Source: a virus. Taken from it: a DNA stretch of 64,000 bases. The notes under the pieces were generated by a model. That model made no database searches. It saw only the letters and a list, made by a program, of their open reading frames with translations, and was not told where the DNA came from. The stretch lies in the IMG/VR virus record IMGVR_UViG_3300037070_006409, positions 12,205 to 76,204 of that record, one strand, 5' to 3'. Of the stretch, positions 1 through 64,000 are shown piece by piece; the first letter of the stretch is position 1, and each line of letters begins with the position of its first letter. The translations under genes were made by a program, and so were the position numbers.

Positions 1-20
1 TTGCCGACCCCGATTCGATC

Positions 21-1883
21 GTGCTCTCCGTCCGCGCTCCAGACGGCACGATGTCGATCTACATCTACGAAGCCAGCAGCTCGGAAGAACCGCGGATCAT
101 GCGCACCGGCACTGGCGACTACTTCTTCCGCCTCCAGGGCACCGAAACCGGCGCCTACGAGTACCGCTGGAAATGGTCGGGAGGCGCCGACGGCGAGGAG
201 AGCGGCACCTTGTACTTCGGCGTCAACCCGCTGCTGGAGCCGTTCCCCGACGGCACCTTCACCGCCGCCGAAGTCTGGGCACGCTCGCTCACGTTGAAGG
301 CCCGCTACCCCCAGGGCAGCGGAGACGGCGACTTCGACCTCCTGGTCGCCGCCGTCGCGCCTCTCGTCGGCGATATGACCGGCCGGGCGATCGCCGGCAC
401 CGAAGGCGAGGAAGTCCCCGAGGACAAGCGCGAGGTGGCGCTGCGGGTGATGGCGATGAAGACCGAGCAGTTCGACGCCGCGCTCGGCAGCACCAAGGCC
501 CGCCGTCGCTCCCTCAACCGCGGCAACCTGGCGAGCTTCTCGGCGGGGGCCTACTGTGTCCCAATGGACACCGAAGCGCTGACCTCGAAAGGCTGGCGCA
601 ACTACGGCGATCTCTGCGTCGGCGATCTCGTGCTCGGCTTCGATCAAGATGCAGATGTTGCCCGGTGGACACCGATCACGAACATTCGCGCGCCATTTGA
701 GTCTGAGGTGGTCAAGCTGGGCAACGGTCGCTGGTCTCTGCGCTGCACGCCTGATCACCGCTGGATCTCGCGTGATGACCGTTGGTGCGTTCGCGACCAA
801 GAGAACCCCTGGGAGATGACGAAGACGCGGGAGCTACTGGAAGGCGAGCGCCGACTAGTGCTCGCCGCCCCAGCGGAGACAGAGCGCAAACTCGACATCA
901 GCCCTCCCGAGGCAGCCCTAATCGCTTGGCTTCTCACCGATGGGCATATCGAACGCCGGGAAGAGGCTGTCAAGGTCGAGGCCCCACCGCTGGAAGATGG
1001 CGGGACTCGTTGCCTTTGTGGGGCCTTCATCCCCTATGGAGGGCGGGGGATGCCAAGGCACTTCTGTGATGACTGCGCTCCGGTGCGTCAGACCGAAACC
1101 CGGGATGCCTCTATGCGAGGGCGGATCTTCCAGAAGCATTATCGCGAGGAGGTCGAGTCCGTTCTCACGGCTGTGGCTGTCCCTCATTCCGTTCGTGAGA
1201 GAGGAGAGCAGGGCGGTGTTTACAGTCTCGGGTGCAGATGGCTTGCCGACCTTTGGGAGCGCGCATGCTTCGATGAGCTAGGGCCATCAGGGTTTGTCCT
1301 AGCGCTTGATAGGGACCAGCGCGAGGCGTTCCTAGAGGCGGGCCTGCTGGCCGAGGGGCACCTCGCATCTGCTACTGCCCCGCTGAAGGCGAAGGGCAAC
1401 TATGGCCCGTGGTATCGCTGGCAGTTCGCTCAGAACAAGGGGCCGGTCCTCGATGCTTTTGTGCTTGCCGCCCATCTCTGCGGCTACGTGGCACGCACTT
1501 GGAAGACTAAGGCAAAGTGCAGTGGCTTCATCTGCGGAGCAGCCCATGCGACCACTCAAAGGCTGCGCGTCGAGCCAGATGGTCGAGGGTTGGTTTGGTG
1601 CATCACCACCGAGCTTGGCACTTGGACGATGCGCCAAGGCAACATCATCGCGTTGACAGGGAACAGCGAGTCCTACTTCGGCCCCGAGCAGGCGATGCTC
1701 GCGAGGAGGCTCGACCCCGACCCGATCCTCGCCGAGCTGCTCTGGGCGCTCTGCACCGCGGCCAAGCGGGAAGAGTGGCTCGCCTTCTGGGACCCCGAGA
1801 ACAACCCGCAGGGCGTCGGCGGCGTGGTCTCTTTCCAGTACGGCAACCGACCCAACTACGGAACGTCTAGTCGGGGGTGGTGA
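21..1883 (+). CDS. Head-tail connector (neck/adaptor) protein with N-terminal beta-rich domain, interrupted by an intein; probably 5'-truncated by the window edge
   Basis: The frame is open from position 3 (ADPDSIVLSVRAPDGT...). After intein removal the exteins read LASFSAGAY|SESY, resembling the SFS.G.YS.SY motif of gp15/gp6-like connectors. It lies directly upstream of head-closure and neck genes. Confidence 0.65.
   Translation: MLSVRAPDGTMSIYIYEASSSEEPRIMRTGTGDYFFRLQGTETGAYEYRWKWSGGADGEESGTLYFGVNPLLEPFPDGTFTAAEVWARSLTLKARYPQGSGDGDFDLLVAAVAPLVGDMTGRAIAGTEGEEVPEDKREVALRVMAMKTEQFDAALGSTKARRRSLNRGNLASFSAGAYCVPMDTEALTSKGWRNYGDLCVGDLVLGFDQDADVARWTPITNIRAPFESEVVKLGNGRWSLRCTPDHRWISRDDRWCVRDQENPWEMTKTRELLEGERRLVLAAPAETERKLDISPPEAALIAWLLTDGHIERREEAVKVEAPPLEDGGTRCLCGAFIPYGGRGMPRHFCDDCAPVRQTETRDASMRGRIFQKHYREEVESVLTAVAVPHSVRERGEQGGVYSLGCRWLADLWERACFDELGPSGFVLALDRDQREAFLEAGLLAEGHLASATAPLKAKGNYGPWYRWQFAQNKGPVLDAFVLAAHLCGYVARTWKTKAKCSGFICGAAHATTQRLRVEPDGRGLVWCITTELGTWTMRQGNIIALTGNSESYFGPEQAMLARRLDPDPILAELLWALCTAAKREEWLAFWDPENNPQGVGGVVSFQYGNRPNYGTSSRGW
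555..1664 (+). mobile_element. Intein (370 aa) with LAGLIDADG-type endonuclease region
   Basis: Block A CVPMDTEALTSKGW, block B LRCTPDHRW, block F/G VWCITTELGTWTMRQGNIIALTGN followed by +1 Ser. LAGLIDADG-like motifs IAWLLTDG and AFLEAGLLAEG. Confidence 0.93.
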
Positions 1884-1884
1884 G

Positions 1885-2457
1885 GTGCCGTCACGTGAGG
1901 AGGCTCGTCGGCTACGCGCCAAGGGCCTTCTGCATCGCGAAATCGCGAAACGACTCGGGGTGCATAGCTCGACGGTCTCGCGGTGGCTCAACGGTCGGAA
2001 GCCAGTGCCAGCCGGTAGCTCGACGCCATCGGCTCGCAAGGTCACCGAGACGCGCCGCGCTAACGGTCTCTGCCCTCGGTGCGGTCAGACCCCGGCACCG
2101 GGGCGGGTGACGTGCGAGGCCTGTCTGGGGATTGACCGGGAGAAAGCCCGCGCCGCTCGTCGCCGGCTGGTCGCTGAGGTGATCGCCGCATATGGTGGAG
2201 AGTGCGTCTGCTGCGGCGAGAGCGAGCCGATGTTTCTCACCGTGGATCACCCGAACGACGACGGCGCGGATCACCGCCGCGAGCTGGGGATGGCGCGAGA
2301 TCGCGGGCAGTCGGCTGGTAGCCACTTCTACATGTGGTTGAAGCGCGAAGGATTCCCGGCCAGGTTCCGGCTGCTGTGCTTCAACTGCAACTCAGGGCGT
2401 CATCGGAACGGCGGGTTGTGCCCGCACCAGCGTAAGCGGCTACGGGCGGTGGCCTAG
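1885..2457 (+). CDS. HTH + zinc-finger HNH endonuclease (free-standing homing type)
   Basis: N-terminal HTH (HREIAKRLGVHSSTVSRWL), CPRC/CEAC, then YGGECVCCGE...LTVDH...LLCFNCN HNH-type core. Confidence 0.85.
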   Translation: MPSREEARRLRAKGLLHREIAKRLGVHSSTVSRWLNGRKPVPAGSSTPSARKVTETRRANGLCPRCGQTPAPGRVTCEACLGIDREKARAARRRLVAEVIAAYGGECVCCGESEPMFLTVDHPNDDGADHRRELGMARDRGQSAGSHFYMWLKREGFPARFRLLCFNCNSGRHRNGGLCPHQRKRLRAVA

Positions 2458-2903
2458 TGCCTTTGGGCGATGTCACCGTCCACACCGCGACTCCGATCCT
2501 CACCACGACCAGCGAGGACGAAGACACCTGGGTCGAGGGCGAGCCTGACGAGACGACCAGCTTCGGCGTCGTCTTCGACTGCTTCTACATGCACGGCCGG
2601 GGTGCCACTGAGCAGCCAGCGGTGCCGCGGGGCCGGCGCAAGGTCGAGGGGCCGACGATCATCTACGAGTCCGAACGCGACGATGGCTCGATCGTCCAGC
2701 TCGTCGCTGAGGACGAAGTGGTGATCGACCCCGGCGATGATGAGGGCATCTGGGCTGTGCTCGGGGGCGAAGGCCAGACGGTGAAAGTCGGCAACGAGGA
2801 GATCCCCGGTGTCCGCTTCCAGGTAGACGGTGACCCCGAACCCTTCCAACCACCCGGCGAAGTGCTGGGCTTCCAGGCTCGGCTCAAGCGGGTGGTGGAT
2901 TGA
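2457..2903 (+). CDS. Putative head-closure (head-tail adaptor, gp16-like) protein
   Basis: Size, position between connector and gp10-like gene, and beta-rich composition ending RFQVDGDPEPF...GFQARLKRV. Confidence 0.55.
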   Translation: MPLGDVTVHTATPILTTTSEDEDTWVEGEPDETTSFGVVFDCFYMHGRGATEQPAVPRGRRKVEGPTIIYESERDDGSIVQLVAEDEVVIDPGDDEGIWAVLGGEGQTVKVGNEEIPGVRFQVDGDPEPFQPPGEVLGFQARLKRVVD

Positions 2904-3288
2904 GCACCAAGATCGTCAGGGACGGCGGCTACCAGCCCACTCGTGATCCCGGTCCGGTACCGCCCGAGCTGATTCGCAAGGCAACCTGCAAGAACTGCGG
3001 CCGCGAGCCGTGGATGGGGCGGCCGCTGCACGACATTGGCGGGGGGCGCAAGGTCTGTACCGACTGCTTCTGCTTCTTCTCTCGCATCGACCCCCGCGAT
3101 CCGGCCGCGGAGCGCACCGCCCGCAGCGGTGATCCTGTCCACCTCAGGCTCGATGAGTGGCACGCTGCTGGCGAACCTTCGGTGCCGGTCCCGCTGTCGG
3201 ATACCACTGCGGGCTTGCACGTCGAGGAGCATGGCTGGCCGCCTCGCTGGTTGGAATGGCTGTGCGGCTGGCTCAAGCGGGTGGTGGA
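2881..3288 (+). repeat. 19-bp direct repeat GGCTCAAGCGGGTGGTGGA at 2881-2899 and 3270-3288
   Basis: Read directly. Both copies encode LKRVVD at the 3' ends of consecutive ORFs. Confidence 0.95.
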
Positions 3289-3292
3289 CTAG
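2900..3292 (+). CDS. Hypothetical protein with CxxC pairs
   Basis: TCKNC and VCTDC. 4-nt overlap with the upstream stop, and flanked by the 19-bp repeat. Confidence 0.55.
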   Translation: MSTKIVRDGGYQPTRDPGPVPPELIRKATCKNCGREPWMGRPLHDIGGGRKVCTDCFCFFSRIDPRDPAAERTARSGDPVHLRLDEWHAAGEPSVPVPLSDTTAGLHVEEHGWPPRWLEWLCGWLKRVVD

Positions 3293-3508
3293 GTGGCGGG
3301 TGCCGCAGACATCGAAGGTGTGGCGCTGCGCCAGCTACGGCAGGAAGCCAATCTCCCCGACGACGTGCAGGCGAAGGCGATCGGCGCGGTCCTTAGGCGC
3401 TGCGGCGACGACGAGGATCTGGCTCTGACAGCGCTCACCATGATCCCGGGCCCGGAGTGGGTCTCCGAGTTGCTCGGCCTGCATCCCGAGCGGAAGGTAG
3501 GGATCTGA
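3293..3508 (+). CDS. Hypothetical protein
   Basis: Tightly packed ORF with TGATG coupling to the next gene. Confidence 0.55.
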   Translation: MAGAADIEGVALRQLRQEANLPDDVQAKAIGAVLRRCGDDEDLALTALTMIPGPEWVSELLGLHPERKVGI

Positions 3509-3873
3509 TGCCGCGCAACGTCGAGGGCCGCCGCGTCGAGACCGCCGAGGAGATCGAGCAGGGCGGCGACTACGTGGTCAAGTACGCGCCCGACAGCAAG
3601 GTCATCGCCGCGATCGTCTTCGCCATGCCGGGCTTCTCCGAGCGCGACTCTGGCGCCCCGCTGTGGAACCGCATCGCCGGCCAGGGATCCTCGGACCCGC
3701 GCGACCGGGTGCGCTGGGAGATCACCGAGGACGAGCAGGGACGGGTCACGGTTGCCCCCTCGATCAAGGCGCAGTGGCCCGAAGGTGAGGAGGGTGAGCG
3801 CAAGCTCTTCCACGCCTACCTGCGCGATGGCACCTGGGAGGTGCTGGACGACACAGCCGGGGCGAGCTGGTAG
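3508..3873 (+). CDS. Hypothetical protein, DUF6527-like
   Basis: WEITED..GRVTVAPSI...FHAYLRDGTW resembles the T..PSI...H..L..G.W pattern recalled for DUF6527. ATG at 3508 overlaps the upstream TGA. Confidence 0.45.
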   Translation: MPRNVEGRRVETAEEIEQGGDYVVKYAPDSKVIAAIVFAMPGFSERDSGAPLWNRIAGQGSSDPRDRVRWEITEDEQGRVTVAPSIKAQWPEGEEGERKLFHAYLRDGTWEVLDDTAGASW

Positions 3874-3875
3874 CC

Positions 3876-4415
3876 GTGGGCTACAAAGCCGACGGCGATC
3901 TCGGCACAGACCTCTTCCCCGAGCGCTTCATCACCGAGACCGCCGAGGAGATCGCCGACGCCGTGGGCGACCGCTTCCGCGACGGCGTGGCAAAGCGCAC
4001 CCCGGTCGCCCGTCTTCCCCAGGCCTACACCGGGGACTTCATCGAGTGGATCAAGGACCGCGGTGGCCGCACGCCGCGGACCATGCGCGACTCCTGGCGC
4101 CGCTCGACCGTCAAACGCAACCCTGACGGCACCCTCACCGTCGAGATCTACAGCGACGAACCGATGGACAGCCAGGGTCGGCAGAAGGCCGATCTTGTCG
4201 AGGAGGACACGCGGCCGCACCTCATCCGGGCCAAGCGCGCCAAGGCCCTGCGCTACCCGTTCGGGCCGGTCTTCCGCTACAACGTCGAGGTCTGGCACCC
4301 CGGCACCCAGGGCGTCCATATGTGTCGCGACACCGAAGCCGAGATGGAGGTGGCGTGGGAGACGATCGCCCGCCCGATCCTGGAGCGCAAGGAGCGCGAG
4401 TACAGCGACGTGTAG
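3876..4415 (+). CDS. HK97 gp10-like neck/tail-completion protein
   Basis: RTPV...MRDSW...VEEDTRPHLIRAKRAKALRY...VWHPGTQG, characteristic of this family. Confidence 0.75.
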   Translation: MGYKADGDLGTDLFPERFITETAEEIADAVGDRFRDGVAKRTPVARLPQAYTGDFIEWIKDRGGRTPRTMRDSWRRSTVKRNPDGTLTVEIYSDEPMDSQGRQKADLVEEDTRPHLIRAKRAKALRYPFGPVFRYNVEVWHPGTQGVHMCRDTEAEMEVAWETIARPILERKEREYSDV

Positions 4416-4620
4416 TTTTGTCGCGATAGAGTCGAAACGTACCGGCGTACCCGTCGGGGGTTGATAAGGAGGCGGGGAAGCGTCGCGGGCGCGGCATGAT
4501 CCGAGTCCCCCGAGTGCCGGAGTCGCTGCCGTCGAGGCGGATGAAATCTCGGCCACTCCTTTCGGGGGCAGGCCGTGGCCTCGGCGGGAGCGACGCCCGA
4601 CCGCGAGTATCGTGTTCCGC

Positions 4621-4809
4621 ATGGCCGACGATCCCGAGGTCCGCTTCACCGATGACCCGGATGCCGCTGCTTGGCGCTACGACCGCGCCGCTCACTTGCT
4701 GACTCTCAGCCGACCGAAGGCGCGGGAGCAACTTGGCTCCGAGACCTCTGACCCCGTAATCGCCATGCTCGGCCTCAGCGACTGGAGGGACAGTGGCCTG
4801 GGCGGTTGA
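4621..4809 (+). CDS. Small hypothetical protein
   Basis: ATG 7 nt after a TATCGT -10-like hexamer; overlaps the next gene. Confidence 0.4.
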   Translation: MADDPEVRFTDDPDAAAWRYDRAAHLLTLSRPKAREQLGSETSDPVIAMLGLSDWRDSGLGG

Positions 4810-5419
4810 CGACGTGAAGCGCTCGGTGCGGCGCTACCTTTCGATGACGCTCGAATCGCCACCGTGGAAGCTGCGGGTCGAGCGTCGCGAGGTGAAAGAC
4901 GAGGAGCGCCCGGTCGGCGTCGTCACCGACGGCCCGATCACCGTGGCGCGCGCCCGCGCCGCGACTCCCCAGGGCAACGTCGAGGAGATCATGCCGGTGA
5001 CCGTGACGCTTTACCCGGCGATCGCCAGCGGCGACGTTGACGGGCTGCGCGCTGGCCGCCTCGAAGCCGACCAGCTCAAGGCCCAGCTCAACGAGCTGCT
5101 CAACACCGGCCTCACGGTGACGACGAAAGAGGAAGGCCGCGTGCGCCATTGGGCGGGGCCGTTCCGGCTCCCGCTCTGGGACTACGCCGACGTGCCGCTG
5201 AGCGGCGAGGATAAGGCTGGCCCCGAGGACCCCCACGACGTGCTCTGGGTGGTCGATGGGTCCACAGCCGTCGATGCGATCCAGGACCCCGAAGACGCCC
5301 GCCGCTGGACCGTCGTCGCCAACTTCCGCGTCTCGATCGAGCGCCCCGGCCGCGTCCCCGGCGAGGACGAGGTGATGGACGTGGAGGACTTCCAGGGCAG
5401 CTTCGTCGGCGAGCCTTGA
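4793..5419 (+). CDS. Putative tail terminator/completion protein
   Basis: Position between gp10-like gene and sheath; size; strong GC3 codon bias. Confidence 0.55.
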   Translation: MAWAVDDVKRSVRRYLSMTLESPPWKLRVERREVKDEERPVGVVTDGPITVARARAATPQGNVEEIMPVTVTLYPAIASGDVDGLRAGRLEADQLKAQLNELLNTGLTVTTKEEGRVRHWAGPFRLPLWDYADVPLSGEDKAGPEDPHDVLWVVDGSTAVDAIQDPEDARRWTVVANFRVSIERPGRVPGEDEVMDVEDFQGSFVGEP

Positions 5420-5585
5420 TACTCTGTATCGCGCTGGCCTGTTCTAGTCGTCCGTAGCGGGACTGTGGGCGTGGCAGCTACCACGTCTAGTCGATCCTCC
5501 GGCATTGGGTCTTGGCCTGATCATCCAGGGCCAACAAGAGGGAGGAGAGAGCATGGGCCAGGGAATCGCAAGATTCTGACCCTAG

Positions 5586-5610
5586 AAGGGCCTCCCCCGC
5601 GGAGGCCTTT
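5586..5610 (+). terminator. Intrinsic terminator-like hairpin
   Basis: GGCCTCC-CCCGC-GGAGGCC followed by TTT. Confidence 0.55.
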
Positions 5611-5681
5611 CCGGGTTAAAGGGGATAGTCCGATCTCATTCAGCGGTTTCACTTTTGGAGCTGGCCTATTCTGCGCACTCG

Positions 5682-6083
5682 ATGGGCGACCAGCCGAAAC
5701 CGGGTTCCTCCCCACGCAGCGGCGACGCAGCCGCGCAGCGCAAAGCCGAGGAGGAGCGTCAGGCCGCCGAGAAGGCAGCCACCGAGGCCGCTGAGAAGCG
5801 CGAAGCGCTTGACCTCCCAGCCGACGCCACCGACGAGGAAGTCGAGAAGGCCGAAGAGGCTGCCACGGCACCCTCGGAGGAGGAGGAGGTCCAGGAGGCC
5901 GAGGGACCGCAGCGCTACCCGGTCGAGGAGCTGCTCGAAAACGCCCGCACGCTGACGGGCTTCTCCCGGCACCTCCTGGCGGGGGCGCTCAGCGGAAAGG
6001 ACCGCGAGACGTTCACCGTCGAGGAAGCCAAGGCTGCGGCCAAGAGCTTCTCCAAGCGCAAGGTGGGTGAGGAGGAGAAGTGA
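5682..6083 (+). CDS. Acidic low-complexity protein with C-terminal YqzN/YkzM-like domain (PBSX pre-sheath gene)
   Basis: C-terminus YPVEELLENARTLTGFSRHLLAGAL...FTVEEAKAAAKSF resembles the small pre-sheath proteins of PBSX/skin elements. It overlaps the sheath start. Confidence 0.5.
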   Translation: MGDQPKPGSSPRSGDAAAQRKAEEERQAAEKAATEAAEKREALDLPADATDEEVEKAEEAATAPSEEEEVQEAEGPQRYPVEELLENARTLTGFSRHLLAGALSGKDRETFTVEEAKAAAKSFSKRKVGEEEK

Positions 6084-7579
6084 CGACCCTCCAGCGCCCC
6101 GACAATCCGGGCACCTACATCAGCCTCGTCGGCGAATCCGCCGTCCGGCCTCCTGCCAACGTCGCCTCCACCGTCGCCATCCCGATCGTCCACGATTGGG
6201 GGCCGATCGGCTCCGACGAACCGGGCAGTGACGGCAAGCAGGGCGGCGTCCAGCTCTGCGAAGTCTTCGGCAACTTCGACGCTCTCTTCGGCAACTCCGA
6301 CACCGACGGCCGCGATGCCGCACTCGGTGCCTTCGTCGGCCCTGGCGTCCCAGGTGAGCCGGGAGCAGGCGGCGTCCTGGTCTACCGCATGGCGACCAGC
6401 GCCGCAAAAGCCTCGACCAAAACGATCAAAAACACGAAAGAAGCCCCCGAAGATGCGCTGGTCCTCACGGCGGTCTACAAGGGCGAGCGCGGCGATCGGA
6501 TCTCCTACGTCATCGACACCGATCCCACCGATGAAGCGAAGGCCCGGCTGCGCATCCGCTTCGACGGCGTGGTCCAGGAGCGCTACAGCTACGCCAAAAC
6601 GGACATCACCGCCCTGGCGGCAGCGATCAACGCCCGCTCCAAGTACGTCACCGCCGAAGTGAAAAAATCCGGCATCGCGCTCGCCACCACCACCGGCACC
6701 GCGCTGGCCGGCGGCAACAACGGTGACGAAGTGACGGCGACCGAGTGGGAAGAAGCACTCTCGTCCTTCGAGTTGCAGGACTTCTCGATCTTCGCGCCAT
6801 TCGACCTCACCGACGACGAAGTGATCGCGATGGTGCTCTCCTGGGTGGAAACCCAGGCCGCGCAGCAGACGCCGGTCTTCGCCGTCCTCGGCGGGAAAGA
6901 CACCGAGGACCTCACCGAAGCGATCGAAAAAGCGGAAGACATCCGCAACGAGCACATCGTCCGCGTCGCCGGAGGGAAATTCCACGACGACTTCTTGGAC
7001 AAGGACATCAGCACCTCCAAGCTCGCCGCCCGGATCGCGGGCATCCTCGCCGGCCGCGGCGAAGAGTCCTCGCTCACCTTCGCTCCGATCGCCGGTCTCA
7101 AGCAGGTCGGCTCCACGATCATCGGCACCGACGAGCTGGCGCTTGCCGCCGAACAGGGCCTGACCGTCTTCCGCCGGGCTTCACGTCCGAACACCGACCT
7201 CGTGATCGCCAAGGGCGTCACGACCTACACGAATCAGACGGACCCGACGAAGCCCTACGAACTCTTTTCCGACCCGCGCATCGTCCGCGTCGCCGACCTC
7301 TTCCTGCGGCGGATGAAGGAGTGGGGCGACGAGAACATCATTGGCCCGACGCGCGTCATCGAGACCACGAAGGCGGCTGTGAGGCAGCGCGGTATCGCCG
7401 AGCTGTCCGACCTCGAATCGCGAGGCATGATCCTGCCTGGCACGAGCGAGGCCGACAAACCCTTCTTCCGCATCGTGGACGACCCCGGCCCGAGCCTGGA
7501 AGACGCGATCGTCTTCGAGTTCGGCTGGAAGTTCGCCCGCACGACCAACTTCTTGATCGGCACCGGGAAGGTGAGGTAG
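6080..7579 (+). CDS. Contractile tail sheath protein (XkdK-like)
   Basis: N-terminal RPDNPGTYI...AIPIVHDWGP; LAGGNNG; AARIAGILAG...SLTF; C-terminal IVRVAD. Confidence 0.9.
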   Translation: MTTLQRPDNPGTYISLVGESAVRPPANVASTVAIPIVHDWGPIGSDEPGSDGKQGGVQLCEVFGNFDALFGNSDTDGRDAALGAFVGPGVPGEPGAGGVLVYRMATSAAKASTKTIKNTKEAPEDALVLTAVYKGERGDRISYVIDTDPTDEAKARLRIRFDGVVQERYSYAKTDITALAAAINARSKYVTAEVKKSGIALATTTGTALAGGNNGDEVTATEWEEALSSFELQDFSIFAPFDLTDDEVIAMVLSWVETQAAQQTPVFAVLGGKDTEDLTEAIEKAEDIRNEHIVRVAGGKFHDDFLDKDISTSKLAARIAGILAGRGEESSLTFAPIAGLKQVGSTIIGTDELALAAEQGLTVFRRASRPNTDLVIAKGVTTYTNQTDPTKPYELFSDPRIVRVADLFLRRMKEWGDENIIGPTRVIETTKAAVRQRGIAELSDLESRGMILPGTSEADKPFFRIVDDPGPSLEDAIVFEFGWKFARTTNFLIGTGKVR

Positions 7580-7582
7580 CCC

Positions 7583-8104
7583 ATGCCCCAGCAGGCATAC
7601 CCAGGACCCAAGGGCAACCTCAAGCCACGCCAGCGTCGCGCTGGCCGCGCTGGCAAGGTCTGGATCAACGGCCGCTTCATGGGCGACATCCTTTCCGTGC
7701 AGTGGGACGTGGAGATCGAGCAGATCCCGGTCGCGATGCCGGGCACGTGGCAGGACGGCACCAAGCCTGGCGCCGAGGCCCGCCGCGGCACCTTCCGCTT
7801 CCAGGACGTTGACGACGAGTGGCGTCGCCTCGTCTGGGGCTTCTGCCAGGCCCGCAAGCAGGGCAACCGCGAGCTGGCCGCCGAATTCCCCGAATTCGAT
7901 GTCATCACCGAAATTGACGACGTGGGCGCGCCCGCGAAGACGCGCTGGTCGCTGCTGAGCTGCCAGCTCTTTAGCTACTCCGGCGGCTTCTCCCAGGAAG
8001 ACCAGCTCCTCGTCCGCGACGTGCCCTTCACCTTCGAGGACGACCTCCCGCTGGACTCGTTCGTGTATTCAGACGCGGGAATCACCACGTATGAAAATGG
8101 CTGA
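7583..8104 (+). CDS. Tail tube protein (XkdM-like)
   Basis: GRAGKVWING...G.K.G...RGT...VDD...IDD...VPFTFED; follows the sheath. Confidence 0.85.
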   Translation: MPQQAYPGPKGNLKPRQRRAGRAGKVWINGRFMGDILSVQWDVEIEQIPVAMPGTWQDGTKPGAEARRGTFRFQDVDDEWRRLVWGFCQARKQGNRELAAEFPEFDVITEIDDVGAPAKTRWSLLSCQLFSYSGGFSQEDQLLVRDVPFTFEDDLPLDSFVYSDAGITTYENG

Positions 8105-8106
8105 GG

Positions 8107-8577
8107 ATGCCCTCCTCGGCCTTTTCGGATAACGCCTGGTTCTCCGGCTTCGCTGACGGCGAGGGCAGCTTTGGGATCTACCCGACTTACCGGCCTCACG
8201 GCGGCTATACCCCGCGCTTCGCTCTGCATATCCGCGCCGACGATCTCCCTGTACTGGAGGAATTGCGCGCAGAGTTCGGCGGGTCGATCCGGTTCCGTTG
8301 CACGCAGGCCGAACGGGGCGAAGGAAGGCCGCAGGCCTACTGGACGGTCAACGGCAAGGCTGACCTTGCGCGGTTGGTCGCCTACTTTGATCGTTTCCCT
8401 TTGAGGGCGAAGAAGCAGCGTGACTATGCGATCTGGCGCCATGCCGTTCAGGTCTACCTTGCCAACGGCTATAGGGCCAGAGAGCTGCCAGCGTTGTACG
8501 AGGCGATCGTTGCAGTGCGCGACTACGAGGCACCCGATGCTCTAGCTCCCGAGGCAATCCCAGAGAGCATCGCCTGA
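8107..8577 (+). CDS. Single-motif LAGLIDADG homing endonuclease
   Basis: WFSGFADGEGSFGI...DDLPVLEEL...FGGSI...YFDRFPLRAKKQRDYAIW. Confidence 0.9.
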   Translation: MPSSAFSDNAWFSGFADGEGSFGIYPTYRPHGGYTPRFALHIRADDLPVLEELRAEFGGSIRFRCTQAERGEGRPQAYWTVNGKADLARLVAYFDRFPLRAKKQRDYAIWRHAVQVYLANGYRARELPALYEAIVAVRDYEAPDALAPEAIPESIA

Positions 8578-8951
8578 TGCCAGCCGTTGATTACGCCGCA
8601 GCCTGGCACGACCTGGCGCGCCGGCTGGGCGAGAAGCCACATTGGGGCACGCGCGATCTCTATGCGCTGCTGACCGAGGTGGCGGCCGACCACGAGGTCC
8701 CCGAGGATCTTCTCCAACGAGCACTTCGCCTCCACGGAGGGGCGTTGACCATCCAACTAGTCCCCGAGCCGGGGGCCGATGACGAGGGCGGTTTGCCTGC
8801 CCCCGCCATGCCGCCCGAGCCGGGGTCATCGACCGGCGGAAGGAGCCACGATGAGCGAGAAGGACAGAAAACAGCACACCCCCCGAGCAGGTCTGGGAGG
8901 GGCAGCGACCCCCCCACCGCCCGGAGAGGTGCAGCCACCGTCTCCGCCTGA
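8577..8951 (+). CDS. Hypothetical protein
   Basis: TGATG coupling to the endonuclease; its 3' part overlaps the chaperone by about 100 nt. Confidence 0.45.
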   Translation: MPAVDYAAAWHDLARRLGEKPHWGTRDLYALLTEVAADHEVPEDLLQRALRLHGGALTIQLVPEPGADDEGGLPAPAMPPEPGSSTGGRSHDEREGQKTAHPPSRSGRGSDPPTARRGAATVSA

Positions 8952-9561
8952 GCCAGAGGCTGAGCAGACCGAGCAGGAGCGGGAAGACCAGCGTCGGCGT
9001 GACCTGGGACTGCCACTGGACGCGCCGGAGGAGCTGGTCGCCGCCGCCGAAGGGGACACCCCGGCCCGCGACGACGAGACGGGTGATGAAAAGGAGGCCA
9101 CGGTCCTCGACTTCCTGCTGGGGCCGACGGTCCCGCTGGAGTTCGACGTGGACACCTTCATCGACACGCCGAGCGGCCGCGAGAAGCTGGTCTTTCACAT
9201 CAAGCAGATAGACGACACTCGGATTGACGAGCTGGAGAAGGATCACAGCGAAGGCGAGGGTCCCTTCCGGCGCGTCAACCGGATCATGCTCAACGCGGCC
9301 AAGGTCGCCGAGGCAACGGTCTATCTCGAAGACGCCGACGGGCGTCGGATCGACCCCGGCGCGCCTGAGTTCCGGGGACCGATCCCCGACCGGGCCGACG
9401 CCTTCCGCGGCCGCTTCAAGTTCCAGCCGGGCATTCTCTCGATGGTGGCGTCGGAGATCGACGCGGCCGCGGGGATGACAAACGACCGGGTGGGCACCGC
9501 CCGGCGGGCGCCGACCGGGACGGCAGAGAAGAGCATCGCGACCGCAGTAAAAAACTCCTAG
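8851..9561 (+). CDS. Tail assembly chaperone (XkdN-like, gpG)
   Basis: AAGGAG RBS; position between tube and tape measure; ends AVKNS over a slippery heptamer. Confidence 0.85.
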   Translation: MSEKDRKQHTPRAGLGGAATPPPPGEVQPPSPPEPEAEQTEQEREDQRRRDLGLPLDAPEELVAAAEGDTPARDDETGDEKEATVLDFLLGPTVPLEFDVDTFIDTPSGREKLVFHIKQIDDTRIDELEKDHSEGEGPFRRVNRIMLNAAKVAEATVYLEDADGRRIDPGAPEFRGPIPDRADAFRGRFKFQPGILSMVASEIDAAAGMTNDRVGTARRAPTGTAEKSIATAVKNS

Positions 9562-9764
9562 GGCGGCGCGGTCCGACGTGGACGCTCTATTCTCAGTGGC
9601 GGTTCCGGGGTATAGCGCCCTGGGCCGCCTGGCTGAGAACCCAAGAGGAGTGTCCCTGGCCCTCGCGGGGGCGGGCGGTCGAAATCGGCTTCGCGATCCA
9701 CGCCGCCGAACTGGAGAGGACAACGATCGACATCGTAGAGGCGCTCGGGGAGACAGCGGGATGA
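9549..9764 (+). CDS. -1 frameshift extension of the tail chaperone (gpGT); slippery site A AAA AAC at 9549-9555
   Basis: The -1 frame reads LLGRRGPTWTLYSQWRFRGIAPW...IVEALGETAG with TGA at 9762-9764, overlapping the next ATG. This is the canonical arrangement. Confidence 0.85.
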   Translation, partial: KKLLGRRGPTWTLYSQWRFRGIAPWAAWLRTQEECPWPSRGRAVEIGFAIHAAELERTTIDIVEALGETAG

Positions 9765-10240
9765 CCCTCCGCCAACGCTTCGACGCCAAGTGGCAACTCG
9801 ATCCCGAGACGGGGTGCTGGCTGTGGACGGCAGCGACCAATCTTGGGGGTTATGGACTGCTCCGGATCACTGAGGAAGGTCAGCGGCGGATGGAGGTCGC
9901 ATCAAGAACGTCATGGCAACTCTTCGTCGGCCCCATTCCCGACGACCTATGCGTCCTCCACCACTGCGACACCCCGCCCTGCGTCAACCCCGAGCACCTC
10001 TTCCTCGGGACAAGGGCCGATAACGCGGCGGATCGTGACGCCAAGGGCAGACATCGGCATGGAACACGACGGGGTGAGGAGCACAGTAACGCGCGGATCA
10101 CGGAGATGATCGCTAGGGAGATTCTGGCTTTGCGGGGGGTGGGCCTGAGTCAGCCGGCGGTGGGCGCTCGCTATGGGGTCAGCCGTCAGCTCGTCTCGGC
10201 GATATGGCGGGGCGAAGCCTGGGCGCATCTAGGGGGGTAG
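9761..10240 (+). CDS. HNH homing endonuclease with C-terminal HTH
   Basis: CWLW...GYG...GPIP...VLHHCDTPPCVNPEHLFLGTRADN; ATGA overlap start. Confidence 0.92.
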   Translation: MTLRQRFDAKWQLDPETGCWLWTAATNLGGYGLLRITEEGQRRMEVASRTSWQLFVGPIPDDLCVLHHCDTPPCVNPEHLFLGTRADNAADRDAKGRHRHGTRRGEEHSNARITEMIAREILALRGVGLSQPAVGARYGVSRQLVSAIWRGEAWAHLGG

Positions 10241-10243
10241 TCG

Positions 10244-13200
10244 ATGGCGGTTCGAGGATCTTTTGATCTGAACGACAAACCCGCCTCCGAGGCCCTCCGC
10301 AGCATCCGGCGCGAGGGGGCGCTCACCGAGCGCCAGATGCGCAGCCTCGGCGATGCAGTCGATGATGTGTTCTCGACGGCCAACCGGGAGGCAGCGCGGG
10401 CTTACGAGCGCGATCTGCGCTCCGTCGATCGCACCGCCGTTCGTAGCCTCGGCAACCTCCGCCGGGAGTGGCGCACCACCGAGCGCGAGGTCCTCTCCTC
10501 GGTCGCGAAGCAGGAGGCTGAGATCGGCAGCCTGGAGACCTCGCTGCGCAGTCTCGGAACCGTCGATGCTCGCCCGAACATCAACCTGCATGGCTTCGCC
10601 GAGGCCAACGCCCAGATCGACACCATCGAAGCTCGCCTGCGGTCGCTCGGTGCCGTCACCGCCAGGCCCAACGTCAACGTCTCGGGGGGCTGGCGACCGC
10701 CCGGCAGCTCCGGGGGCAGCCGCGGCGGCAGTGGCTTCGGCGGGCGGGGCCTCAATATCCCCTTCGCCGGCCGGATCCCCTGGCCCCTGGTCGGTGGTGC
10801 TCTCGCTGCCGCTCCGCCGCTCGTCGGTGGCGCCACGGGCCTGCTCGGCAGCGCCGCTTCGGCGACGCTCGGCCTCGGTGCCCTCGGCCTGACCGGCGGC
10901 GGTGTCGCCGCGGTCGGCGCTGGCACCGCGCTCCCCAGCACGATTATGGCCGCCAAGGGGATCTCGGCGGCAAGTAAAGCGTTCGAGAAGTACCAGCAGG
11001 AGGTCATCCAGTCCGGCCCCAATTCCGAAGCTGCACGCGTGGCCTTCCGCGAACTCAACATGGAGCTGCGCGACGCCCCGCGAGGCACGCGGCGCTTCCT
11101 CGCCTCCCGCCAGGCCCTCGGCCGGGAGTTCGCTGCGGCGACGCGACCGGGGCAGGCCTCCGTGGCGGCGATGGCTACCCGCGGGATCAACCTCGGGCGC
11201 CAGCTCACCCCGCTGACCGGCCAGCTCTCCAATCGCTTCCTTGGTGAGGCCCAGGGCCAGACGGACCAGTTCGCCGGCTTCCTCAACGACCGCCGCTCGC
11301 GCGACTTCTACCGCGCGATGAGCGCTGAGGCGACCGCCGACCTCAGCTCGATGGAGTCGATCTCCGAGAACGTCCTGGCGACGATGATGAACATCGCCCG
11401 CGCCGGGCGGCCCTTCTTCCACGAAGCCGTCGAGTTCGTGGACGACTGGACGGGTGGCTGGAGCGAGGGCACCCGCGACATTCACGACACTCGGCGCGAG
11501 CTGGGGCAGATGGTCGATGACCTCCGCGCCTGGGGCCACCTTGGCGGCGCCGGCTTCGACCTGATCCAGGATCTCTTCGGGGCTTCGCGCCAGCCCGGCA
11601 CCTCATTGGTCGAGAGCCTCACCGACCAGCTTCGCGAGTGGGACCGCTGGGTGGAACGCAACCCCGCCCAGGTCAGCCAGTTCTTCGAGGACTCGGCCGA
11701 AGGCACGGAAAAGATCGCTGGGGCGCTCTCGCGCATCACCGGGCTGCTGTGGCGGGTCAGCCGCCAGCTCACCCCGCTGCTCGAACAGGGCGCGAACTTC
11801 GTAGAACTCCTCGGCAACGCTGGCCTGCTGACGCCCGGCGGGCTGCCTCTGCTGCTCGGGGCTGGCGCTGGCGTGCGCGGGGCCTTCGGACGCGGGGGGG
11901 GTACGGCCCGTGGTGGTGCTGCTGGCGGTGGTGCCGGAGCGCCGATCATCCTTGGCGGTGGTGGCGCGGCGGCAGCGGGAGGCTTCGGCAGCCTCTTCGA
12001 TCGCGAGACCTATGGCCTCGCCCGTGGCTTCGGCCGCGGCCGTCTCGCCTCTACCGTTGCAGGACTCGGGGCGGGTTCGAGCGGGGCACGCGCGGCAGCG
12101 GGCGGCCGCAGCTTCGGTCGCAGCTTCGGTCCCTACGCCCTGCTAAGCGCTGGCCTCGGCGCCGCTGGAACCGAAGGCAACATCTGGGAGCGCCTCCAGG
12201 GCGGGATCAGCCAGGCCTCTCTCGGACTTGTCGCCCCACCCAAGACCCAGGCGCAGGAAATGGACGAGGGGATGCAGGAAGCCGCCCAGATCAGTGCTCG
12301 GCTCGGGCGGCGCTTCGGTGATGACCCGTCCGGCCTGACGCAGCAGATCCACGCCCTGCTGCGGCGCCGGGGAGAGGCGATGACCCCCCAGCCGCACGGC
12401 GGTCTGACCGGCTTCCTCACGACGAGCCTCAACCCCGCCGATGAATTCTTGACGCGGCCACGCTTCCTCTCCGACGAGGCGCGCCAGCGAGCGCGTGGAT
12501 TCACCGGCCAGATCGGCTCCCTCCGCGAGCAACGCGCCTCGGTGGTCTCTCAGTCCGCGCTCGGGGAGATCCAGGGTGCTTTCGGCATCCGAACCCGCCA
12601 CGGCGAGGACCCCGGCCAGGCCTTCGAGAAAGCCGCCTCCTCGATCGAGAGTCGTGCCGGGAGGATGAAGGGCCGCACGGGCCGTGAGTTCTCCCAGATG
12701 GGCCTCAACTGGGCGCGCTCGATGGCGCGCTCAAACCCGAAACTCAAGGGCGCTGTCGATGACCTCGCCCGCTCGATCGAAAACCGCCTCAACAAGACGG
12801 GCGAGAACGTCCGCATCATCAACGGCCGGATCGTGGACGTGTCGGCGAAGTCTTGGAAGAACGTCGCCGACCTGATCGGGACCCAGACCCAGCGGGCCTA
12901 CTCCGAAGCCAACGAGAACCTCACCGCCCTCGAAAAGCGAGCTTTCACGATTCTGCGTCAGATGGGCTACTCCCAGGGCGATGCGAAGGCCTTGGTCTAC
13001 GAAGCTCAGCACGGCCATCCCTCCCGCCAGCGCGGCCAGGAACAGGCGACTGCGCATCACTTCGGGCGCACCCTGCCGACCACAAGCAGCATGGACGGGC
13101 GCGGTCATGCGACCGGCGGCAGGCTCCCAATGCCGCGCAGCGGCTCTATGCACGACGTGCTTAGTCTCGGCGGCGGCAACATGGCAGCCGGCGGCGAGCT

Positions 13201-14611
13201 GGTCGTCGGCCCCAACGTCGCCAACCGCCACACCGAGCGCAAGATCGACCGGATGCTGCTCTCCTCGCACGGCACCACGCTCGCGCGGGAGATCGGGCGG
13301 GAGGGCCGCGCCCACTCCGAGCCGTTCCGCGGTCCCTTCCGCGAGTACAACGCCGCCACCGGCTCGATCTACGCGGCCGCGAAGCTCGCGCAGCGGCTCG
13401 GCCTGAGCGTCGGCGAGGGGCCGGGCTTCGGCGGTGTTCCCTCCAGCGGCCATGCAAGCGGCTCGCTGCACTACTCGGGCTTGGCCTACGACGTGAGCGG
13501 CTCTCCCGATGCGATGCGACGCTACTTCTTCTCTGCGCTGCGCTCCTTCCGCGGCTCGATCAACGAGTTGTTCTACGACCCGATCGGCTGGTACATGGAC
13601 GAGGGCCACCGCGTCCCCGGTGCGATGGGCGGTCACTCCGACCACGTGCACATCGGCTTCTTCCCTGGCGGCGCTCACATGCGCCGTGGCGGCCTCGGCG
13701 GCCTCGGCGCAATGGGTGGCCGCGGCGGTGCGATGCCTAGGATCAATCTGCGCGGCAACCGTTCGGGTCTCGGCGGGCTGCCTGGCGCCGCGGCGACCCG
13801 AGGCAACGAGATGGCTGCCAGCGGGATGAGTCAGAACCTCAACAGGCTGCTGCGCGGCAGCGGCGGCATGGCTGGGCCGGCCCCCCGCGGCGGCTCGATC
13901 GAAGCGCAGATCGCTCGGTCGCTCCTCCGCGGTGGCCTCAACCGCGTCGGCGCCGCTGGCATCATCGGCAACGCCTACGCCGAGTCGAGTCTCAAACCGG
14001 GCGCGACGGGCTACGGCGGCGGCGGTCTCTGGGGCTTCACAGCCTCACCCAACAGCCTCGCCGACCTCCAGGCCTACGCCGAGCAGCGCGGGCGCCCCTG
14101 GACCAACGCAACGCTCCAGACGCAGTTCTTGCTCTCCCACGTCTCGGGTGGCCTGGTCTCCCAGCTCAACGCCGCAGGGACGCCCGAGGCGGCCGCAGCG
14201 CTGTTTATGAGCGAGTGGGAGCGCCCCGGCATCCCTCGTCAGGGCGTGCGCGAATCCGCTGCCCGCCGGGCCTTCTCTCACTTCTCCCTCGGCGGCCAGA
14301 TGCGCCGACCGGGCTTCGCCGGCTGGTTCGGCCGCGGCGGCCACTTCCGCGTCCACAACCCGACCCTCTTCGGTGCCGGCGAGCGCGGACCCGAGGAAGT
14401 AAGCGTGACCCCGCTCGGTCACGGCGGCCGCAAGCGTGGCCGTGGCGGCGGCCGGCCGATCTCGATCTCGGTGAAGACCGGCCCAATCACCGTCGGCAAC
14501 GGAGAGGACGCCCGCAGGGTCGGACACCGGATCGCCGAAGGCATCGAGGACAGACTGGCCGACACTCTGGAATCCTCGGATGGTGTCGCAGAGAGTGAGC
14601 TGACCGGATGA
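10244..14611 (+). CDS. Tape measure protein with two C-terminal cell-wall hydrolase domains
   Basis: 1455 aa, Ala/Gly-rich helical. Contains GHASGSLHYSGLAYDV...HSDHVHIG (M15-like Zn peptidase) and AAGIIGNAYAESSL...GLWGF...FMSEWERPG (phage tail lysozyme). Confidence 0.9.
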   Translation: MAVRGSFDLNDKPASEALRSIRREGALTERQMRSLGDAVDDVFSTANREAARAYERDLRSVDRTAVRSLGNLRREWRTTEREVLSSVAKQEAEIGSLETSLRSLGTVDARPNINLHGFAEANAQIDTIEARLRSLGAVTARPNVNVSGGWRPPGSSGGSRGGSGFGGRGLNIPFAGRIPWPLVGGALAAAPPLVGGATGLLGSAASATLGLGALGLTGGGVAAVGAGTALPSTIMAAKGISAASKAFEKYQQEVIQSGPNSEAARVAFRELNMELRDAPRGTRRFLASRQALGREFAAATRPGQASVAAMATRGINLGRQLTPLTGQLSNRFLGEAQGQTDQFAGFLNDRRSRDFYRAMSAEATADLSSMESISENVLATMMNIARAGRPFFHEAVEFVDDWTGGWSEGTRDIHDTRRELGQMVDDLRAWGHLGGAGFDLIQDLFGASRQPGTSLVESLTDQLREWDRWVERNPAQVSQFFEDSAEGTEKIAGALSRITGLLWRVSRQLTPLLEQGANFVELLGNAGLLTPGGLPLLLGAGAGVRGAFGRGGGTARGGAAGGGAGAPIILGGGGAAAAGGFGSLFDRETYGLARGFGRGRLASTVAGLGAGSSGARAAAGGRSFGRSFGPYALLSAGLGAAGTEGNIWERLQGGISQASLGLVAPPKTQAQEMDEGMQEAAQISARLGRRFGDDPSGLTQQIHALLRRRGEAMTPQPHGGLTGFLTTSLNPADEFLTRPRFLSDEARQRARGFTGQIGSLREQRASVVSQSALGEIQGAFGIRTRHGEDPGQAFEKAASSIESRAGRMKGRTGREFSQMGLNWARSMARSNPKLKGAVDDLARSIENRLNKTGENVRIINGRIVDVSAKSWKNVADLIGTQTQRAYSEANENLTALEKRAFTILRQMGYSQGDAKALVYEAQHGHPSRQRGQEQATAHHFGRTLPTTSSMDGRGHATGGRLPMPRSGSMHDVLSLGGGNMAAGGELVVGPNVANRHTERKIDRMLLSSHGTTLAREIGREGRAHSEPFRGPFREYNAATGSIYAAAKLAQRLGLSVGEGPGFGGVPSSGHASGSLHYSGLAYDVSGSPDAMRRYFFSALRSFRGSINELFYDPIGWYMDEGHRVPGAMGGHSDHVHIGFFPGGAHMRRGGLGGLGAMGGRGGAMPRINLRGNRSGLGGLPGAAATRGNEMAASGMSQNLNRLLRGSGGMAGPAPRGGSIEAQIARSLLRGGLNRVGAAGIIGNAYAESSLKPGATGYGGGGLWGFTASPNSLADLQAYAEQRGRPWTNATLQTQFLLSHVSGGLVSQLNAAGTPEAAAALFMSEWERPGIPRQGVRESAARRAFSHFSLGGQMRRPGFAGWFGRGGHFRVHNPTLFGAGERGPEEVSVTPLGHGGRKRGRGGGRPISISVKTGPITVGNGEDARRVGHRIAEGIEDRLADTLESSDGVAESELTG

Positions 14612-15384
14612 CGAAACGCGGACACCCCCGACCTGGCCTCCATGCCCGCCTCCGTCGAGTGTCGGGCCTCACCCCGCGCTCGGTGCTCCGTGATCCGCTG
14701 TCGATGCCCGTCGTGATCGGCGAGGAATTCACAGTCGAGGAGGAAGCGCTCTGGGAAGAGTTCGACACCGTGAGCGCCGGCCGCTTCGCGCAGGCCGCCG
14801 CCGGCAAACACGCGGTCGCTCTCCGCACGGCCTCGATGGAATCGCTGACCCTCACCTGGGACCCCGGCTGGCTCACCAACCCCGACCACGACCCCGAGCG
14901 CGTGCTCAGGGAGCTGCGGAAGGTCCTGCGCAAACGCGCCGTCTTCGACCTCCTCATCGTCAACAAGCCCGGCGCCGACTACGCCGAGTTCGCCGGCTTC
15001 GCCTCGATCCGGCGTCTGGCGATCACGCTCAAGGCGGGCGAGCCTGACACCCGCTACCTCCAGGTGGACCTCTCCGCTCACCGCCGGATGTCGAGCCGGC
15101 GCCGCCGCCACGGCCGCACCGCCAACCTGCCGACTACGGCGGTACTCGACAAAAACGACACGCTGCGCTCCTTGGCGCTGCACTACTACGGCAGCGGGGA
15201 GCAATGGCGGTTGATCGCCAGGGCCAACGGGATCACGAAGTGGGGGTCGGAGACGCCGCTGGTCGAGATGGGCCGCTACAAGGCCGGCGATCGGATCAAG
15301 ATCCCGGCACGCCCCGTCAACAATGGGGGCACCACCGCCGACACCCGCGGCCTGGTCGGCCAGGCGGTCGAGGTCGGTGAGTAG
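14608..15384 (+). CDS. LysM-containing tail tube initiator (XkdP-like)
   Basis: LysM motif DKNDTLRSLALHYYGSGEQWRLIARANGI...GDRIKIP directly after the tape measure gene. Confidence 0.85.
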   Translation: MTKRGHPRPGLHARLRRVSGLTPRSVLRDPLSMPVVIGEEFTVEEEALWEEFDTVSAGRFAQAAAGKHAVALRTASMESLTLTWDPGWLTNPDHDPERVLRELRKVLRKRAVFDLLIVNKPGADYAEFAGFASIRRLAITLKAGEPDTRYLQVDLSAHRRMSSRRRRHGRTANLPTTAVLDKNDTLRSLALHYYGSGEQWRLIARANGITKWGSETPLVEMGRYKAGDRIKIPARPVNNGGTTADTRGLVGQAVEVGE

Positions 15385-15387
15385 CTC

Positions 15388-16644
15388 ATGGCCTCGACGG
15401 GGAAGCGCCAGCGCGCGCAGTCTCAGCGGGGCCGCCTGCAAGCGCCGAACCTGAGCGCCCACTACAACCGCCGCGCCCGCTCGATCGAGCCAGGGGACTT
15501 CACCTTCCGCGTGCTGCTCGTCCGGCCCGAGAAGCCCCGCCCCGACCGCTACATGACGCTCGACCGTGCCAACACCGACTTCGAATGGAACGACGGCGAG
15601 GGGTCGGTGCTGAGCGGCTCGATGTCCCTGCGCCGCCCCGGTCCCCAGCGGGTCGCCTCGGTCCCGGTGCTCTACGGTCACCGGGTCCGCTTGCAGCTTC
15701 TGTGGGGCGGCCGCTGGCAGGTGATGTGGGATATGCAGGTGCGGGAACCGCCTCCGGTGGATGTCGGCACCGGGGTGCTCTCCGTCGAACTTGCCGACCC
15801 CCTCTCCGCGCTGCACATGAACCGCAAGCAGTGGGAGTTCAAGAAGGACAAGCGCCACCCGAAGGGCTGGACCGCCGACGAGATCACCCGCGCTGTCTGC
15901 CGCGACCAGCGGGTCCGTATCGGCAAGCTCGCCCAGGGCAGGCGCCGGATCAAGAAGCTCAAGCTGAAAGGGTCGGGCCTAGAGGTCATCCGCAAGGCCT
16001 GGGCGCAGGAGAAGGCCAAGTCCGGCGTTCGCTACGTGATCCGCTTCCGCGATGGTCACCTCACCGTGCTCGCCTTCGGGCGCCCCGCGACCGCTTACGT
16101 CATCAAGGGCATCCCGAAAACAGCCGAAACGTCGGCCTCGGCCCCGAGCCTGCACCCGACCACCTCGATCAAAGCCAAGGGCCATCTCAAGATGGGGGGC
16201 GGGAAAACGAAGAAGATCGAGGAGATCGTCCGCAGCAGGGCCGCCGTACGGCGCTTCGGCTTCTCTGAGGACGAGAAGGACTACGGCCGCGTCGATAGCC
16301 GGGCGGAGCTGCGCGAGGAAGCCCAGCGCGACCTCTCCGACGCCATCCAGGTTAAACGCTCCGCCGTGCTGACGATCCCCGGCATTCCCTTCCTGGAGAA
16401 GGGGTCGATGGTGATCTGGAGGACCAACGAGCCGGGCTGGCATGGCAAGGTGGGCGACACCGATCGCGACCGCGCCTTTGCATTCGTCACCTCCTCTCGG
16501 CATAGTCTCGGCCCAACCAGCTATGACACCGAGATCACGCTCTCCCAGGACGACATATATTTGAAAGACCGGGAACGTCGTGATGAGGAGCGTCGTGACG
16601 ACAAGAAGAAGGAGCGCCAGGGGCGCAAAGGCGGCAACCAATGA
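15388..16644 (+). CDS. Baseplate hub protein (XkdQ-like)
   Basis: Position and size; TADEITRAVC, YVIRFRDG, RRFG..E, GIPFLEKG, VTSSRH...Y.TEITL. Confidence 0.75.
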   Translation: MASTGKRQRAQSQRGRLQAPNLSAHYNRRARSIEPGDFTFRVLLVRPEKPRPDRYMTLDRANTDFEWNDGEGSVLSGSMSLRRPGPQRVASVPVLYGHRVRLQLLWGGRWQVMWDMQVREPPPVDVGTGVLSVELADPLSALHMNRKQWEFKKDKRHPKGWTADEITRAVCRDQRVRIGKLAQGRRRIKKLKLKGSGLEVIRKAWAQEKAKSGVRYVIRFRDGHLTVLAFGRPATAYVIKGIPKTAETSASAPSLHPTTSIKAKGHLKMGGGKTKKIEEIVRSRAAVRRFGFSEDEKDYGRVDSRAELREEAQRDLSDAIQVKRSAVLTIPGIPFLEKGSMVIWRTNEPGWHGKVGDTDRDRAFAFVTSSRHSLGPTSYDTEITLSQDDIYLKDRERRDEERRDDKKKERQGRKGGNQ

Positions 16645-17015
16645 CGGTGACCAAGGACCAGCTCGATCTCGACCTGATGAAGTCCAGGCGGGTCTTCGCC
16701 GTCGCTCAGGAGGCGTTTGCAGGGGCTGTGCTGCGCGTAGCAGCCGCAGACGCGACGATTGGGTGGCACAGTACCGATCTGCACCCCGAGACCGGCAGCG
16801 TCGCTCTCGTGCGTGAGGACGGTGACTTCGCGGATCTCGTCGGGGAGGTCATCTCCGTCACTCGCCGGCTGCCCACCGAGACGCGGGTGGTCTATGCCTA
16901 CGTCCTCGGCACCGCGTCGATCCTCGATGACCTCTCGCTGGCACGCCGCGCCTTCATGGGCCTGGGCATCCTCACCAACGAGCAGCTCTCCTGCTCGATC
17001 GAGGTGATCGCCTGA
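16641..17015 (+). CDS. Hypothetical protein, possible degenerate RlpA-like double-psi barrel
   Basis: VYAYV...DDLSLARRAFMGLG resembles the DLS..AF..LG motif. Confidence 0.35.
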   Translation: MTVTKDQLDLDLMKSRRVFAVAQEAFAGAVLRVAAADATIGWHSTDLHPETGSVALVREDGDFADLVGEVISVTRRLPTETRVVYAYVLGTASILDDLSLARRAFMGLGILTNEQLSCSIEVIA

Positions 17016-17287
17016 TGGGCGACCGCTTCGTGGGGCAGATCCGCCGGGTAGCCCGCGAGGAGGCCCACCGGGTCTCGCCGCCGACGATGCGATTCAAGAT
17101 CACCAAGGTGAAACCGAAGATCGTCCTGGAGGCGCTCGGTTCCGACCTCGTGCTGACTCAGGGCGACGACGACCTGGAGCTGTCGCGCATCGTCAAGAAA
17201 GAAGCCGAGGTTGGAGACATCTGCCTCGTCTCGACCCACGTCTATGAGGGCGGTCACACCGAGTACACCGCCCACGGCCTGATCTAG
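17015..17287 (+). CDS. Putative baseplate spike (XkdR/DUF2577-like)
   Basis: Small protein, KITKVKP...L.L...L....EVGD.CLV pattern, syntenic position. Confidence 0.55.
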   Translation: MGDRFVGQIRRVAREEAHRVSPPTMRFKITKVKPKIVLEALGSDLVLTQGDDDLELSRIVKKEAEVGDICLVSTHVYEGGHTEYTAHGLI

Positions 17288-17324
17288 AGGGTCACCGGCC
17301 GGGAGACGACTACCCTTACCTGCG

Positions 17325-17873
17325 ATGCCGGAGACCTTTACCGACAATCCCAGCTTCGAGCTGCTTCCCGCCGAAGACGAGGACCTGATCTCGGCGGCCG
17401 ACCAGCTCGAAGCGGCCGAGGCCTCGATCACCGACGACCCCTTCGGCGACGATGCGGCAGCCGAAGAGCCGTCGATCCCGATGGGCCGAAGCTGGGCCTG
17501 GGACCCGATCAGCGAGCGCTACGTCCGTCAGGGCACGGCGCCAGCCGAGGTCCGTGGCCGCGATGCGCTGCGCGAGTGGATCTACGCGGCGCTGAGGACC
17601 GCCCAGGGCGTCCACCCGCTGCTCCCCGACGACTATGGCATCGAGGACCCCGACGACTGGATCGGCGTCGTAGACCCCGCCGACGCCCTCTCGACCTTCG
17701 AGCCCCGGGCGCTGGAGGCCCTGGTCCAGCACGACCGCATCGAAGACCTTGACGACCTCACCGCCCGCTTCGATCCGTCCACGGGGACCATCACGATCAG
17801 TGATCTCATCGTGATAACCGACGAGGCCGAGGCCGTCCCGCTCACCGACATCGAACTGACTCCCAATTATTGA
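17325..17873 (+). CDS. Baseplate wedge/gp25-like protein (XkdS/DUF2634-like)
   Basis: SWAWD...GRDALREWI..AL.T...DYG...EAL..HDRI. Confidence 0.75.
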   Translation: MPETFTDNPSFELLPAEDEDLISAADQLEAAEASITDDPFGDDAAAEEPSIPMGRSWAWDPISERYVRQGTAPAEVRGRDALREWIYAALRTAQGVHPLLPDDYGIEDPDDWIGVVDPADALSTFEPRALEALVQHDRIEDLDDLTARFDPSTGTITISDLIVITDEAEAVPLTDIELTPNY

Positions 17874-19072
17874 TCGTGGCCGTCACCGAAGACCTCCTGA
17901 GCCTCTTGCCCTTGTTCTCGACCGAGACCGAGGGCGCGATCCGCGAACGCTTCGACGCCTGGGCCAACGAAGGCATCTCGGTAGAAGACGCCAACGAGTG
18001 GGTAGACACCCGACCGGGCAGCTTCTTCTTCCTCAACACCGAGCCGATGGTCCGCGAGGTGGCACGTGCCTACGACCTGATGGGCACCGAGTTCGTCGGG
18101 GCCTCCTTCCCCCTCTACTCGTGGGGCACCTATCTGGACGACCTCGCCGCCGGCTACTCGGTCGAACGCCTGGCGGCGACGCAGGCCGGTGGCATCGTCA
18201 CCTTCACCGGCCCCGAAGGCACCACCATCCCCGCCGGCACGACGCTCGGCGTCCCCGCTGCCGTGGAGGACGCCGGCTTCAAGGAGTACGAAGTCACCGA
18301 AGGCGGCGAAATCGGCCCCTCGGGCAAACTCGATCTGCCGGTGGTCTCCGTCGAGGCCGGCTCGGTCACCAATGCCGCAGCAGGCCAGGTCACCGAGATC
18401 CTCTCGACCATCGAAGCCGAAGAAGAAGTCACCGCCGTCAACGACGACCCGATCGTCGGTGGCACCGATCCAGAGACGGACGAGTCGCTGCGCGAACGGC
18501 TCCTGGCGGTCTTCGAGGGCCGTGGCCCCGGCAATGTCCGCGACTACGAAATCTGGGCGCGCTCCTACGGCGGCGTCGGCATGGTCACCGTGATCCCCGT
18601 CTGGAACGGGCCGGGCACCGTCAAGGTGATCGTGCTCACCGACGAGGGCCAGCCAGTCTCCGCAGAAGTGGTCGAAGGCCTCCAGGACTTCCTCGACCCC
18701 GTGGCGGGGAAAGGCTCCGGCCAGGCTCCCGTCGGCCACACCGTCACCGTCGCGACCGCCGAAGCGATAGACGTGACGGTTGCCGCAGTGATCGAGTTCG
18801 AGGAGGGCTACTCGCTTACCGGGAGCGGTGGGGAGACCGCCCTCGAAGAAGCGATCATCGCTGCGATCCAGGACTACTTCGCCTCGGTGCAGCCCGGCGA
18901 GGAGGTCGTGCTCCAGAAGATCTCCGCACGCATCGCCGCCTTCGACGGCGTGCACGACCTGAAAGAAGTCAAACTCAACGGCTCCGCGAAAAACCTCTTG
19001 CTGGACGCCGACCCCGCGCAGATCGCTTCGCTCGATGTAGAAGGGTCGAGCCTCAAAGAAGGCGAAGTCTGA
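17870..19072 (+). CDS. Baseplate J-like protein (XkdT-like)
   Basis: GTYLDDLAA, G.VTFTG..GT.IPAGT, GGTDPETDESLRER, GNVRDYEIWA, WNGPGTVKV, APVGHTVTV. Confidence 0.93.
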   Translation: MIVAVTEDLLSLLPLFSTETEGAIRERFDAWANEGISVEDANEWVDTRPGSFFFLNTEPMVREVARAYDLMGTEFVGASFPLYSWGTYLDDLAAGYSVERLAATQAGGIVTFTGPEGTTIPAGTTLGVPAAVEDAGFKEYEVTEGGEIGPSGKLDLPVVSVEAGSVTNAAAGQVTEILSTIEAEEEVTAVNDDPIVGGTDPETDESLRERLLAVFEGRGPGNVRDYEIWARSYGGVGMVTVIPVWNGPGTVKVIVLTDEGQPVSAEVVEGLQDFLDPVAGKGSGQAPVGHTVTVATAEAIDVTVAAVIEFEEGYSLTGSGGETALEEAIIAAIQDYFASVQPGEEVVLQKISARIAAFDGVHDLKEVKLNGSAKNLLLDADPAQIASLDVEGSSLKEGEV

Positions 19073-19075
19073 GCG

Positions 19076-19621
19076 ATGCCACGTGTCCTCAGCGACGATG
19101 CGCTCGATCGACTTCGCGAATATCCAGGCTGGAGCCAGAACGCCCCCGAGCATCACGCGATCGCGCTCGTCACCGCCAACGAGTCGGCGAGGCTTCGGGA
19201 ACATGCGCAGGAAGTCCGCGACGGCCTGATCCCGCTCCACGCCAACGAACTGACCCTGCCGCTCTGGGAGACGATGCTCAGGCTCCCGGTCAATCCGGAA
19301 GGACAGAGCATCGAACAGCGCCGCGCTCGGGTGCTCTCCCAGCTCCTCGCCACCCCGCCCGACCCAGCCGGTTCCTCCTGGGAGGACCGCATCACCACCC
19401 TGATCGGCCCCGGCTGGAGCTACGAGGAGGAAGAAGGCCCCGGCGAAGAACAGCAGCGTCTTCGAGTGAGGGTCGCCGCCAGCCCCGGCTCGGTCGCCTT
19501 CGCTTTTGCTCGCCGCGTAATCGAACGGGAGCGCCCGGCCGCCTGGGAGCTGATTATCGAATCCGAAGAGGGCTTCACGTTGGATCTCTCAGAACTGGAC
19601 TTGGAGCCGTTCGGCTCCTAG
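19076..19621 (+). CDS. Baseplate wedge subunit (XkdU/YmfQ-like)
   Basis: LPLWETML.LP....SIEQRRARVL...RPAAW; follows baseplate J. Confidence 0.75.
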   Translation: MPRVLSDDALDRLREYPGWSQNAPEHHAIALVTANESARLREHAQEVRDGLIPLHANELTLPLWETMLRLPVNPEGQSIEQRRARVLSQLLATPPDPAGSSWEDRITTLIGPGWSYEEEEGPGEEQQRLRVRVAASPGSVAFAFARRVIERERPAAWELIIESEEGFTLDLSELDLEPFGS

Positions 19622-19690
19622 CGGGTCGCCGGGCGCTGCCCTCACCCCTCGGCGGCGGGATCAGAATCCGGGGCGACCTAGACTCGCCGG

Positions 19691-21124
19691 GTGCCGCTCG
19701 ACCACGAATTCGATCGCGAAGACGTATTCCCGAGCTGGTTTCCTAACCGGCTCCAGGATTTCCTCAGCGCGGCTCGCACAGACCTTCGGCTGAGCCTCAA
19801 ATCCTCGACGGTCGTCCAGATCATCCCCGACGAAGCTCTCGGCATCGCAGCGGTCGCCATAGATGGCCGCTGGCGCTTCATCACCAAAACGATCGAACGG
19901 GTCCACCCCGGCGGTGCCAAAGGCACCTACGTCATCTGGGCGATCGCCACCGACAACGACGTTGACAACACGCCGGACCCCTTCACCGATCACACCGACT
20001 ACGCCTTCCAGCTACGGATCACGAGCGGGGCGAAACCCACGGGTGAAGGCGTTGAGGTCGTGGAGAAGATCGGGGAGATCGACTGGAGCGGAACCGAAAT
20101 CGAAGCTCTCCGCCAGACGCACAGCGCCGTCACCGGCCCGATGTTGGCGGACGGCGCTCTATCCAGCGAAGCACCCAGCGACATCACCTGGACGCGAGCA
20201 GCAAACGGAGGCTTGATCGCAGGCTTCAAGGCCAACTCGGTCGGCGCCACCGAGTTGGCCGACGAAGCCGTGGACACCAACGCGCTGATCGCCCTTGCGG
20301 TGACGACGGCGAAGATCGCGGCCGAAGCGATCACCGAAGCCAAGCTCGCCACCGGCTCGGTCGTCGCTGCCAAGATCGCTGCGCTAGCAGTCGAAACCGC
20401 CAAGATTGCCGCGAAAGCGGTGACCGAAGGAAAGCTTGGCGACGAAGCGGTGAACACCGGCCAGATCAAGGCGCTGGCGGTCACCTCGGCCAAGCTCGCG
20501 GCCGAAGCGGTGACCGGGGAAAAGGTCGGCGCGCTGGCGATTACGGAAGCCAAGCTCGCGGCCGAAGCGGTTAGCACAGCCAAGATCGCAAATCTCGCCG
20601 TCACCGAAGCGAAGCTCGCAAACGAAGGCGTCGCCACGGGGAAGATCAAAAACCTCGCGGTGACCGCAGCCAAGCTCGCCGAAGCAGCGGTCGAAGAAGC
20701 GAAGATCGCGGATGGGGCGGTGACATCGCGAAAGGCGAAACTAACTTCCGGCCTAGCCAAAATGACGGCTGACAAAAAACCGGGCGAAGCCTATGAAGAC
20801 GTTGAAGGGGCCAGTGCCACCTTCACGCTCGCGGTGAAATCGTTTGTAATTGTCGAGGCGGTATGGGATATGGAAGCCACCCCGACCGGCGAAATGATCG
20901 GCACGATGCGCTTCGATGCTGCCGACAACGCAGCGACGGCTCTCCTCAAGTGCAAAGGGGAAGCGGCTGTCGATGGCGAACGTGCCACGGTGCCGCAGGT
21001 CTACCGCGAAGAACTCGCGGCTGGCGAACATACGATCAAGATGCGGGTCAAAAAGGTCGGCATCTCGGGCGTCTCGCTCTATGCGGCCGGAACCCGCTTC
21101 ACGTATTTCGTCCACGCAGCCTAG
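19691..21124 (+). CDS. Tail fibre / receptor-binding protein
   Basis: Last gene of the tail module; central 10-aa repeats; C-terminal beta-sandwich-like region ending GEHTIKMRV. Confidence 0.7.
   Translation: MPLDHEFDREDVFPSWFPNRLQDFLSAARTDLRLSLKSSTVVQIIPDEALGIAAVAIDGRWRFITKTIERVHPGGAKGTYVIWAIATDNDVDNTPDPFTDHTDYAFQLRITSGAKPTGEGVEVVEKIGEIDWSGTEIEALRQTHSAVTGPMLADGALSSEAPSDITWTRAANGGLIAGFKANSVGATELADEAVDTNALIALAVTTAKIAAEAITEAKLATGSVVAAKIAALAVETAKIAAKAVTEGKLGDEAVNTGQIKALAVTSAKLAAEAVTGEKVGALAITEAKLAAEAVSTAKIANLAVTEAKLANEGVATGKIKNLAVTAAKLAEAAVEEAKIADGAVTSRKAKLTSGLAKMTADKKPGEAYEDVEGASATFTLAVKSFVIVEAVWDMEATPTGEMIGTMRFDAADNAATALLKCKGEAAVDGERATVPQVYREELAAGEHTIKMRVKKVGISGVSLYAAGTRFTYFVHAA
20237..20746 (+). 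repeat. 17 tandem decapeptide repeats (AVTxAKL/IAxx) in the tail fibre
   Basis: Counted from SVGATELADE to AVTSRKAKLT. Confidence 0.9.
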
Positions 21125-21684
21125 TAGTTGATCGCCCGGTGGACTCTGAGGGGGTGCCGCCGCCGATGGTGCCTGCGATGGCGACGAGGTTTAGCAGGGC
21201 GGGCTTCATGCAGCCGGGCTTCACAGCCAGGGAGGGCCGGCTTAAACGTGAACTTCCAGTACATCGGATTCGATTCGTCCGGGCTGTGGCCCAGGTGCAG
21301 CACATGGCCGTACTCATGCAAGACGATTCGACAGCGCACTTCGCGGGCCTTGGCCGGGATTAGCCCCGGTTCGGCAACCAAATTGTTGAGGGCAACGACT
21401 TCTTCGAGCTTGGCGATAGGCGTGATTTTGACTAGGCATTCGACCTCTTGCACCCCTTCGGGGAATTCACCGTCTCCGGCAAAGGTCGTCTGCCCGGCAA
21501 CTCCAAGCGGCAGCGGGGCTTCTTCGAAGCGTTCAGACGAGCACCACAGCGAGCGTGACCAGCCCCAATATTCCTTCGCGACTTGGATGTCATCGTCCAT
21601 CGTTGGAACTGCTGCGGAGGCTTGCCCCGCCACCGAGGCCAGCACAATGCCGAGGAGGAGGGCGCAGCGGAGAGGCTTGGTCAT
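21121..21684 (-). CDS. Secreted matrixin-like (M10) zinc metalloprotease
   Basis: Signal peptide MTKPLRCALLLGIVLASVAGQASA; HEYGHVLHLGH plus Met-turn SNPMY; Arg/His-rich tail; GAAGGAG RBS. Confidence 0.8.
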   Translation of the reverse strand: MTKPLRCALLLGIVLASVAGQASAAVPTMDDDIQVAKEYWGWSRSLWCSSERFEEAPLPLGVAGQTTFAGDGEFPEGVQEVECLVKITPIAKLEEVVALNNLVAEPGLIPAKAREVRCRIVLHEYGHVLHLGHSPDESNPMYWKFTFKPALPGCEARLHEARPAKPRRHRRHHRRRHPLRVHRAINY

Positions 21685-21738
21685 CGTTTCGCTCCTTCAG
21701 GAGTCGGGTTCGGGTGGTGGCCCAGATAATAGCAGGCA

Positions 21739-21753
21739 GGTAAGAAACTTACC
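21739..21753. promoter_or_regulatory. Palindrome GGTAAG-AAA-CTTACC between the divergent protease and endolysin genes
   Basis: Perfect 6-3-6 inverted repeat. On the - strand it is followed by TATTAT and CACCACCCGAACCCGA before the protease RBS. Confidence 0.7.
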
Positions 21754-21805
21754 AGCCATCACTCCCGGCCTGGCGGTTTCCCTTCTGCGGGGGGAGTAGT
21801 CTTCC

Positions 21806-22507
21806 GTGCCGGTGCCAGCACCCTCGTTTACCAAGAGCAGCCGCGGCCCGCGGGTCAAGAAGCTCCAGAAGGCGATCAAGGAAAACCTCAAGCACCGAGG
21901 TTTCGACCAGTGGGCCGACGGGATCATCGTGGACGGCGTGCCCGGCCCGATGACCTTCAAGATGGCCCGCCTCAACGGCTCGATGCGCGGCCTCTCCAAG
22001 CAGCAGCTTCGCAAGATCGCCAGGGGCACCCTCACTCGCCATGCCGAGCTGATCTTGCTCGGGGAGAAGAAACGCTCGCGCGCCATGAGGAAGCGCGAGA
22101 AGAAGCGCGCTCACCGCTTCAAGCGCATCCTCCACGAGTTGAACAACCCGCCCCGCGGCGACGGCATCGTCACCTTCGACGGCAAGCCATGCGCGAAGGA
22201 AATCGCCTTCTGGCTCCAGAAAGCCCGAGACAACGGCTGGGGCGGCGAACTCGTCAGCGGCGTGCGCTCGCCTGAGCACTCCGAGGACCTGTGCTTCGGT
22301 ATGTGCGGGGCGCCATCGTGCCCCGGCACCTGCGCCGGCCGCTCCTCCAACCACTGCTGCCCACCGAGCTTCAAGTGCAAGGAGGGCGAGGGCGCGGCGG
22401 ACTGCTCCGACTACCTCAACCTCGCCGTGATCCTGCGCCGGATCGGCGCTCCCATCTTCAATGCACTTCCGCAAGATAGGGTGCACTTCAGCTATACGGG
22501 AGCCTGA
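21806..22507 (+). CDS. Endolysin: peptidoglycan-binding domain + M15-family Zn peptidase
   Basis: GPRVKKLQ...VDGVPGPMT (PG binding); VSGVRS...SNH...AAD...VHF (M15 ligands). The start may be GTG 21812. Confidence 0.75.
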   Translation: MPVPAPSFTKSSRGPRVKKLQKAIKENLKHRGFDQWADGIIVDGVPGPMTFKMARLNGSMRGLSKQQLRKIARGTLTRHAELILLGEKKRSRAMRKREKKRAHRFKRILHELNNPPRGDGIVTFDGKPCAKEIAFWLQKARDNGWGGELVSGVRSPEHSEDLCFGMCGAPSCPGTCAGRSSNHCCPPSFKCKEGEGAADCSDYLNLAVILRRIGAPIFNALPQDRVHFSYTGA

Positions 22508-23121
22508 TGTCCCGCCCATGCGAGCCAGGATGCTCCTGTGGCCGACATCGCCGTGATCCAGCCGTGAGCAAGAGGGTCGCTGAAAAACTACGGGGCCGCC
22601 CGAAGTCAGCCACGCATCGCGCAAAGCTCGCAGAGGCCAACCGGCTACCTCCCCTTTCCGCAGAGGATTTCTGGGAGCAAGTCGAGCGCAGGGCCGAGGA
22701 CAAGTGCTGGGAGTGGTCGGGGACGCGCTTCCAGCAGGACGGCTACGGGCGCTGCCGAGGGAAACGTGCTCATCGGCTCGCTTGGGAGTTCTCCAACGGA
22801 CCAATTCCCGAGGGTCTACAGGTGCTCCACCACTGCGACAACCCCCCCTGCTGCAACCCGGCTCATCTGTATCTAGGCACCGTCATTGAGAACGTCCGCG
22901 ACCGCGTAGAGCGGGACAGGGGCGTCAAGGGCGAGCGGGTGAATACCAACAAGCTGACTGAGGATGAGGTTCGTGCGATCCGGTATCTCTGTGACGAGGG
23001 CTGGGTTCACCGCGACATCGCAAACGCCTTTGGGGTGACGCCAGCAATGGTGGGGTATATCGCCCGTCGCCAAAGCTGGCAACATCTGCCCGAGCATCAA
23101 CTACAGGAGGCAGCAGCATGA
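22507..23121 (+). CDS. HNH homing endonuclease
   Basis: CWEWSG...GYG...AHRLAW...VLHHCDNPPCCNPAHLYLGT..EN plus C-terminal HTH. Confidence 0.92.
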   Translation: MSRPCEPGCSCGRHRRDPAVSKRVAEKLRGRPKSATHRAKLAEANRLPPLSAEDFWEQVERRAEDKCWEWSGTRFQQDGYGRCRGKRAHRLAWEFSNGPIPEGLQVLHHCDNPPCCNPAHLYLGTVIENVRDRVERDRGVKGERVNTNKLTEDEVRAIRYLCDEGWVHRDIANAFGVTPAMVGYIARRQSWQHLPEHQLQEAAA

Positions 23122-23555
23122 TCTTTGGATATACCTTCCCCGAGGTTCGCAAGGCGGTGATGTCCTTCGCCATCTTCGCCCTCACCACCCTCGCCTTGGT
23201 CTTCGTCTACGACCCCGGCATCAAGGACGCGATCATCGTGGTGCTCGGCAACGGGTTCGCGGTCGCAGCCGTCTTCTACGCCCCCAAGTTCTCGGTCGAA
23301 GACCTGACCAAGATGGTCGGGCAGCTATTCGGCTCGGTGCAGTCTCTGCTCACCTTCTTCGTCGTCATCGACCCGAACGTGTGGGTCGTCATCGGCGCCG
23401 TCGTCTCGCTGATCCCCATCGGCTACGCCGTCTTCAAGACGAAGAACCTGGAGCCGATCAACGCTCTCGTGCCATCGCCGGAGTTCTTCGGGCCACCCGA
23501 ATCGAGCGCCGAAGCGAAGAAGACGACAACCGCTTCTGCTCCACCCGAGGGGTAG
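23118..23555 (+). CDS. Holin-like membrane protein
   Basis: Several hydrophobic segments; lies in the lysis cassette; CAGGAGG RBS. Confidence 0.6.
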   Translation: MIFGYTFPEVRKAVMSFAIFALTTLALVFVYDPGIKDAIIVVLGNGFAVAAVFYAPKFSVEDLTKMVGQLFGSVQSLLTFFVVIDPNVWVVIGAVVSLIPIGYAVFKTKNLEPINALVPSPEFFGPPESSAEAKKTTTASAPPEG

Positions 23556-23559
23556 GGCG

Positions 23560-23988
23560 ATGCCGACCCGCGACACCTTCGCTCGTGCCTTCCTGCGCGA
23601 GATCGAGGCGCCGGTCAAGCAGCACAACTTGATCGCCCTCGTCGCCTGGATGCAGGCCGAGGGCCTCGGGGGGTCCTACAACCCCCTCAACACCACGCTG
23701 CATATGCCGGGTTCGACCCGCTTCAACTTCGCCGACGTGCAGAACTACGTTGACTTCGACCAGGGCGTGAGGGCCACTGCCCGCACGCTGGTCGAGGGGG
23801 CGCACAAGGCTGACGACCCCTTCGGCTATCGCGCCATCCTGCGCCGTCTGCGCGCGAACGCGCCGGCTCGCTACACGTTGAAGGCGGTCGAGGTGTCGGC
23901 GTGGGGCACCGGTGGACTCGCCCTCGCGTGCCGAAAGCAGACGGTGAATCACTACGACCACTTTGCTGCGATGCCCATCGCCACCTGA
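23560..23988 (+). CDS. Lysozyme-like muralytic enzyme (second lysin)
   Basis: AWMQAEG...YNPLNTT...N...VQNY...GVRATARTL...Y..I...L pattern of lysozyme-like domains. Confidence 0.6.
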   Translation: MPTRDTFARAFLREIEAPVKQHNLIALVAWMQAEGLGGSYNPLNTTLHMPGSTRFNFADVQNYVDFDQGVRATARTLVEGAHKADDPFGYRAILRRLRANAPARYTLKAVEVSAWGTGGLALACRKQTVNHYDHFAAMPIAT

Positions 23989-24083
23989 CCTTGGGCGGCC
24001 GCAGTAGCGGCGAGCAGGTAGACTGCTGTCTGAGACCGATCGCCTTCTTCGCTTCGGCGGGGTTCGGGTGGTGATCGGATAGC

Positions 24084-24110
24084 AAACGGGCGCCCCAGGG
24101 CGTCCGTTTT
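24084..24110. terminator. Hairpin terminator ending the lysis cassette (possibly bidirectional)
   Basis: AAACGGGCGCC-CCAG-GGCGTCCGTTTT. Confidence 0.65.
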
Positions 24111-24119
24111 GCGTTTGAT

Positions 24120-24143
24120 GGTAAGTTTCAGACCACCACCCGA
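24120..24143 (+). promoter_or_regulatory. GGTAAG-TTT-CAGACC + CACCACCCGA element
   Basis: Upstream of the CAGGAGG RBS and ATG 24166; includes extended -10-like TG-G-TAAGTT. Confidence 0.6.
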
Positions 24144-24165
24144 ATCCGCTACAACAGGAGGCACC

Positions 24166-25110
24166 ATGAGCACGAAGGCGACGACCCCGGAGATCATCTC
24201 CCTCGCCAGCACGTTCTCGGCCGACGAACAGGCCGCCATCGCGAACTTCGCGGGCGTCACCATCGACCACCCCTCGTTCCTGCCCTACCTTGGCATCGCA
24301 AGCCATCTCGGCCTCTCGCCTCTTCTGGGCGAGATCTGGCTGATCGAGACCCAAACCTTCGACCGCAGCACCGGGCAGTGGGTCGCGGCTCTGCGCCCTG
24401 CGGTCGGCCGCGATGGCTTCCTCAAAGTCGCGCGGCGCAGCAAGAATGTCATGGTCCCGCCGCGCTCCAACGTCGTCTGCGCCAACGACTACTTCAAGTT
24501 CACCGACAAGGGCGGCGATGTCGAGATCGAGCACTCCGTGACCCTCGCTGGCAGCGATGAGGAGAACGAGCTCGCCCATGCCCGCGGGCCAGTCCTCGGA
24601 GCATGGGCCAAGCTCTACTACCGCGACCGCACTCCCCCCTTCTTCTACTACGCCCCGATCGAGGAGCACGGCAAGCGTGGTCCGACCGCTCAGGACGGCG
24701 ACGAGCCCGTAGATGATTGGATCGGCGCCTGGAGCTACACGCACGCGATGATCGCCAAGTGCGCGCAGTCCTACGTGCTGCGCATCGGCGCCTCGATCAC
24801 CGGGGTCGTTCCCGCCGACGAGATCCATGGCATCGAGATCATCGGGGGCGGGGCTGGCAACGCCTCTAAGGCTCGCTCCGTCCCGGCTGACAGCGAGGGG
24901 ATTGTGCACGCGTTGGAGAACGTCTCCGACGAGACCAAGGAGAAGCTGGTCGCCGCCCTGGCGCGGGTCAACGAGCTGTCCCCGTTCTCCTGGGCGACGG
25001 CGAAGGTCTCCGTGGTCCTCGCCGAGGCCGACGAAGAGGCCGCCAAGGGCGTGCTCACCGACATCGAGCGCGAGATTGAGAAGCTCGAAAAGGATGAGGT
25101 CCGCGCGTGA
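24166..25110 (+). CDS. Bet/RecT-family single-strand annealing protein
   Basis: HLGLSPLLGEIW...VGRDGFLKVA...GAWAK...W....AMIAKCA...LR; paired with an exonuclease. Confidence 0.8.
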   Translation: MSTKATTPEIISLASTFSADEQAAIANFAGVTIDHPSFLPYLGIASHLGLSPLLGEIWLIETQTFDRSTGQWVAALRPAVGRDGFLKVARRSKNVMVPPRSNVVCANDYFKFTDKGGDVEIEHSVTLAGSDEENELAHARGPVLGAWAKLYYRDRTPPFFYYAPIEEHGKRGPTAQDGDEPVDDWIGAWSYTHAMIAKCAQSYVLRIGASITGVVPADEIHGIEIIGGGAGNASKARSVPADSEGIVHALENVSDETKEKLVAALARVNELSPFSWATAKVSVVLAEADEEAAKGVLTDIEREIEKLEKDEVRA

Positions 25111-26348
25111 GCGCGGACCTCATTCCATTCCCCGATAGGTCGATCACGCTAGATGAGGTGATCAAGCGCTGGCCGACCCTGCGCCAGAGCCTGCTTGCGG
25201 ACTTCGATGACTGCTCTCTCTTCTCCTACTTCGGGATGCGCTACACCCAGGGCTGGAGCACCCACCCCCAGGCCCGAGGGACGATCTTCCACCGCTTCGC
25301 TGCCGAGTGCCTGCGCACAATGCAGACCCAGGACTCCGAGCAGATGCCGGTCGGCTCCGCCCTGGCGATCCTAGAGGAGGTCCTCGAACAGCGCGGCGTC
25401 CCCTCTCGCGACCTCGTGCGCCTCCCGCTCCGTGAAATCCCGGTCCTGCGCATGGCCGCATCGAAGTTCGCGAAAGACAACCGCTTCACCATCCGTAACG
25501 TCTGGGACATAGAGAAACGGCTGGAGGCGACCCTCACCTACGCCGACGACGAAGGCACGCTGCGGCCGCGACAGCTCACCGGGAAGCCCGACGCGATCGT
25601 CCTCGATCCCGATCGCCCGAAAGACGGGCTGATCGTTCTCGACTTTAAGACGACCTGGGCGCTGCCGCCCGAGCGGGAAGGAACCGAGCGTGACGCCGCC
25701 GAGAAGGGCCTCTCCTACCACGGCTACTTCCAGCAGCGCTTCTACGCCTGGCTAATCCTCAAGACCTACCCGAAGATCAATTGGGTGACGCTGCGCGAGT
25801 TCTACGTCTACCGCTCCAAACCACGACAGGCCACTGTCCACCGCCGCGCCCTAGAGCAGATCGAGGAAGAGCTGGCGAACCTGGCGCGCGACTTCGACCG
25901 CGCCGCCGCCTACGGCAAACCGCCGAAGCTCCGCTACCCCGAGATCCAGGAGTCGCCCTGGGAGCCGTCGCCTGGCAAGCATTGCCAGTTTTGCCCTCTT
26001 CGCCACCGCTGCCCGATTGACGACGAGGTGCTGAGCGCGATCGCGATCCAGAGCGAGGATCAGGCCCGCCGCGCCGTCGCTCGCCTGGAGGTATCCGAGG
26101 CCACGACGAAACAGATCAAGGAAGCCGTGCGCCCCTACATCGAGGAGCACGGGCCGGTCGTCAGCCGCCACTCCAAGGGCCGCCGGGCCTACGGGCTGAG
26201 AACGAATAGCGCAGGGAAACCCGAAGCCAGGTTTTTTGTGCCGGAAGGGAGCGACAGGGCACCCACGCGACAACCCGAGGAAGATGGGCGTCTTGAGGAT
26301 GCCCTGCGTCGAGCTGCTGAGGTCGCGAGAGAGGAGGAAGCGGCGTGA
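25107..26348 (+). CDS. PD-(D/E)XK exonuclease (RecB/Cas4-like)
   Basis: GTIFH...IEKRL...LTGKPD...IVLDFKT...QQRFY...PSPGKHCQFCPLRHRCP. Confidence 0.85.
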   Translation: MSADLIPFPDRSITLDEVIKRWPTLRQSLLADFDDCSLFSYFGMRYTQGWSTHPQARGTIFHRFAAECLRTMQTQDSEQMPVGSALAILEEVLEQRGVPSRDLVRLPLREIPVLRMAASKFAKDNRFTIRNVWDIEKRLEATLTYADDEGTLRPRQLTGKPDAIVLDPDRPKDGLIVLDFKTTWALPPEREGTERDAAEKGLSYHGYFQQRFYAWLILKTYPKINWVTLREFYVYRSKPRQATVHRRALEQIEEELANLARDFDRAAAYGKPPKLRYPEIQESPWEPSPGKHCQFCPLRHRCPIDDEVLSAIAIQSEDQARRAVARLEVSEATTKQIKEAVRPYIEEHGPVVSRHSKGRRAYGLRTNSAGKPEARFFVPEGSDRAPTRQPEEDGRLEDALRRAAEVAREEEAA

Positions 26349-26761
26349 GATCGGTCGAAGAGCGGTTCTGGGAAAAGGTTGACCGGCAGGACGATTCGGA
26401 CTGTTGGCCCTGGCTCGGGGGAACGCGCCGAGGGGGGTACGGGGAGTTCTGGGTTGAAGGAAGGATCGTTACTGCGCACCGCTTCGCCTACGAGCTTCTG
26501 ATCGGGCCGATCCCGGCTGGCTTGGCGCTGGATCACCGATGCGAACAGCCGAGCTGCGTAAATCCATTCCACTGCGAGCCAGCGACCAACGTCGAGAATG
26601 TTCTGCGCGGGGCCTCCGGGCCAGCCGTGAATGCCCGGAAGACGCACTGCCACCGAGGGCATCCGTTCGATGAGGAGAACACGTATTTTCGGCCAAATGG
26701 TCGGCGAAGCTGCCGTCGCTGTTCGCGTGAGGACCGGCGACGTGAAAGGCTGGGCGCGTGA
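26345..26761 (+). CDS. HNH homing endonuclease
   Basis: CWPWLG...GYG...AHRFAY...LDHRCEQPSCVNPFH...NVEN...KTHCHRGH. Confidence 0.92.
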   Translation: MRSVEERFWEKVDRQDDSDCWPWLGGTRRGGYGEFWVEGRIVTAHRFAYELLIGPIPAGLALDHRCEQPSCVNPFHCEPATNVENVLRGASGPAVNARKTHCHRGHPFDEENTYFRPNGRRSCRRCSREDRRRERLGA

Positions 26762-26907
26762 TGATGGCCGTGCGCTTCTGGGAGCTGCTCACCGGCTCGG
26801 CGCTCTTCGGTGTCGTCCTCAGCCTCGCGACGCTCGACCCCGGCGTGCTCCTCTTCTCCGTGCTCCTCCTCCTCGTCTGCTGCGTGCACTGGAAGCGGTG
26901 GGGCTGA
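26761..26907 (+). CDS. Small membrane protein (48 aa)
   Basis: MMAVRFWELLTGSALFGVVLSL...VLLLLVCC; coupled on both sides by overlapping start/stop codons. Confidence 0.5.
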   Translation: MMAVRFWELLTGSALFGVVLSLATLDPGVLLFSVLLLLVCCVHWKRWG

Positions 26908-27068
26908 TGACGGCCTCAAGGTTGTTCGCGGCAGCGTTGTTTCTTTTCGGTACCAGCCTTATAGGTCTTCTGACCCACCACGATGGCCATGAAATAGGTA
27001 TCGCAGTCGGTGGCTATCTCGTAGGAGTCGCCGCCTCCTTGTTCGCAGCTTCTCTAGGGAAAGGCTGA
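26907..27068 (+). CDS. Small two-helix membrane protein
   Basis: MTASRLFAAALFLFG...YLVGVAASLF; TGATG coupling. Confidence 0.5.
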   Translation: MTASRLFAAALFLFGTSLIGLLTHHDGHEIGIAVGGYLVGVAASLFAASLGKG

Positions 27069-27910
27069 TGGCGCAGGTGCCCGTCGGCCTCTCCTGTCCC
27101 GAGGGGCACTTCAACGCCTTCGGCCAGCTCTGGGAGCCGGTGAAGGACACCGACCTCGACAAGCTCGCCGAACGGGCTGCGCTGCCGGCGGCGTGCGCGA
27201 CGTGTGGCTCTGAGGCCCAGGGCCTGCCACACGTCGAGGGTCGGGAACGCGAACAGGATCGGTTGGCCCGCGTTGGCGGCCGCAACACCGCTAAGACCTG
27301 GAAGCGCCGAACTCCTGTCGGCGAGTCGGCATACACCGAGCGGACCTGCAAATTGGAGAGCTGCGGGAAATCGTTCAAGGTGTGGCGATGGAAGACGCCG
27401 ATGCAGGCCTTTTGTTCTCGCGGGTGCTTCAACGCCTGGCAGGCTCTCCCAGAACAGCGGAAGAAGGCACGCGAAAAGCGAAAGGGCCGCCGTAATCCCA
27501 GGAATGCGGGAGCGAACAACGGTCGGTATAAACACGGAAAGCGAGTCGGTGGGAACGACCGGATTGAGGGCGAGCGCTTTCGATCACAGATGAAGGAAGT
27601 CTGCGAGGCTCCTTGGTGCGACGGCCGCGGGCCATTCGATTCACATCACGTCATCTACCGCCAAGAGGTGCGCCGCCGCGGAGGAGATCAGGGTGACCCG
27701 GAGAACTCGTTGACGCTCTGCCACGGGTGCCATTCCAGCCATCATCGGCGTGGCCGAGTGATTCCTTTGACCGCACTTCGGGACGAAAACATCCAGTGGG
27801 CATTCGGGCTGATGGGTGCGGCCGCCTACAACTACTTCAAACGAAGCTATGCCGGGGACGACCCGCGCATCGACGCCGCGCTTGCGGCTCTTGACGATCA
27901 ACCCAAGTAA
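27068..27910 (+). CDS. Zn-finger-rich HNH endonuclease
   Basis: CATC, CKLESC, FCSRGC, then DSHHVI...NSLTLCHGCHSSHH. Confidence 0.75.
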   Translation: MAQVPVGLSCPEGHFNAFGQLWEPVKDTDLDKLAERAALPAACATCGSEAQGLPHVEGREREQDRLARVGGRNTAKTWKRRTPVGESAYTERTCKLESCGKSFKVWRWKTPMQAFCSRGCFNAWQALPEQRKKAREKRKGRRNPRNAGANNGRYKHGKRVGGNDRIEGERFRSQMKEVCEAPWCDGRGPFDSHHVIYRQEVRRRGGDQGDPENSLTLCHGCHSSHHRRGRVIPLTALRDENIQWAFGLMGAAAYNYFKRSYAGDDPRIDAALAALDDQPK

Positions 27911-27921
27911 GGAGAATCCCT

Positions 27922-28425
27922 ATGGCAAAAGACAAGCCCGAGATCGAAGACAGGGGCAAGACCCGCGACGGGAAAGAGAACGGCAATGGCGGCTCGATCG
28001 CCGATCGCGCCGAGGACCCACCTGTCCCCGAGGTCACCCCGCAGCCCCTCGGCCCCAGCGGCACGATCCCGATGCCGAAAATGCCGGGGCGCAAGCAGCC
28101 CCCGACCCGGATCATGGTCAAGGTCACCGAAGCCAAGTGCGAGGGCGCCGGTCAGCTTGACGAGGAGGCGGAGATCCTTCTCATCGTCCGCGGGAAGTAC
28201 AAGAAGGCAACCACCGAACCGCAGTTCGACGGCGACGGCAGGGTGACCTCTCGCGACTACGTGCAGATGGTCCGGCCCACCTGGGTCGAGGACTTCGATG
28301 TCTTCCTCGCCGCCAATGGCCTCAAGGTCGTGCCGCTGGACGAGGCTGGGGAGGCAGTCGAGACCAGCAGCCTCCTCAACATCGAGGAGAGGCGCGTGGA
28401 GCGGCAGGGAGGCGCTCTCGACTGA
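27922..28425 (+). CDS. Hypothetical protein
   Basis: TAAGGAG RBS; strong coding bias. Confidence 0.65.
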   Translation: MAKDKPEIEDRGKTRDGKENGNGGSIADRAEDPPVPEVTPQPLGPSGTIPMPKMPGRKQPPTRIMVKVTEAKCEGAGQLDEEAEILLIVRGKYKKATTEPQFDGDGRVTSRDYVQMVRPTWVEDFDVFLAANGLKVVPLDEAGEAVETSSLLNIEERRVERQGGALD

Positions 28426-28439
28426 CGAATAGGGAGAGC

Positions 28440-28490
28440 GGGGTCACCGCCGACGCTCAGCCACCGCGAGCGTGGGAGGGCGGTGACCCC
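28440..28490. other. Long hairpin upstream of the replication genes
   Basis: Perfect 12-bp outer stem GGGGTCACCGCC/GGCGGTGACCCC and 6-bp inner stem ACGCTC/GAGCGT. Confidence 0.8.
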
Positions 28491-28529
28491 TCTATCCTTC
28501 TGCCACCCGAACCCAGAAGGAGCGAAGCG

Positions 28530-29369
28530 ATGAGCATCGAGGCAGTGGTCGCCGTCGATCAGCACGCGACCGGCAGTGACGCCGAGAGGCTGATGCTGCG
28601 GGTCCTCGCTGAGTGGGCGAACCCCCGCGGCGTCATCGCCGACATTCACCCCGAGGACCTCACCGTCCCGATGGGCAAGAACACCCGCGGCGTCTCCGGT
28701 GTGAAGTCACGGTTGAAGAAATCCGGTCAGCTCATCGTGCTGGCCGAGGCTCACGGTGACCACGGTGAGGACTACGTGATCGCCCTTCCCGGTCTCGCCG
28801 GCCAGCCCCCCCCCGAGCCGGAGCCGGTCGAGGTCCCCGACGACCGCCCTGACTCGGTGAAGGCGAAAGCCTGGCGGGGGTTCTGGGAGGCGACCGATGG
28901 CCTGGTCCCGACCTCCGTGACGCTCTCCAGCGGCGAGATCCCCGATCCCGACCCCGACAACGCAGTAATGACGGACGCCCTCGACCTGCTCCGCCAGAAA
29001 CGTAAGGTCGCGGAAAAGCTGGTCACACCCCGCGAGCTGGCGCTCGCCACCGTCTGCATCATTACCTTCAACCACTGCTTCGAGTGGGAAGGCAAAAAGG
29101 GCAGCGACTATGGCCTCGGTGCCAACCTCACCGAGATCGTGATGCGCGTCCGCGACCGCCCGAGTTGGGACGCCGCAGCGCACAAGCGGCTGGTCGAGTC
29201 AGCATGGCGAATTCGGTGGTGGGAGAAGCGCTCTGGCGCCCGTCGTCCGAGTCCGAGCGTAATTTGGTCTCCGAAGTCCTTTGAGCAGGTCGTGCAAGAT
29301 GCGATCGCAGAGAAGGAAAAAGGCGAGCAGACGAGCCGGCGCCGCTACACGCGGAGCGCTGAGGGATGA
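28530..29369 (+). CDS. Putative replication initiator (N-terminal winged HTH, Pro-rich linker)
   Basis: ERLMLRVLAEWAN..G...L...MG...V...L...G.L pattern; directly upstream of a DnaC-like loader. Confidence 0.65.
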   Translation: MSIEAVVAVDQHATGSDAERLMLRVLAEWANPRGVIADIHPEDLTVPMGKNTRGVSGVKSRLKKSGQLIVLAEAHGDHGEDYVIALPGLAGQPPPEPEPVEVPDDRPDSVKAKAWRGFWEATDGLVPTSVTLSSGEIPDPDPDNAVMTDALDLLRQKRKVAEKLVTPRELALATVCIITFNHCFEWEGKKGSDYGLGANLTEIVMRVRDRPSWDAAAHKRLVESAWRIRWWEKRSGARRPSPSVIWSPKSFEQVVQDAIAEKEKGEQTSRRRYTRSAEG

Positions 29370-30175
29370 ATGAGCGACCTACCGAGACCATTCGCATCAC
29401 CGGCAAGTGCGACGAGTGCGGCACCCCGGTTGATCGCTCCGTGCCCGTCTTCGTCGGCGGTCGCTTCGGCGACCTCCTGGTAAAGCACTACCGCGAACAG
29501 GCCACTGGCCTCGTCCCCGTCTACTGTGACCTCCACGAGGAGGACAGTGAGGAGCGCAAACGCGCCGAGCGCTCGGCGGTACGGCGCCTCGACTCTCGCT
29601 ACAACCGGGCCGGCGTGCCCCAGCGCTTCCGGGAGGTCGAATGGGACGACTTCACCGACGTGGAACCTGGCTGCAGGGAGGCCCTGGAGGCTGTGCGCGC
29701 CTTCGCCGATGGTGACCGCAAGATGGGCCTGTGCCTCTGGGGCAATCTCGGGGTCGGCAAGACGATGATGATGGGCACCGTGGCGACGGTGCTGATCCGC
29801 TCGCAGATCCGGGTGCGCTGGATCGACGTGGCGCGCCTGCTCACCGACCTCCGTGGCGGTTTCAACACCCGTCCCTACAAACGAGCCTTCGCGCAGCTCG
29901 ACCCCGCCGAGCCGGGCGAGGTGCTGATGCTCGATGACCTCGACAAGACGATCGCCACCGACCGCGAGGTGCAGCCGCTGTACGTGGCGATCAACGAGTG
30001 GAGCAATGCCGGCAACCCGATCCTGGTCACCGCGAACCGCCACCTCGACCACCTCGCCGAGGACCTCGGTGACCGCTATGGCGAGCCGATCGCCTCACGG
30101 CTGGTCGGCTCCTGCATCGACATCGAGGTGCGCGGCCGCGATCGCCGGCTGGATGAGGTCGGGGTCGCGGCGTGA
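29366..30175 (+). CDS. DnaC/IstB-like AAA+ helicase loader
   Basis: GVPQRF...WDDF, Walker A GNLGVGKT, Walker B LMLDDL, ILVTAN. Confidence 0.88.
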   Translation: MNERPTETIRITGKCDECGTPVDRSVPVFVGGRFGDLLVKHYREQATGLVPVYCDLHEEDSEERKRAERSAVRRLDSRYNRAGVPQRFREVEWDDFTDVEPGCREALEAVRAFADGDRKMGLCLWGNLGVGKTMMMGTVATVLIRSQIRVRWIDVARLLTDLRGGFNTRPYKRAFAQLDPAEPGEVLMLDDLDKTIATDREVQPLYVAINEWSNAGNPILVTANRHLDHLAEDLGDRYGEPIASRLVGSCIDIEVRGRDRRLDEVGVAA

Positions 30176-30810
30176 GCTGGCCGCCGCAGCTCTCCGAGCT
30201 GCTTTTCCACGGCGAGGTCGTAGGCGATCCGAAAACGGCCGGCTCCAAGCGGGCCGGGGCCGTGCGCTCTACGAAAGCACCTAACCCTCACACCGGCAAA
30301 CCGGACGGTAGGAGGCACGCCGTGCCGGTGTCTGCACGTGACGGCGGCACCACGGTGCGCACCTATGTCGCCGACTCCTCCGGCGAACCGGGGAAAAGCT
30401 GGCGCGGCGACATCCAGCGCGCCGTGCAGCAGATGCGCGAGGAAGTCGAGGGCATCGCCGCCGCCACCCAGGTCTACGAGTGCCCGCTGGTCCTGGAGGT
30501 CGTCTTCTTCCGGCCCCGCAACAAAGGCGACTACGGCACCGGGGCGGGCAGCTCGCACACCGTCAAGGACTCCGCGCCGGCCTTCCCGGTAACGCGCCCC
30601 GACGGCACCAAGCTCGTGCGCGCCTTCGAGGACGCGCTCACCTCTGTCATCTGGAAGGACGACTCGCTCATCGTCAGCCTGCGGTGGGACAAGCGCTTCG
30701 TCGGCCGCGGCATCGCCCCCAGCGTCGAGTTCAAGCTCTGGAAGCTGCCGGCGACCGTGGGCGAGAAGCGCCTCGCCGAAGCCGGGCAGGAGCAGGCGAC
30801 GCTCGTCTAG
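30172..30810 (+). CDS. rusA: RusA-like Holliday junction resolvase
   Basis: GDPKTAGSKR, FFRPR, RPDGTKLVRAFEDALT..IWKDDSLIV. Confidence 0.85.
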   Translation: MSWPPQLSELLFHGEVVGDPKTAGSKRAGAVRSTKAPNPHTGKPDGRRHAVPVSARDGGTTVRTYVADSSGEPGKSWRGDIQRAVQQMREEVEGIAAATQVYECPLVLEVVFFRPRNKGDYGTGAGSSHTVKDSAPAFPVTRPDGTKLVRAFEDALTSVIWKDDSLIVSLRWDKRFVGRGIAPSVEFKLWKLPATVGEKRLAEAGQEQATLV

Positions 30811-30821
30811 TCTCTCGCCCT

Positions 30822-30850
30822 GGTAAGCTCCTGACCACTTCACCACCCGA
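30822..30850 (+). promoter_or_regulatory. GGTAAG-CTC-CTGACC + CACCACCCGA element
   Basis: Followed by the TAGGAGG RBS and ATG 30866. Confidence 0.65.
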
Positions 30851-30865
30851 CGATAGGAGGATGCG

Positions 30866-31054
30866 ATGGTCGATCGAGCCGTGTGCGCTGGCGCCGCGGT
30901 CGGAGCGGGACTTCTGCTGATCGTGCAGCAGGTCTTCGCCGACACCCCCACCTGGGGCCTGATGCTGATCGGGATCGTGCTCGTGGTGCTGGGCATCGTC
31001 GGCTGGAGCGACCTGCGGGAAGAGGCCTTCGCGCCTCGGGAGAACCGCTCGTGA
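30866..31054 (+). CDS. Small membrane protein
   Basis: Two hydrophobic segments; strong RBS. Confidence 0.6.
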   Translation: MVDRAVCAGAAVGAGLLLIVQQVFADTPTWGLMLIGIVLVVLGIVGWSDLREEAFAPRENRS

Positions 31055-31386
31055 ACATCGGTAACCGCTACATCGACGCCGACCGGCTGCTGGAGCAGAT
31101 CAACCTTGACGACCTGCACACGGCCAACGGGGCGTCGCTGACGCCCTGGCAGAAAGTCGAGCGCTGGCTCAAGCGCCAGCCCCGCGTCCCGGCCCTGGTC
31201 AGCGGCCAGGGCGCCGCCAAGATCATCGGCATCCCCCCACCGCATCTCTCGCGCTACCAGGACCGGCTCAACCCGATCCAGGTGGAGGGCACCCGCTGGC
31301 CGGTCTACGTGAAGTCCGAAGTCGAGGACCTCGCGAAGGAGATCAAGCGCGAGAAAGCTGCCAAGCAAAAAGCTGCGAAGAGCTGA
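31051..31386 (+). CDS. HTH DNA-binding protein (excisionase/MerR-like)
   Basis: LVSGQGAAKIIGIPPPHLSRY...YVKSEVEDL; GTGA overlap start. Confidence 0.55.
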   Translation: MNIGNRYIDADRLLEQINLDDLHTANGASLTPWQKVERWLKRQPRVPALVSGQGAAKIIGIPPPHLSRYQDRLNPIQVEGTRWPVYVKSEVEDLAKEIKREKAAKQKAAKS

Positions 31387-31400
31387 GGAGGCCTTCCCCT

Positions 31401-32432
31401 ATGAGCACCACCACCGTCAGCCGCACCTCGAACACCACGACACTCCGCATCGGGCCGGTGAAGACGCCGATCGCCCTCTACAAGATCACGAGCGAGTCGG
31501 CCGCGAAGGCCCGCAAGTGGGACCTCGCCGATGGCGACGGCGAACCGTGGTCCCCCCCCGCCGCGGCCGCCACTCCGCCCGAGCCGCAGGGTGAGCCGCT
31601 CGGCGCCCCCGCCGCGCCCGTCGGTGGGGCAGTAGCAGGCGGCCCGCCGCCGGCTGCCGGCGAAGGCGAGGAGCCGCCGCAGGGTGAGCCGCAGGGCGGT
31701 GGCGCTCCGATCGGCGGAGCCGTTCCGCCCGCGGGGCAGGCCGAGGAGCCGCCGGTCGGTGAGGAGGAGGCCGAGGAGGAGGCACAGCCGCGCAAGGGCA
31801 TCCGCAAGGCCGACGGCGCCTTCGTTGACCTCACCGATCAGATCGGGGAGATCGCCGAGCGCGCCACGCTGGAAGAGATGCGGGTTGTCTCCTTCATCGA
31901 CGTGCGCCACGTGCCGCGGGAGCGGGTCATCGCCGCCTACTACCTGGCAGGCGACTCGATGAACGAGGCGGCCAGCGCCGATTCCGACACCTGGCCCCCC
32001 GGCCGCCTGCTCCGCGTGATTAGCACGGCGATGCGCTCCACCCAGAAGGTCGCCGTGGTCCGCTTCACGAAGCGCAAAGGGCAGGCGCTCGGCGTGCTCA
32101 CCTGGCGCCGCGACGGTGCCCTCGTGCTGCTGGAGCTGGCCTTCGCCGCTCAGGTCCGGCGCCCGAACGGCAAATGCCTCGCACACACGAAGGCCGAGGT
32201 GGTCTCCCCCGGTGCGGTCAAGGGCGCGATCGAGCTGATCGAGGCGATGGCCGCCAAGCGCGACTCCCTCGACGGCATCCGCGACGCGAGGGTCGTGATG
32301 GAGGACGAACTGATCGCCCGCGCCGAGGCCGGCGAGCTAGACGACTACGAGCTGGTCGCCGACCTCGACGTGGCCGAGGAGACCGAGCAGCTCGGCGCTC
32401 TCCTGGCAGAGGCCGCGAAGGTGACTGCCTGA
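31401..32432 (+). CDS. ku: Ku-like DNA end-binding protein with low-complexity insertion
   Basis: LRIGPVKTPIALY...RKG...FVDLT...VVSFID...YYL...AM...KVAVVRF...L.LLEL.FAAQVR follows the bacterial Ku core. Confidence 0.75.
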   Translation: MSTTTVSRTSNTTTLRIGPVKTPIALYKITSESAAKARKWDLADGDGEPWSPPAAAATPPEPQGEPLGAPAAPVGGAVAGGPPPAAGEGEEPPQGEPQGGGAPIGGAVPPAGQAEEPPVGEEEAEEEAQPRKGIRKADGAFVDLTDQIGEIAERATLEEMRVVSFIDVRHVPRERVIAAYYLAGDSMNEAASADSDTWPPGRLLRVISTAMRSTQKVAVVRFTKRKGQALGVLTWRRDGALVLLELAFAAQVRRPNGKCLAHTKAEVVSPGAVKGAIELIEAMAAKRDSLDGIRDARVVMEDELIARAEAGELDDYELVADLDVAEETEQLGALLAEAAKVTA

Positions 32433-35303
32433 TGGCCGCGAAGAGAAGGATGGGCGCTCCCCCGGATCTACCGGAGGAGGCGCTGGTAGACGAGTTTGAG
32501 TTTCGGGCGGCTATCGCTGCTCAGGTTGGTTGCGAGGCTCGGTCCTCAGAAGCCGCCGAGTTCTGCACGGGTGAGAATTGTGCCTTTATTGAAGCGGCCC
32601 AAGCCCTCCAAGCCGCCGCCCCCGCCATCCGCAAGCAGGAGCGGGAGCGGGTGAGGGAGGACCTACGCGACCCTCTGGCGCAGGCCATTCACGAGCGGCA
32701 CGGGGGGTTGCCCTGGTCTGACCTCGGGGATCGCGAACGTCACGGGTATCGCCGCGAAGCGGAAGAGGCCCTCGCCGCCCTCGACCAGGAGGCTTCCGAT
32801 GGCTGAGGGTCGGATCGTCGCTCACCAGCACAATTGCCGCTGCAAGGGCTGCCAGGAAGCTCGCAAGCGAGAACGAGCGGGTGAACAGGAACGGACGCCG
32901 CCCTGGCCGCCAGCGAAACTGAAAGGAACCCCTCATGCCTGAGGGAACCCAGGACAGTCCGAAGGAGCGGTGTGGCGGAAGCGGGCGCATCTATCCGGCC
33001 GGGGCTGCGCCGGACTACCCATGCCCCGGCTGCCCCGACTGCACCCAGGACAGTTCGAAGGTGCCGGAGAAGCCATGGCCGCGAGTGGTTCTGCGGCGGC
33101 CTTTCCACGGCGCGGCCGACGACATACGAAGCTACTCGGTGCTCCCCGTTGGACATGAACGACCGCCCGAGCCAGGCGAACGCGAAGCCGAAACCTACAT
33201 CCCCGTCTCCGCGCTGCTCTCCGATGAGATTGTAGAGGCGGTGGCTCGGCGTCGGTGGAACGCGAGACGCGAGGCCATCATCCAAAGCGGCAGCGCCGAG
33301 GGTCCTGGCGCGGCCTGGGACGACATTGAGCCGGACCCGCGCAATGGTCATGACGCTCGTGCGTCGGATTGGAATGCAGCACGAGACTTCGCTGCCGACC
33401 TCCAGGCCGCCATAGAGCAGGTAGGAGGTACCAACCGTGCCTAGCTCAGGCGAGGCAACAGTTCGCCGCTACCGCGAGCTTCCCCCGGAGGAGGTCGTGG
33501 AAGCGTTCAAGTTCGAGGGCGTCTTTCCGCTCGATTTCCTGACTGAGAAAGAGCAGGTCCGCAAGGCTCGCGACGGCGACTTCGCAATCGAAATCGTGGA
33601 CATCGCGACCGGGGAAACCTGGATCGGAGTTCGCGAGGGCGAGTACGTGGTCCGCTTCCCGACGCTTGGCCTGCGCAACTACCAGGCCGATTCCTTTGAG
33701 GATGGCTTCGAGCAGGTAGGAGGTGGTCAGGGTGGGTGATCGCATCGGGGGTCAGCTCGCCCGCGAAGCACCGAAACGCATCCGAGAGGAAGCACAGCGA
33801 CGACGCGCCGAGCGTGAGCAACGCAAGGTCACGGTGACGCTCACCGAGGCTGAGGCTAGGGCACTGCTTCGCTTCGACATGGACCCGCCGCCTGAGTGGC
33901 TCAGCGCCGAGACCAAGCTACGTGCCGTTCTCGCAGGAGGCAAAGACCAGTGAGCGACCGCAAGCTGGTTTCGAAAAGGCGCCACCGGGTCTACTGCGCC
34001 GCTCCTATCCAGTGCGGCTGGAAGGGCTACCGGATCTCCGATCGCCTTGGCGTTCAGCCCGCTTCGTGCCCTCGTTGCGAGGGGCAGGTGGTCCGATGAG
34101 CGACCGCACACAGATGCTCTCGGTGGAGCGACTAGAGGCGTTGGCCAGAGACTTCGAGGCCGGCGGCGCGGCGGAACGCGACGCCGATGAGCCAGGCGTG
34201 CCGTCGAGCGTCTATTACGACTGTGCGGAGAAGCTCCGCGCCGCCCTCTCCCAGCCAGAGCAAGAGGACCACGTCTGCTCGATTCATTCCCATGAGGCAA
34301 CGGGCGGCGCAGTCGCAAGTTGCTCCTGTGGGTGGAAGGGCAAAGTTTGCGTTGACCGAGTCTCGGCTGAGCGGAGTGTTGACACGCATCGCGCAGCACG
34401 CCCTTCTCAGCCAGAGCACCAGGGGGAGAACGGATCGGTTCGCGATGCGGCGACGGAGGTGCTGGCACTCATGGACGAGTCCGAGTCCTCTTCGAAGCTC
34501 AGCCGAGACGAGTGGGTACAACAGGGCGAGCGTTTCTTTGCCGCCAAGGACGCTCTCGCCGCTGCTCTTGCCCACCCCCACCCCCCCACCCCAGTACTTA
34601 GCGACGAGGAGGGGGAGCGGCTGGAGGAGATCGCATACGGCCTCGAAACCGGCTACTTCCGCGACGAGTCCTCGGTTGTGGTCAAGTTCGCATCTGATGC
34701 CGCCGACCTCCTCCGCAACCTCGCCTCTCGGGGGCGGGGGTGGAGTCGAGGGGGGCAGTACGAGCGTTGCCCACGCTGCAACAGGCCCGGCACCCCACGG
34801 GGGAACTTCCGCGAAGGGACGGAGTGGAACTGCGAGAGCTGCGGCCTGCCGTTCAAGGTGATCGATCCCAAACCCCCGGAGGGAGCAGTTAAATGAGCAG
34901 CTCCAGCACAACGAGGCAAAGGACCCAGAAGGAGAGCACTGAGCCGACGGAGCGCGTGGTGCTGGCTGGCTTCGAGCTATCCTCGGAGAAGGTTGCCGAC
35001 CTCCTGATCGAAGCCGGCTATGGGCAGACGCCCGACACGCTTGTCGGCGATGACAAAGGCAAGCGCCAGAAGCTGCGCGAGCAGGTTCTCAAGCAGCTCG
35101 CACAGAACGGCAACGGCAAAGTCGAGGTCTTCGCCGAGGTCGGGACGATACGCGGTGCCGACAAACGCAAGGCGATCGAGCAGCACGTCGGCGAGAACAC
35201 CCTCGGTCTCTACCGCGCACCCAACCGCTCCGCCTGGAAGGGCGTCGTGGAGAAGCGCCCCCCGAAACAGACCGCCCCGGAAGTCACCGTCCGCGACGAC
35301 TAG
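32432..35303 (+). other. Cluster of coupled small hypothetical ORFs (32432-32806, 32935-33444, 33437-33739, 33732-33953, 33950-34099, 34096-34896, 34893-35303)
   Basis: Overlapping start/stop codons, GGAGG RBSs, several CxxC motifs; no family recognised. Confidence 0.6.
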
Positions 35304-35312
35304 CCTCACTGC

Positions 35313-36116
35313 ATGGCCCCGAAGAAGAAGACGAAGGCTGCCGCCAAGGGCAAGGCGGCGGCCCGGGGCAGGGTGCCAGGGAAGAGCAAAACCCCGAAAA
35401 AACCTGCTCAGAAATCAGCTCGAAAACCTGATCGAAAAGCTGGCAAATCGACCACCGCCGGCAAAGGGAAACCCGACAAGCGCAAGCGCAAGGGACCCGC
35501 CCGAGGCAAAGCCCGCAAACCCGGCAAGCGCCTCAGCGCGGCGCAGAAAAGCGTCCGCGACACCCTCATGCTCACCCGGAAGATCCAGGGATGGACCTGG
35601 GAGGAGCTGGCGGCCGAGCACAAGCTCTCGGTCACCGCCGTCCGGGAAGCCGTCGAGAAGAAGCGCAAAAGCCTGCCGAAGCTCCTCGACAAGGAGGCGG
35701 CCGAGATCATCGAGGACTTCGTGCTCGAACTCCAGGTGTCGATCGGCGACTTCGAGAAGATTGCCTCAGCGGCAATGGAGGGCGCCAACCTCCCCGTCGC
35801 CGTCGGCGCCAAGGCCCGCGCCGACGCTGCCCGCGACCAGCTCCGCGAACTGCTCCAGTCCGTCGGCACCCTGCCCCACGACCTCGGCACCCTCACCTGG
35901 GTCATTGACATCCGCGCTGTCGTGGTAGAGATCAACGGTGCGGTGGAGGGGTTCGCCGAGTCGATGCGCGCCCTCGGCCTGCCCAAGGACAAGCAGCAGC
36001 AGATGGACGAAGGTGTGGCGAGGGTCGTCGGCCGTCTGGACGAGATCGCCACGAGTCCCCAGACTGTTACTTCAAGCACCACCGAGAACGGAGGAGATCC
36101 CGATGGGACCCAATGA
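35313..36116 (+). CDS. Lys-rich HTH protein, candidate terminase small subunit
   Basis: Histone-like N-terminal ~75 aa, HTH (GWTWEELAAEHKLSVTAVREAV), then helical region typical of some TerS; assignment uncertain. Confidence 0.4.
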   Translation: MAPKKKTKAAAKGKAAARGRVPGKSKTPKKPAQKSARKPDRKAGKSTTAGKGKPDKRKRKGPARGKARKPGKRLSAAQKSVRDTLMLTRKIQGWTWEELAAEHKLSVTAVREAVEKKRKSLPKLLDKEAAEIIEDFVLELQVSIGDFEKIASAAMEGANLPVAVGAKARADAARDQLRELLQSVGTLPHDLGTLTWVIDIRAVVVEINGAVEGFAESMRALGLPKDKQQQMDEGVARVVGRLDEIATSPQTVTSSTTENGGDPDGTQ

Positions 36117-36622
36117 GGACGAGAAAGCCAAGGAGGGCGAGCGCATCGACCTCGATGAGCACGATCGCCTTGACGAGCGCGAGGGTCAGCTAGGCCCGCC
36201 GCCACCCCGCAAACCGGAAGGCCCGCCCGAGGCCGACGATGAGCGCCCCGCAGCCGCGTAAGCGCAAACGCAGCGGTGGACTGCTCGGCAAGATCTCCGG
36301 GCAGTTCACCAACGCGGGCAAGATCGGCGGCTCGATCGACCCGAGCACCCGGCTGATCGACCCGAAAGACGCGATGCTGCTCGGCAACGTCTCCGTTGCC
36401 GAGATGGGTATGGAGCGCGATGGCGGCGGCGAGCTGGTCATCGCGATCGAGCTGCGCGGCAAGATCAACACCACGGGCAAGGAGGTCAACCCGCTGGTCT
36501 TGGCCTCACCCGACGGCGCGGCTCTGCTCGTCGCCCAGATCATCGGCCTGGTTCGCAACGGCCGTACCGGCCCGGAGTTCGACCATGCCCTCGCTGCTCG
36601 GATGGAAGAAGCCATTGACTGA
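36103..36622 (+). other. Two hypothetical ORFs (36103-36261, 36239-36622)
   Basis: GGAGG RBS and coding bias. Confidence 0.5.
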
Positions 36623-36665
36623 GGGGCGCGCTGAAACGAGCGTGCGGGGACAGCGCGGCCGTGGC

Positions 36666-37190
36666 ATGGGTGGACACGCTGTGCCTAATGGTGGCCTGAG
36701 CAATGAGTGGTATACGCCGCCGGACCTCTTCGGGGCATTGTCGATCGACTTCGACCTCGACCCCTGTCATCCCGCCGAGCGTCTGGCCTGGGTACCGGCC
36801 GCCCGCACCTACTGCCTCGCCGATGACGGTCTTTCACAACCCTGGGATGGGAAGGTGTGGATGAACCCTCCTTATGGGCGAGAGACCGATGCCTGGTTGG
36901 AGCGTTTCGTGGAGCACGGCAATGGCATCGCGCTGATCTTCGCGCGCACCGAGACGGAGTGGTTCCACCGCTCGGCGCTCTCCGTCGAGATGTGGTGCTT
37001 CATTCGTGGCCGCCTCACCTTTGTCCATGCCAACGGCGAGCCGTCGCAGTTCAACGCGGGGGCACCGTCGATGCTCTTGGCAATGGGGCGGGAGTGCTGT
37101 GAGGCCGTGGCTGGCTCTGGCCTCGGCATCACAGTCGGAGTCAACGAGCGGGTTCCGCGGGCGCAGGCAACGATCTGGAGCCTCCGGTGA
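36666..37190 (+). CDS. Phage Dam-family DNA N6-adenine methyltransferase
   Basis: EWYTPP...FDLDPC...DGLSQPW...VWMNPPYG...ARTETEWFH. Confidence 0.88.
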   Translation: MGGHAVPNGGLSNEWYTPPDLFGALSIDFDLDPCHPAERLAWVPAARTYCLADDGLSQPWDGKVWMNPPYGRETDAWLERFVEHGNGIALIFARTETEWFHRSALSVEMWCFIRGRLTFVHANGEPSQFNAGAPSMLLAMGRECCEAVAGSGLGITVGVNERVPRAQATIWSLR

Positions 37191-37684
37191 CGGACGAGAT
37201 CACCGGAGGTCTCCGCCGCCGCCTCGAACGCCGCACGATCAGTCCGGAAGGGCAGGGCCAGCGCACCTTCCTCTTCTTCGAGGTGGCGATCAACGGGCGC
37301 CGCGCTGACGCAATCTCGCTAGAGCTGTGGCGCTCTCGCGGGCACCTGATCCAAGGCTACGAGATTAAGGCCTCGCGCGCCGACTGGCTCAACGAGCTGC
37401 GCGATCCCGAGAAGGCCGTCCCAGCCTGCTCGGTCTGCGATCGCTTCTGGCTCGTGACCCCGCCTGACATCGTGCGCGAGGGCGAGGTCCCCGAGCATTG
37501 GGGACACCTCGTCGCCGAGCCGACCGGCTATCTGCGGCCCTTCCGCGTCGCCAAGAAGGCCCCGGAGCTGTCCGCCCTCCTCGACCGCTCCTTCTTCCTC
37601 ACCCTGATGAAGCTCGCTTGGTATGACGGCGCAGGCCGCCCCGAGATCGCCCTCGATCGACCGAAAGGACTGATCCCCCGATGA
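37187..37684 (+). CDS. MmcB-like PD-(D/E)XK nuclease
   Basis: RRADAI...GYEIKASRADWLNEL..PEK...CDRFWLVTP...EVPEHWG. Confidence 0.7.
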   Translation: MTDEITGGLRRRLERRTISPEGQGQRTFLFFEVAINGRRADAISLELWRSRGHLIQGYEIKASRADWLNELRDPEKAVPACSVCDRFWLVTPPDIVREGEVPEHWGHLVAEPTGYLRPFRVAKKAPELSALLDRSFFLTLMKLAWYDGAGRPEIALDRPKGLIPR

Positions 37685-38121
37685 CGCACAACACCCAGGG
37701 CAAGGGGAGGGTCTATCTGCTAAGCGATGAGTTCCGCCCGTTCTCCAATGGCGAGGAATTCCGCCAGTGGCTCGCCCAGAACTGTGAGCGCGGGCACAAA
37801 GGTTGCCGCCGCTACAACCCGGAGGCGAGCAGTTCACGGCACGGCTGCCCGATAGAGGTCGCGCTTGCCAAGGCCTCCATCTCAGACGGCACGATCCCGG
37901 CTCGCACCGCACTTCGGGGCGGCTTCCTCGAAGCGGGAGCCAATGGTCAACTGGTCCAGCCCGACGAGCCATCTGGAGAGTGCCCGGAGTACAAGGGCTA
38001 TGACGAGTCCGATGACAGGCCCCGCCGTGGCCCTCGCCCGCCTGCCGGCCAGGAAGACCTACTCGACCCGCGCAACGCTCCCACGCATGCCCCCTCAACA
38101 CAGGGGGTATCGGGGCGATGA
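37681..38121 (+). CDS. Hypothetical Cys-containing protein
   Basis: FSNGEEF..W...NC..C; ATGA overlap. Confidence 0.6.
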   Translation: MTHNTQGKGRVYLLSDEFRPFSNGEEFRQWLAQNCERGHKGCRRYNPEASSSRHGCPIEVALAKASISDGTIPARTALRGGFLEAGANGQLVQPDEPSGECPEYKGYDESDDRPRRGPRPPAGQEDLLDPRNAPTHAPSTQGVSGR

Positions 38122-38130
38122 TCCTATAGC

Positions 38131-38217
38131 GGTAAGCTTCTTACCAACCTGCCTCGATTTGTGTTAGGCTGCCCCCAGCACCACCCGAACCCGACTTCCT
38201 GATGGAGGCGAAGATGA
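38131..38217 (+). promoter_or_regulatory. GGTAAG-CTT-CTTACC, TAGGCT -10-like hexamer and CACCACCCGAACCCGAC leader
   Basis: 38183-38217 is identical to 61099-61133 (35 bp). Confidence 0.7.
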
Positions 38218-38253
38218 CTACGATTTCTCGCGAACACGACGGCAGCTAGCCTG

Positions 38254-38760
38254 ATGGCCGAAGGCAGCATCTACCTCGCCCGCGGTCTCCAGCTCGACCC
38301 CGACTACATCGGCGGCGGTACCTTTGCCGAGCTGGTCTGGGCGGCGGGTCTTTTCGAGGGCGAGGGCACGATCACGATTGCCCGGCGCGGACAGGACGAC
38401 ACCTATCGCCTTCTCGTGCTCGTCTCGAACACGGACGAGGAGATCATTGACTTCTTTCACGACCGCTGGGGCGGGTGGAAGCAGCCCGCATATGGGCACC
38501 GACCGGGCCGTCGGCCAGCATGGAACTGGTCGGCGGCTGGACCGACAGCCGAGGTGTTTCTCCGAGGGATCGAACCGTTCGTGCGGTGCCACCGCGTGCG
38601 CGAGAAGCTCGACATCGGCATCGACCTGCGGGCGAACCAGTCACGGTCGAAGGCGATCCAGCAGATGCCCGGATACAGAGAGGTTCAGCGCGAGTTGTAC
38701 GCCGAAATGCAGGTGCTCAACCGGCGCGGCGTGCCCGTGCTCTTCCTGGAGGGACGCTGA
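38254..38760 (+). CDS. LAGLIDADG-type endonuclease
   Basis: LVWAAGLFEGEGTI...VSNTDEEIIDFF..RWGG...W...FL..IEPF...K. Confidence 0.8.
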   Translation: MAEGSIYLARGLQLDPDYIGGGTFAELVWAAGLFEGEGTITIARRGQDDTYRLLVLVSNTDEEIIDFFHDRWGGWKQPAYGHRPGRRPAWNWSAAGPTAEVFLRGIEPFVRCHRVREKLDIGIDLRANQSRSKAIQQMPGYREVQRELYAEMQVLNRRGVPVLFLEGR

Positions 38761-39041
38761 TGGCGCCGATGTTCGCCATCGACAGGGAGATGACCGGGGG
38801 CGCCCCGGTTCGGGTTCACCTAGAGACGATCCCCACGGTCGGCCGCCGAGAAACCCCGGGCAAGAAGCAGCGGTGGGTCGCCGAGGTCGGGAAGCCATCG
38901 GATACTTGGTCCCTCATCGGCCGTGGACGCACGATCAAGGACGCCATCGCCAACCTCGGGCCGCGGGCCTACGAGATGGACTTTGACTCGATCGCGTGGA
39001 GGACTAGGCACATGATCGGCTTGGGGGGCGACGATGCCTGA
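38760..39041 (+). CDS. Hypothetical protein
   Basis: TGATG coupling. Confidence 0.5.
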   Translation: MAPMFAIDREMTGGAPVRVHLETIPTVGRRETPGKKQRWVAEVGKPSDTWSLIGRGRTIKDAIANLGPRAYEMDFDSIAWRTRHMIGLGGDDA

Positions 39042-39720
39042 TTGGGGACCCGGCTTCAAGCCCGGCACCGACCGGCCAAGCTGCATCCACCACGGCGAGG
39101 AGTTCCTCTCCGGCGGCGTCGATGAGCACGACGTGGGCTACACCGTCTGTCTCGCCTGCGCTGAGGCCGACGGGAGGCTGACGGCGAAGGGCGCCCGCAC
39201 GCTGGAGGACCTGCGTGTCAAGGCCCCGATGCCGGCCCTCACGCTGATGCAGCCCTGGGCGACGCTGATCGCCCTCGGCCGCAAGAAGATCGAGACCCGC
39301 GGTTGGCATCCCCGCGAGAACCCCGGCGTGCTGGCGATCGCCTCCTCCAAGAAGATGATGAGCCGCGCGCACCGCCGCATGGCCTCTGAGCAGGAGCCAT
39401 TCCGCTCCGCCCTCGGCGACGCCGAGCTGCCCTCCGGCGTGATCGTCGCCGTCGCCGTGGTGACCGGCTTCGAGCGCACCGAACAGATCAAGGTGAGCGG
39501 CGCCGAGGCCCTCTTCGGCGACTTCTCGCTGGGCCGCTGGGCCTGGCACCTCGGCGAGGTCGTCGCGCTCGATCGACCGATCCACGTCAGCGGCGCCCGC
39601 GGTGTCTGGAAGGTCCCGCGGTACTTCATGGACAACGATGGGCGACCAGGCCCGCTCGTGCGCGCGATCGGCGGCCGCAACGAGTACCGGCGGCTCTTGA
39701 GGTCGGTGCCTGGGCGATGA
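39034..39720 (+). CDS. ASCH-domain protein
   Basis: ALTLMQPWATLIALGRKKIETRGW...G.IVAV...GRWAW...P..V.GARGVW. Confidence 0.85.
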   Translation: MPDWGPGFKPGTDRPSCIHHGEEFLSGGVDEHDVGYTVCLACAEADGRLTAKGARTLEDLRVKAPMPALTLMQPWATLIALGRKKIETRGWHPRENPGVLAIASSKKMMSRAHRRMASEQEPFRSALGDAELPSGVIVAVAVVTGFERTEQIKVSGAEALFGDFSLGRWAWHLGEVVALDRPIHVSGARGVWKVPRYFMDNDGRPGPLVRAIGGRNEYRRLLRSVPGR

Positions 39721-39880
39721 CGCGCCCGCTCTTCGACCTGCTCGCCGACGCCGAAGCCCGCCGGGCCAAGCATCGCCGCGACCTCACCCAGCTCCGTATA
39801 CGGGAGGCCACCAAACAGTCCGACGCCGCCAAGCGCCAGCGCCGCTCCCGCGCCCGCAGGAAAGCAGTGCTCCGACAGTC

Positions 39881-40776
39881 ATGATGGAAGAGCCAGCGCG
39901 GCTTCGAGAGCGTCCGCATTGGGGGCACTTCCCGATCCCCTTCGTCACCCACGTCGAGGTCGGCGGCCGCCCGGACTTCCGCGTGCACGACGACGAGCGC
40001 CGCTTCGAGTGCGCCCTGCACCGGCTCTGCCAGCTCTGCGGCAAGCCGCTGATCCTGGAGCCGACCGTCTTCGTCGGCCAGCACCCGCAGCGGCTGACCT
40101 TCGGCGAGCCGCCGATGCACGAGAGCTGCTTCGAGTTCGCCTGGAAGGTATGCCCGTGGCTGGCCGGCGCCGGCTGGTCGGATCGCTGGCGCACCGAGGC
40201 CCGCGACCTGGAGATCCTGCCGTCGCCTCCCGACACCGCCGAGGTGATCGTGCTCTGGGTCAACGGGGCGTCGAGCTGGCGCTGCCAGTCCGACCCCGAG
40301 CGCGAGGGCGGCTGGATCTGGGTGGTCGAGCCGACCTCCTACTGCGGCCCTGCCGCCTCCCCCGCGGTGGTCTGGGCCGAGTGTCGCCGTCGAGACGTAG
40401 GCTCCTCGGTGTGAGCAAACCGCGTACCGCTCTCGTCTCGCTGCGGCTTCCCTGGCTGTACGGGGACAAGGAGCAGTCGCCGAAGCCCGGCTCGACGGCG
40501 CTGCTCGACGCGGTGCAGCTCCGCGCCATCCGCGGCGTCGTCCGCCGTGCCCGCAAGCTCAAGATGATCTCCGAGGAGGTCGCTGTCCGCGAGCTGGGCG
40601 AAGTCACGAAAGGCCTCGACATCATCGCCGCCGGCCCACTGCGCGACGTTGGGGCCTGGTTCCCACCGGGCGAGTGCGTCCCTCCGCCGCGGCGCGAGCC
40701 GCTCGACCGGCGCCGCCGCAACAAGGCGGCACGGCAGGCGCGCAAGGAGCAGCGTCGGAAGCGGAAGGGGCGATGA
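39881..40776 (+). other. Two hypothetical ORFs (39881-40414, Cys/His-rich; 40411-40776)
   Basis: LCQLCG..L...EPPMHESC...CP; GTGA overlap. Confidence 0.6.
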
Positions 40777-40889
40777 CACAGCCGGCGCCACGCCGATCGC
40801 TTCGCCAGCGGGCTTCGGCGGGAGCTGAATCCGCAGGGCAGTAGCTTCCAACGCACGGCATGACCTGCTCGCCACTGGAATCCAATTGA

Positions 40890-41775
40890 ATGAACGGGCA
40901 GGACTTGCTACCGCCCCGGTTGCTTCAAGCCGCTGGCCTAATCATGCTGTTTGGCTCCTTCGGATGGTGGGTCTTCTCTGGCAACGAGTCAGCCCTGCTG
41001 GTTGGGGCGGCGCTCTCGCTGATCGGCCTTGGTTCCTATTCGCAGGCCGCTCAGTCCCTCCGTCGGCGGAACGGCAACAACGGAAACGGCAACAACGACG
41101 GCAATGCGTGATGACGGACGCGCGAGTCAGAATCAACATCGTCTTGGTCGCAATCGCGGCCTCTTACCTGACGATGGGCGCAGCCAACTCCTCGCTTGCC
41201 TCCTCGCTTTGGTGGGTATACGCGGTCACTTCGGGCGTGCTGGCTTCGGTCAATCTCTGGCTCGCCCACAAGTCACATAGGAAGAGGCGATGAGCAGGGA
41301 GGAGCTGTCCAAGGGTCCGCTGACGCGCGAGGAGTATGAGGAGCGCCATAAAGCGCTCCAGGATAAGTACGAGACCTTCTCGGGGCGCGTCTACCGCGCC
41401 TTGGCGGTCTTCTTCGTGGGCCTGCTGCTCACCGGAGGGGCAGCCGCCTACCTCATTGGTGAGAACACCCAGCGCACCGAGGAAATCAACGATTCGCTGG
41501 TCGATGGGTGCGCTCAGAATGGCGAGCCTCTTCGAGCTGCGGTGCGTAAGGTCGGCAATGCTCTGATCGAACAGACCCAGCGCAGCATCAACGAGAGCAT
41601 CGGCTTCGAGAAGACTGGCCTCATCAAAGAATTTCTCCCCAACTTCACTCCCGAGGAACGTCACGCCTTGGCGGTCAAAAGCCGCGAAAACTATCGCGAG
41701 ACTAAGACCGAATTGAGCGAAGCGAAGGCTAAGGTCAAGCCCGTCAATTGCGAGGCGCGTTATCCGTCGAAATAG
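40890..41775 (+). other. Three coupled membrane-protein genes (40890-41111, 41111-41293, 41290-41775)
   Basis: Each has 1-2 transmembrane segments; the third is a single-TM protein with a helical ectodomain and two Cys. Confidence 0.6.
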
Positions 41776-41848
41776 CCGAGGGTGGAGTCTCCCCCTTACG
41801 CAGGGCTAGGATTTCCCATGTGAAGACCTCGCGCACGGAACGCCCACG

Positions 41849-43642
41849 ATGGCGCTAGCCGCCAAGCGCTTCGGCGCTGGGCCTGCTCAGGGCCTGCGGG
41901 TGCGGGACGTGCTCGGGGAGGTGCGTCGAGAAGCCGCTGACGACCAGCCAGTGCGCCGCTCAATGCGCGAGTACGGCATCCTCATCCCGGAGGCCTCGCG
42001 CGGCCCGCTGCGGCTCGATGACTTCCCCTTCCAGATCGAGCCGTTCTACTCCGACGAGATCGCCGAAGCCGAGGATGTCGTCACCATGAAGAGCACCCAG
42101 ATCGGTGCATCCTCGGGCATGGTCCGGTGGGCGGTGCGCCTCGCCGATCAGATGGGGGAGACCGTCATCTACTTCTTCCCCACCCAGGTGCACGTCTCCG
42201 AGTTCGGGACCGAAAAGCTGGAGCCGTCGATCAAAGCCTCCGACTACCTCCAGCGCCGGATGCCCCGCGGCCACACCCGCAACAAGTCCCAGAAGCAGAT
42301 CGGCCTCGGCTTCCTCTACCTCCGCGGGATGCAGTCGAAAGCCGCCGTGCAGTCGATCCCCGCCCAGGCAGTCGTGATTGACGAGTACGACGAGTGCCCC
42401 CCGCAGCGCATCGAGGAAGCCGAGAATCGGATCTCCGGCGCCGCGGGCCTCGGCAAGATCGGCCGCGTCCGCCGGCTCGGCCGTCCGTCGGTGCCCGGCT
42501 ACGGCATCGACGCCGCCTTTCAGGAATCCGATCAGCGGGCCTGGATCGTCACCTGCCCCGAGTGCGGACACGAGCAGAAGATCACCTTTGCCGACAATCT
42601 GCGCTGGCACTCCGAGGCGGCTGGCGACAAGATCCTGCGTCCCGGCCACGACGAGTTCGAGAAGCGCAAGGACGTGACCTCGGCCTGGCGGGTCTGTAGG
42701 AAATGCGAGGCCAGCCTGGAGGGCAAGCCGATCCGCACCGGCATCTGGGTCCCACAGTCTCCCGGCCCAGGCGCCATCCCCGGCTTCCACATCCCACGCT
42801 TGATCGTCCCCCGCACCGATCTCCGCCGTGTCGTCGTCAACTCGCGCAAGACGAAGGTGATCGAGATCGAAACCTTCCACAACCACGATCTCGGCGAAGC
42901 CTGGGCGGCTTCCGACGCGCGCCTCACCGACGACGACCTCGCCCGCGCCTCCGCTCAGGGCATGGAGCCGCAGGCTCGCTACACCGGCCGCTACCCGGTG
43001 ACGCTCGGCCTCGACGTGGCCTCCGAGCGGGACCTGAGCTGTCGGATCTCCGAGCTGCTGCCCGACGGCACACGCCGTGCCCTGCGGATCTGGGAACCAA
43101 AGGACTACGAGGAAGTCGCGAAGGCAATGGTGGACTTCCGCGTCCACGTCGCCGCGGTGGACTCGATGCCCGACCGCCGCGGGATCGGACGGCCCCTCCA
43201 GCAGGCGTTCCCCGGCCGCGTCTTCCTGGTCGAATACGACGACAACCCGCGCTCCGACGCCTGGACCTACGACGACAGGCGGCAGGTGATTCGCGTCAAC
43301 CGCACCGAGGCCCTCGACGCCATGATGGACTCGATCCGCTCGGTCACCAACATCCCAACGAAGCCGATGCCGGCCGGCTACATCGAGCAGATGAAATCCC
43401 CGGTGCGCAAGCTGGAGGAAGACTCCAAAGGGCGCCCGCATCGGGTATACCGCAAGACCGGGACCCAGGGTGACGATTGGGCGCATGCCGAGGTCTATGA
43501 TCTCGTCGCCGCCGAGATGCTCAACGCCCTCACAATGACCCAGCAGCAGCAAGAAGACGGCGAGCCGCAGATAGTCGGCGCGCCCGAGCCGGTCTCCCTG
43601 GGCTGGGGCAATACCGACTACCGACCGGGCTTCGGCGAATGA
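41849..43642 (+). CDS. terL: Terminase large subunit (lambda GpA-like)
   Basis: FQIEPF...MKSTQIGAS, IYFFPT, VVIDEYD, RPSVPGYGID..F..SDQR.W...CPECG.EQ, GLDV, C-terminal DDWAHA..Y. Confidence 0.9.
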   Translation: MALAAKRFGAGPAQGLRVRDVLGEVRREAADDQPVRRSMREYGILIPEASRGPLRLDDFPFQIEPFYSDEIAEAEDVVTMKSTQIGASSGMVRWAVRLADQMGETVIYFFPTQVHVSEFGTEKLEPSIKASDYLQRRMPRGHTRNKSQKQIGLGFLYLRGMQSKAAVQSIPAQAVVIDEYDECPPQRIEEAENRISGAAGLGKIGRVRRLGRPSVPGYGIDAAFQESDQRAWIVTCPECGHEQKITFADNLRWHSEAAGDKILRPGHDEFEKRKDVTSAWRVCRKCEASLEGKPIRTGIWVPQSPGPGAIPGFHIPRLIVPRTDLRRVVVNSRKTKVIEIETFHNHDLGEAWAASDARLTDDDLARASAQGMEPQARYTGRYPVTLGLDVASERDLSCRISELLPDGTRRALRIWEPKDYEEVAKAMVDFRVHVAAVDSMPDRRGIGRPLQQAFPGRVFLVEYDDNPRSDAWTYDDRRQVIRVNRTEALDAMMDSIRSVTNIPTKPMPAGYIEQMKSPVRKLEEDSKGRPHRVYRKTGTQGDDWAHAEVYDLVAAEMLNALTMTQQQQEDGEPQIVGAPEPVSLGWGNTDYRPGFGE

Positions 43643-44118
43643 CCCCCCGCCAACGCTTCGACGCCAAGTGGCGCCTCGACCCCGAGACGGGGTGCTGGCT
43701 GTGGACGGCTGGTTGCACGTCGGGCGGCTATGGGACCTTCGGCGTTCGGGTGGACGGTCGCTGGCGCATGATGCGCGCGCATCGCATCGCTTGGCAACTC
43801 CACGTCGGCCCCATCCCCCCAGGCCTATGCGCCCTCCACCACTGCGACACGCCGCCTTGCGTGAATCCCCAGCACCTCTTCCTCGGGACGCAGGCGGAGA
43901 ATAATCGCGACATGACGGCAAAGGGGCGGCGCGCGCCGACTGTCGGTGGCGCGAATCCAAACGCTGCTCTGTCGGAGGCTGAAGCGCTTTCCATCCTCCG
44001 ATTGAAGGGCAGCGGCCAACGACAAGCCGATGTGGCCTTGAGTTTCGGCGTAACGCAGACGCAGGTATCACGGATTTGGCTGGGGAAGGCCTGGGCACAT
44101 CTCAGTGGGGTTGCCTGA
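43639..44118 (+). CDS. HNH homing endonuclease with HTH; close paralogue of 9761-10240
   Basis: MTPRQRFDAKWRLDPETGCWLWT...HHCDTPPCVNPQHLFLGT. Confidence 0.92.
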   Translation: MTPRQRFDAKWRLDPETGCWLWTAGCTSGGYGTFGVRVDGRWRMMRAHRIAWQLHVGPIPPGLCALHHCDTPPCVNPQHLFLGTQAENNRDMTAKGRRAPTVGGANPNAALSEAEALSILRLKGSGQRQADVALSFGVTQTQVSRIWLGKAWAHLSGVA

Positions 44119-44418
44119 ATGGCCCGCGTCTCGAAAGCCGATATGACGGAGAAGAACCCGGCCGAGTGGGTGGCCGGGGCGAAAGCAGCTCGTGCCGCCC
44201 GCAAGAACGTCTCCGATCAGCTCACGAAGCTGATCGAGTCGGCCGACCTCACCGGCTCCCGGCCGTTGGTCGCCCGGCGCATCCGCGAACTGGCTGGCGC
44301 TCAGCGCTCCGGGGACGTGGCAGCCGAGCGCGCCGCGCTCATGGAGCTGGCGGTCGCTGCCTCAACGAGCGCTGCTGACATCGACGTGCGCCATCCGGCG
44401 CTCGCCGCTGCGGCGTGA
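44119..44418 (+). CDS. Hypothetical protein
   Basis: Abuts the HNH stop; coding bias. Confidence 0.55.
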   Translation: MARVSKADMTEKNPAEWVAGAKAARAARKNVSDQLTKLIESADLTGSRPLVARRIRELAGAQRSGDVAAERAALMELAVAASTSAADIDVRHPALAAAA

Positions 44419-44422
44419 TGGT

Positions 44423-44449
44423 GGTAAGGTCCTGACCCTCACCACCCGA
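44423..44449 (+). promoter_or_regulatory. GGTAAG-GTC-CTGACC + CACCACCCGA element
   Basis: Followed by the TAGGAGG RBS and ATG 44465. Confidence 0.65.
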
Positions 44450-44464
44450 CCCTAGGAGGAGCGC

Positions 44465-46051
44465 ATGGCTGACTTGAAGCCGGGAGAGGTTCCGATCCTC
44501 GGCGAGCAGGGCGCCGCGATGCTGGAGCAGCGCGGCCACGAACTCGGGATCTTCTGCCACTCGTGCGGCCTGGAGATGTCGGGGGCAGGCTTCGAGTTCA
44601 TCTCGCTGCGCGCGGTGACGAGGGAGACCCGCCCGACGGTGGTCGAGACGCGGGCCTTCATCTGCGGTCGCGACGAGTGCGCCGAGGCGCGCGAGGCGGC
44701 GCGTCAGCGGGCCACGGCGGTCAAGCCAGCCGGCGGCTGGCAGGTCCTCACCGGCCCGGCGGAGGAGCCGGAGGACGAGGCTCCCGCCGAGGAGCAGCCC
44801 AGTGGCTGAGGGGGCGCAGGACCTCGCCGAGCTGCTGGAGTCGGCACGCGAGCGCCGCCCCGACCCCGGCGCGGTTCTCTACTTCCAAAACGGCGAGACG
44901 CTCTCGGTCCTGCTCAGCTACGAGGAGGCGCTGGACCTCTTCATGCCCAGCGACCCGACGGCGGGGTCGTGGGTTGAGGGGGGGGCGCAAGCAGGAGTGG
45001 GTCCCAGGCCCTGGCCTACGTCTCTTCGCTGGACGGCCGCGACCGCTGCCCGATCCGGCAGGCTGTTTGGGGACCAAGCGTTTACGCGATCGGTGAGGTC
45101 ACCGAGGAGACGATCAAGCTGCGAGACGCCGAGATGCGCGCTGTGGCTGCTGCGCAGGGATTGGGGGTGGGCGGATGACCGAGGAGCGCGAGCAGGGCTA
45201 CTGGAACGGCGAGCCGTGTGAGGTCGAGCGTGCCATCGTCATCGTCGCCGACCAGCCCGAGCACCCCCACTATTGGGCGCGGCGCTTCGTCGGCAACGAA
45301 CGGCGCGTGGTCCTCGTCAAGTACAACGGCAGCACCTTCGCGATAGACGACGAGGGCTACAAGATGTCCAGCGACGAGATCGAGGCCTTGCAGAAGCGCT
45401 GGCCGGACATCACCTTCTCGACCGAGCACGGCTTCGACGGCTGGGGCTGGCACAAGGTCACCAAGGGGCGCGGCGGCCCCGGCATCCCCCACGCCACCGT
45501 CTACTTCGACCGAATCGTGAGCACGGAGCACGATGGCAGTGTCTGAGCGACCGCCTGGCGCCGATGCCGTCGAGATCATCCTCCAGCGCGCCGCGCTGGG
45601 GGAGGTCGAGAAGGCGGAGCTGGTCGAGGAGGCAGGTCTCGCCACCGATGACCTGCGCGAAGCGATTGACTGGCTGGAGGAGCAGGGGCAGCTCGTTGTC
45701 ACCGACACCGGCTACCGCTCGGCCGGGGGCGACGACGAGCCGACAGGCCCGGAGGCTGCGCACCCAAGTGAAGACGAGCCACTAGAGCCAGTACCCGAGC
45801 AGGAGGCTCCCGGCCCGGCGATGACCGCCCATGTGCGCTCGCACTTCGAGGTCGTCTGCTCCTTCGGGCGCAGTCCCGGTGAGAGCGACGGAGCGGCGGT
45901 CAAGAAGGCCCAGGCGATCGCCAACGAGATCGGTAACGCGCTCTCCGCAGCGATGCCTCGTCTCGACTTCCACGTCGAGGTCTCCGGTGTGGACGCCTTC
46001 GACAGCCCACGATCGCTCTGGCCCCCAGAGGACGAGGAACCCCGCGGCTGA
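44465..46051 (+). other. Hypothetical ORFs (44465-44809, 44802-45178 apparently frameshifted, 45175-45546, 45533-46051)
   Basis: Coupled overlaps and coding bias; 45533-46051 has an N-terminal winged-HTH-like pattern. Confidence 0.55.
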
Positions 46052-46064
46052 GCGACGGTCGGAG

Positions 46065-46382
46065 TTGGCGACGCGGGAGGAAATGCGGGCCAGGGGGGCG
46101 AAGAGCGGCCGCGTGAGGCAGGCCGCTGCGGCCTTGAAGCGGGACTTGGCCGCCGGCAGGATCACGCTGATCGCGGCCCTCGGTGATGAGCGGGCTGCTT
46201 CGATGCAGCTCCTCGACCTGTATGTAGCGGCGCCAGGCCTGGGCCGGCGCACCGCACCCCGGCTGCTCTCCCGCGTCGATGTTCGGTCGAATCTGCGGGT
46301 GCGCGAGCTGACCAAAAGCCAGCTCGAACGGCTGCGCCAGGGCCTGCTCGACCCGGACTACATCGCACGCCGCACGTGGTGA
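46065..46382 (+). CDS. Actinobacterial integration host factor (mIHF/sIHF)-like protein; start uncertain
   Basis: ARGAKSGRVRQAAAALKRDL...MQLLDLYVAAPGLGRRTAPRLL...SNLRVRELTKSQLERL aligns by eye with the mIHF H2TH consensus (AR..RA.LK..L...KV..LL.SLPGVGK..A...M...I...RRV.GLG..Q...L). Confidence 0.72.
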   Translation: MATREEMRARGAKSGRVRQAAAALKRDLAAGRITLIAALGDERAASMQLLDLYVAAPGLGRRTAPRLLSRVDVRSNLRVRELTKSQLERLRQGLLDPDYIARRTW

Positions 46383-46386
46383 CTAG

Positions 46387-46866
46387 TTAGGGCAGCTTCT
46401 CGGCGTCGGTGCCGTACTCGGCAAGAATCTCTCGGGCGAAGGCGAGAAGGTCCTCGACGGCCTGACCTCGTGGGTGCTTGCCCGAGACGCGGAGCTGGAG
46501 GTTCTTCGGTCGGTTGTCGTTTCGGATGCCGTTGCGATGGTGGACGGTCTCGCCTGGTTTCAACGGTCGTCCGAGCGCTTCTTCCATCACCACGCGATGC
46601 TCGAAGCGGTGATCGCCGAGGCGGATGTACCCGTCGGGCGTCTCCCACCGGGTCTTCTTTTTCCTCGGTTTGGCTTTGGTCCCGAGGCGAAGGTGGCGGT
46701 AGCAGATACCGCGTGATCGCTGGGGACGCTCGCAGTCCTCGATCGTGCAGACCTGCTGGCTGCGGCGCTTATTCCAGTATTTGCGATGAGCCTCTCGGCA
46801 GTCGTCGCATCGACACTTGCGGCTGTAGCGTCGCTCAGTACCGTGGGGAGGAAGGTCGCGTGGCAC
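46387..46866 (-). CDS. HNH homing endonuclease (minus strand)
   Basis: CRCDDC, C.IEDC, DGYI...EHRVVME..LGRPL...[18 protein letters not shown]. Confidence 0.9.
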
Positions 46867-46946
46867 GCTCGGAAGACTAGCGCGTCGGCCTTCCGTTCTG
46901 CTAGGCTACCGCCATCACCCGAACCTGATGTGCTGATGGAGGCGAT

Positions 46947-47682
46947 ATGGACCCTCAACCTGCTCCACCCCGACCCCCGCTTCTCTTCGCCGTACTGCTG
47001 CGCTCCGAAGCGGACTGGTTCCCGCTCTCCTCGGGGTCGATTGCCGACGCGCTGAGATCCAACTACGAGGTCGTGCCCTATGTCCCAATGGCCGACCTCG
47101 TGGCAGCGGCTAGCGACCGGAGCATGATCCGCCCGGTCGCCCGCGAGGTCGCCGTAGGGGAGGACACAGTGCAGCGCACCGTCAAACTCTTCCTGCAAGA
47201 GTTCGCAGAGAGGCACCACGGTGTCTAGTCATCCGCGCTGTGTCAACTGCCTGGTCGAGTTCACGACCCAGGACGCCCTCCACGATCAGATCGTTGAGGA
47301 CGACGAAGGTCTGCACCATCGGGAGTGCGTCGGCGTCGGGCGCGGGGCTGCTGCCGACCGCGTGGTCGTGGATGAGTACGACGCCCTCGTCGGCGAGGAG
47401 GAAGAGCGACGCCGCGAAATGGGCGATCCGCCGTTGACCGGCGAGCCGACGGTGGTGCTCGTGGAACCGAAGATGTCCACCGACATCCCTCCCCACGTCG
47501 CCGGCCAGCAGCTCGCCGCCTACCGCCGCCTCCTCGGCTTCGACCGCGACGACGATGCTCAGCCATTCGGCGGCTTCCCACTTCCCGAGGACCTCGCACC
47601 GATGGACTGCCCCGAATGCCACGCTGAGCCAGCGATCAACGGCGGCCCCGGCTTTCTGTGTCGGGGAAGGTCGATGCTGTGA
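46947..47682 (+). other. Hypothetical ORFs (46947-47228, 47221-47682) behind a TG-C-TAGGCT / CATCACCCGAACC leader
   Basis: Leader CCCGAACCTGATGTGCTGATGGAGGCGATATG is a degenerate copy of the 38.2/61.1 kb leader. Confidence 0.5.
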
Positions 47683-47793
47683 AGAGTCTCCGCCGTCGCC
47701 TCGCCTCGATCTTCCGCCCGGCCGAGAAGCATCCGCGGGCGGCGCTGCGGATCAACGCCGAAGTGCGCCGCAACCCCGACCGGGAAGTCACCC

Positions 47794-48324
47794 GTGTCTG
47801 ACACCGCCCAGCAGCTCGACGGCATGGCGATCGGCACCGCAGACATCAGCCCGTGCCGTCGCTACCGCTACTCGCTGACCCGACGGTGGGAGGACCGCGG
47901 GGCCAGCGGCGACGGCCTGCTCTGGGTGATGCTCAACCCCTCGACCGCTGACGCCAACCGCAACGACCCGACACTGCGCCGCTGCCTTCGCTTCTCGCGC
48001 GAGTGGGGCTCCCGATCGCTGACGGTGGTCAACCTCTACGCGCTCATCTCGACCAATCCGGCCGGGCTGTGGAAAGTCGAAGATCCCGTCGGCCCCGAGA
48101 ACGACGCCGTGATCGCTCTCTCCGCCCGCGAAGCCCAGGCCACCGTGCTCGCCTGGGGCAACGGCGCGCCTCATCCGGCGCGCTGCCGAGCGGTGATCGA
48201 CATCCTGCGCGCCAACGCCTTCTATGCGACCCGGCTGCACTGCCTCGGAAAGACCGGCGCCGGCCAGCCGCGCCACCCTGTCCGGCTCGCCGCCTCGACC
48301 CAGATGGAGGTCTTCCTTGGCTGA
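47794..48324 (+). CDS. DUF1643-family protein
   Basis: YRYSLTRRW...WVMLNPSTAD...DPTLRRC..F...W...VVNLYA...GPEND...AWG...P.HP. Confidence 0.88.
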   Translation: MSDTAQQLDGMAIGTADISPCRRYRYSLTRRWEDRGASGDGLLWVMLNPSTADANRNDPTLRRCLRFSREWGSRSLTVVNLYALISTNPAGLWKVEDPVGPENDAVIALSAREAQATVLAWGNGAPHPARCRAVIDILRANAFYATRLHCLGKTGAGQPRHPVRLAASTQMEVFLG

Positions 48325-48482
48325 GGTAAGGCCATCCAAACGCACGATGGAGATCGCCCTCGACGCCATTGCCGACCGGGTGCAGCAGATGGGCACGGGG
48401 GAAATGTTGACCCCCGAAGCGGACTGGCGCTCGATCGAGGAGGAAGCCCGCGCCGCCGCCGAGTTGAAGGAGGCGATCGCCA

Positions 48483-48995
48483 ATGCCTGATCGCTACCGC
48501 CAGCTCTGCCGCCCCGACGCCGACGCCACGCCGGGCGAAATCACTCGCTACCGCCGCGAGGTTACCGCCGCCCTTGAAGCGATCGGTGTCGGCTACGGCG
48601 AGGAGTTTGTAGTGGTCCCGGCTGCCGAGTTCAACCGTCAGCCGAGCCTCGAAGAGGACCGCCTGGGTCCCTTCGCCCGCGACTCCGAGACCAGCCGGCA
48701 GGCCGCGCTCGACGCCTACCCGCGGCAAGGCAGCCAGCGCCACCGCATTCTCCTCGTCTTCGCCCGCCAGGTCCCTCGTGAGACCGCCGCCGGCTACACG
48801 CGCGACGAGCTGGAGGCCTTCACGAGCCTCTCGGGCAACACCATCCGCCCACGTGTGCAGGAGCTGATCGAGGGAGGCTTTCTGACCGAGACCGAGGAGA
48901 CACGGCGGACCCGCTCTGGCTCCGAGGCTACGGTGCTCAAGATCACCCACAAGGGCAGGGCGGAAATTCAAGAGAAGGAGACGGTTAGTGTCTGA
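48483..48995 (+). CDS. Winged-HTH protein
   Basis: ETSRQAA...Q..RIL...GYTRDEL...SGNTIRPRVQELIEGG...E.R.TRSG..A.V. Confidence 0.7.
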   Translation: MPDRYRQLCRPDADATPGEITRYRREVTAALEAIGVGYGEEFVVVPAAEFNRQPSLEEDRLGPFARDSETSRQAALDAYPRQGSQRHRILLVFARQVPRETAAGYTRDELEAFTSLSGNTIRPRVQELIEGGFLTETEETRRTRSGSEATVLKITHKGRAEIQEKETVSV

Positions 48996-50611
48996 GAGCG
49001 AGCAACGCTTCCAGGATGGCGAGTCAGTGCAGCTCGTCAGCCATACCGAGCAGGTGGGCTATGTGGTCGAATACCTCGGCGGCGGCCGCTACGCCGTCAC
49101 CTTCGAGGGCGATGGTGGCGTGCACGAGTACCCCGAGCACTTGCTCCAGCCCTGGGAGGCGGTCGAGGAGGAACGCGACCGCGCCCAGGACGAAGTGCGC
49201 GACCAAGAAGCGATCGCCCAGGTCGCGAAAGAAGACCGCAACCGCTCCGAGCGCACCATCCACCAAATCGAGGGTGTGCTCACCACCTTCGGCGTCCCGA
49301 TCAGCTCACCGCTATCGGACACCATCACCGAGCTACTAGTCGAGCGCGAAGAGTTGCGTCGGCAAATCCAAGACAAACCAACGGAAGGAACCTGAGAGAT
49401 GCGCAAGACCAGTGACGTGACCGATGTCGGCTTCCCCTTCACCGACGACCGGGTGCCGTTCATCCTCATCGTTACCGGCGACAACCTCGTGGATGGACAC
49501 ACGAAGGACGGTCGCGGTTTCGAGCACGCAAGCACCTTCGACAAGAAGCGAGCGCTGATCGAACAGGCAATTCAGCTCAGCGGTGTCGAAGGAGGCGACT
49601 GCTCCTTGCTCGCCGCCTGGCCCGGCGCCAAACGGACTGATGTATTCCTCGTGGACAACTACGACGAGGCCCTGGCGGCGTTCGGCTAAATGCCCGACAG
49701 CACCAAAGACCTGAATCCACTGACCGCCCGCGAGGCGTTGTTGGCGATCCTGCTGGTGATCCAAGACGATCACCGGCAGGTCTCCGGCTACCCGAGCCAT
49801 CTGGAAACCCTGCGGGCGATAGAGCGCCAGGCGCGGGAGGGCCTTGACCGGAGGGGGATGGAGAACTTCGAGCTATCTGACCAGCTCGCAGATCGACTGG
49901 CCGAAGCGCACGCCGCCCTTCGCGAGAGCGGAAATTGGGAGACCGATCACGAGACCGCAGAGATGATCGCGAAAGCCCTCGCGCTACCCCCCGACCTCGA
50001 AGCAATGGTCGAGAGGAGGATCGGCCTGCGATGAGGCTGCTTGGATTCGAGTTGACTTTGCGCGCTCGGCGGCTGCCACCACCACCACCGAGCCGCATCG
50101 TCATTCCCTTGGTTCGTTTGCGGGACGTGCCCGCCCGCAGCTACTCGGTGCCAGCCGAGACGGTCGGCGTTGTCGAAGACACGACCGACGTGGGGCATTT
50201 CATTAGCTGGTCAACAGGGGGCAGCTCCGGACCAATCCTTGACGAGGACTTGGTGCGGCTCGGTGAGGTATCGGTGTCATTGAAGGGCGCTGGGGGGGAA
50301 CCGTGATCGGTAGGTGCTATCGCTGGCGCTCCGGTGCCTGCTCGGAAGGGCTGTGGAGGGTCGTCTGTCGGTGGCGCTGGCCGCAGAAGGGCGACCCGCT
50401 CACCTTCGTGCACCCCGTGACCAGCCAGGTACAGCTCGGCCACCCCGGCCAGGTCGGCCTCACTACTTTCGGCGACGACGGCCAACAAACTGAGTGGGAG
50501 CCGAGGCCCAGAGCCACCCTCAAGAACGTCGCCGTGAGGAATATCGAGACGGGGGAGCTGATGATCCGGCCCTGGTACCCGGCACCCCGCCAAGTGGAGT
50601 GCTCGGCATGA
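48988..50611 (+). other. Cluster of small hypothetical ORFs (48988-49395, 49399-49689, 49690-50034, ~50031-50306, 50303-50611)
   Basis: Contiguous coupled ORFs; no family recognised. Confidence 0.55.
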
Positions 50612-50636
50612 CTCGCGAAGCACTACGCGACTTCTG

Positions 50637-51236
50637 ATGACTCGATCCGAAAAAGTGAGCGAAGCCCAAGAGCTTCGCAAGGGGGGAGCGAGGATCGGCG
50701 AGATCGCGAAGGTCATGGGCATCCCGATCTCAACCGCTGGCAATTATCTATCTGACCCCGATGGCTCTAAGGCCAAAGCCCGCAAGGACAGCTATCGAGG
50801 CACCTGCAAGGCCTGTGGCGCTAGCACTGACGGTTCTAATGGCACTGCACAAGCTCCAGACCGCTGTATCGAATGCGAGCTAAAAAGCCGGGCAGACCAT
50901 GAGAGAAACGGTCAACTGCTCCAGCTATGGAACAGAGGTCTCTCGGCTGCTGAAATAGGCGAGAAAATGGGACTGTCCTCTCAGCAGGTCATTGCTATAG
51001 CTACTTACCTCCGAAATAAAGGGCTTGCGATAGAGCGGCGTCAACTCTCGCATGCGCCCGCCGATGTCGAGGCGCGCCATGGGGTCATCACCAAATTGAA
51101 GGAGGGGGGGGCGACCAATGGGGAAATAGCCGACTTCCTAGGGACCACCCCTGATTCAGTGAGGATGATGCTCTGTCGGATGCGAGTCAGGAAAAAAGGC
51201 CCGGTCGCCCAAGAGGGTGAGTACGGTGGATCTTGA
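50637..51236 (+). CDS. Multi-HTH + CxxC DNA-binding protein in an AT-richer segment
   Basis: Three HTH-like repeats (IGEIAKVMGI, AAEIGEKMGLS, NGEIADFLGTT) and CKAC/CIEC. Confidence 0.65.
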   Translation: MTRSEKVSEAQELRKGGARIGEIAKVMGIPISTAGNYLSDPDGSKAKARKDSYRGTCKACGASTDGSNGTAQAPDRCIECELKSRADHERNGQLLQLWNRGLSAAEIGEKMGLSSQQVIAIATYLRNKGLAIERRQLSHAPADVEARHGVITKLKEGGATNGEIADFLGTTPDSVRMMLCRMRVRKKGPVAQEGEYGGS

Positions 51237-54200
51237 CGAGGGCGTCTGCGCCGACTGCGGTAAGCCCCTCGGTGCGCGGGTGAATTGGTGCCTCGCCGGT
51301 AACGGCCGCGCCTACCACAACGACTGCGAGCCAGGGCCAGAGCCGGAGCCGCGCGAGGAACCGGAGGAGAGCCTGACCGAGCACGCCGAACGAGTCGCCC
51401 GTCGGGCCATCCACGGCCCCGGCTCTCGAGCCCTTGAGGAGGACCAGGCGTGATTCCCGAGGTCCGCCGCGACGACGGCACGATCGTCGGCCGCTCTTCG
51501 GGCTGGTCGAAACGCTGGGTGCGTCCGCGGCTCGGCCAGATCTGGCAACGCTTCACCTGCTGGGTCTTCGGCCACGACTGGTCGCCCTGGGAAGAGGACG
51601 ACTACGACGGCCCCGGCGAAGAGCTGGAGGAGGGTGGCTTCATGCCCTTCTGTCGCCGCCTCTCCGCTCCGGGCGGCTACGGAGAACGGACGTGCCGGCG
51701 CTACTGCGGCGTGCACGAGCAGCGCTATCCGATCTCCGACGCGCCGATCAAGTGGGCCGAGAAGGTGATGGCCCAGGCGGCCGAAGTCCATCCGTCCTCG
51801 ATACGCCCTCGCCTTCGAGACGGGAAACAGGCATGATCGAGGTCGAGGACTTCGTGTGCACCACCGGCACTGTGCCGGTCTCCGAATACGGCCGCAGCTT
51901 CAAGGCCTCGCTCTCCTGTGTCCGCGTCGAGTCGATCGAGGGCCAGCAGGCCAAGGTCCGCCGCGGCAACTTCGACGGCGCTGGCCGGTGGGGCATCTAC
52001 CGCCAGCCCCCACTCACGGTCGAGCTGCGTCATCTCAAACGGATCGAGCCGCCGCGGCTCCGGGGCTGATGCGCCGCGACCACCAATCCACCGATTGCAC
52101 CCGCGCACACGACGAGCATCGCGAGTTCCGCGACTGGCCGAAGTCCGCGATCGCCGTGCTGCGCGCCATGTGGTCGGGGGAGTGGATGGACACCGAACAG
52201 ATCGAGGAGGAGAGTCGCATCCTCGGCGAGCGCATCACCTACGCCTCAGCCCGCGGCGGCGCCCGCTGGCTCGTCAGTGATGCACACCCTTCCTACTACC
52301 GCCGCAACCGCTACAAGTCCGGCAGGGGAATCTACGCCGAGGAGTCGGCCCGCCGCGGCCGCGCGATCCAACGACTGACTCCGAGGGGAAAGGAGCTGGC
52401 CGCCCTTTCGCTTCGCATCTTCCCGGCGAGGGACACGCCGATCGAGGTGGCTGGCGATGCCGAGCGCTCACCCCCTGACCCCGTGACGCCCTTGTGGCGA
52501 GTGCTCCACGATCACGGAGAAACCCTCGTCATCGCCGCCGACCGGCAGGCCGCGCTCGCCCTCTTCGAGCGTGAGACCGAGGAAGTGCCTAGTCGGGCAG
52601 AGCCGATCGACACCTCGGCACCGATGCTCCTCAACTGGACGATGTGCTGATGGGCAGGGCGAAACCGAAAGCGCGCGAGACCTCGCCGTCGATGGTCCCG
52701 GTTGGCTGGGAGATCTACGACGAGGAGAGCAAAACCTGGCTGACCGTGAAGACGAAGGACTACAGAACCGCGTGGGTCAAGTTCCGCGTCGAGGGCCGCG
52801 ACGAGGAGCTGGCGGTCTCCTTCTTCGCACGGGTGAAAGTGCGGCCGCCAGCATGAGCGCGATCGTCATCTTGCAGACGCCTGTCGAGCGCCACGTCGAG
52901 AATCACCTCTACGGCGGCGCCCGGCCCGGCGAACGGAAGGCGCTCTGCCCGCGCTACTTCGGCGCCGATCCCGAGTGCAAGCGCGTGGCCGTGCTCCGCA
53001 TCCCGACCACCGCGGTCTGCCCGGAGTGCGTCGCCCGCGCTCGCCACTGGTATGCCCCGAGCTACTTCGAGCCGTTTGATCGTGTGCAACGCCGCCGGCT
53101 GCTCGCGAACCTGGCCCGCGACCTAGGGGAGGTTGATCGACGTGGATAGCGGAGACCTGGAGCCACGCGTTGCCGACACCGAGGTAGTCCTAGAGGGCCT
53201 CACCTTCGGCGATGCCTGCATGGCGGTCGGGTTGATCCAGGCGCTCCTCGGCTTCATGGACGACAGGAAGATGCAGGGCAGCGTTGCCTACTCGACGGCA
53301 GCGAATACGAGGGACAAAGTAGAGGCGTCGGTGGCGGAGGCAGCCGTGGTTGCCGGTATGCAGCCCGGCGACGCCCGCCACGCCTTCGAGGACCTCAAAG
53401 CCCAGCTTGCGATCTTCCACCAAGACGACCGCTGACCGAGCAGCTAGATTCCTGCCATGCCGAACCTCCCGACGCCCCGTTGCCCTGCCGCCGAACTCCT
53501 GGCAGGGCCTCCGTCGAAGGGGCCGTCGGTCGTCTGTCGGGTGATGAAGCTCCAGGCCGAGCAGGCCGACAAGGTGTTGGAGGGGATGGTCGGTGGCGTC
53601 CTCATCACCGACCGCGACAACCCCTCGACGCTTCGCGGTTTCTGCTGCGGCAAGGGCTGGCCGAAGATGTATGAGGGCCAGTCAGCGCGCGGCCATCATA
53701 CTTTCTGCCCGGTGTGGGAGGCCGCCGAACAGGTCGAGCACGAACGCCGCGAAGCCAGCCAGCCAGTCTTCCCCGCCCCCGAGAAGCCGAAGATCCTCGG
53801 CATCGACAAGGAGGTGGAGGCGGACCTGCTCGGCATCGACGTGGAGCAGGTGCCCGACCGCCCGGCCTTCGAGCCACAGACGACGACTGGCGTCGCTGCG
53901 ATGGAGGAGGTCGCTGACCCCGACGGTGAGTGGAAGGAGGACGAGTGACCGAGCTACCGATGTTCGTCAATGGCGAGCGGATAGGGGTAGTGCAGGTGGT
54001 CGAGATCGACCAACGGACCTTCGAGGTGACCGGGGAGGTCACCTTTGACGAGGGATATGAGGCTTTGGCTGAGGCACTCGGTGTTGGCGCGAATGTCACC
54101 CTGGAGTTCCAGCATCCGGCAGGAAGATCCGCAGGATGATGGAGCACGCCAAACTCGTCGGTGGCCCCGCGGATGGCCGCAAGCTCGTGGTCAAGGACAG

Positions 54201-54698
54201 CCCGCCATTCATCACCGTCGCAGCCCGCGAGCGCAACGAGCATGATCGTCCGCATCGTCGCCGTCGCCACGAAGGCAAGCGCGACTGTCGCTACCGGCGC
54301 ACCGACCGCGGCACCGGCTCTGGCCTGATCCCGAAGTGCTACGAGTATGCAGGCGCCCCATGAGGGCGCTAACCATGCGTCAGCAGTGGATACTCGCGCA
54401 CGTTCGCGACAACCCCGGCCTGACCTTGAAGGAGATTGCCGAGCAGTCGCCAATAGACCTCAACCGCACGGCTGAATGGTATGAACGCTTCCCGCGTGAT
54501 CGTGACCTCGGCTTCGAGTTGACGGTCCTCTGCTATGGAACCGCAGCCCCGGCGATGCGCCAGCTCCTCGACCGCGGCCTGATCCGCCGTGAGGGCAGTG
54601 GAACCAAGGACAACCCCTACCGGCATCACCTTGTCTCGATGCCTCGTCAGCTCGACCCGCTGGAGCAGGCCTTCGCCTCCGAGGCAGCAGTGCGATGA
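51226..54698 (+). other. Cluster of small hypothetical ORFs (about 51226-51453, 51450-51836, 51833-52069, 52069-52650, 52650-52856, 52853-53149, 53133-53435, 53457-53948, 53945-54139, 54136-54363, 54360-54698)
   Basis: Chain of ATGA/GTGA/TGATG-coupled ORFs, several with CxxC motifs; no family recognised. Confidence 0.55.
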
Positions 54699-54865
54699 AG
54701 CGACGCCGACACGAAGATCGGATCGCCGGGGTCAACCGGCGGATCACCGAGCAGGAGTCGCTCCGCAAATCGCGAAGTGAGGCTCGTGGACGCAACCACC
54801 AAGCTCCGCAAGCACCGAGAATCAGCTCGACCACGCCGTCGGCGACCCGGTAGCTTCGCGCCCCG

Positions 54866-55894
54866 ATGAGCAAGGGGCGAGACAGCGAGAAGGAGCGCGA
54901 AGAAGCCCTCGAAGGTGCGCTCGATCAGATCGAGCGCGACCACGGCAGCGGGGCGGTAATGCGCCTCGGCACCGACGAGACGATCAAGGTGCCAGCGATC
55001 CCGACCGGCTCCCTCGCGCTCGATATGGCCCTCGGCATCGGTGGCTACCCCCGCGGGCGGATCGTGGAGATCTTCGGCCCCGAGTCCTCGGGCAAGACGA
55101 CGCTTATCTACCACGTCATCGCCCAGGCCCAGGCCCGCAAGGGCACCTGCGCCTTCATCGACACCGAGCACGCGATCGACCCGACCTACGCCCGAGCGAT
55201 CGGCGTGGACACCGACGCCCTGCTCGTCTCCCAGCCCGACTACGGCGAGCAGGCCCTCCAGATCGCCGACCGGCTCATCTCCTCCTCGGCGCTCGACGTG
55301 ATCGCGATCGACTCCGTGGCCGCACTCGTGCCGAAGGCCGAGCTGGACGGCCAGATCGGCGACACCACGGTCGGCCTCCAAGCTCGCTTGATGAGCCAGG
55401 CCATGCGCAAGCTCGCCGGCAACGTCAGCCGCTCGGGCACGATCGCCATCTTCACCAACCAGCTTCGTGAAAAGGTCGGCGTGCACTTCGGTAACCCCGA
55501 GACCCAACCCGGCGGCCGCGCGCTCAAGTTCTACTCCTCGCAGCGCCTCGACATCCGCCGCATCGAGACGCTCAGGGACGGCAGCGAGGCGGTCGCCTCT
55601 CGCGTCCGGGTCAAAGTCGTCAAGAACAAGGTCGCCGCCCCGCACCGCCAGGCCGAGTTCGACATCGAGTACGGCACCGGGGTCTCGCGGCAAGGGGAGC
55701 TGATCGACTACGGGATCGAGCAGGGCATCATCCGCAAGTCGGGGGCGTTCTTCTCCTACGGCGAGACACGGCTCGGCCAGGGTCGAGCCAACGCCAAGGT
55801 CTTCCTCGCCGAGAACACCGAGCTGGCCGCCGAGATCGAAACGCAGATCCGCAGCGCCCTAGACATCCCAACCTACGAACCGAGAGGAGTCTGA
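54866..55894 (+). CDS. recA: Recombinase RecA
   Basis: [88 protein letters not shown]. Confidence 0.98.
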
Positions 55895-55896
55895 GT

Positions 55897-56106
55897 TTGT
55901 CCGTCATCTCACCACCCGAACCGACCATCAGCGAGCGCGAGGTTGTGACCGCTGAGTGCCCCCACTGCGACGAGACGACCGTGCAGGTTGAAGGCGGCCA
56001 CGGCGTCGAAAACGATGCAGGCAACGGCAGTCGCGCGTGTCTCCAGTGCATCGCTGACGGCGGCACCTGCTGCTCCCTCGCTCCGCTCAACCGACAAGCT
56101 ATTTAG
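55897..56106 (+). CDS. Small zinc-finger protein; the true start may be internal
   Basis: CPHC and CLQC; a CACCACCCGA leader box at 55910-55919 lies inside the called ORF. Confidence 0.45.
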   Translation: MSVISPPEPTISEREVVTAECPHCDETTVQVEGGHGVENDAGNGSRACLQCIADGGTCCSLAPLNRQAI

Positions 56107-56158
56107 GTGGGCGGGACCTCGCGGGGTCGAGTAGTCTTCCCCGCCGAGGCTCGGTCGC

Positions 56159-56186
56159 AACGCCCCTGGATTTTCCGGGGGCGTTT
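56159..56186 (+). terminator. Terminator-like hairpin before the portal gene
   Basis: AACGCCCCTGGA...TCCGGGGGCGTT followed by T. Confidence 0.6.
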
Positions 56187-56234
56187 GCGTTCAAGGGACA
56201 CCGGGGTCCCCGCTAGCCGCTACCGTTCTCGCTG

Positions 56235-58289
56235 ATGGGCGTCGCCGACACCTTCCGCGAACGGCTGACCGGGGTCCTAGAGGATTGGACAGGCATAACC
56301 GTCGCTCCCGTCCACGAAGTCACTGGCCTCCGCGAGCAGGCCGAACACATGGGCTACTTCCTCGATGAAGTCGAGGACCTCGCCATCTCGGTGATGGACT
56401 ACTCCAACGGCCGCCCGCATGAGGTGCAGGCCGCCCACCGTCGCCGCCTCGCCCAGCAGTCGCGGATCGCCCTGATGCACGACCCCCTGGCCGGCGCCGA
56501 GGCCACGCTCCGATCCAACTTCGCCTTCGGCCGCGGGATCTCCAAGCCGCAGGCCAAGGACCCCGAGGTGCAGAAGATCATCGACGCCGCCTGGTCGAAC
56601 CCGAACAACGAACGCAAGCTGACCGGGTTCGAGGCTCAGCGACATCGCTCCAACGAGATGCTCACCACCGCCAACCTCTTCCCCACCCTCTACAGCGCTA
56701 ACGGCAAGATCAGGGTCGGCTTCCGGGACGCCGACGACGTGACCGATGTCGTCTGCGATCCCGAAGACGACGAGACTCCACTGTGGTACGTCGTCCGCAA
56801 GCGCAAGGCAGAGTGGGACTTCGGCCTCCACCAGTACAAGCCGGTGCTCGGCTACGAGCTGGAGAACGGCACCGAGAAGGTGTGGTACGTCCCCCACTGG
56901 CGCAACGTCGAGGACCTGGAACGCTGGTCGAAAGAGGTCGGCGAGCAGGCCCCGCCCCGTCCCGACAAGGGCCACATCCTCCCCGGCGCCGTCGAGCACT
57001 TCCGCATCAACCGGATCGGGCGCTCGCAGTTCGGGACGCCACCGTGGGCGCGCACGCTTCGCTTCTACACGGCGATCAACCAGCTCACCGAGGCCCAGGT
57101 GCAGATGCGCCAGGGTGCCGCCTCGATCATCGCCCAGCGGATGCGCCGCTCTGGCGGCGACCGGAAACTGATGAAAAACGTCTCCCAGGTGATGAACCGG
57201 GCTGGCGAGATCGGCTCCGCCACCTTCCGCCGGCAGACTCAGGGCGGGCCACCCGAACCCACCGGCCCCGGCACCCAACCCGGCCCGCGCGAAGCGGTGC
57301 CGCCGCCAGGAGCCGGGTCGTGGTGGGACGGCTATGAGCACGACAAGATCGAGGCCGTCAACCTCCGCTCGGGTGCCGGCGAGGCTCTCCAGGACGCCCA
57401 GATCGTTCGCGCACCGATCTCGGCCGCCTCGGGCTTCGGCCAGCATTACCTCGGCGACCCCTCGAACACCAACCTGGCGACGGCGACCACGCTGGAGCTG
57501 CCGACGCTCATGGAGGTCGGCGCCTGGCAGGAGACCTTCGAGCAGCTCTACTGCTGGTTCACCGACCGAGTGGTCGAGGCGGCGGTGCACGCTGGCCTCC
57601 TCGGCGGCATGATCTCCGAGGAAGAGACTCTCGATCCACGCAGCCTCGGCGAACTGCACATCCGCGAGGACCGCGAGGAGATGGAACAGCGCACCGGGCG
57701 CGACCTCTCCTACACCTTCCAGATGCCCTACCCCGGCCGACGCAACCTGCCGGACGTGACCTCGGCCGTCTCCGCCGTGCTGGTCACCCTCGACCCCGCC
57801 GGTCGCAATTGGGCGCTGCGGGAGCGGATGGCCGACTTCCTCTTCCGCCACGGCTTCGAGTCCGAGGACCCCGCCAGCGATGTCGAGGAAATCCTCAAGG
57901 AAGCTCGCCGCATCCAGAAGGAGGAAGACGCCAAGGCGCAGGCCATGTTCGCCGCGAGCGGTGGCGGTGGGTCTATCCCCCCGACGGGACCTCCCGAAGA
58001 AGACGGCGAAGGCTCCAAAGGAACCGAAGGCTCCAGCCAGTACGGCGAGCGACGCAAACGCACCCCGCCGACTCGCGATATGGGCGGCGGCCCGCGCACG
58101 AAAGAGGTGCTGCGAGAGGGCATCAGCGACCCGACCGAGTTCAACGACGCGATCACCGCGGCACTCATCGCCGACGCCCGCGAAGCCTGGCAGCAAGGCC
58201 TCACGGACCCGGCACTGCTGAGCCGCGGGCGTCCAACCAACGGCAACGGTGCCTCAACCTCGCCGCCAAGCTCGGCCGGCCCGCTCTAG
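56235..58289 (+). CDS. Portal protein
   Basis: DPLAG.......NF.FGRGI......VQ.IID..W.NP.N, FRINR, A.DA......I.A.SG...HYLGD....NLATAT..ELP; precedes a MuF-like gene. Confidence 0.75.
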   Translation: MGVADTFRERLTGVLEDWTGITVAPVHEVTGLREQAEHMGYFLDEVEDLAISVMDYSNGRPHEVQAAHRRRLAQQSRIALMHDPLAGAEATLRSNFAFGRGISKPQAKDPEVQKIIDAAWSNPNNERKLTGFEAQRHRSNEMLTTANLFPTLYSANGKIRVGFRDADDVTDVVCDPEDDETPLWYVVRKRKAEWDFGLHQYKPVLGYELENGTEKVWYVPHWRNVEDLERWSKEVGEQAPPRPDKGHILPGAVEHFRINRIGRSQFGTPPWARTLRFYTAINQLTEAQVQMRQGAASIIAQRMRRSGGDRKLMKNVSQVMNRAGEIGSATFRRQTQGGPPEPTGPGTQPGPREAVPPPGAGSWWDGYEHDKIEAVNLRSGAGEALQDAQIVRAPISAASGFGQHYLGDPSNTNLATATTLELPTLMEVGAWQETFEQLYCWFTDRVVEAAVHAGLLGGMISEEETLDPRSLGELHIREDREEMEQRTGRDLSYTFQMPYPGRRNLPDVTSAVSAVLVTLDPAGRNWALRERMADFLFRHGFESEDPASDVEEILKEARRIQKEEDAKAQAMFAASGGGGSIPPTGPPEEDGEGSKGTEGSSQYGERRKRTPPTRDMGGGPRTKEVLREGISDPTEFNDAITAALIADAREAWQQGLTDPALLSRGRPTNGNGASTSPPSSAGPL

Positions 58290-60516
58290 CGAACCGCCGC
58301 CAACGGCTGCGGCGCCGATCGGCGGAATCATCGCCGGGACGCCGAGCGCCGCAGCGGGCGCGGCTGCGCTGGCGACGGGAGCGAAGGCTCAGGCTTCGGT
58401 CGTCCAGAACACGATCAAGGCGGTGCTGGGGATGCTCGCCGCGATCGCGCTCCGGCGGACGAAGATCATCCGCGACCGCGCCGTCGCCGTTTACCCGATG
58501 GCCGACCTCGACCTCGCCATCGCCGAGGAGGACCGCCGCGAGATCGTCTTCCGCAAGCGGGTCGAGCAGCGGCTGCGCGCCGGCATGAAGGTCGCCATGC
58601 GCGCGAAGGACCCCTCAGCGCGCTCCGCGGCGATCGAGGCCCTGCTCAACCGCGAGCAGCGCTACGCCGAGATGCGCACGGCCGCGGCCGGCGAACGAGT
58701 CCTGGCCGCGGCGGAGTTGCAGGACCTGCGCACGCGCTCGCCCCAAGGCGCCTTCTGGGCGCTGGGGATGCGCCAGCGCCACACTCCCGATTCGGTCGGT
58801 CCTGGCATGGTGGTAGAGGGTCCCCCTCTCGAAGCAGCAGCACGTCGCTGGTTCGACGGCGAGCTAATCGAGATCGAGACCAAAGGCGGCGGACGCCTGT
58901 CCTTGACTCCCAATCACCCGGTACTCACCGTGAAAGGATGGGTCGCTGCGCGAGCGCTCGATAAAGGCGACGACCTGATCCGTCACCTGGCGGCTGGGGT
59001 GACCGCTTCGGCGCAGGATGACATAGATGACGTTCCACCCGTGATCGAGGAGATATTCGGTGCGCTTTCGGAGGTGAATCCGCTTGCGCGGGGAGTTATG
59101 CCAGTCCGAGCCGAGGACTTCCACGGCGACGGGCAGCACGGCTATGTCGAGGTTGTAGCTACCTACGGCGCGCTGGGGGAGCGGGTCGAAGCCGCGATCG
59201 CGCAGCAGCGCCAAGAGGGCGCCCTCGTTTGGAACGGCGTGGGACTGATGCAGCTCGGCGGTGAGGGACGCTCGGCAGCGAGCGCGATGACTATTGCCGC
59301 CATTGTGCTCGACTCCACGCAGCCTCACGCCAGCGGCCTTCAGGCGCCTCGTCAACGAGGACCTGGAGATTCCGGAGCTACGACTCAGGGCGAGGACAGA
59401 CTCGCCACCCAGGTAGGCCTCAACCACGTCGGCCGGTGCAGGTTCGACCTGGCTGCGGATTTCTACCCCGAGCCGTTCCAGGGCGTTAATGACCGTCTGG
59501 CCAGTGATCCCGTAGTCGCGGCCGAGCTTCAAGGCGGACTCGCCGGCCCGGTAGCGACTGACGAGATCATCGGCATTCGGCGGCGACCATACGCGGGCCA
59601 CGTCTATGACCTCCAGACCGTCGGGCGTTGGTTCACGGTAGACAGTCTAGTGGTGAGCAATTGCGTTTCGATGGCCGGTCGTTTCTGGCCCTGGGTAGTC
59701 CTCAACGAGGTCCACCCGCTGCTGCACGTCGGCTGCGGCTGCCGCCTCTTCTCCTACGGCGATGCCCTCGCGAAAGGGATGATGGCCGCCACCGACGTGA
59801 TGAGCAACCAGGCCGCGCTCCGGCTCGCCGCTCCGGTGATCCAGCACGTCCGCGATGAGAAGGCCGAGGCAGAGCGCAAGTACGGGCCGATGGCCGAGGA
59901 TGAAGCGGCCGCCACCGAGGAGCTGCTGATCCGCGAGGCGCTGCTGGACCGTGGTGGCGATGCTGACGCCCTGGCGGCGATGCCGCTCTCGTGCGACCCA
60001 CTGCCAGCACCGCTCGGCGTGATCGCCGAGGCCGAAGAGCAGACCGGAGCGATGGTCGCACTGTTTCCAGATCGGAAACTGTCGAAGAAGCTGGCACTGC
60101 CCGGCGGCGATCCTCCCGAGCAGCTCCACGTCACCCTCGCCTTCCTCGGCAAGGCCGCCGACCTGGACTTCGACAAGGCCCGCGCCGCCGTCGAGGCCTG
60201 GGCCAAGAAGACGCCGCCGCTCTCCGGCGAGCTGTCGGGCATCGGCCACTTCGACCTCGGTCGCGGGGAGAAGGTCACCTACCGCTCCGTCGATCTCCCC
60301 GAGCTGCCGACACCGCGCGAGGGCCTCATCGCCGACCTCGACAAGGCGGGCGTGCCACCGCGCCGCGACCACGGATTTTCCCCCCGCATGACGATCGACA
60401 GCCGGATGCGCCGGCCCGAGGTGAAGAAACAGCCGATCACCTTCGCTGAGGTCACCCTCGCCTGGGGAGGGGAGCGGCATCCCTTCCCGCTCCGTGGGGG
60501 AAAGAAATCCACCTGA
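58249..60516 (+). CDS. MuF/SPP1 gp7-like minor head protein containing an intein and a C-terminal 2H phosphoesterase domain; start uncertain
   Basis: Spliced exteins RHTPD|CVSMAGRFW...HPLLHVGCGCRL (MuF Cys/His motif). The C-terminus has HVTLAFLG...FSPRMT (LigT/2'-5' RNA ligase-like). Confidence 0.72.
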   Translation: MPQPRRQARPARSSEPPPTAAAPIGGIIAGTPSAAAGAAALATGAKAQASVVQNTIKAVLGMLAAIALRRTKIIRDRAVAVYPMADLDLAIAEEDRREIVFRKRVEQRLRAGMKVAMRAKDPSARSAAIEALLNREQRYAEMRTAAAGERVLAAAELQDLRTRSPQGAFWALGMRQRHTPDSVGPGMVVEGPPLEAAARRWFDGELIEIETKGGGRLSLTPNHPVLTVKGWVAARALDKGDDLIRHLAAGVTASAQDDIDDVPPVIEEIFGALSEVNPLARGVMPVRAEDFHGDGQHGYVEVVATYGALGERVEAAIAQQRQEGALVWNGVGLMQLGGEGRSAASAMTIAAIVLDSTQPHASGLQAPRQRGPGDSGATTQGEDRLATQVGLNHVGRCRFDLAADFYPEPFQGVNDRLASDPVVAAELQGGLAGPVATDEIIGIRRRPYAGHVYDLQTVGRWFTVDSLVVSNCVSMAGRFWPWVVLNEVHPLLHVGCGCRLFSYGDALAKGMMAATDVMSNQAALRLAAPVIQHVRDEKAEAERKYGPMAEDEAAATEELLIREALLDRGGDADALAAMPLSCDPLPAPLGVIAEAEEQTGAMVALFPDRKLSKKLALPGGDPPEQLHVTLAFLGKAADLDFDKARAAVEAWAKKTPPLSGELSGIGHFDLGRGEKVTYRSVDLPELPTPREGLIADLDKAGVPPRRDHGFSPRMTIDSRMRRPEVKKQPITFAEVTLAWGGERHPFPLRGGKKST
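58792..59661 (+). mobile_element. Intein (290 aa) starting with Ser
   Basis: SVGPGMVV...block B LTPNHPVLTVKGWVAARALDKGD, block F GHVYDLQT, end LVVSN followed by +1 Cys. Confidence 0.88.
58864..59601 (-). CDS. Tandem HTH + DUF559/Vsr-like endonuclease nested antisense inside the intein
   Basis: YRAGESALKLGRDYGIT..TV...L and YLGGES..L...GIS..SL..RL HTHs; PQRAVGSYNLDIA...VEVLGSDWH...L...GWNV nuclease. GGAGG lies 8 nt upstream of the GTG start. Confidence 0.85.
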   Translation of the reverse strand: MARVWSPPNADDLVSRYRAGESALKLGRDYGITGQTVINALERLGVEIRSQVEPAPADVVEAYLGGESVLALSRSSGISRSSLTRRLKAAGVRLRGVEHNGGNSHRARCRASLTAELHQSHAVPNEGALLALLRDRGFDPLPQRAVGSYNLDIAVLPVAVEVLGSDWHNSPRKRIHLRKRTEYLLDHGWNVIYVILRRSGHPSRQVTDQVVAFIERSRSDPSFHGEYRVIGSQGQASAAFGLDLD

Positions 60517-60549
60517 CCCCCCGGTCTCCCTGCTTTTCGCTCCTCCCTC

Positions 60550-60598
60550 GGTAAGGTTCTTACCACCGAGCTGCTATACTCTTCCCAGCACCACCCGA
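60550..60598 (+). promoter_or_regulatory. GGTAAG-GTT-CTTACC, TATACT -10 hexamer and CACCACCCGA box
   Basis: TGC-TATACT at 60575-60580; GGAGGG RBS before ATG 60627. Confidence 0.75.
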
Positions 60599-60626
60599 AC
60601 ACGACTTCCTGACACTGGAGGGACCG

Positions 60627-62618
60627 ATGAAGGCAGCAGAGATCAACGTCGGCGACGTGGTAGCCGTCACCGAAGGCACAAGTCGCTGGGATCGCAACAC
60701 CGACCGGGTGACGAAGGCCGAGGTGCTCACCGTCCCGGAGGATGGTTGCGTGAGCGTGAGGCTCTTGGAGGAGCCGAAGACCGTGTTGGGCCGTCGAGGC
60801 TGGGGCACACAAAAGCCCTACAAGAAAGGTGACAGGGCACGGATAAAGACGAGCTGGCTGTGGGTGCCTTGGTCAGAGATCGCGGTGATGGTCAAGGCCG
60901 ACCTCGAGGCCACCCAGCGCAGCAGGGAGGCAGAGGCCGAGCGCGAAGAGATGCGCGTCGCCCTCCAGGCTCGCGTTGACGCCGCCATCGGTACCGACAA
61001 TTCTCAGCTTTCGTGGGGCTGGATCGGCGGCGTGACTATCTCGATCGAGGATCTCGAAGCGCTGCTCAATCGAGCGGAGCGAATGAAAAACGAATGAAAC
61101 CCGAACCCGACTTCCTGATGGAGGCGAAGATGAATCGTCCGATGCCCGAGTTGATTGTCGCCAAGCGACTGACCGAAACCGAGCGCGAGCAACTGGTCGA
61201 GCGCGTCGTCGCTGCCAACCCGCGGTTGCGAGGCGCCGAGGTCGCAGACATCCTCGACATCTTCGCCGACGGCGACGTAATGATCGACGTGACCGAACGC
61301 TTCTACGAAGAGCACGGAGATGACCTACCCGGTGGCGAGCGCTGCGATGAGCGTCCCTTGGCTGTCATCGCTGCTGCGATCCTCCAGCCCGACGATATGC
61401 GGCCGTTGGTCGAGCGACTCTGCCAAGCCGATGTCTGACCGCCGCCGCCGCGCTCAGGCCCACGCCCGCCGCGCCCACTTCTGCACCTGCGGGGCGATCG
61501 TCCGAGGCAACGGCGCCAAGTACCAGCACCGCGAGATGCACAACCGAGCTGGCGACGGTCACCGCTACGTCACGACGGAAGACTTCGGCCGTCGGTTCCC
61601 AGGATGGCGCGGTGGTCCGCAGGAGCGACAAATCCCCGGCCCGGCACCTCGGGAGTGCGAGCAGGGATGCCGCCGCGTGGTCGCTGCCGGCTCGGCCTAC
61701 TGCTGCGACGGCTGCGCGACGACCGAAGGGCGCCACCACTCCGAGGTCTGCCCGAAGGACGGGGAGCCAGCCCGGTGAGCGACGCTATGGCCGAGGTCTA
61801 CTTGCCGGACGGCACGATCGCGGGCTGCACGGTCTACCAAGGCTCCTCCGACAGCATCTCGCCCGCGATCGTCCCTAGCCGGGCCTTCGATTGGCAGGGT
61901 GGCGGTTGGGATCAGCTCAGAGCTTGTCAGGGTGCGGGTCACTCTGGGGAGCCGTGCATCATCTACTCGACCTATGCAGAGCCAGGCTGCCACTGGCCGG
62001 GATTGGTGTGCTTGGAGTGCAATGTGGTGATCGGGCCACTGTCACCGTTCGGGTCAGATGAAGGCGGCGAGTGTGACCCTGGACCCGAACACTTCGAGGG
62101 GCATCCGTTCCCATGAGCAAGCCACGACCACTCAGTCCGACGATGAAGAAGATCATCGAGGTCCTGCGTTGGCACGACGGCGGCCCGATGACCCCGGCCG
62201 ACATCGGCTCGCACGTCTTCCCGAACTACTACGACAACCCGGTCATCGCCAACGGCCACGGCGGCAAGGGCGGCTGCTACACGGTGATGTCGCCCGCCCA
62301 GAAGGTCATCTCGCCGATCCGGTCGCTGGAGACCCGTGGGCTGATCCACTTCGCTCGCCGCCCCGACGGACTGAGTGGAACCGCCTACCGGCTCACGAAA
62401 CTCGGATGGCAGCGGTGACGTTGCGTGACCTGCTCAAGAACCAAGGCATCGACCCGAACGCTCTACTCCGCCAGCACGTCGGGCAACCGCTCACCGACGG
62501 TGAAGGCATCACTGCTCACCTCGCCGACGGCCTGCTCGACCTCCACATCGTCTTCGCAGTGAAAAACGACAAACCCGAGAAGCCGGAGAAACCGGCGAGG
62601 AGGAAACGCAAACGATGA
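60627..62618 (+). other. Operon of hypothetical ORFs (60627-61097, 61130-61438, 61431-61778, 61775-62116, 62113-62418 winged-HTH-like, 62415-62618)
   Basis: Coupled overlaps and RBSs; the 35-bp leader repeat precedes 61130. Confidence 0.55.
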
Positions 62619-64000
62619 GTGAAGAGACCAACGGCACCCTCGCCGACGGAGTGGCGATCCGAGAGGACCGGCTACTCCCGGAAGGCACCTGGCGAATCGA
62701 GCGACCCGGCGGCTCCGCGGTCGAGACCTTCAACCACGGCCGCGCCACGGGCCGCGACACCCCCAGCCGGCCCTTCAACATCCACACCGTCGCCGCCGAG
62801 ATCATCGAGCACGGCAACCGCTGCTTCGCCCTCGCCCCCGACATCTACTTGCTCGGGCACGAGGTGATGGAGGAGTTGACGAAGCGCCCCGCCGAGATGG
62901 CCGAGATGGGCCGGCCGCTGTGGAACGGCATGATCGCCAGCACCCACGTCGCCACCATGAAGCAGCTCGACGGGACGCAATGGCTCATCGACGGCACTCC
63001 CCAGGACGACCTCGACCCGCGGGCGCTCGGGGATGCAATCTTCAAGGGCGCCGACGAGATCCGGGTCCCGGAGTCCTACTCCCCGATCCTCACCGCCCTG
63101 GCCGAGACGCCGGAGGTCGAAATGGTGCTGACCGCGGAGAAGCTCATGGACCTCGCCCCTGAGCTGGAGCGGATCAGGAAGCGGGTAGTCCGACCGGAGA
63201 GCAAGCCCGAGGACAAGCTCTACATCGAGACCACGCTCGGCGACGCGGAGGCGTTCCTCGGCCCCGCCGACGATCTGCGCGAGGCATCCATCGACGGAGC
63301 CAATGGCGCGCTGCTCCAGGCCGTCGCCGAAGCGGTGAAGGCCCACCGGGAAGGCTGGCGAGAGCTGCCCCCCACGATCGTGCGCGCACAGATCTCCGAG
63401 GTGACCTCTCCTAGCGAGGAGCGTTTCATGGTCTCGGTGCGCGTTGACGATGCTTATCCGATCATCGGATTCCTTCAAGAAGTCACTCGGCGCAAGGCCT
63501 TCCCGAGGCCTGTCGGCGAGTTGCTGGAAGACCTCGAAGAGCTACGGAAAGGGACAGCAGCAGGCCTCGCCAGCGCGATCGCCGAGCGCCGGAGCGATGA
63601 GGAGTTCATGGAGCGGCTACAGCGCAGCGTCGAGGAGAACGCCGAGGTGCTCGATCGTCTCGCTGGCCCGCGCTTTCCCTTCCCCATAGGGGCCAGGGTC
63701 CGCATCAAGCGCACGGGGGAGGGTCCCTTCACGGTGATGCGTAGCCGCAAGGTGGACCGTGCCGCCGAGGAGCCGCGGGAGCGGTACTACACGCTGATGC
63801 TCAACGGGCACATCATCGGCCACTACCCGGAGAGCGAACTGGTCTGGGCGGAGCCGCCGATGACGGGGCAGACAGCCGCCGGGATGATGCGGGCGATCGC
63901 CGAGCGCTTCGGCGTCAGCATCGGCTCGGGGCCAGCCTCGACCATGCACTACGGCGGGGCGGCCTGCGACCTCAAGCCCGGCCAGCCCACCGACAGCGCC
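62615..64000 (+). CDS. Hypothetical protein of at least 462 aa, 3'-truncated by the window
   Basis: Read manually: ATG 62615 (overlapping the upstream TGA) stays open to the last base. It is missing from the supplied ORF track because no stop codon is present. Confidence 0.7.
   Translation, partial: MSEETNGTLADGVAIREDRLLPEGTWRIERPGGSAVETFNHGRATGRDTPSRPFNIHTVAAEIIEHGNRCFALAPDIYLLGHEVMEELTKRPAEMAEMGRPLWNGMIASTHVATMKQLDGTQWLIDGTPQDDLDPRALGDAIFKGADEIRVPESYSPILTALAETPEVEMVLTAEKLMDLAPELERIRKRVVRPESKPEDKLYIETTLGDAEAFLGPADDLREASIDGANGALLQAVAEAVKAHREGWRELPPTIVRAQISEVTSPSEERFMVSVRVDDAYPIIGFLQEVTRRKAFPRPVGELLEDLEELRKGTAAGLASAIAERRSDEEFMERLQRSVEENAEVLDRLAGPRFPFPIGARVRIKRTGEGPFTVMRSRKVDRAAEEPRERYYTLMLNGHIIGHYPESELVWAEPPMTGQTAAGMMRAIAERFGVSIGSGPASTMHYGGAACDLKPGQPTDSA

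Follow-up and report, generated by a model that had tools for sequence, protein, structure and literature searches.

Within the 64,000-nucleotide stretch of DNA analysed here—the window, which covers positions 12205-76204 of a 78,872-base viral contig—the segment from 555 to 1664 is, judged by its sequence, a real and correctly located homing LAGLIDADG intein in the gene for an Ad1 head-tail adaptor. We observe a clean in-frame insertion at a Tyr/Ser junction, complete splicing motifs, both endonuclease acids, five alleles at the same site, and kin in unrelated hosts. Our overall reading is that this is a selfish homing intein in the Ad1 adaptor of a contractile-tailed soil phage, to which we assign a probability of about 0.85. 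Homing LAGLIDADG inteins are already known, as are inteins in portal, MuF, and tape measure proteins; what is new is the host site, the mobile family of five lineages found there together with a portal sister, and an insert with four cysteines.

The intein and its splicing motifs

The reading frame is open at the 5' end of the window, and the gene extends 67 nt beyond it, beginning at genome position 12138. Its 649-aa precursor consists of a 207-aa N-extein, the 370-aa intein, and a 72-aa C-extein, leaving an adaptor of 279 aa once the intein is removed. An initial annotation of this DNA had located an intein at 555-1664 within the motif SFSAGAY/SESY, and both coordinates and flanks prove exact: TGT at 555-557 encodes Cys1, AAC at 1662-1664 encodes Asn370, AGC at 1665-1667 encodes Ser+1, and the flanks translate to SFSAGAY and SESY. 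Its residue range of 179-548 is right if counted from an internal GTG at window position 21, but in the true precursor the intein spans residues 208-577. The mobility across five lineages, the four-cysteine insert, and the occurrence of Cys1 together with a WCT triplet were not part of that annotation. The features discussed here are collected in Table 1.

Table 1. Positions of the intein, its host gene, and other features discussed in the text (window coordinates).
Feature	Position	Strand	Remark
Optional N-terminal Ig-like (filamin/PKD-like) domain	1..221	+	end approximate; about precursor residues 1-95
N-extein of gp6/gp15-type adaptor domain	222..554	+	helical core to first strand and turn of beta-hairpin
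Intein, 370 aa	555..1664	+	precursor residues 208-577
Cys1, class-1 N-terminal nucleophile	555..557	+	in all 40 family members examined
Block B	747..764	+	Thr65, His68, Trp70 (W of WCT triplet)
Block C, first LAGLIDADG motif	912..944	+	catalytic-position Asp129 (at 939)
Four-cysteine insert, putative zinc ribbon	1011..1076	+	Cys153, 155, 171, 174
Block E, second LAGLIDADG motif	1329..1358	+	catalytic-position Glu267 (at 1353)
Blocks F and G	1593..1667	+	Cys349 F4, Thr368 G5, Gly369, Asn370, Ser+1
C-extein, 72 aa	1665..1883	+	second hairpin strand, last helices, C-terminal arm
Probable head-closure (stopper) gene	2457..2903	+	by position and size
HK97 gp10-like gene	3876-4415	+	downstream context
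Tail sheath, contractile tail	6080-7579	+	downstream context
Tail tube, contractile tail	7583-8104	+	downstream context
Second intein, Ser1 and Cys+1, in MuF-like gene after portal	58792-59661	+	
HTH plus Vsr-like nuclease ORF	58864-59601	-	antisense within second intein

Fourteen close intein-free homologues (270-287 aa or 171-182 aa) are colinear across the insertion site; the insertion is in frame and absent from these homologues, as is characteristic of an intein. The intein is not an assembly artefact, since the identical sequence, with zero differences, recurs in contigs assembled from four soil metagenome runs; the record may itself derive from one of these runs. The intein has no match in Pfam, PHROG, or NCBIfam; the ten best PDB sequence matches of the intein-family profile are ten solved inteins (best E 2e-5), and tblastn with the intein matched 191 phage records, under DNA polymerases, methylases, and tape measures. 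No close relative was found among 50,697 cultured-phage records. From the spliced adaptor, the predicted tryptic junction peptide is GNLASFSAGAYSESYFGPEQAMLAR.

Blocks A, B, F, and G can all be recognized, with Cys1, Thr65-x-x-His68, Asn370, and Ser+1 in place. The penultimate His is replaced by Gly369, a known phage variant with which the Bethlehem RDF intein still splices fast (PMC5050341). In addition, the full WCT triplet is present—Trp70 (B12), Cys349 (F4), and Thr368 (G5)—so that a class-1 nucleophile and a class-3 triplet occur in one intein. Cys1, the F4 Cys, and the G5 Thr are found in 40 of the 40 relatives examined, and the B12 Trp in most. Class 3 is defined by the lack of an N-terminal nucleophile (PMC2807308); with Cys1 present, we do not place the intein in that class. 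Tori et al. described three mixed inteins, in InBase in 2009, and left their class open (PMC2807308); one mixed intein, Catera Gp206, was later counted among class 3 (PMC3196547). Like the intein described here, the known mixed inteins (PMC2807308, Catera Gp206) combine an N-terminal nucleophile with Trp-Cys-Thr and Ser+1. They numbered three in InBase in 2009, whereas the present combination is typical of a broad phage family (40 examined), which likewise has no penultimate His. The TOPRIM intein of Nocardioides JS614 was reportedly added as a further mixed intein by Tori and Perler in 2011. The tape-measure inteins of the Gordonia phages Mcklovin and Twinkle belong to the same wider family (tblastn E 9e-13 to the Mcklovin intein) and also have Cys1 and WCT but no penultimate His.

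We favour class 1 for this intein because Cys1 never varies; splicing itself is a prediction from the motifs. The complete triplet with Ser+1 would also suit a class-3 route, in which the attack on the N-terminal junction comes from Cys349 at F4 and Cys1 is not needed, or the use of both routes, and the best solved relatives include the class-3 AceL NrdHF and DnaB inteins. We nonetheless consider this route unlikely: the invariance of Cys1 extends to three inteins with Cys+1 and to hosts as different as DNA polymerase and lysins, a sign that this residue is required; Thr at B7 follows class 1; and the related Mcklovin/Twinkle intein is filed, by sequence only, under class 1.

Between the splicing blocks lie two LAGLIDADG helices with acidic ends (Asp129 and Glu267); the usual block D Lys is not evident. 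A direct Pfam search of the intein returned no LAGLIDADG profile; the full-length relative P0169 matches PF14528 at 2e-7, and Atlas features place the intein at 0.84-0.90 to LAGLIDADG_3 clusters. The four-cysteine insert is intact in four of the five adaptor alleles and half-deleted in the fifth (P0077), and the cysteine pattern is absent from the other 35 family members examined. Comparison of the insert with cultured phages gave no informative match, and the titles and abstracts returned by a literature search contain no case of a zinc ribbon with an intein LAGLIDADG domain. The insert is probably an accessory DNA-binding zinc ribbon.

Relatives and spread of the intein

A profile search of 1.84 billion representatives yielded 161 adaptor relatives, among which three more inteins (P0077, P0100, and P0116) occupy exactly this junction; searching with the intein itself brought in a fifth adaptor allele, which is more distant (P0167), and an HK97-type portal (P0168). 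Five alleles thus occupy the exact site among about 160 adaptors, and about 97% of the family has no intein. When viral and metagenome contigs were scanned with the intein alignment, the only family members to appear were distant ones in other hosts; genome contigs, a set that may leave out records of the phage's own genome, gave none.

The five adaptor inteins are 44-62% identical to one another, and their exteins about 25-45%. The extein of this phage is 72% identical to its intein-free sister P0001, and the closest intein, that of P0077, sits in an extein only 40% identical to this one. In a tree of 135 exteins, the five intein-bearing exteins are separated by well-supported branches, five intein changes are forced, and a single intein-bearing clade is rejected (p-AU 0.00036); in a tree of 40 inteins, the five adaptor inteins form one clade (96/85). 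Codon usage differs as well: GC3 is 0.68 in this intein versus 0.89-0.92 in its exteins (p 8e-12), a foreign value that points to recent arrival. Because the inteins are one clade, their hosts are not, and the codon usage is foreign, the intein appears to be spreading by homing—lateral spread is supported by the trees and GC3, and cleavage of the site is the step we infer.

Vertical inheritance of an element no longer mobile in this phage would agree with the host-like GC3 of alleles P0100 and P0167, and with the finding that the contigs of the four runs, which drop rare variants, hold no intein-free joined form of this phage. The intein-free sister, the distant extein around the nearest intein, the two conserved catalytic acids, and the foreign GC3 all speak against it, and we judge it quite improbable. 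An ancestral intein followed by very many losses gives the same five-change count; the identities and GC3 argue against it, less firmly for the older alleles. Homing is also consistent with decay in two of the alleles, a block C Asn and a deletion of 50 aa, which fits a homing cycle. In P0100 (L010:10001-11734) the block C Asp is replaced by Asn, and its endonuclease is probably old and inactive. P0077 (L012:10001-11551) has lost about 50 aa in frame, and with them block C and half of the four-cysteine insert; its contig is binned, possibly wrongly, in a Chloroflexi MAG.

Nothing suggests a function of the adaptor intein beyond selfish spread. Domestication as a conditional switch, in which zinc or redox state acts through the four-cysteine insert or Cys1/Cys349 to delay splicing and so time neck assembly, draws on three points: the insert is limited to adaptor alleles, the site would block ring closure before splicing (see below), and a class-3 intein, in DnaB of M. 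smegmatis, is reported to sense oxidative stress (PMC6195587). Such a role is very improbable, given that about 97% of the adaptor family and the closest relatives of the phage do without the intein, that its acquisition looks recent, and that the insert lies in the endonuclease rather than the splicing domain and is half lost in one allele.

The portal intein P0168 is the sister of the adaptor clade (100/100; 46-49% identical). It lies at L014:8001-10358 in an HK97-type portal (PF04860). Like the adaptor inteins, it sits at a Tyr/Ser junction; in contrast, its host protein is unrelated to the adaptor and it has no four-cysteine insert. Of 20 bases around the portal junction, 15 are the same in the best intein-free adaptor alleles (mean 12), a likeness noticed post hoc that hints at how a host switch could occur, and P0168 is a candidate for such a switch between portal and adaptor genes. 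Elsewhere in the family, P0169 is a probable baseplate-hub protein with a lytic transglycosylase domain and two inteins of the same family 30 residues apart; further hosts, as read from their flanks, are tape-measure lysozyme-like domains, a lysin, Nudix hydrolases, phosphoesterases, Cas4-like nucleases, and DNA polymerase I.

The genome of this phage is rich in homing elements with low GC3. Its second intein is a different element from the adaptor intein, with a GC3 of 0.69 versus 0.85-0.88 in its exteins, and its host is MuF-like by position and motif only. The initial annotation had virion assembly depend on the splicing of both proteins; for the MuF-like one this is a conjecture. In SPP1, gp7 (MuF) is not known to be required for particle assembly. 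The layout of a Ser1-type intein with an antisense Vsr-like nuclease has been published by Gosselin et al. 2025 (bioRxiv 10.1101/2025.01.02.630785). Free-standing nuclease genes also occur in the virion module (window 1885-2457, 8107-8577, and 9578-10240; L001:1296-1790); one of them, with HTH plus HNH-like domains, lies directly 3' of the adaptor gene and is missing there in related loci. The gene at 8107-8577 was considered as a relative of the intein, and no relatedness was detectable. The recA of the phage (window 54866-55894) is 76-81% identical to the RecA of Solirubrobacterales MAGs and gives the best clue to the bacterial host, which probably belongs to the Solirubrobacterales.

The host protein and the insertion site

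The fold evidence comes from models of two homologues, P0002 and P0010, which stand in for the spliced product of this phage. P0010 is a single-domain homologue, 67% identical to this extein, modelled from 130 sequences with a pLDDT of 88.9. Compared with 48,161 chains, its best match is HK97 gp6 (3jvo; Z 8.2, rmsd 3.4, 91 aligned)—a Z score that is modest, taken alone, for a helical bundle—and the first 16 ranks contain only phage neck or connector structures and YqbG. The comparison with gp15/gp6 connectors that the initial annotation had proposed, run here on P0010, thus returned HK97 gp6 first. Other searches were less productive: Foldseek gave no match at E<=0.001 for the adaptor-only model and Ig folds only for the two-domain model, and the Atlas structure search reached adaptor-type clusters at TM 0.41-0.43 only. 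Atlas features gave YqbG/PF05135 at 0.94. In PHROG, 13 of 130 relatives match phrog_541 (best 2e-5, weak), and phrog_40, 442, 477, and 4931, each or together, are matched weakly by a few adaptor relatives; this adaptor and its closest homologues match none of the PHROG adaptor profiles. A PDB sequence search with adaptor profiles found nothing, and neither the extein nor two homologues gave a significant tblastn match among cultured phages.

Gene order is informative as well. The adaptor gene lies 3' of the major capsid and accessory head genes and 5' of a stopper-sized gene and the gp10-like, sheath, and tube genes; the same order is kept in seven related loci, whose gene lists contain no second adaptor candidate. 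The stopper-sized gene has no match in Pfam or PHROG, and a gene of 122-141 aa lies directly 3' of the adaptor in L002, L003, L009, L010, L013, and L015. Because the run of neck proteins, the weak PHROG matches, the Atlas features, and the gene order all agree, the clear reading of the models and context is that the host protein is an Ad1 head-tail adaptor with the HK97 gp6/SPP1 gp15 fold, as the name head-tail connector in the initial annotation had implied. We give very little credence to the view that the host is some other virion protein, accessory or of the neck region, whose helical bundle happens to be similar. Such a view could appeal to the lack of PDB sequence matches and strong Foldseek matches, to PHROG matches at E 2e-5 or weaker with none for the closest homologues, and to Atlas TM values below 0.5. 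Against it, each of the 16 closest structures is that of a neck or adaptor protein, and in seven loci that list no other adaptor candidate the gene keeps its place, with the major capsid gene on one side and the gp10-like, sheath, and tube genes on the other.

As an Ad1 adaptor, the protein would share with HK97 gp6, SPP1 gp15, and B. subtilis YqbG (3jvo, 1xn8; PMC9701221) a four-helix core with a beta-hairpin and a gene located after that for the major capsid, as well as self-association, predicted here, in which subunits meet side by side at the hairpin region. It differs from them in its greater length (a core of about 180 aa), extra C-terminal helices, an optional N-terminal Ig-like domain, and, in this phage, the intein in the hairpin. 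P0002 is a two-domain homologue; residues 1-91 of its model resemble filamin/Ig folds (Z up to 7.6), and the homologues of 171-182 aa have no such domain. About a quarter of the adaptor family carries it, with 43 of 162 relatives measuring 240-330 aa; Ig-bearing adaptors are scattered over the tree, and the domain is probably a neck decoration.

When four copies of P0010 were modelled together, the score was 0.64, which may stem from likeness to solved rings, and the best control scored 0.00; 20 of 30 solved pairs attain the mark for this score, as does 1 of 23 single chains. Contacts agreed by at least 87% between runs, with pLDDT of at least 76, and the interface includes residues 95-101 and 106-113. 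The model backs self-association only; a dodecameric ring under the portal is a prediction.

The intein junction corresponds to Tyr105/Ser106 of P0010, at the start of the second hairpin strand (strands 97-100 and 107-109; +1 is residue 106). No stretch of 11 residues in the family is more conserved than the one that contains it (77% versus a median of 42%), and Ser is found at +1 in 114 of 130 members. Ala at -2 had seemed specific to intein alleles among the 14 nearest homologues; in the wider family it is variable. One adaptor homologue, P0074 (L178:88-519), breaks off at the same hairpin on a contig of 601 bp, which may reflect a frameshift, an intron, or an artefact.

In SPP1 gp15, a loop folds into a hairpin to form a 24-stranded barrel that lines the DNA tunnel and carries the stopper (PMC9701221). 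By analogy of fold, the intein site would correspond to this barrel hairpin, and an unspliced insert of 370 aa there should block ring formation. Because the site appears to be the hairpin that builds the barrel between subunits and docks the stopper, splicing would have to precede assembly.

The initial annotation regarded the insertion site as unusual, and proposed a search of intein collections. That view stands for the host protein, which appears in neither of two actinophage surveys (bioRxiv 10.1101/2025.01.02.630785; PMC5050341); it does not extend to the kind of site, as virion inteins are not exceptional and this one obeys the ordinary rule that inteins occupy the most conserved motif. 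Gosselin, Arsenault, and Gogarten 2025 list 784 actinophage inteins in 19 host proteins, including portal, minor capsid (MuF family), and tape measure, and an adaptor or connector is absent from both text and supplements (bioRxiv 10.1101/2025.01.02.630785); in the survey by Kelley et al. 2016, portal is the only virion-protein host (PMC5050341). Inteins of crAss-like phages are found mainly in terminase. Among the titles and abstracts returned by full-text literature searches, whose reach did not extend to InBase and most subscription journals, none describes a head-tail adaptor that carries an intein. With the class-1 LAGLIDADG inteins of actinophage virion genes (Mcklovin, Twinkle, and the cluster C1 mycobacteriophage portal) this intein shares a virion host gene and a sporadic distribution; unlike them, it lies in a head-tail adaptor and has a four-cysteine endonuclease insert.

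Proposed cycle and its meaning

We propose that the 649-aa precursor self-splices, most likely through an N-S shift at Cys1, transfer to Ser+1, and Asn370 cyclisation without a penultimate His. This would release the 279-aa Ig-adaptor to form a ring on the portal, with splicing coming first and ring assembly and stopper docking after it. The freed LAGLIDADG domain would cut intein-free adaptor genes of co-infecting phages, and repair of the cut gene would copy the intein in. On this proposal the site was taken for its conservation at the DNA level and its Ser+1, not for any gain to the phage.

With this intein, the list of intein hosts gains a non-enzymatic neck protein. The target is a structural hairpin, which would mean that what homing inteins track is sequence conservation and not chemistry that involves ATP or nucleic acids. 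Neither Pfam nor NCBIfam recognizes the family; its genes are therefore labelled long hypothetical proteins and are undercounted in surveys. A bolder picture, which we hold as speculative and rather doubtful, has the adaptor inteins representing an architecture not described before, a LAGLIDADG homing domain whose built-in four-cysteine zinc ribbon widens DNA recognition, changing hosts between portal and adaptor by way of a short shared DNA site, and belonging to a family that splices by a class-1 or a class-3 route—a living intermediate for the origin of class 3. With Cys1 and WCT together, which cysteine starts splicing bears on the origin of class 3; the four-cysteine insert raises the question of the part that a zinc ribbon plays within a LAGLIDADG domain; and one endonuclease lineage recognizing both portal and adaptor sites would be a case of host switching.

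Follow-up and report, generated by a model that had tools for sequence, protein, structure and literature searches.

We found that a head gene of a soil phage very likely carries a mobile, contiguous intein, with the homing nuclease encoded on the opposite strand by a gene of its own that is under selection and expressed from a separate message. The window analyzed, a stretch of 64,000 nucleotides of IMG/VR record IMGVR_UViG_3300037070_006409, has a GC content of 67%, and its source is an uncultivated high-GC soil phage. An earlier reading of the sequence alone (hereafter, the sequence-only reading) had proposed a separate opposite-strand nuclease gene nested in the intein, and this proposal is supported by homology, predicted fold, the openness of the antisense frame in relatives, including some of lower GC content, and frame-specific dN/dS.

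The host gene (58249–60516, + strand, 755 aa) is an open reading frame with a head-morphogenesis-like extein, located directly 3' of the portal gene, the end of which it overlaps; the C-terminal part of its product (aa 620–725) is a 2H/LigT phosphoesterase domain. The sequence-only reading had named the extein MuF. Neither the N-extein nor the C-extein matched Pfam or PHROGs in a search for Phage_Mu_F or a MuF PHROG, and the assignment instead rests on gene order downstream of the portal gene and on the motif at the insertion site, H-x-x-D/C (the slash marks the point of insertion; junction HTPD/CVSM), which resembles HPN/CRC. The host gene gave zero blastn matches in phage records. The intein (58792–59661, + strand, 290 aa) runs without interruption from Ser1 (codon 58792–58794) to Asn290 (59659–59661), is followed by Cys+1 (59662–59664), and was identified by a match to Pfam Intein_splicing (E = 1 × 10−7), by alignment with 8 homologous inteins, and by Foldseek. 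Residues 1–65 (58792–58986) form the N-lobe of the Hint domain (AlphaFold2 pLDDT 78–91), which includes block B, TPNH (58906–58917), aligned to TPDH of the Mtu RecA intein, with a phmmer match to the block B region of the Mtu RecA mini-intein. Residues 252–290 (59545–59661; pLDDT 75–91) form the C-lobe, identified also by alignment with homologous inteins, with block F, GHVYDLQT (59596–59619), and block G, VVSN (59650–59661). The boundaries, blocks B and F, the terminal SN/C and the open + strand frame all stand as first described. In the alignment, P40, H42 and P43 around block B are invariant, whereas Ser1 of the window intein is aligned with Cys1 of 7 homologues and with Ala in L016, the closest relative. 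The residue that precedes the terminal Asn, usually His, is Ser in the window, compared to His in 7 of the 8 homologues and Arg in the remaining one. Given this Ser and the Ala1 of the closest relative, the lineage of the window intein could be partly degenerate.

Between the two lobes, the host frame encodes a linker (residues 66–251, 58987–59544, + strand) that is open, belongs to no Pfam or atlas family, and has pLDDT values mostly between 29 and 49. The AlphaFold2 model of the host-frame product is folded only at the two Hint lobes, its center being mostly below a pLDDT of 50, and Foldseek matched this model to intein splicing domains and to nothing else, with a probability of 1.00 for those of the Mtu RecA and Pho RadA inteins. 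The absence of a recognizable endonuclease from the + strand center, as previously noted, was borne out by family, fold and model confidence. The partial motif EDFHGDG...VEVV in the linker corresponds, codon for codon on the other strand, to the nuclease motifs VAVEV and YNLD. The host-frame linker is kept open and is apparently neither a folded nor a selected domain.

The opposite strand of the same region encodes the nested nuclease gene (58864–59601, − strand; 245 aa plus stop, GTG start), which is open and lies wholly within the intein. Codon by codon, the two frames are exactly complementary, so that position 1 of a + strand codon pairs with position 3 of a − strand codon, and the ends of the nuclease gene overlap blocks B and F, which are dual-coding, as proposed. 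The predicted product consists of two HTH modules (aa 10–43, 59473–59574, and aa 57–89, 59335–59433, both − strand) and a Vsr-like nuclease core (aa 120–242, 58876–59244, − strand) with invariant Y149, N150, D152, E161 and R180. HMM searches of both strands recovered Intein_splicing on the + strand, and HTH families and PF18741 (REase_MTES_1575) on the − strand, the latter at E = 6 × 10−8 and 33.1 bits, which is under the gathering cut-off of 38.2 bits. Of the 19 members of the nuclease family, 13 match PF18741 and 3 match DUF559. The family profile compared with PDB retrieved 3HRL (4.8 × 10−7), I-Bth0305I (3R3P, 7.4 × 10−5) and the tandem-HTH structure 2LVS. The AlphaFold2 model of the antisense product is confident, with a Vsr-type alpha/beta nuclease fold and a complete core; for the center of the intein, a confident fold was obtained for the antisense product only and not for the host frame. 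The structure predictions covered sequences from the window, from metagenomes and from the searches. These results agree with the HTH-HTH-DUF559/Vsr-like assignment of the 245-aa frame in the sequence-only reading. The frame is conserved and nested antisense in relatives, with D152 (YNxD) and E161 (VAVE) invariant across 19 sequences, whereas the His of the ExDGxxH type, present in the window nuclease (SDWH), is absent from some relatives. A segment of ~40 residues found in most relatives is missing from the window nuclease.

Searches with tblastn using either frame led to the same places in ~100 phage records, and in 15 of the 15 record loci that were read, the host gene is annotated on one strand and the nuclease frame lies antisense to it. 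The relatives extend to phages of Salmonella, E. coli, Pantoea, Pseudomonas and Vibrio; the annotations of Snoke and of the actinophage records omit the nested gene, and that of PK1 lists it only as a ‘hypothetical protein’. Snoke has a third open frame (L001, 2517–3158), which AH01 and SE1 do not conserve and which we took for a chance occurrence. A pattern search for the nuclease in genome and viral contigs gave pattern matches and no confirmed relative. Comparison of homologues with and without the intein showed that 75 of 671 records carry it, and that most close relatives do not. The sequencing runs found for the window were of soil DNA, and none was of RNA. In four soil DNA runs, we found no joint that removes 58792–59661; these were contigs, so that absence of the intein-less allele is not implied. 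The intein and the nuclease move as one block, with sharp drops of identity at the extein borders: between Snoke and nctD30, the intein DNA is 97.7% identical, compared to 68.7% for the N-exteins.

The nuclease could, in principle, be a free-standing selfish homing endonuclease gene for which the intein is only a harmless landing pad, and which cuts another site or one beside the intein (collaborative homing). The family indeed resembles the free-standing Vsr-like endonuclease genes of fractured genes, and the nuclease-plus-intein unit is also found in unrelated exteins, namely, dCMP deaminase, a CmcI-like methyltransferase and the UDG domain of DNA polymerase A. However, all 7 of the 7 metagenomic family members sampled sit in inteins of the same family, in the same register and with the start codon at the same position, and the block transfer argues against this scenario because cutting elsewhere would not co-convert the intein. 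We consider this explanation unlikely.

We further compared the two frames with respect to openness and selection. At the GC content of the window, a stop-free frame in either direction is expected by chance (P(no stop) ~0.4), and the openness of the antisense frame here needs only the avoidance of TTA, CTA and TCA. Accordingly, the 738 stop-free nucleotides pointed out in the sequence-only reading are open in both frames but are not evidence by themselves. In loci with a GC content of 44–51%, by contrast, the antisense frame is open although 6 to 20 stops would be expected (p = 4 × 10−5, 6 × 10−9 and 2 × 10−9). Among 8 enterobacterial phages, the variable sites of the exteins fall mostly at host codon position 3 (0.90), and in the center of the intein they shift to host position 1, that is, nuclease position 3. 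The NG86 omega values for the center in relatives are 0.05–0.25 in the antisense frame and 0.7–1.8 in the host frame, whereas in the exteins the relationship is reversed. Comparison of the window with L016 shows the same direction as the enterobacterial set, with a center identity of 55% for the nuclease vs. 38% for the host frame and dN/dS of 0.39 vs. 0.83, and with differences concentrated at nuclease codon position 3 (106 vs. 84 vs. 51). In 9 metagenomic loci, the center is more alike when read on the nuclease strand (36% identity) than on the host strand (24%). Thus, purifying selection switches strand in the center of the intein, as the sequence-only reading had anticipated, with the host frame evolving at an omega of about 1. 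Selection is weaker in the window lineage (omega ~0.4) than in the enterobacterial phages.

This weaker selection, together with the deletion of ~40 residues compared to most family members, the loss of the penultimate His, a negative consensus promoter scan and the chance openness at high GC, would fit a decaying relic in the window phage, in which the intein frame reads through, the nuclease and perhaps canonical splicing are non-functional, and the frame is open only because of base composition. We regard such decay as improbable: Y149, N150, D152, E161 and R180 are all retained, the predicted core is complete, the excess of differences at nuclease codon position 3 persists in the comparison with L016, and a relative that is only 56% identical has the shortened form intact, as would be expected of a variant that is being maintained. 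That the − strand frame is a productless shadow of the + strand gene, with a real domain in the + strand center, can practically be dismissed, given that, although high-GC genomes yield long antisense frames (for example, 56277–58196 opposite the portal gene) and the host-frame motif DFHGDG is conserved, this motif mirrors VAVEV codon by codon, the center is under constraint in the antisense and not in the host frame, the Pfam, PDB and fold matches are independent and occur in the − frame only, and the host-frame center combines low pLDDT with no family.

The GTG start is antisense to the block F His codon CAC, and a Shine-Dalgarno sequence, GGAGG (59614 to 59610, − strand), is located 8 nt upstream, antisense to the block F D-L-Q codons; the sequence-only reading was correct on this point. 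The positions of the start codon and of the Shine-Dalgarno sequence are conserved in 19 of the 19 loci checked, with GGAGG, GAGG or AAGG at the equivalent place in most relatives. In the window, two weak candidate −10 hexamers of the form TAnnnT, TAGACT (59649 to 59644) and TACCGT (59640 to 59635), lie on the − strand opposite block G and the sequence around it. The latter, previously suggested as the −10 element, is present as a bare TAnnnT match, but a promoter and terminator scan of the window found none and no consensus sigma-70-type promoter, and it is TAGACT that corresponds in position to the strong −10 found in relatives. In many relatives, the codons for block G Gly-Ile-Ile read TGnTATAAT on the antisense strand. 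This sequence is located at −51 in 7 of 19 loci; another 2 have TACAAT or TATTAT at that position, and 1 has TACAAT at −54. The conserved start, Shine-Dalgarno and −10 signals in relatives make independent expression of the nuclease plausible; that the nuclease could act during replication, as also suggested before, is speculation. In the stretch of 60 nt preceding the nuclease start, synonymous variation is low (8/20 vs. 313/347 in exteins, p = 2 × 10−7), but we rejected regulatory constraint as the reason, since the exteins are older than the intein as a whole; at the synonymous sites of the nuclease, the comparable rate is ~0.6. If the nuclease is expressed independently and early, its transcript in culturable phages with a homologous element, such as coliphage Snoke or an intein-bearing Jerseyvirus, would begin ~7 nt downstream of TGCTATAAT and precede those of the late genes.

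Under the preferred reading, an intein of class-1 type would be inserted in a head gene next to the portal gene, at a conserved H-x-x-(D/N)/C site, and the endonuclease slot between its Hint lobes would be occupied, on the opposite strand and in exact codon register, by an endonuclease gene of the free-standing type, the product of which combines two HTH modules of resolvase-like character with a Vsr-like/DUF559/EDxHD nuclease core. Antisense stops arise only from TTA, CTA and TCA codons, so the host frame can continue across the nuclease gene and yield an unstructured linker, which would then be removed together with the Hint domain by protein splicing. The nuclease would be made from its own message, using the start and Shine-Dalgarno sequence embedded in block F and, in many relatives, the extended −10 in block G. 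Judging from the transfer pattern in relatives, it presumably cuts intein-less alleles in co-infecting phages, and repair would copy the intein and the nuclease together.

The sequence-only reading had taken this architecture to be undescribed. Inteins with an anti-sense VSR-like endonuclease have, however, been reported in actinophage minor capsid genes (Gosselin, Arsenault, Gogarten 2025, bioRxiv 10.1101/2025.01.02.630785, Fig. 3C), and the window element, with its contiguous intein frame and a Vsr-like endonuclease frame antisense between the splicing blocks, fits that layout and is one more member of the architecture. Antisense or out-of-frame LAGLIDADG endonucleases, as in the dnaX intein of Synechocystis, go back to Gorbalenya 1998, as cited in that survey. 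The survey covered PhagesDB only, whereas the window comes from an uncultivated soil phage with relatives in phages of Proteobacteria; its main text contains no frame-specific selection test for the antisense type and mentions neither promoter, RBS nor block F. In another out-of-frame type, a LAGLIDADG endonuclease is encoded in a +2 ORF (Phillips et al., bioRxiv 10.64898/2026.09.14.751524). These LAGLIDADG inteins share with the window element an endonuclease encoded in a frame other than that of the splicing domain, with omega low in that frame and high in the host frame. They differ in the nuclease family, which in the window is Vsr-like plus HTH, and the +2 ORF differs from the codon-aligned antisense frame of the window. 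Fractured genes (Dassa et al. 2009, PMC2677866; I-Bth0305I, PMC3239194) have split inteins, the two halves of which are separated by a free-standing endonuclease gene of the Vsr-like (EDxHD) kind. They share with the window the nuclease superfamily, a free-standing gene with its own signals at the endonuclease slot, and the overlap with the neighboring intein part. In the window, unlike in fractured genes, the intein stays contiguous, since the nuclease lies antisense and does not interrupt the host frame. Canonical large inteins (PI-SceI, PI-PfuI) have in common with the window the Hint fold, the insertion of the endonuclease after the block B region and the logic of homing; their LAGLIDADG or HNH domain, however, is in frame and part of the same polypeptide, and its production is accordingly tied in time and place to that of the host protein, whereas the window nuclease is separate.

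Taken together, these findings indicate that the layout with an antisense nuclease inside an intein is real and widespread. Its extent exceeds what the published survey suggested, with thousands of nuclease clusters, phages of both Actinobacteria and Proteobacteria, and several extein types, and most phage annotation misses the nested gene. It also provides a clear natural case of ~700 nt in which each strand encodes a protein and the strand under selection changes within one gene. It is possible, if somewhat short of probable, that the layout is an old co-adapted unit: the clade that combines HTH with a Vsr-like core (~2,600 clusters at 50% identity) would occur essentially only in one intein family, and its expression signals appear to be hard-wired in the antisense of the splicing blocks, with the extended −10 in block G Gly-Ile-Ile-x (with a rare ATA codon), the Shine-Dalgarno sequence in block F D/N-L and the start in the block F His. 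This apparent embedding offers a testable explanation for why the unit stays together, and, if it is true, the host RNA polymerase could make the nuclease independently of the expression of the late structural genes.

Re-reading of the window sequence bore out the coordinates that the sequence-only reading had given for the intein, its blocks B and F and the antisense ORF. The intein runs on the + strand from the Ser1 codon (58792-58794) through block B TPNH (58906-58917) and block F GHVYDLQT (59596-59619) to the terminal Asn (59659-59661), followed by Cys+1 (59662-59664), and the 245-aa nuclease ORF occupies 58864-59601 on the - strand. The host and nuclease frames are exact codon complements; the GTG start of the nuclease lies opposite the block F His codon, and GGAGG (59614->59610, - strand), 8 nt upstream of it, lies opposite the D-L-Q codons. 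With the frames so aligned, only TTA, CTA or TCA codons read as stops on the other strand, and ~1 of these is expected in 246 codons at the usage of the remaining host gene (P(none) ~0.4), and long shadow ORFs are common in the window, a typical high-GC example being the 639-codon ORF opposite the portal gene (56277-58196, - strand). Thus, the 738-nt frame emphasized in the earlier reading is indeed open, but openness alone, being expected by chance, is no proof of coding in this window, and support has to come from elsewhere.

The antisense ORF encodes a member of a genuine protein family. It matches REase_MTES_1575 (PF18741, E 6e-8, under the gathering score) and HTH families in Pfam, and PF18741 is matched by 13 of 19 family members. 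Searching 1.84 billion representatives with phmmer yielded 2,581 clusters of homologues at E <= 1e-3 and 1,094 at E <= 1e-10, and a language-model search grouped the nuclease with viral HTH/DUF559 clusters (score 0.96). The family profile matched the PDB structures 3HRL (DUF559-like, 4.8e-7), I-Bth0305I 3R3P (7.4e-5) and tandem-HTH 2LVS (4.9e-7), and the AF2 model (9-sequence alignment, mean pLDDT 84.8) consists of two three-helix modules and an alpha/beta core. Pfam, PDB profile matches and model agree with the proposed HTH-HTH-DUF559/Vsr-like nuclease, and Y149, N150, D152, E161 and R180, among them its candidate catalytic residues, are invariant in the 19-member alignment.

In ~100 phage records, tblastn with the nuclease frame or the host frame finds identical places (Salmonella Jerseyviruses, coliphage Snoke, Pantoea, Pseudomonas, Vibrio, Gordonia, Rhodococcus and one Mycobacterium phage), and in each of 15 record loci inspected, the nuclease is encoded opposite an annotated head gene. 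Chance alone would very rarely leave the antisense frame open in the low-GC members, with 10 stops expected in Snoke (P = 4e-5), 19 in Vibrio phage 1.197.A (P = 6e-9) and 20 in Vibrio phage H2 (P = 2e-9). Among eight enterobacterial alleles (intein identity 78-98%), the fractions of variable sites at host codon positions 1/2/3 are 0.43/0.28/0.90 in the exteins and 0.49/0.14/0.32 in the overlap, a shift to host position 1, the third position of the nuclease codons (counts reaching 25 vs. 5 in central windows). The Nei-Gojobori omega in the centre is 0.05-0.25 in the antisense frame vs. 0.7-1.8 in the host frame, and in the exteins 0.03-0.09 in the host frame vs. 1.1-3.1 in the antisense frame; where Hint-N overlaps the nuclease tail, both frames show intermediate omega, as expected for true dual coding. 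The strand-specific dN/dS predicted by the sequence-only reading was observed in these alleles. The window lineage, though more diverged, points the same way: compared with its closest relative, L016 (nuclease identity 56%), identity in the centre is 55% for the nuclease frame vs. 38% for the host frame (dN/dS 0.39 vs. 0.83), and differences by host codon position are 106/51/84 in the centre and 15/6/31 and 8/7/19 in the Hint lobes. Nine metagenomic loci show 36% identity when translated on the nuclease strand and 24% when the same DNA is translated on the host strand. A third frame that is open across the dual-coding region in Snoke (L001 2517-3158, + strand, 213 codons) shrinks to 152 codons in Pantoea AH01 and is absent in SE1, and was rejected as a gene; it probably results from skewed codon use.

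That the + strand centre is itself a folded domain is contradicted by low pLDDT, the lack of a match to the centre and the host-frame omega of 0.7-1.8 in relatives. At an alignment depth equal to that of the nuclease model, the host-frame AF2 model is confident only at intein residues 1-65 and 252-290 (pLDDT 29-42 at residues 125-250), Foldseek matches are intein splicing domains only, and host protein residues 225-440 have no match in the ESM Atlas (best score 0.76). Host-frame tblastn also aligns end to end because the sole conserved motif of the centre, (E)DFHGDG...VEVV, is the codon mirror of nuclease VAVEV and YNLD. As modelled, the host-frame centre is apparently not a domain. An ESM Atlas cluster of Nitrososphaerota (73 members) combines DUF559, Intein_splicing and Radical_SAM on one protein and may be the sense-strand version of this layout, with the DUF559 nuclease in frame with the intein.

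Expression signals are mirrored as well. The nuclease start codon mirrors the block F His codon in all 19 loci checked, and in most, a GGAGG, GAGG or AAGG lies opposite the (D/N)-L codons. The antisense of block G codons ATT-ATA-NCA yields TGnTATAAT, a perfect extended -10, at -51 from the nuclease start in 7 of the 19 loci (one with 62% GC); at the same distance, TACAAT occurs in one more locus and TATTAT, together with a TTGACT -35, in another, Vibrio H2; in Gordonia Malisha, TACAAT lies at -54. Each time, Ile is encoded by the rare codon ATA, which suggests selection for the nuclease's own promoter, not separable from shared ancestry; a synonymous-site test of upstream constraint is confounded by the intein's youth. 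For the window, the TACCGT noted earlier as -10-like is present, as is TAGACT, both TAnnnT, but a promoter consensus scan of the window found no consensus promoter.

The source record (78.9 kb, CheckV completeness 79%) is also represented in soil metagenome runs. The window (GC 66.5%, most genes on the + strand) encodes a terminase large subunit (41849-43642), a UvsX-like recombinase (54866-55894), the portal protein (56235-58289) and, next, the 755-aa host protein (58249-60516, + strand), in which Pfam places a split intein splicing domain at residues ~202-458. Its earlier designation as MuF agrees with gene order and insertion motif and rests on these, because neither extein matches MuF in Pfam or PHROGs. 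At the C-terminus (aa 620-725, window 60106-60423) lies a 2H/LigT phosphoesterase domain (PF13563, PF02834; labelled 'RNA ligase' in PHROGs), an unusual fusion for a portal-adjacent, head-morphogenesis-like structural protein.

The window copy has peculiarities. In the 19-member alignment, its nuclease, along with its 56% relative and that of Virus Rctr197k, is missing a ~40-residue helical segment between HTH2 and core, and its intein has Ser1 and Ser-Asn instead of Cys1 and His-Asn. In L016 (210-1082, - strand), intein position 1 is Ala (THTAD/AVLPGAIV, the slash marking the junction) and the C-terminus is a normal His-Asn/Cys, which suggests that splicing in this lineage takes a class-2-like or non-canonical route or has been lost. 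With such features, the lineage could be partly degenerate; the putative catalytic residues, predicted fold and direction of selection argue for the predicted function of the window copy.

Among 671 phage records that have the Snoke-type head gene, the intein is covered in only 75; it is missing from phages whose exteins are close to those of Snoke (up to 93% aa identity). Snoke and Salmonella phage nctD30 share 97.7% identity in intein DNA, compared with 68.7% in the N-exteins and 82.4% in the C-exteins. The pattern indicates recent horizontal spread of the intein-nuclease block in these relatives. Contigs of four soil runs showed no allele of the window gene lacking the intein. Short contigs of other organisms from soil runs pile up (depth up to 119) on 58912-58950, block B and the nuclease tail, and on 59110-59157, the nuclease catalytic motif; the same soil samples therefore seem to contain many related elements. 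All seven metagenome-sampled family members (49-70% GC) have the nested layout, an open codon-aligned host frame and the nuclease start codon opposite the block F His; the exteins are MuF-type in five, a CmcI-like methyltransferase in one and the UDG domain of DNA polymerase A in one. In L023 (Logan SRR20462244 contig, 952-3050, - strand), the unit splits a CmcI-like SAM methyltransferase gene, which was called as two ORFs, one on each side. In L026 (JGI 3300043607 contig, ~1-4000, - strand), there are two inteins in a gene that fuses UDG to DNA polymerase A, the first in the UDG motif (TNTVR/C ... THN/CRPPSNR), holding antisense nuclease P0010, and the second in the polymerase domain (from CIAEGQRVL to LVHN/C). 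Virus Rctr197k (L006, KX853510.1, 1096-2502, + strand) has a related intein with an antisense nuclease in an annotated head morphogenesis protein; its exteins, with zinc motifs HxE ... PCxxC and junction HLPCVA/C ... THN/CAKR, look like dCMP deaminase, a probable case of extein switching.

The architecture, taken as undescribed in the sequence-only reading, is known because of prior reports on antisense HEN inteins and Vsr-like intein-associated nucleases. The layout appears in a report of anti-sense VSR-like HEN inteins in actinophage minor capsid genes (Gosselin, Arsenault and Gogarten, bioRxiv 10.1101/2025.01.02.630785), whose authors credit antisense LAGLIDADG HENs to Gorbalenya 1998 and Gogarten 2002; the same laboratory applied frame-specific omega analysis to the dnaX intein in a 2026 preprint (bioRxiv 10.64898/2026.09.14.751524). 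The window nuclease belongs to the superfamily found as free-standing genes between split-intein halves (Dassa et al. 2009, PMC2677866). The observation is thus confirmed, with the caveat on chance openness, and an intein with a selected antisense nuclease gene is supported by homology, fold, frame openness in relatives and omega, save for its novelty. What is added here is the strand switch of selection for the Vsr-like type, its extension to proteobacterial phages and to thousands of clusters, the overlap of the nuclease gene with blocks B and F, and the mirror-encoded expression signals.

Follow-up and report, generated by a model that had tools for sequence, protein, structure and literature searches.

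Head-packaged 2H phosphoesterases form a widespread class of presumed phage counter-defense or RNA-end enzymes. The 64,000-nucleotide stretch of DNA analyzed here (the window) belongs to an uncultivated soil phage in which a head-assembly protein carries a 2H fusion, with an arginine where the second catalytic histidine is expected. The locus raises the question of whether this arginine is real and, if so, whether the domain is a dead enzyme, a working one or a module put to another use.

The Head Protein and Its Putative Intein

The features of the locus are as follows.

56235..58289, plus strand: portal gene (phrog_10963 portal protein, E 1.3e-15), directly upstream of the head-protein ORF
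58249..60516, plus strand: head-protein ORF (P0001, 755 aa, based on the translation), a MuF-like protein that contains an intein and has a 2H domain at its C-terminus
58249..58791, plus strand: N-extein, aa 1-181, terminating in ...FWALGMRQRHTPD, corresponding to the end of the MuF signature
58792..59661, plus strand: putative intein, Ser182 to Asn471 (290 aa), with Cys472 as the +1 residue; an insertion with respect to orthologs, partially matching PF14890
58864..59601, minus strand: 245-aa ORF inside the intein, taken from the ORF list
59662..60045, plus strand: C-extein, aa 472-599, with the motif block CVSMAGRFWPW...HPLLHVGCGCRL followed by a helical Ala/Glu-rich linker
60046..60489, plus strand: 2H phosphoesterase domain, LigT/ThpR-like, aa 600-747, identified by Pfam, AlphaFold and Foldseek
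60127..60138, plus strand: motif 1, H627-V-T-L, intact
60379..60396, plus strand: motif 2, S-P-R713-M-T-I (family consensus T-P-H-M-T-L)
60385..60387, plus strand: codon 713, CGC (Arg), where relatives have the catalytic His

The head-protein ORF starts with GTG, and its first residues, VPQPRRQA, correspond to MPQPRRQA in the intein-less ortholog P0003. According to the ORF list, its start and the 3′ end of the portal gene share 41 nt. A megablast search of positions 56000-64000 against deposited phage genomes returned no match. The N-extein is 59% identical to aa 1-183 of P0003, the motifs of the C-extein are kept in all 28 orthologs, and the N-terminal part of an ortholog was modeled by AlphaFold with a pLDDT of 86. 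The 290 aa that separate the exteins are missing from every one of these 28 orthologs, where the sequence HTPD|C is uninterrupted across the junction. The insertion has Ser182 as nucleophile, a terminal Asn471 and Cys472 at the +1 position; a Ser rather than a His occupies the penultimate position. It shares 27-28% identity with the inteins of MuF proteins in phages Snoke and Sedona, scores 31.4 bits against PF14890, which is below the cut-off, and coincides with a drop in GC content to 0.63-0.67. We take it from these sequence features that the insertion is an intein, putatively a splicing one; the head protein minus the intein has about 465 aa. This intein was missing from the preliminary description of the locus. 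The ORF on the strand opposite to it is also a gene call on the JGI contig L004 and has a weak match to PF18741 (MTES_1575).

The identification of the N-terminal part as MuF-like, which the preliminary description had proposed, is based on indirect evidence; a direct Pfam or PHROG match was not obtained. PF04233 did not match either extein at E<=5, the intein-less orthologs P0003, P0005 and P0011 at E<=0.01, or any part of the whole record at E<=10, and Pfam and PHROGs searches with the separate exteins and the N-terminal parts of the orthologs gave no MuF match. Comparison of the ortholog model with BFVD by Foldseek produced nothing at E<=1e-3; the weak matches were mostly MuF or head-morphogenesis proteins, all with E>0.01. 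VIA-align against PDB representatives found generic helical bundles only. Indirect evidence comes from the following observations. The gene lies directly 3′ of the portal gene, and PF04233 is present in 26 of 30 named neighbor clusters (Atlas). Related inteins are inserted at profile position ~107/112 of PF04233-positive MuF proteins (HPN|C in Snoke, and Sedona; HTPD|C here), and aa 121-181 of the N-extein (60 aa) align with the PF04233-positive part of the Snoke MuF protein.

A 2H Domain with an Altered Second Motif

The C-terminus of the head protein had been described as a 2H domain occupying positions 60020-60516, and this interval contains the domain as modeled (60046-60489). PF13563 matched the 755-aa protein with 33.5 bits (cut-off 27) and the C-terminal part alone with 37.2 bits, and PF02834 matched the C-terminal part with 27.5 bits (cut-off 23.3). 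The AlphaFold model of the domain, which has the expected fold, reached a pLDDT of 93.1 and a pTM of 0.86. A Foldseek search with this model gave 50 PDB matches at E<=1e-3, and the matches listed were all 2H-fold proteins, the best being 1iuh, 5h7e and E. coli LigT. A profile built from alignment A1 also placed LigT/ThpR first in the PDB (E 1e-10). Representative homologs of the domain at E<=1e-3 numbered 3083, with phmmer E-values down to 1e-65. The 2H phosphoesterase superfamily (Mazumder et al. 2002) corresponds to a Pfam clan that includes PF13563 and PF02834, and its fold has two beta-sheet lobes around a central cleft. Of its two H-x-T/S motifs, the first is present as H627-V-T629-L, in agreement with the earlier reading of HVTL, and both its His and its Thr are invariant in A1. 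The second reads R713-M-T715, with the Thr intact. The domain is a 2H homolog by descent and fold and not a canonical active-site member.

The His-to-Arg change was recovered as originally proposed, within F-S-P-R713-M-T-I. A profile alignment to solved LigT/ThpR enzymes puts Arg713 on the second catalytic His. This column contains His in 149 of 149 representatives from an unbiased phmmer search and in all 28 orthologs, 177 homologs overall, as well as in 100% of the other 85 rows of A1, so that the comparison of homologs that had been suggested gave His in all of about 175 sequences. The His codon is CAC in P0003 and in 62 of 80 viral loci; these loci were found with the pattern HG[FY][TSA]PH[MIL]T, which includes the His, and are a biased sample used for codon usage only and not for His counts. 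Since the relatives use CAC, the CGC found here is one transition away. A diversity-generating retroelement was considered as a possible origin of the A-to-G change, and the window contained nothing that resembled a template repeat of the domain DNA.

An error of sequencing or assembly, with CAC as the true codon, had been among the options offered for the arginine. The difference amounts to one base and the record was assembled from a metagenome, but this explanation is extremely improbable. The contigs of four soil metagenome runs are identical at 60385-60387, with no other letters reported (X1, 139x; X4, 6.7x; X5, 4.4x; X6, 2.7x), although Logan contigs hide minority alleles and the sole CGC in four runs says nothing about a CAC subpopulation. 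In addition, a separate JGI contig (L004, sample 3300035077) matches the window exactly, CGC included. These results reject the error and show that Arg713 is genuine; all samples holding the phage have it as their consensus.

Consequences of the Substitution

Beyond motif 2 the domain is well preserved. It retains 33 of the 38 columns that are conserved at >=85%, and three of the five departures fall within motif 2. Near the pocket the changes are I716 and S718 only, and position 718 is variable across the ortholog group, the nearest member of which has 76% protein identity. The terminal-branch ratio of the 2H part to the N-terminal part is 1.05, in the middle of the distribution among the orthologs. 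The domain shows no sign of long neutral decay, and its divergence is not accelerated.

The reading that we favor, with moderate confidence, is that Arg713 represents a loss of function which the phage tolerates in a dispensable, optional 2H enzyme carried as capsid cargo. The gene that follows the portal would encode a MuF-like internal head protein from which the intein would splice out, leaving the C-terminal LigT/ThpR-like 2H domain in place. This domain would be one of the optional "cargo" enzymes that many actinophages and polyvalent proteins add to MuF, portal or protease modules. The enzyme of the family is presumably packed in the capsid, and early in infection it may act on RNA 2′,3′-cyclic or 2′-5′ ends or on nucleotide immune signals. 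In this phage, the change of CAC to CGC by one A-to-G transition would then have converted the second catalytic His to Arg, most likely ending acid-base catalysis and leaving the domain folded yet inactive. The allele is probably fairly recent and would bring no new function.

The Arg713 domain is probably catalytically inactive. Loss of catalysis is the default reading because of published His-to-Arg knock-outs: the change in the second motif kills the activity of MHV ns2 (H126R) and AKAP7 (H185R) (PMC4161237). The same substitution was used in the pigeonpox PDE knock-out H72A/H167R, and viral LigT-like PDEs have both His almost universally (PMC11410667). Acb1 H44A/H113A is also inactive (PMC9117128).

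That the enzyme is still active, with Arg713 or His708 serving as acid-base and perhaps with an altered substrate or pH dependence, seems rather improbable. His627, Thr629 and Thr715 are intact, and 96% of the family have the His at position 708, located in DHGF five residues upstream of Arg713; however, His708 is just as conserved where His713 is also present and is therefore no replacement for it. Arg is a poor general acid/base at physiological pH. Furthermore, ns2 and AKAP7 lose their activity upon the same His-to-Arg change (PMC4161237). A structural role in head assembly, as a scaffold or targeting module for which the loss of catalysis would be irrelevant to the phage, could be expected from the homologous domains that occur within protease, scaffold, MuF and portal polyproteins, often labeled "capsid maturation protease". 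Such a role has a low probability: neither catalytic His varies among about 175 diverse homologs, which argues that selection in the family acts to preserve catalysis, and the domain is also encoded by standalone genes or forms part of non-head polyvalent proteins.

A further explanation is a non-catalytic binder whose substrate pocket has been kept under selection. It would sequester an RNA end or an immune nucleotide signal in the manner of a decoy or sponge, or would serve as an RNA-binding module. The fold and the 33 of 38 conserved positions are retained, the 2H part diverges no faster than the rest of the protein, CGC is the sole allele in the contigs of four runs, one of them at 139x (contigs hide minority alleles), and a phosphate contact by Arg is still conceivable. 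An RNA-binding role has been proposed for the inactive PBECR domain in the MuF protein of Mu (Iyer et al., PMC5512222). The steady divergence, the clonal spread over at least four soil samples and the high abundance fit a retained non-catalytic role equally well. On the other hand, the allele belongs to a single lineage, and with Arg in 0 of about 175 homologs, no clade of maintained binders is apparent. The few copies packaged per virion head would presumably make a poor stoichiometric sponge, and there are no compensating changes in the pocket beyond I716 and S718. We regard a binder as an unlikely and unsupported explanation. One particular form of it is quite unlikely, namely a naturally "disarmed" 2H domain that the phage keeps and delivers in its capsid to trap an immune nucleotide signal or a cleaved RNA end with high affinity; if true, it would show the conversion of an enzyme into a sponge when a single substitution had taken place.

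The natural active-site knock-out and its close His-bearing orthologs (60-76% identity) constitute a convenient matched pair for the first biochemistry of the family, which could address the substrate that is cleaved, and catalysis versus binding alone. Otherwise, a single point substitution in one uncultivated soil phage leaves the knowledge of the family unchanged.

Comparison with Known Systems

The MuF-2H fusion is already described and common in actinophages, and it is not new. Fusions of 2H domains to MuF or portal modules and their proposed roles were reported by Iyer, Burroughs, Anand, de Souza and Aravind (2017, J Bacteriol, PMC5512222), and virion delivery with action on cyclic-nucleotide signals or RNA ends, which the preliminary description had suggested, is the published hypothesis for this 2H family (PMC5512222). 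The protein described here has the same domain family and the same order, with the MuF-like part before the 2H domain, as this polyvalent 2H class; its gene follows the portal, its relatives are fused to PF04233 or PF06074, and an ATP-grasp RNA ligase partner is absent from the record. PF09414, PF09511 and PF01139 were not found in the 78.9-kb record (about 79% complete), an absence of ligase that matches PMC5512222. It differs from the class in the second His, which is Arg, and in a MuF-like part that contains the intein and has diverged too far to match PF04233.

Among actinophages, head-region genes labeled "2H / RNA ligase" (341 phage records) encode 2H domains 30-35% identical to this one and lie in the head-gene block; "RNA ligase" and "protease" are database labels on these genes. 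In Streptomyces phage Maih, gp11 is a MuF-2H-protease fusion in which the 2H domain directly follows the MuF module. The order MuF then 2H is also found in P0024, and P0020 has portal-2H-MuF; other 2H family members are co-fused to Tad3, NUDIX, ART and Zeta-toxin, and to LPD1 (Pfam match below the cut-off). Maih gp11 and Arthrobacter phage Laroye gp18 have the canonical HVTL...PH[VI]T, whereas the second His is replaced by Arg here.

The closest proteins of solved structure are RNA 2′,3′-cyclic phosphodiesterases of the LigT/ThpR type (Thermus TT0787, 1iuh; Deinococcus drCPDase, 5h7e; E. coli LigT, 5ldi/4qak; Pyrococcus PH0099, 1vdx). They led both comparisons, with E 1e-10 to 1e-8 for the profile and E 1e-8 to 1e-6 (TM 0.6-0.7) for the fold in Foldseek, and share the HxT...HxT layout with the family consensus. 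Their identity to the domain is 16-22%, and they are standalone cellular enzymes, while the present domain is the C-terminus of a phage head protein with RxT as motif 2. The specific link to Acb1 made earlier was not borne out. Acb1 (T4 gp57B / Erwinia phage FBB1, PDB 7t26/7t27; Hobbs et al. 2022, PMC9117128) has the 2H fold and the HxT/HxT tetrad and acts in phage counter-defense, but it ranked 31st in Foldseek (E 1.3e-4, TM 0.47, 13% identity). Acb1 is also small, stands alone and has a lid at its C-terminus, unlike the head-protein domain. As judged from the models and profiles, Acb1 is a distant fold relative only, and LigT/ThpR is clearly closer. Literature searches found no paper on the Burkholderia phage BCSR5 phosphodiesterase (PDB 9q2y/9q2g), a fold match of middle rank, and none on LigT together with cyclic oligoadenylate in phages.

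With respect to the substitution itself, the counterparts are MHV ns2 H126R and AKAP7 H185R (Gusho et al. 2014, PMC4161237), which have the same His-to-Arg change in the second motif and are inactive. Both were engineered in the laboratory from eukaryotic or viral 2′,5′-PDEs, whereas Arg713 is a natural allele in a LigT-like domain of a phage.

The head protein and its gene setting

The viral record, which originates from soil metagenomes, is linear, 78.9 kb long, about 79% complete and roughly 67% GC, and the window is part of it. The features discussed here are the following:

56235-58289, portal gene (phrog_10963), preceding the head-protein ORF
58249-60516, + strand, head-protein ORF, 755 aa (P0001)
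58792-59661, + strand, predicted intein, with Ser182 at position 1, a penultimate Ser, terminal Asn471 and Cys472 at +1
58864-59601, - strand, 245-aa ORF antisense within the intein, with a weak PF18741 (MTES_1575) match on the JGI gene call
60046-60489, folded 2H domain, aa 600-747 in the AlphaFold model
60127-60138, motif 1, H627-V-T-L
60385-60387, CGC codon of R713 in motif 2, S-P-R713-M-T-I
60627-61097, next ORF downstream, no family match

The GTG start of the head-protein ORF is backed by P0003, an intein-less orthologue that opens with the same residues. A full-length RecA gene (54866-55894, + strand; PF00154, 417 bits, plus RecA_C) precedes the portal gene by about 340 nt. A 110-nt gap (60517-60626) separates the head-protein stop from the next ORF, and consensus scans of this gap found no promoter-like or terminator-like sites.

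The alignment of P0003 covers aa 1-183 and 471-750 of P0001, and the gap between them indicates a 290-aa intein from Ser182 to Asn471. Its GC content is below that of the flanks and it is absent from all 28 orthologues, where the junction reads HTPD|C; the intein thus splits this MuF-like signature. Neither PF04233 nor a MuF PHROG matched the exteins of P0001 or the N-terminal parts of its orthologues, and no other PF04233 match was found elsewhere in the record. Several indirect observations still favour a divergent MuF. The gene directly follows the portal, and E. coli phage Snoke and Gordonia phage Sedona have MuF proteins with a PF04233 match that are interrupted by related inteins (27-28% identity); the insertion point is profile position ~107 of 112, where the motif HPN|C, with about 60 extein residues preceding it, aligns with HTPD|C of P0001. 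In addition, PF04233 is present in 26 of 30 named feature neighbours in the protein Atlas, and most of the weak Foldseek matches to the model of an orthologue are MuF or head-morphogenesis proteins. By analogy with MuF/gp7 proteins, P0001 would be packaged into the virion. Just after the signature, a block at 59662-59800 (aa 472-517; CVSMAGRFWPW...HPLLHVGCGCRL) is conserved in 28/28 orthologues, with C, W, W, H, G, C and C invariant, and resembles a small Cys/His metal-binding knuckle.

A 2H domain with arginine in motif 2

The C-terminal part of P0001 scored above the curated cut-offs of PF13563 (33.5 bits, cut-off 27) and PF02834 (27.5 bits, cut-off 23.3), and PHROGs annotated as 'RNA ligase' were matched as well. 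An alignment of 86 homologues gave an AlphaFold model of the domain with high confidence (pLDDT 93.1, pTM 0.86). The preliminary description of a 2H domain with an Arg codon in motif 2 was thus correct to the base. Its interpretation held only in part: the domain is closer to LigT/ThpR than to Acb1, virion delivery and the target are putative, and the option of a sequence error was rejected.

The latter was assessed by aligning Logan contigs of four soil runs over 58200-60700. The contig covering codon 713 equalled the window sequence in 4/4 runs without alternative letters, at depths of 138.8x (X1, possibly the source sample of the record), 6.7x (X4), 4.4x (X5) and 2.7x (X6), minority alleles being invisible in contigs. 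A 1,840-nt JGI contig from sample 3300035077, separate from the Logan runs, was 100% identical to the window. Because of these identities, a sequencing or assembly error at codon 713 is effectively excluded. All runs are 2020 soil metagenomes, probably from a single campaign, and record a single clonal phage rather than separate evolutionary events. The sole population difference across 58200-60700 was an in-frame loss of 3 bases at 59927, in the linker that joins the MuF-like part to the 2H domain, in one low-depth X4 contig (2.0 of 8.7 depth); this variant possibly comes from a closely related strain.

The comparison of H versus R among homologues that had been suggested was carried out. An exhaustive phmmer search returned 3083 representative clusters at E<=1e-3. 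The motif-1 His/Thr and the motif-2 His were present in all of the best 149 non-self representatives, and among these and the query itself Arg occurred only in this phage's own sequence. A further search yielded 28 orthologues of the same architecture (418-578 aa, 59-76% identity in the 2H domain), all of which keep the motif-2 His. Relatives indeed encode it as CAC (P0003; 62/80 viral loci), so that the change to CGC is one transition, as had been surmised.

In 2H enzymes the two His residues act as general acid and base. Viral LigT-like PDEs carry both almost universally (PMC11410667), and His-to-Arg in the second motif is a standard inactivating mutation: MHV ns2 H126R and AKAP7 H185R lose 2',5'-phosphodiesterase function (PMC4161237), and H72A/H167R is the pigeonpox PDE knock-out (PMC11410667). 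Acb1 H44A/H113A is likewise inactive (PMC9117128). Considering these mutants, the best-supported reading is that the Arg713 domain would be a cargo domain that folds but no longer catalyses, the phage tolerating the loss of this accessory function. The domain retains 33 of 38 conserved columns (>=85%), and motif 2 holds 3 of the 5 departures; a Tyr-to-Ser change near Arg713 is not special, since the orthologues vary at that position. When branch lengths were fitted separately for the N-terminal and 2H parts on a fixed tree, the terminal-branch ratio for this phage was 1.05, mid-distribution among orthologues, which argues against a long period of free drift in the domain. No template-like repeat pointing to a diversity-generating retroelement was found in the window.

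Relationship to known 2H proteins

By profile, the closest solved proteins are the LigT/ThpR RNA 2',3'-cyclic phosphodiesterases (5h7e, E 1.2e-10, then 1vdx and 1iuh; E. coli LigT, E 1e-3). The best fold matches were 1iuh, 5h7e and E. coli LigT (E 1e-8 to 1e-6, TM 0.6-0.7), whereas Acb1 (7t27), the 2H-fold protein named at the outset, ranked only 31st (E 1.3e-4, TM 0.47). The top matches among predicted viral structures were 'RNA ligase', structural and capsid-morphogenesis proteins from phages of Gordonia and Mycobacterium. The viral record has no RNA ligase (PF09414, PF09511) or RtcB, and 'RNA ligase' is therefore a database label only.

Iyer et al. 2017 (PMC5512222) described the 2H class of 'polyvalent proteins' to which the domain belongs; they noted that it is fused to MuF or portal without ligase partners and proposed that it acts as an RNase or degrades immune signals made of 2'-5' or cyclic nucleotides. 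A literature search turned up no study that put this class to an experimental test. Metagenomic sequences place the domain within very long multidomain proteins:

P0020, portal-2H-MuF
P0024, MuF-2H-Zeta toxin-ADP-ribosyltransferase
P0006 (aa 32-304) and P0007 (aa 335-610), 2H followed directly by anti-Thoeris Tad3 (PF25185, E 1e-30 to 1e-34)
P0009, NUDIX domain present
P0018, LPD1 match below the Pfam cut-off

P0006 and P0007 are long metagenomic polyvalent proteins from outside the window, and PF25185 is a type I Thoeris inhibitor; a fixed 2H-Tad3 pairing, if true, would link this 2H class to anti-Thoeris counter-defence.

The MuF/portal-2H fusion is common and already described. By tblastn the domain is present in 341 deposited actinophage genomes, inside head-gene blocks. 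In Streptomyces phage Maih gp11 it stands immediately after the MuF module, and Arthrobacter phage Laroye encodes it separately, in a gene that follows the protease, in both cases with two canonical His motifs. The present case stands out solely by its natural His-to-Arg change in the active site, a unique allele that would be a useful matched control for biochemistry.
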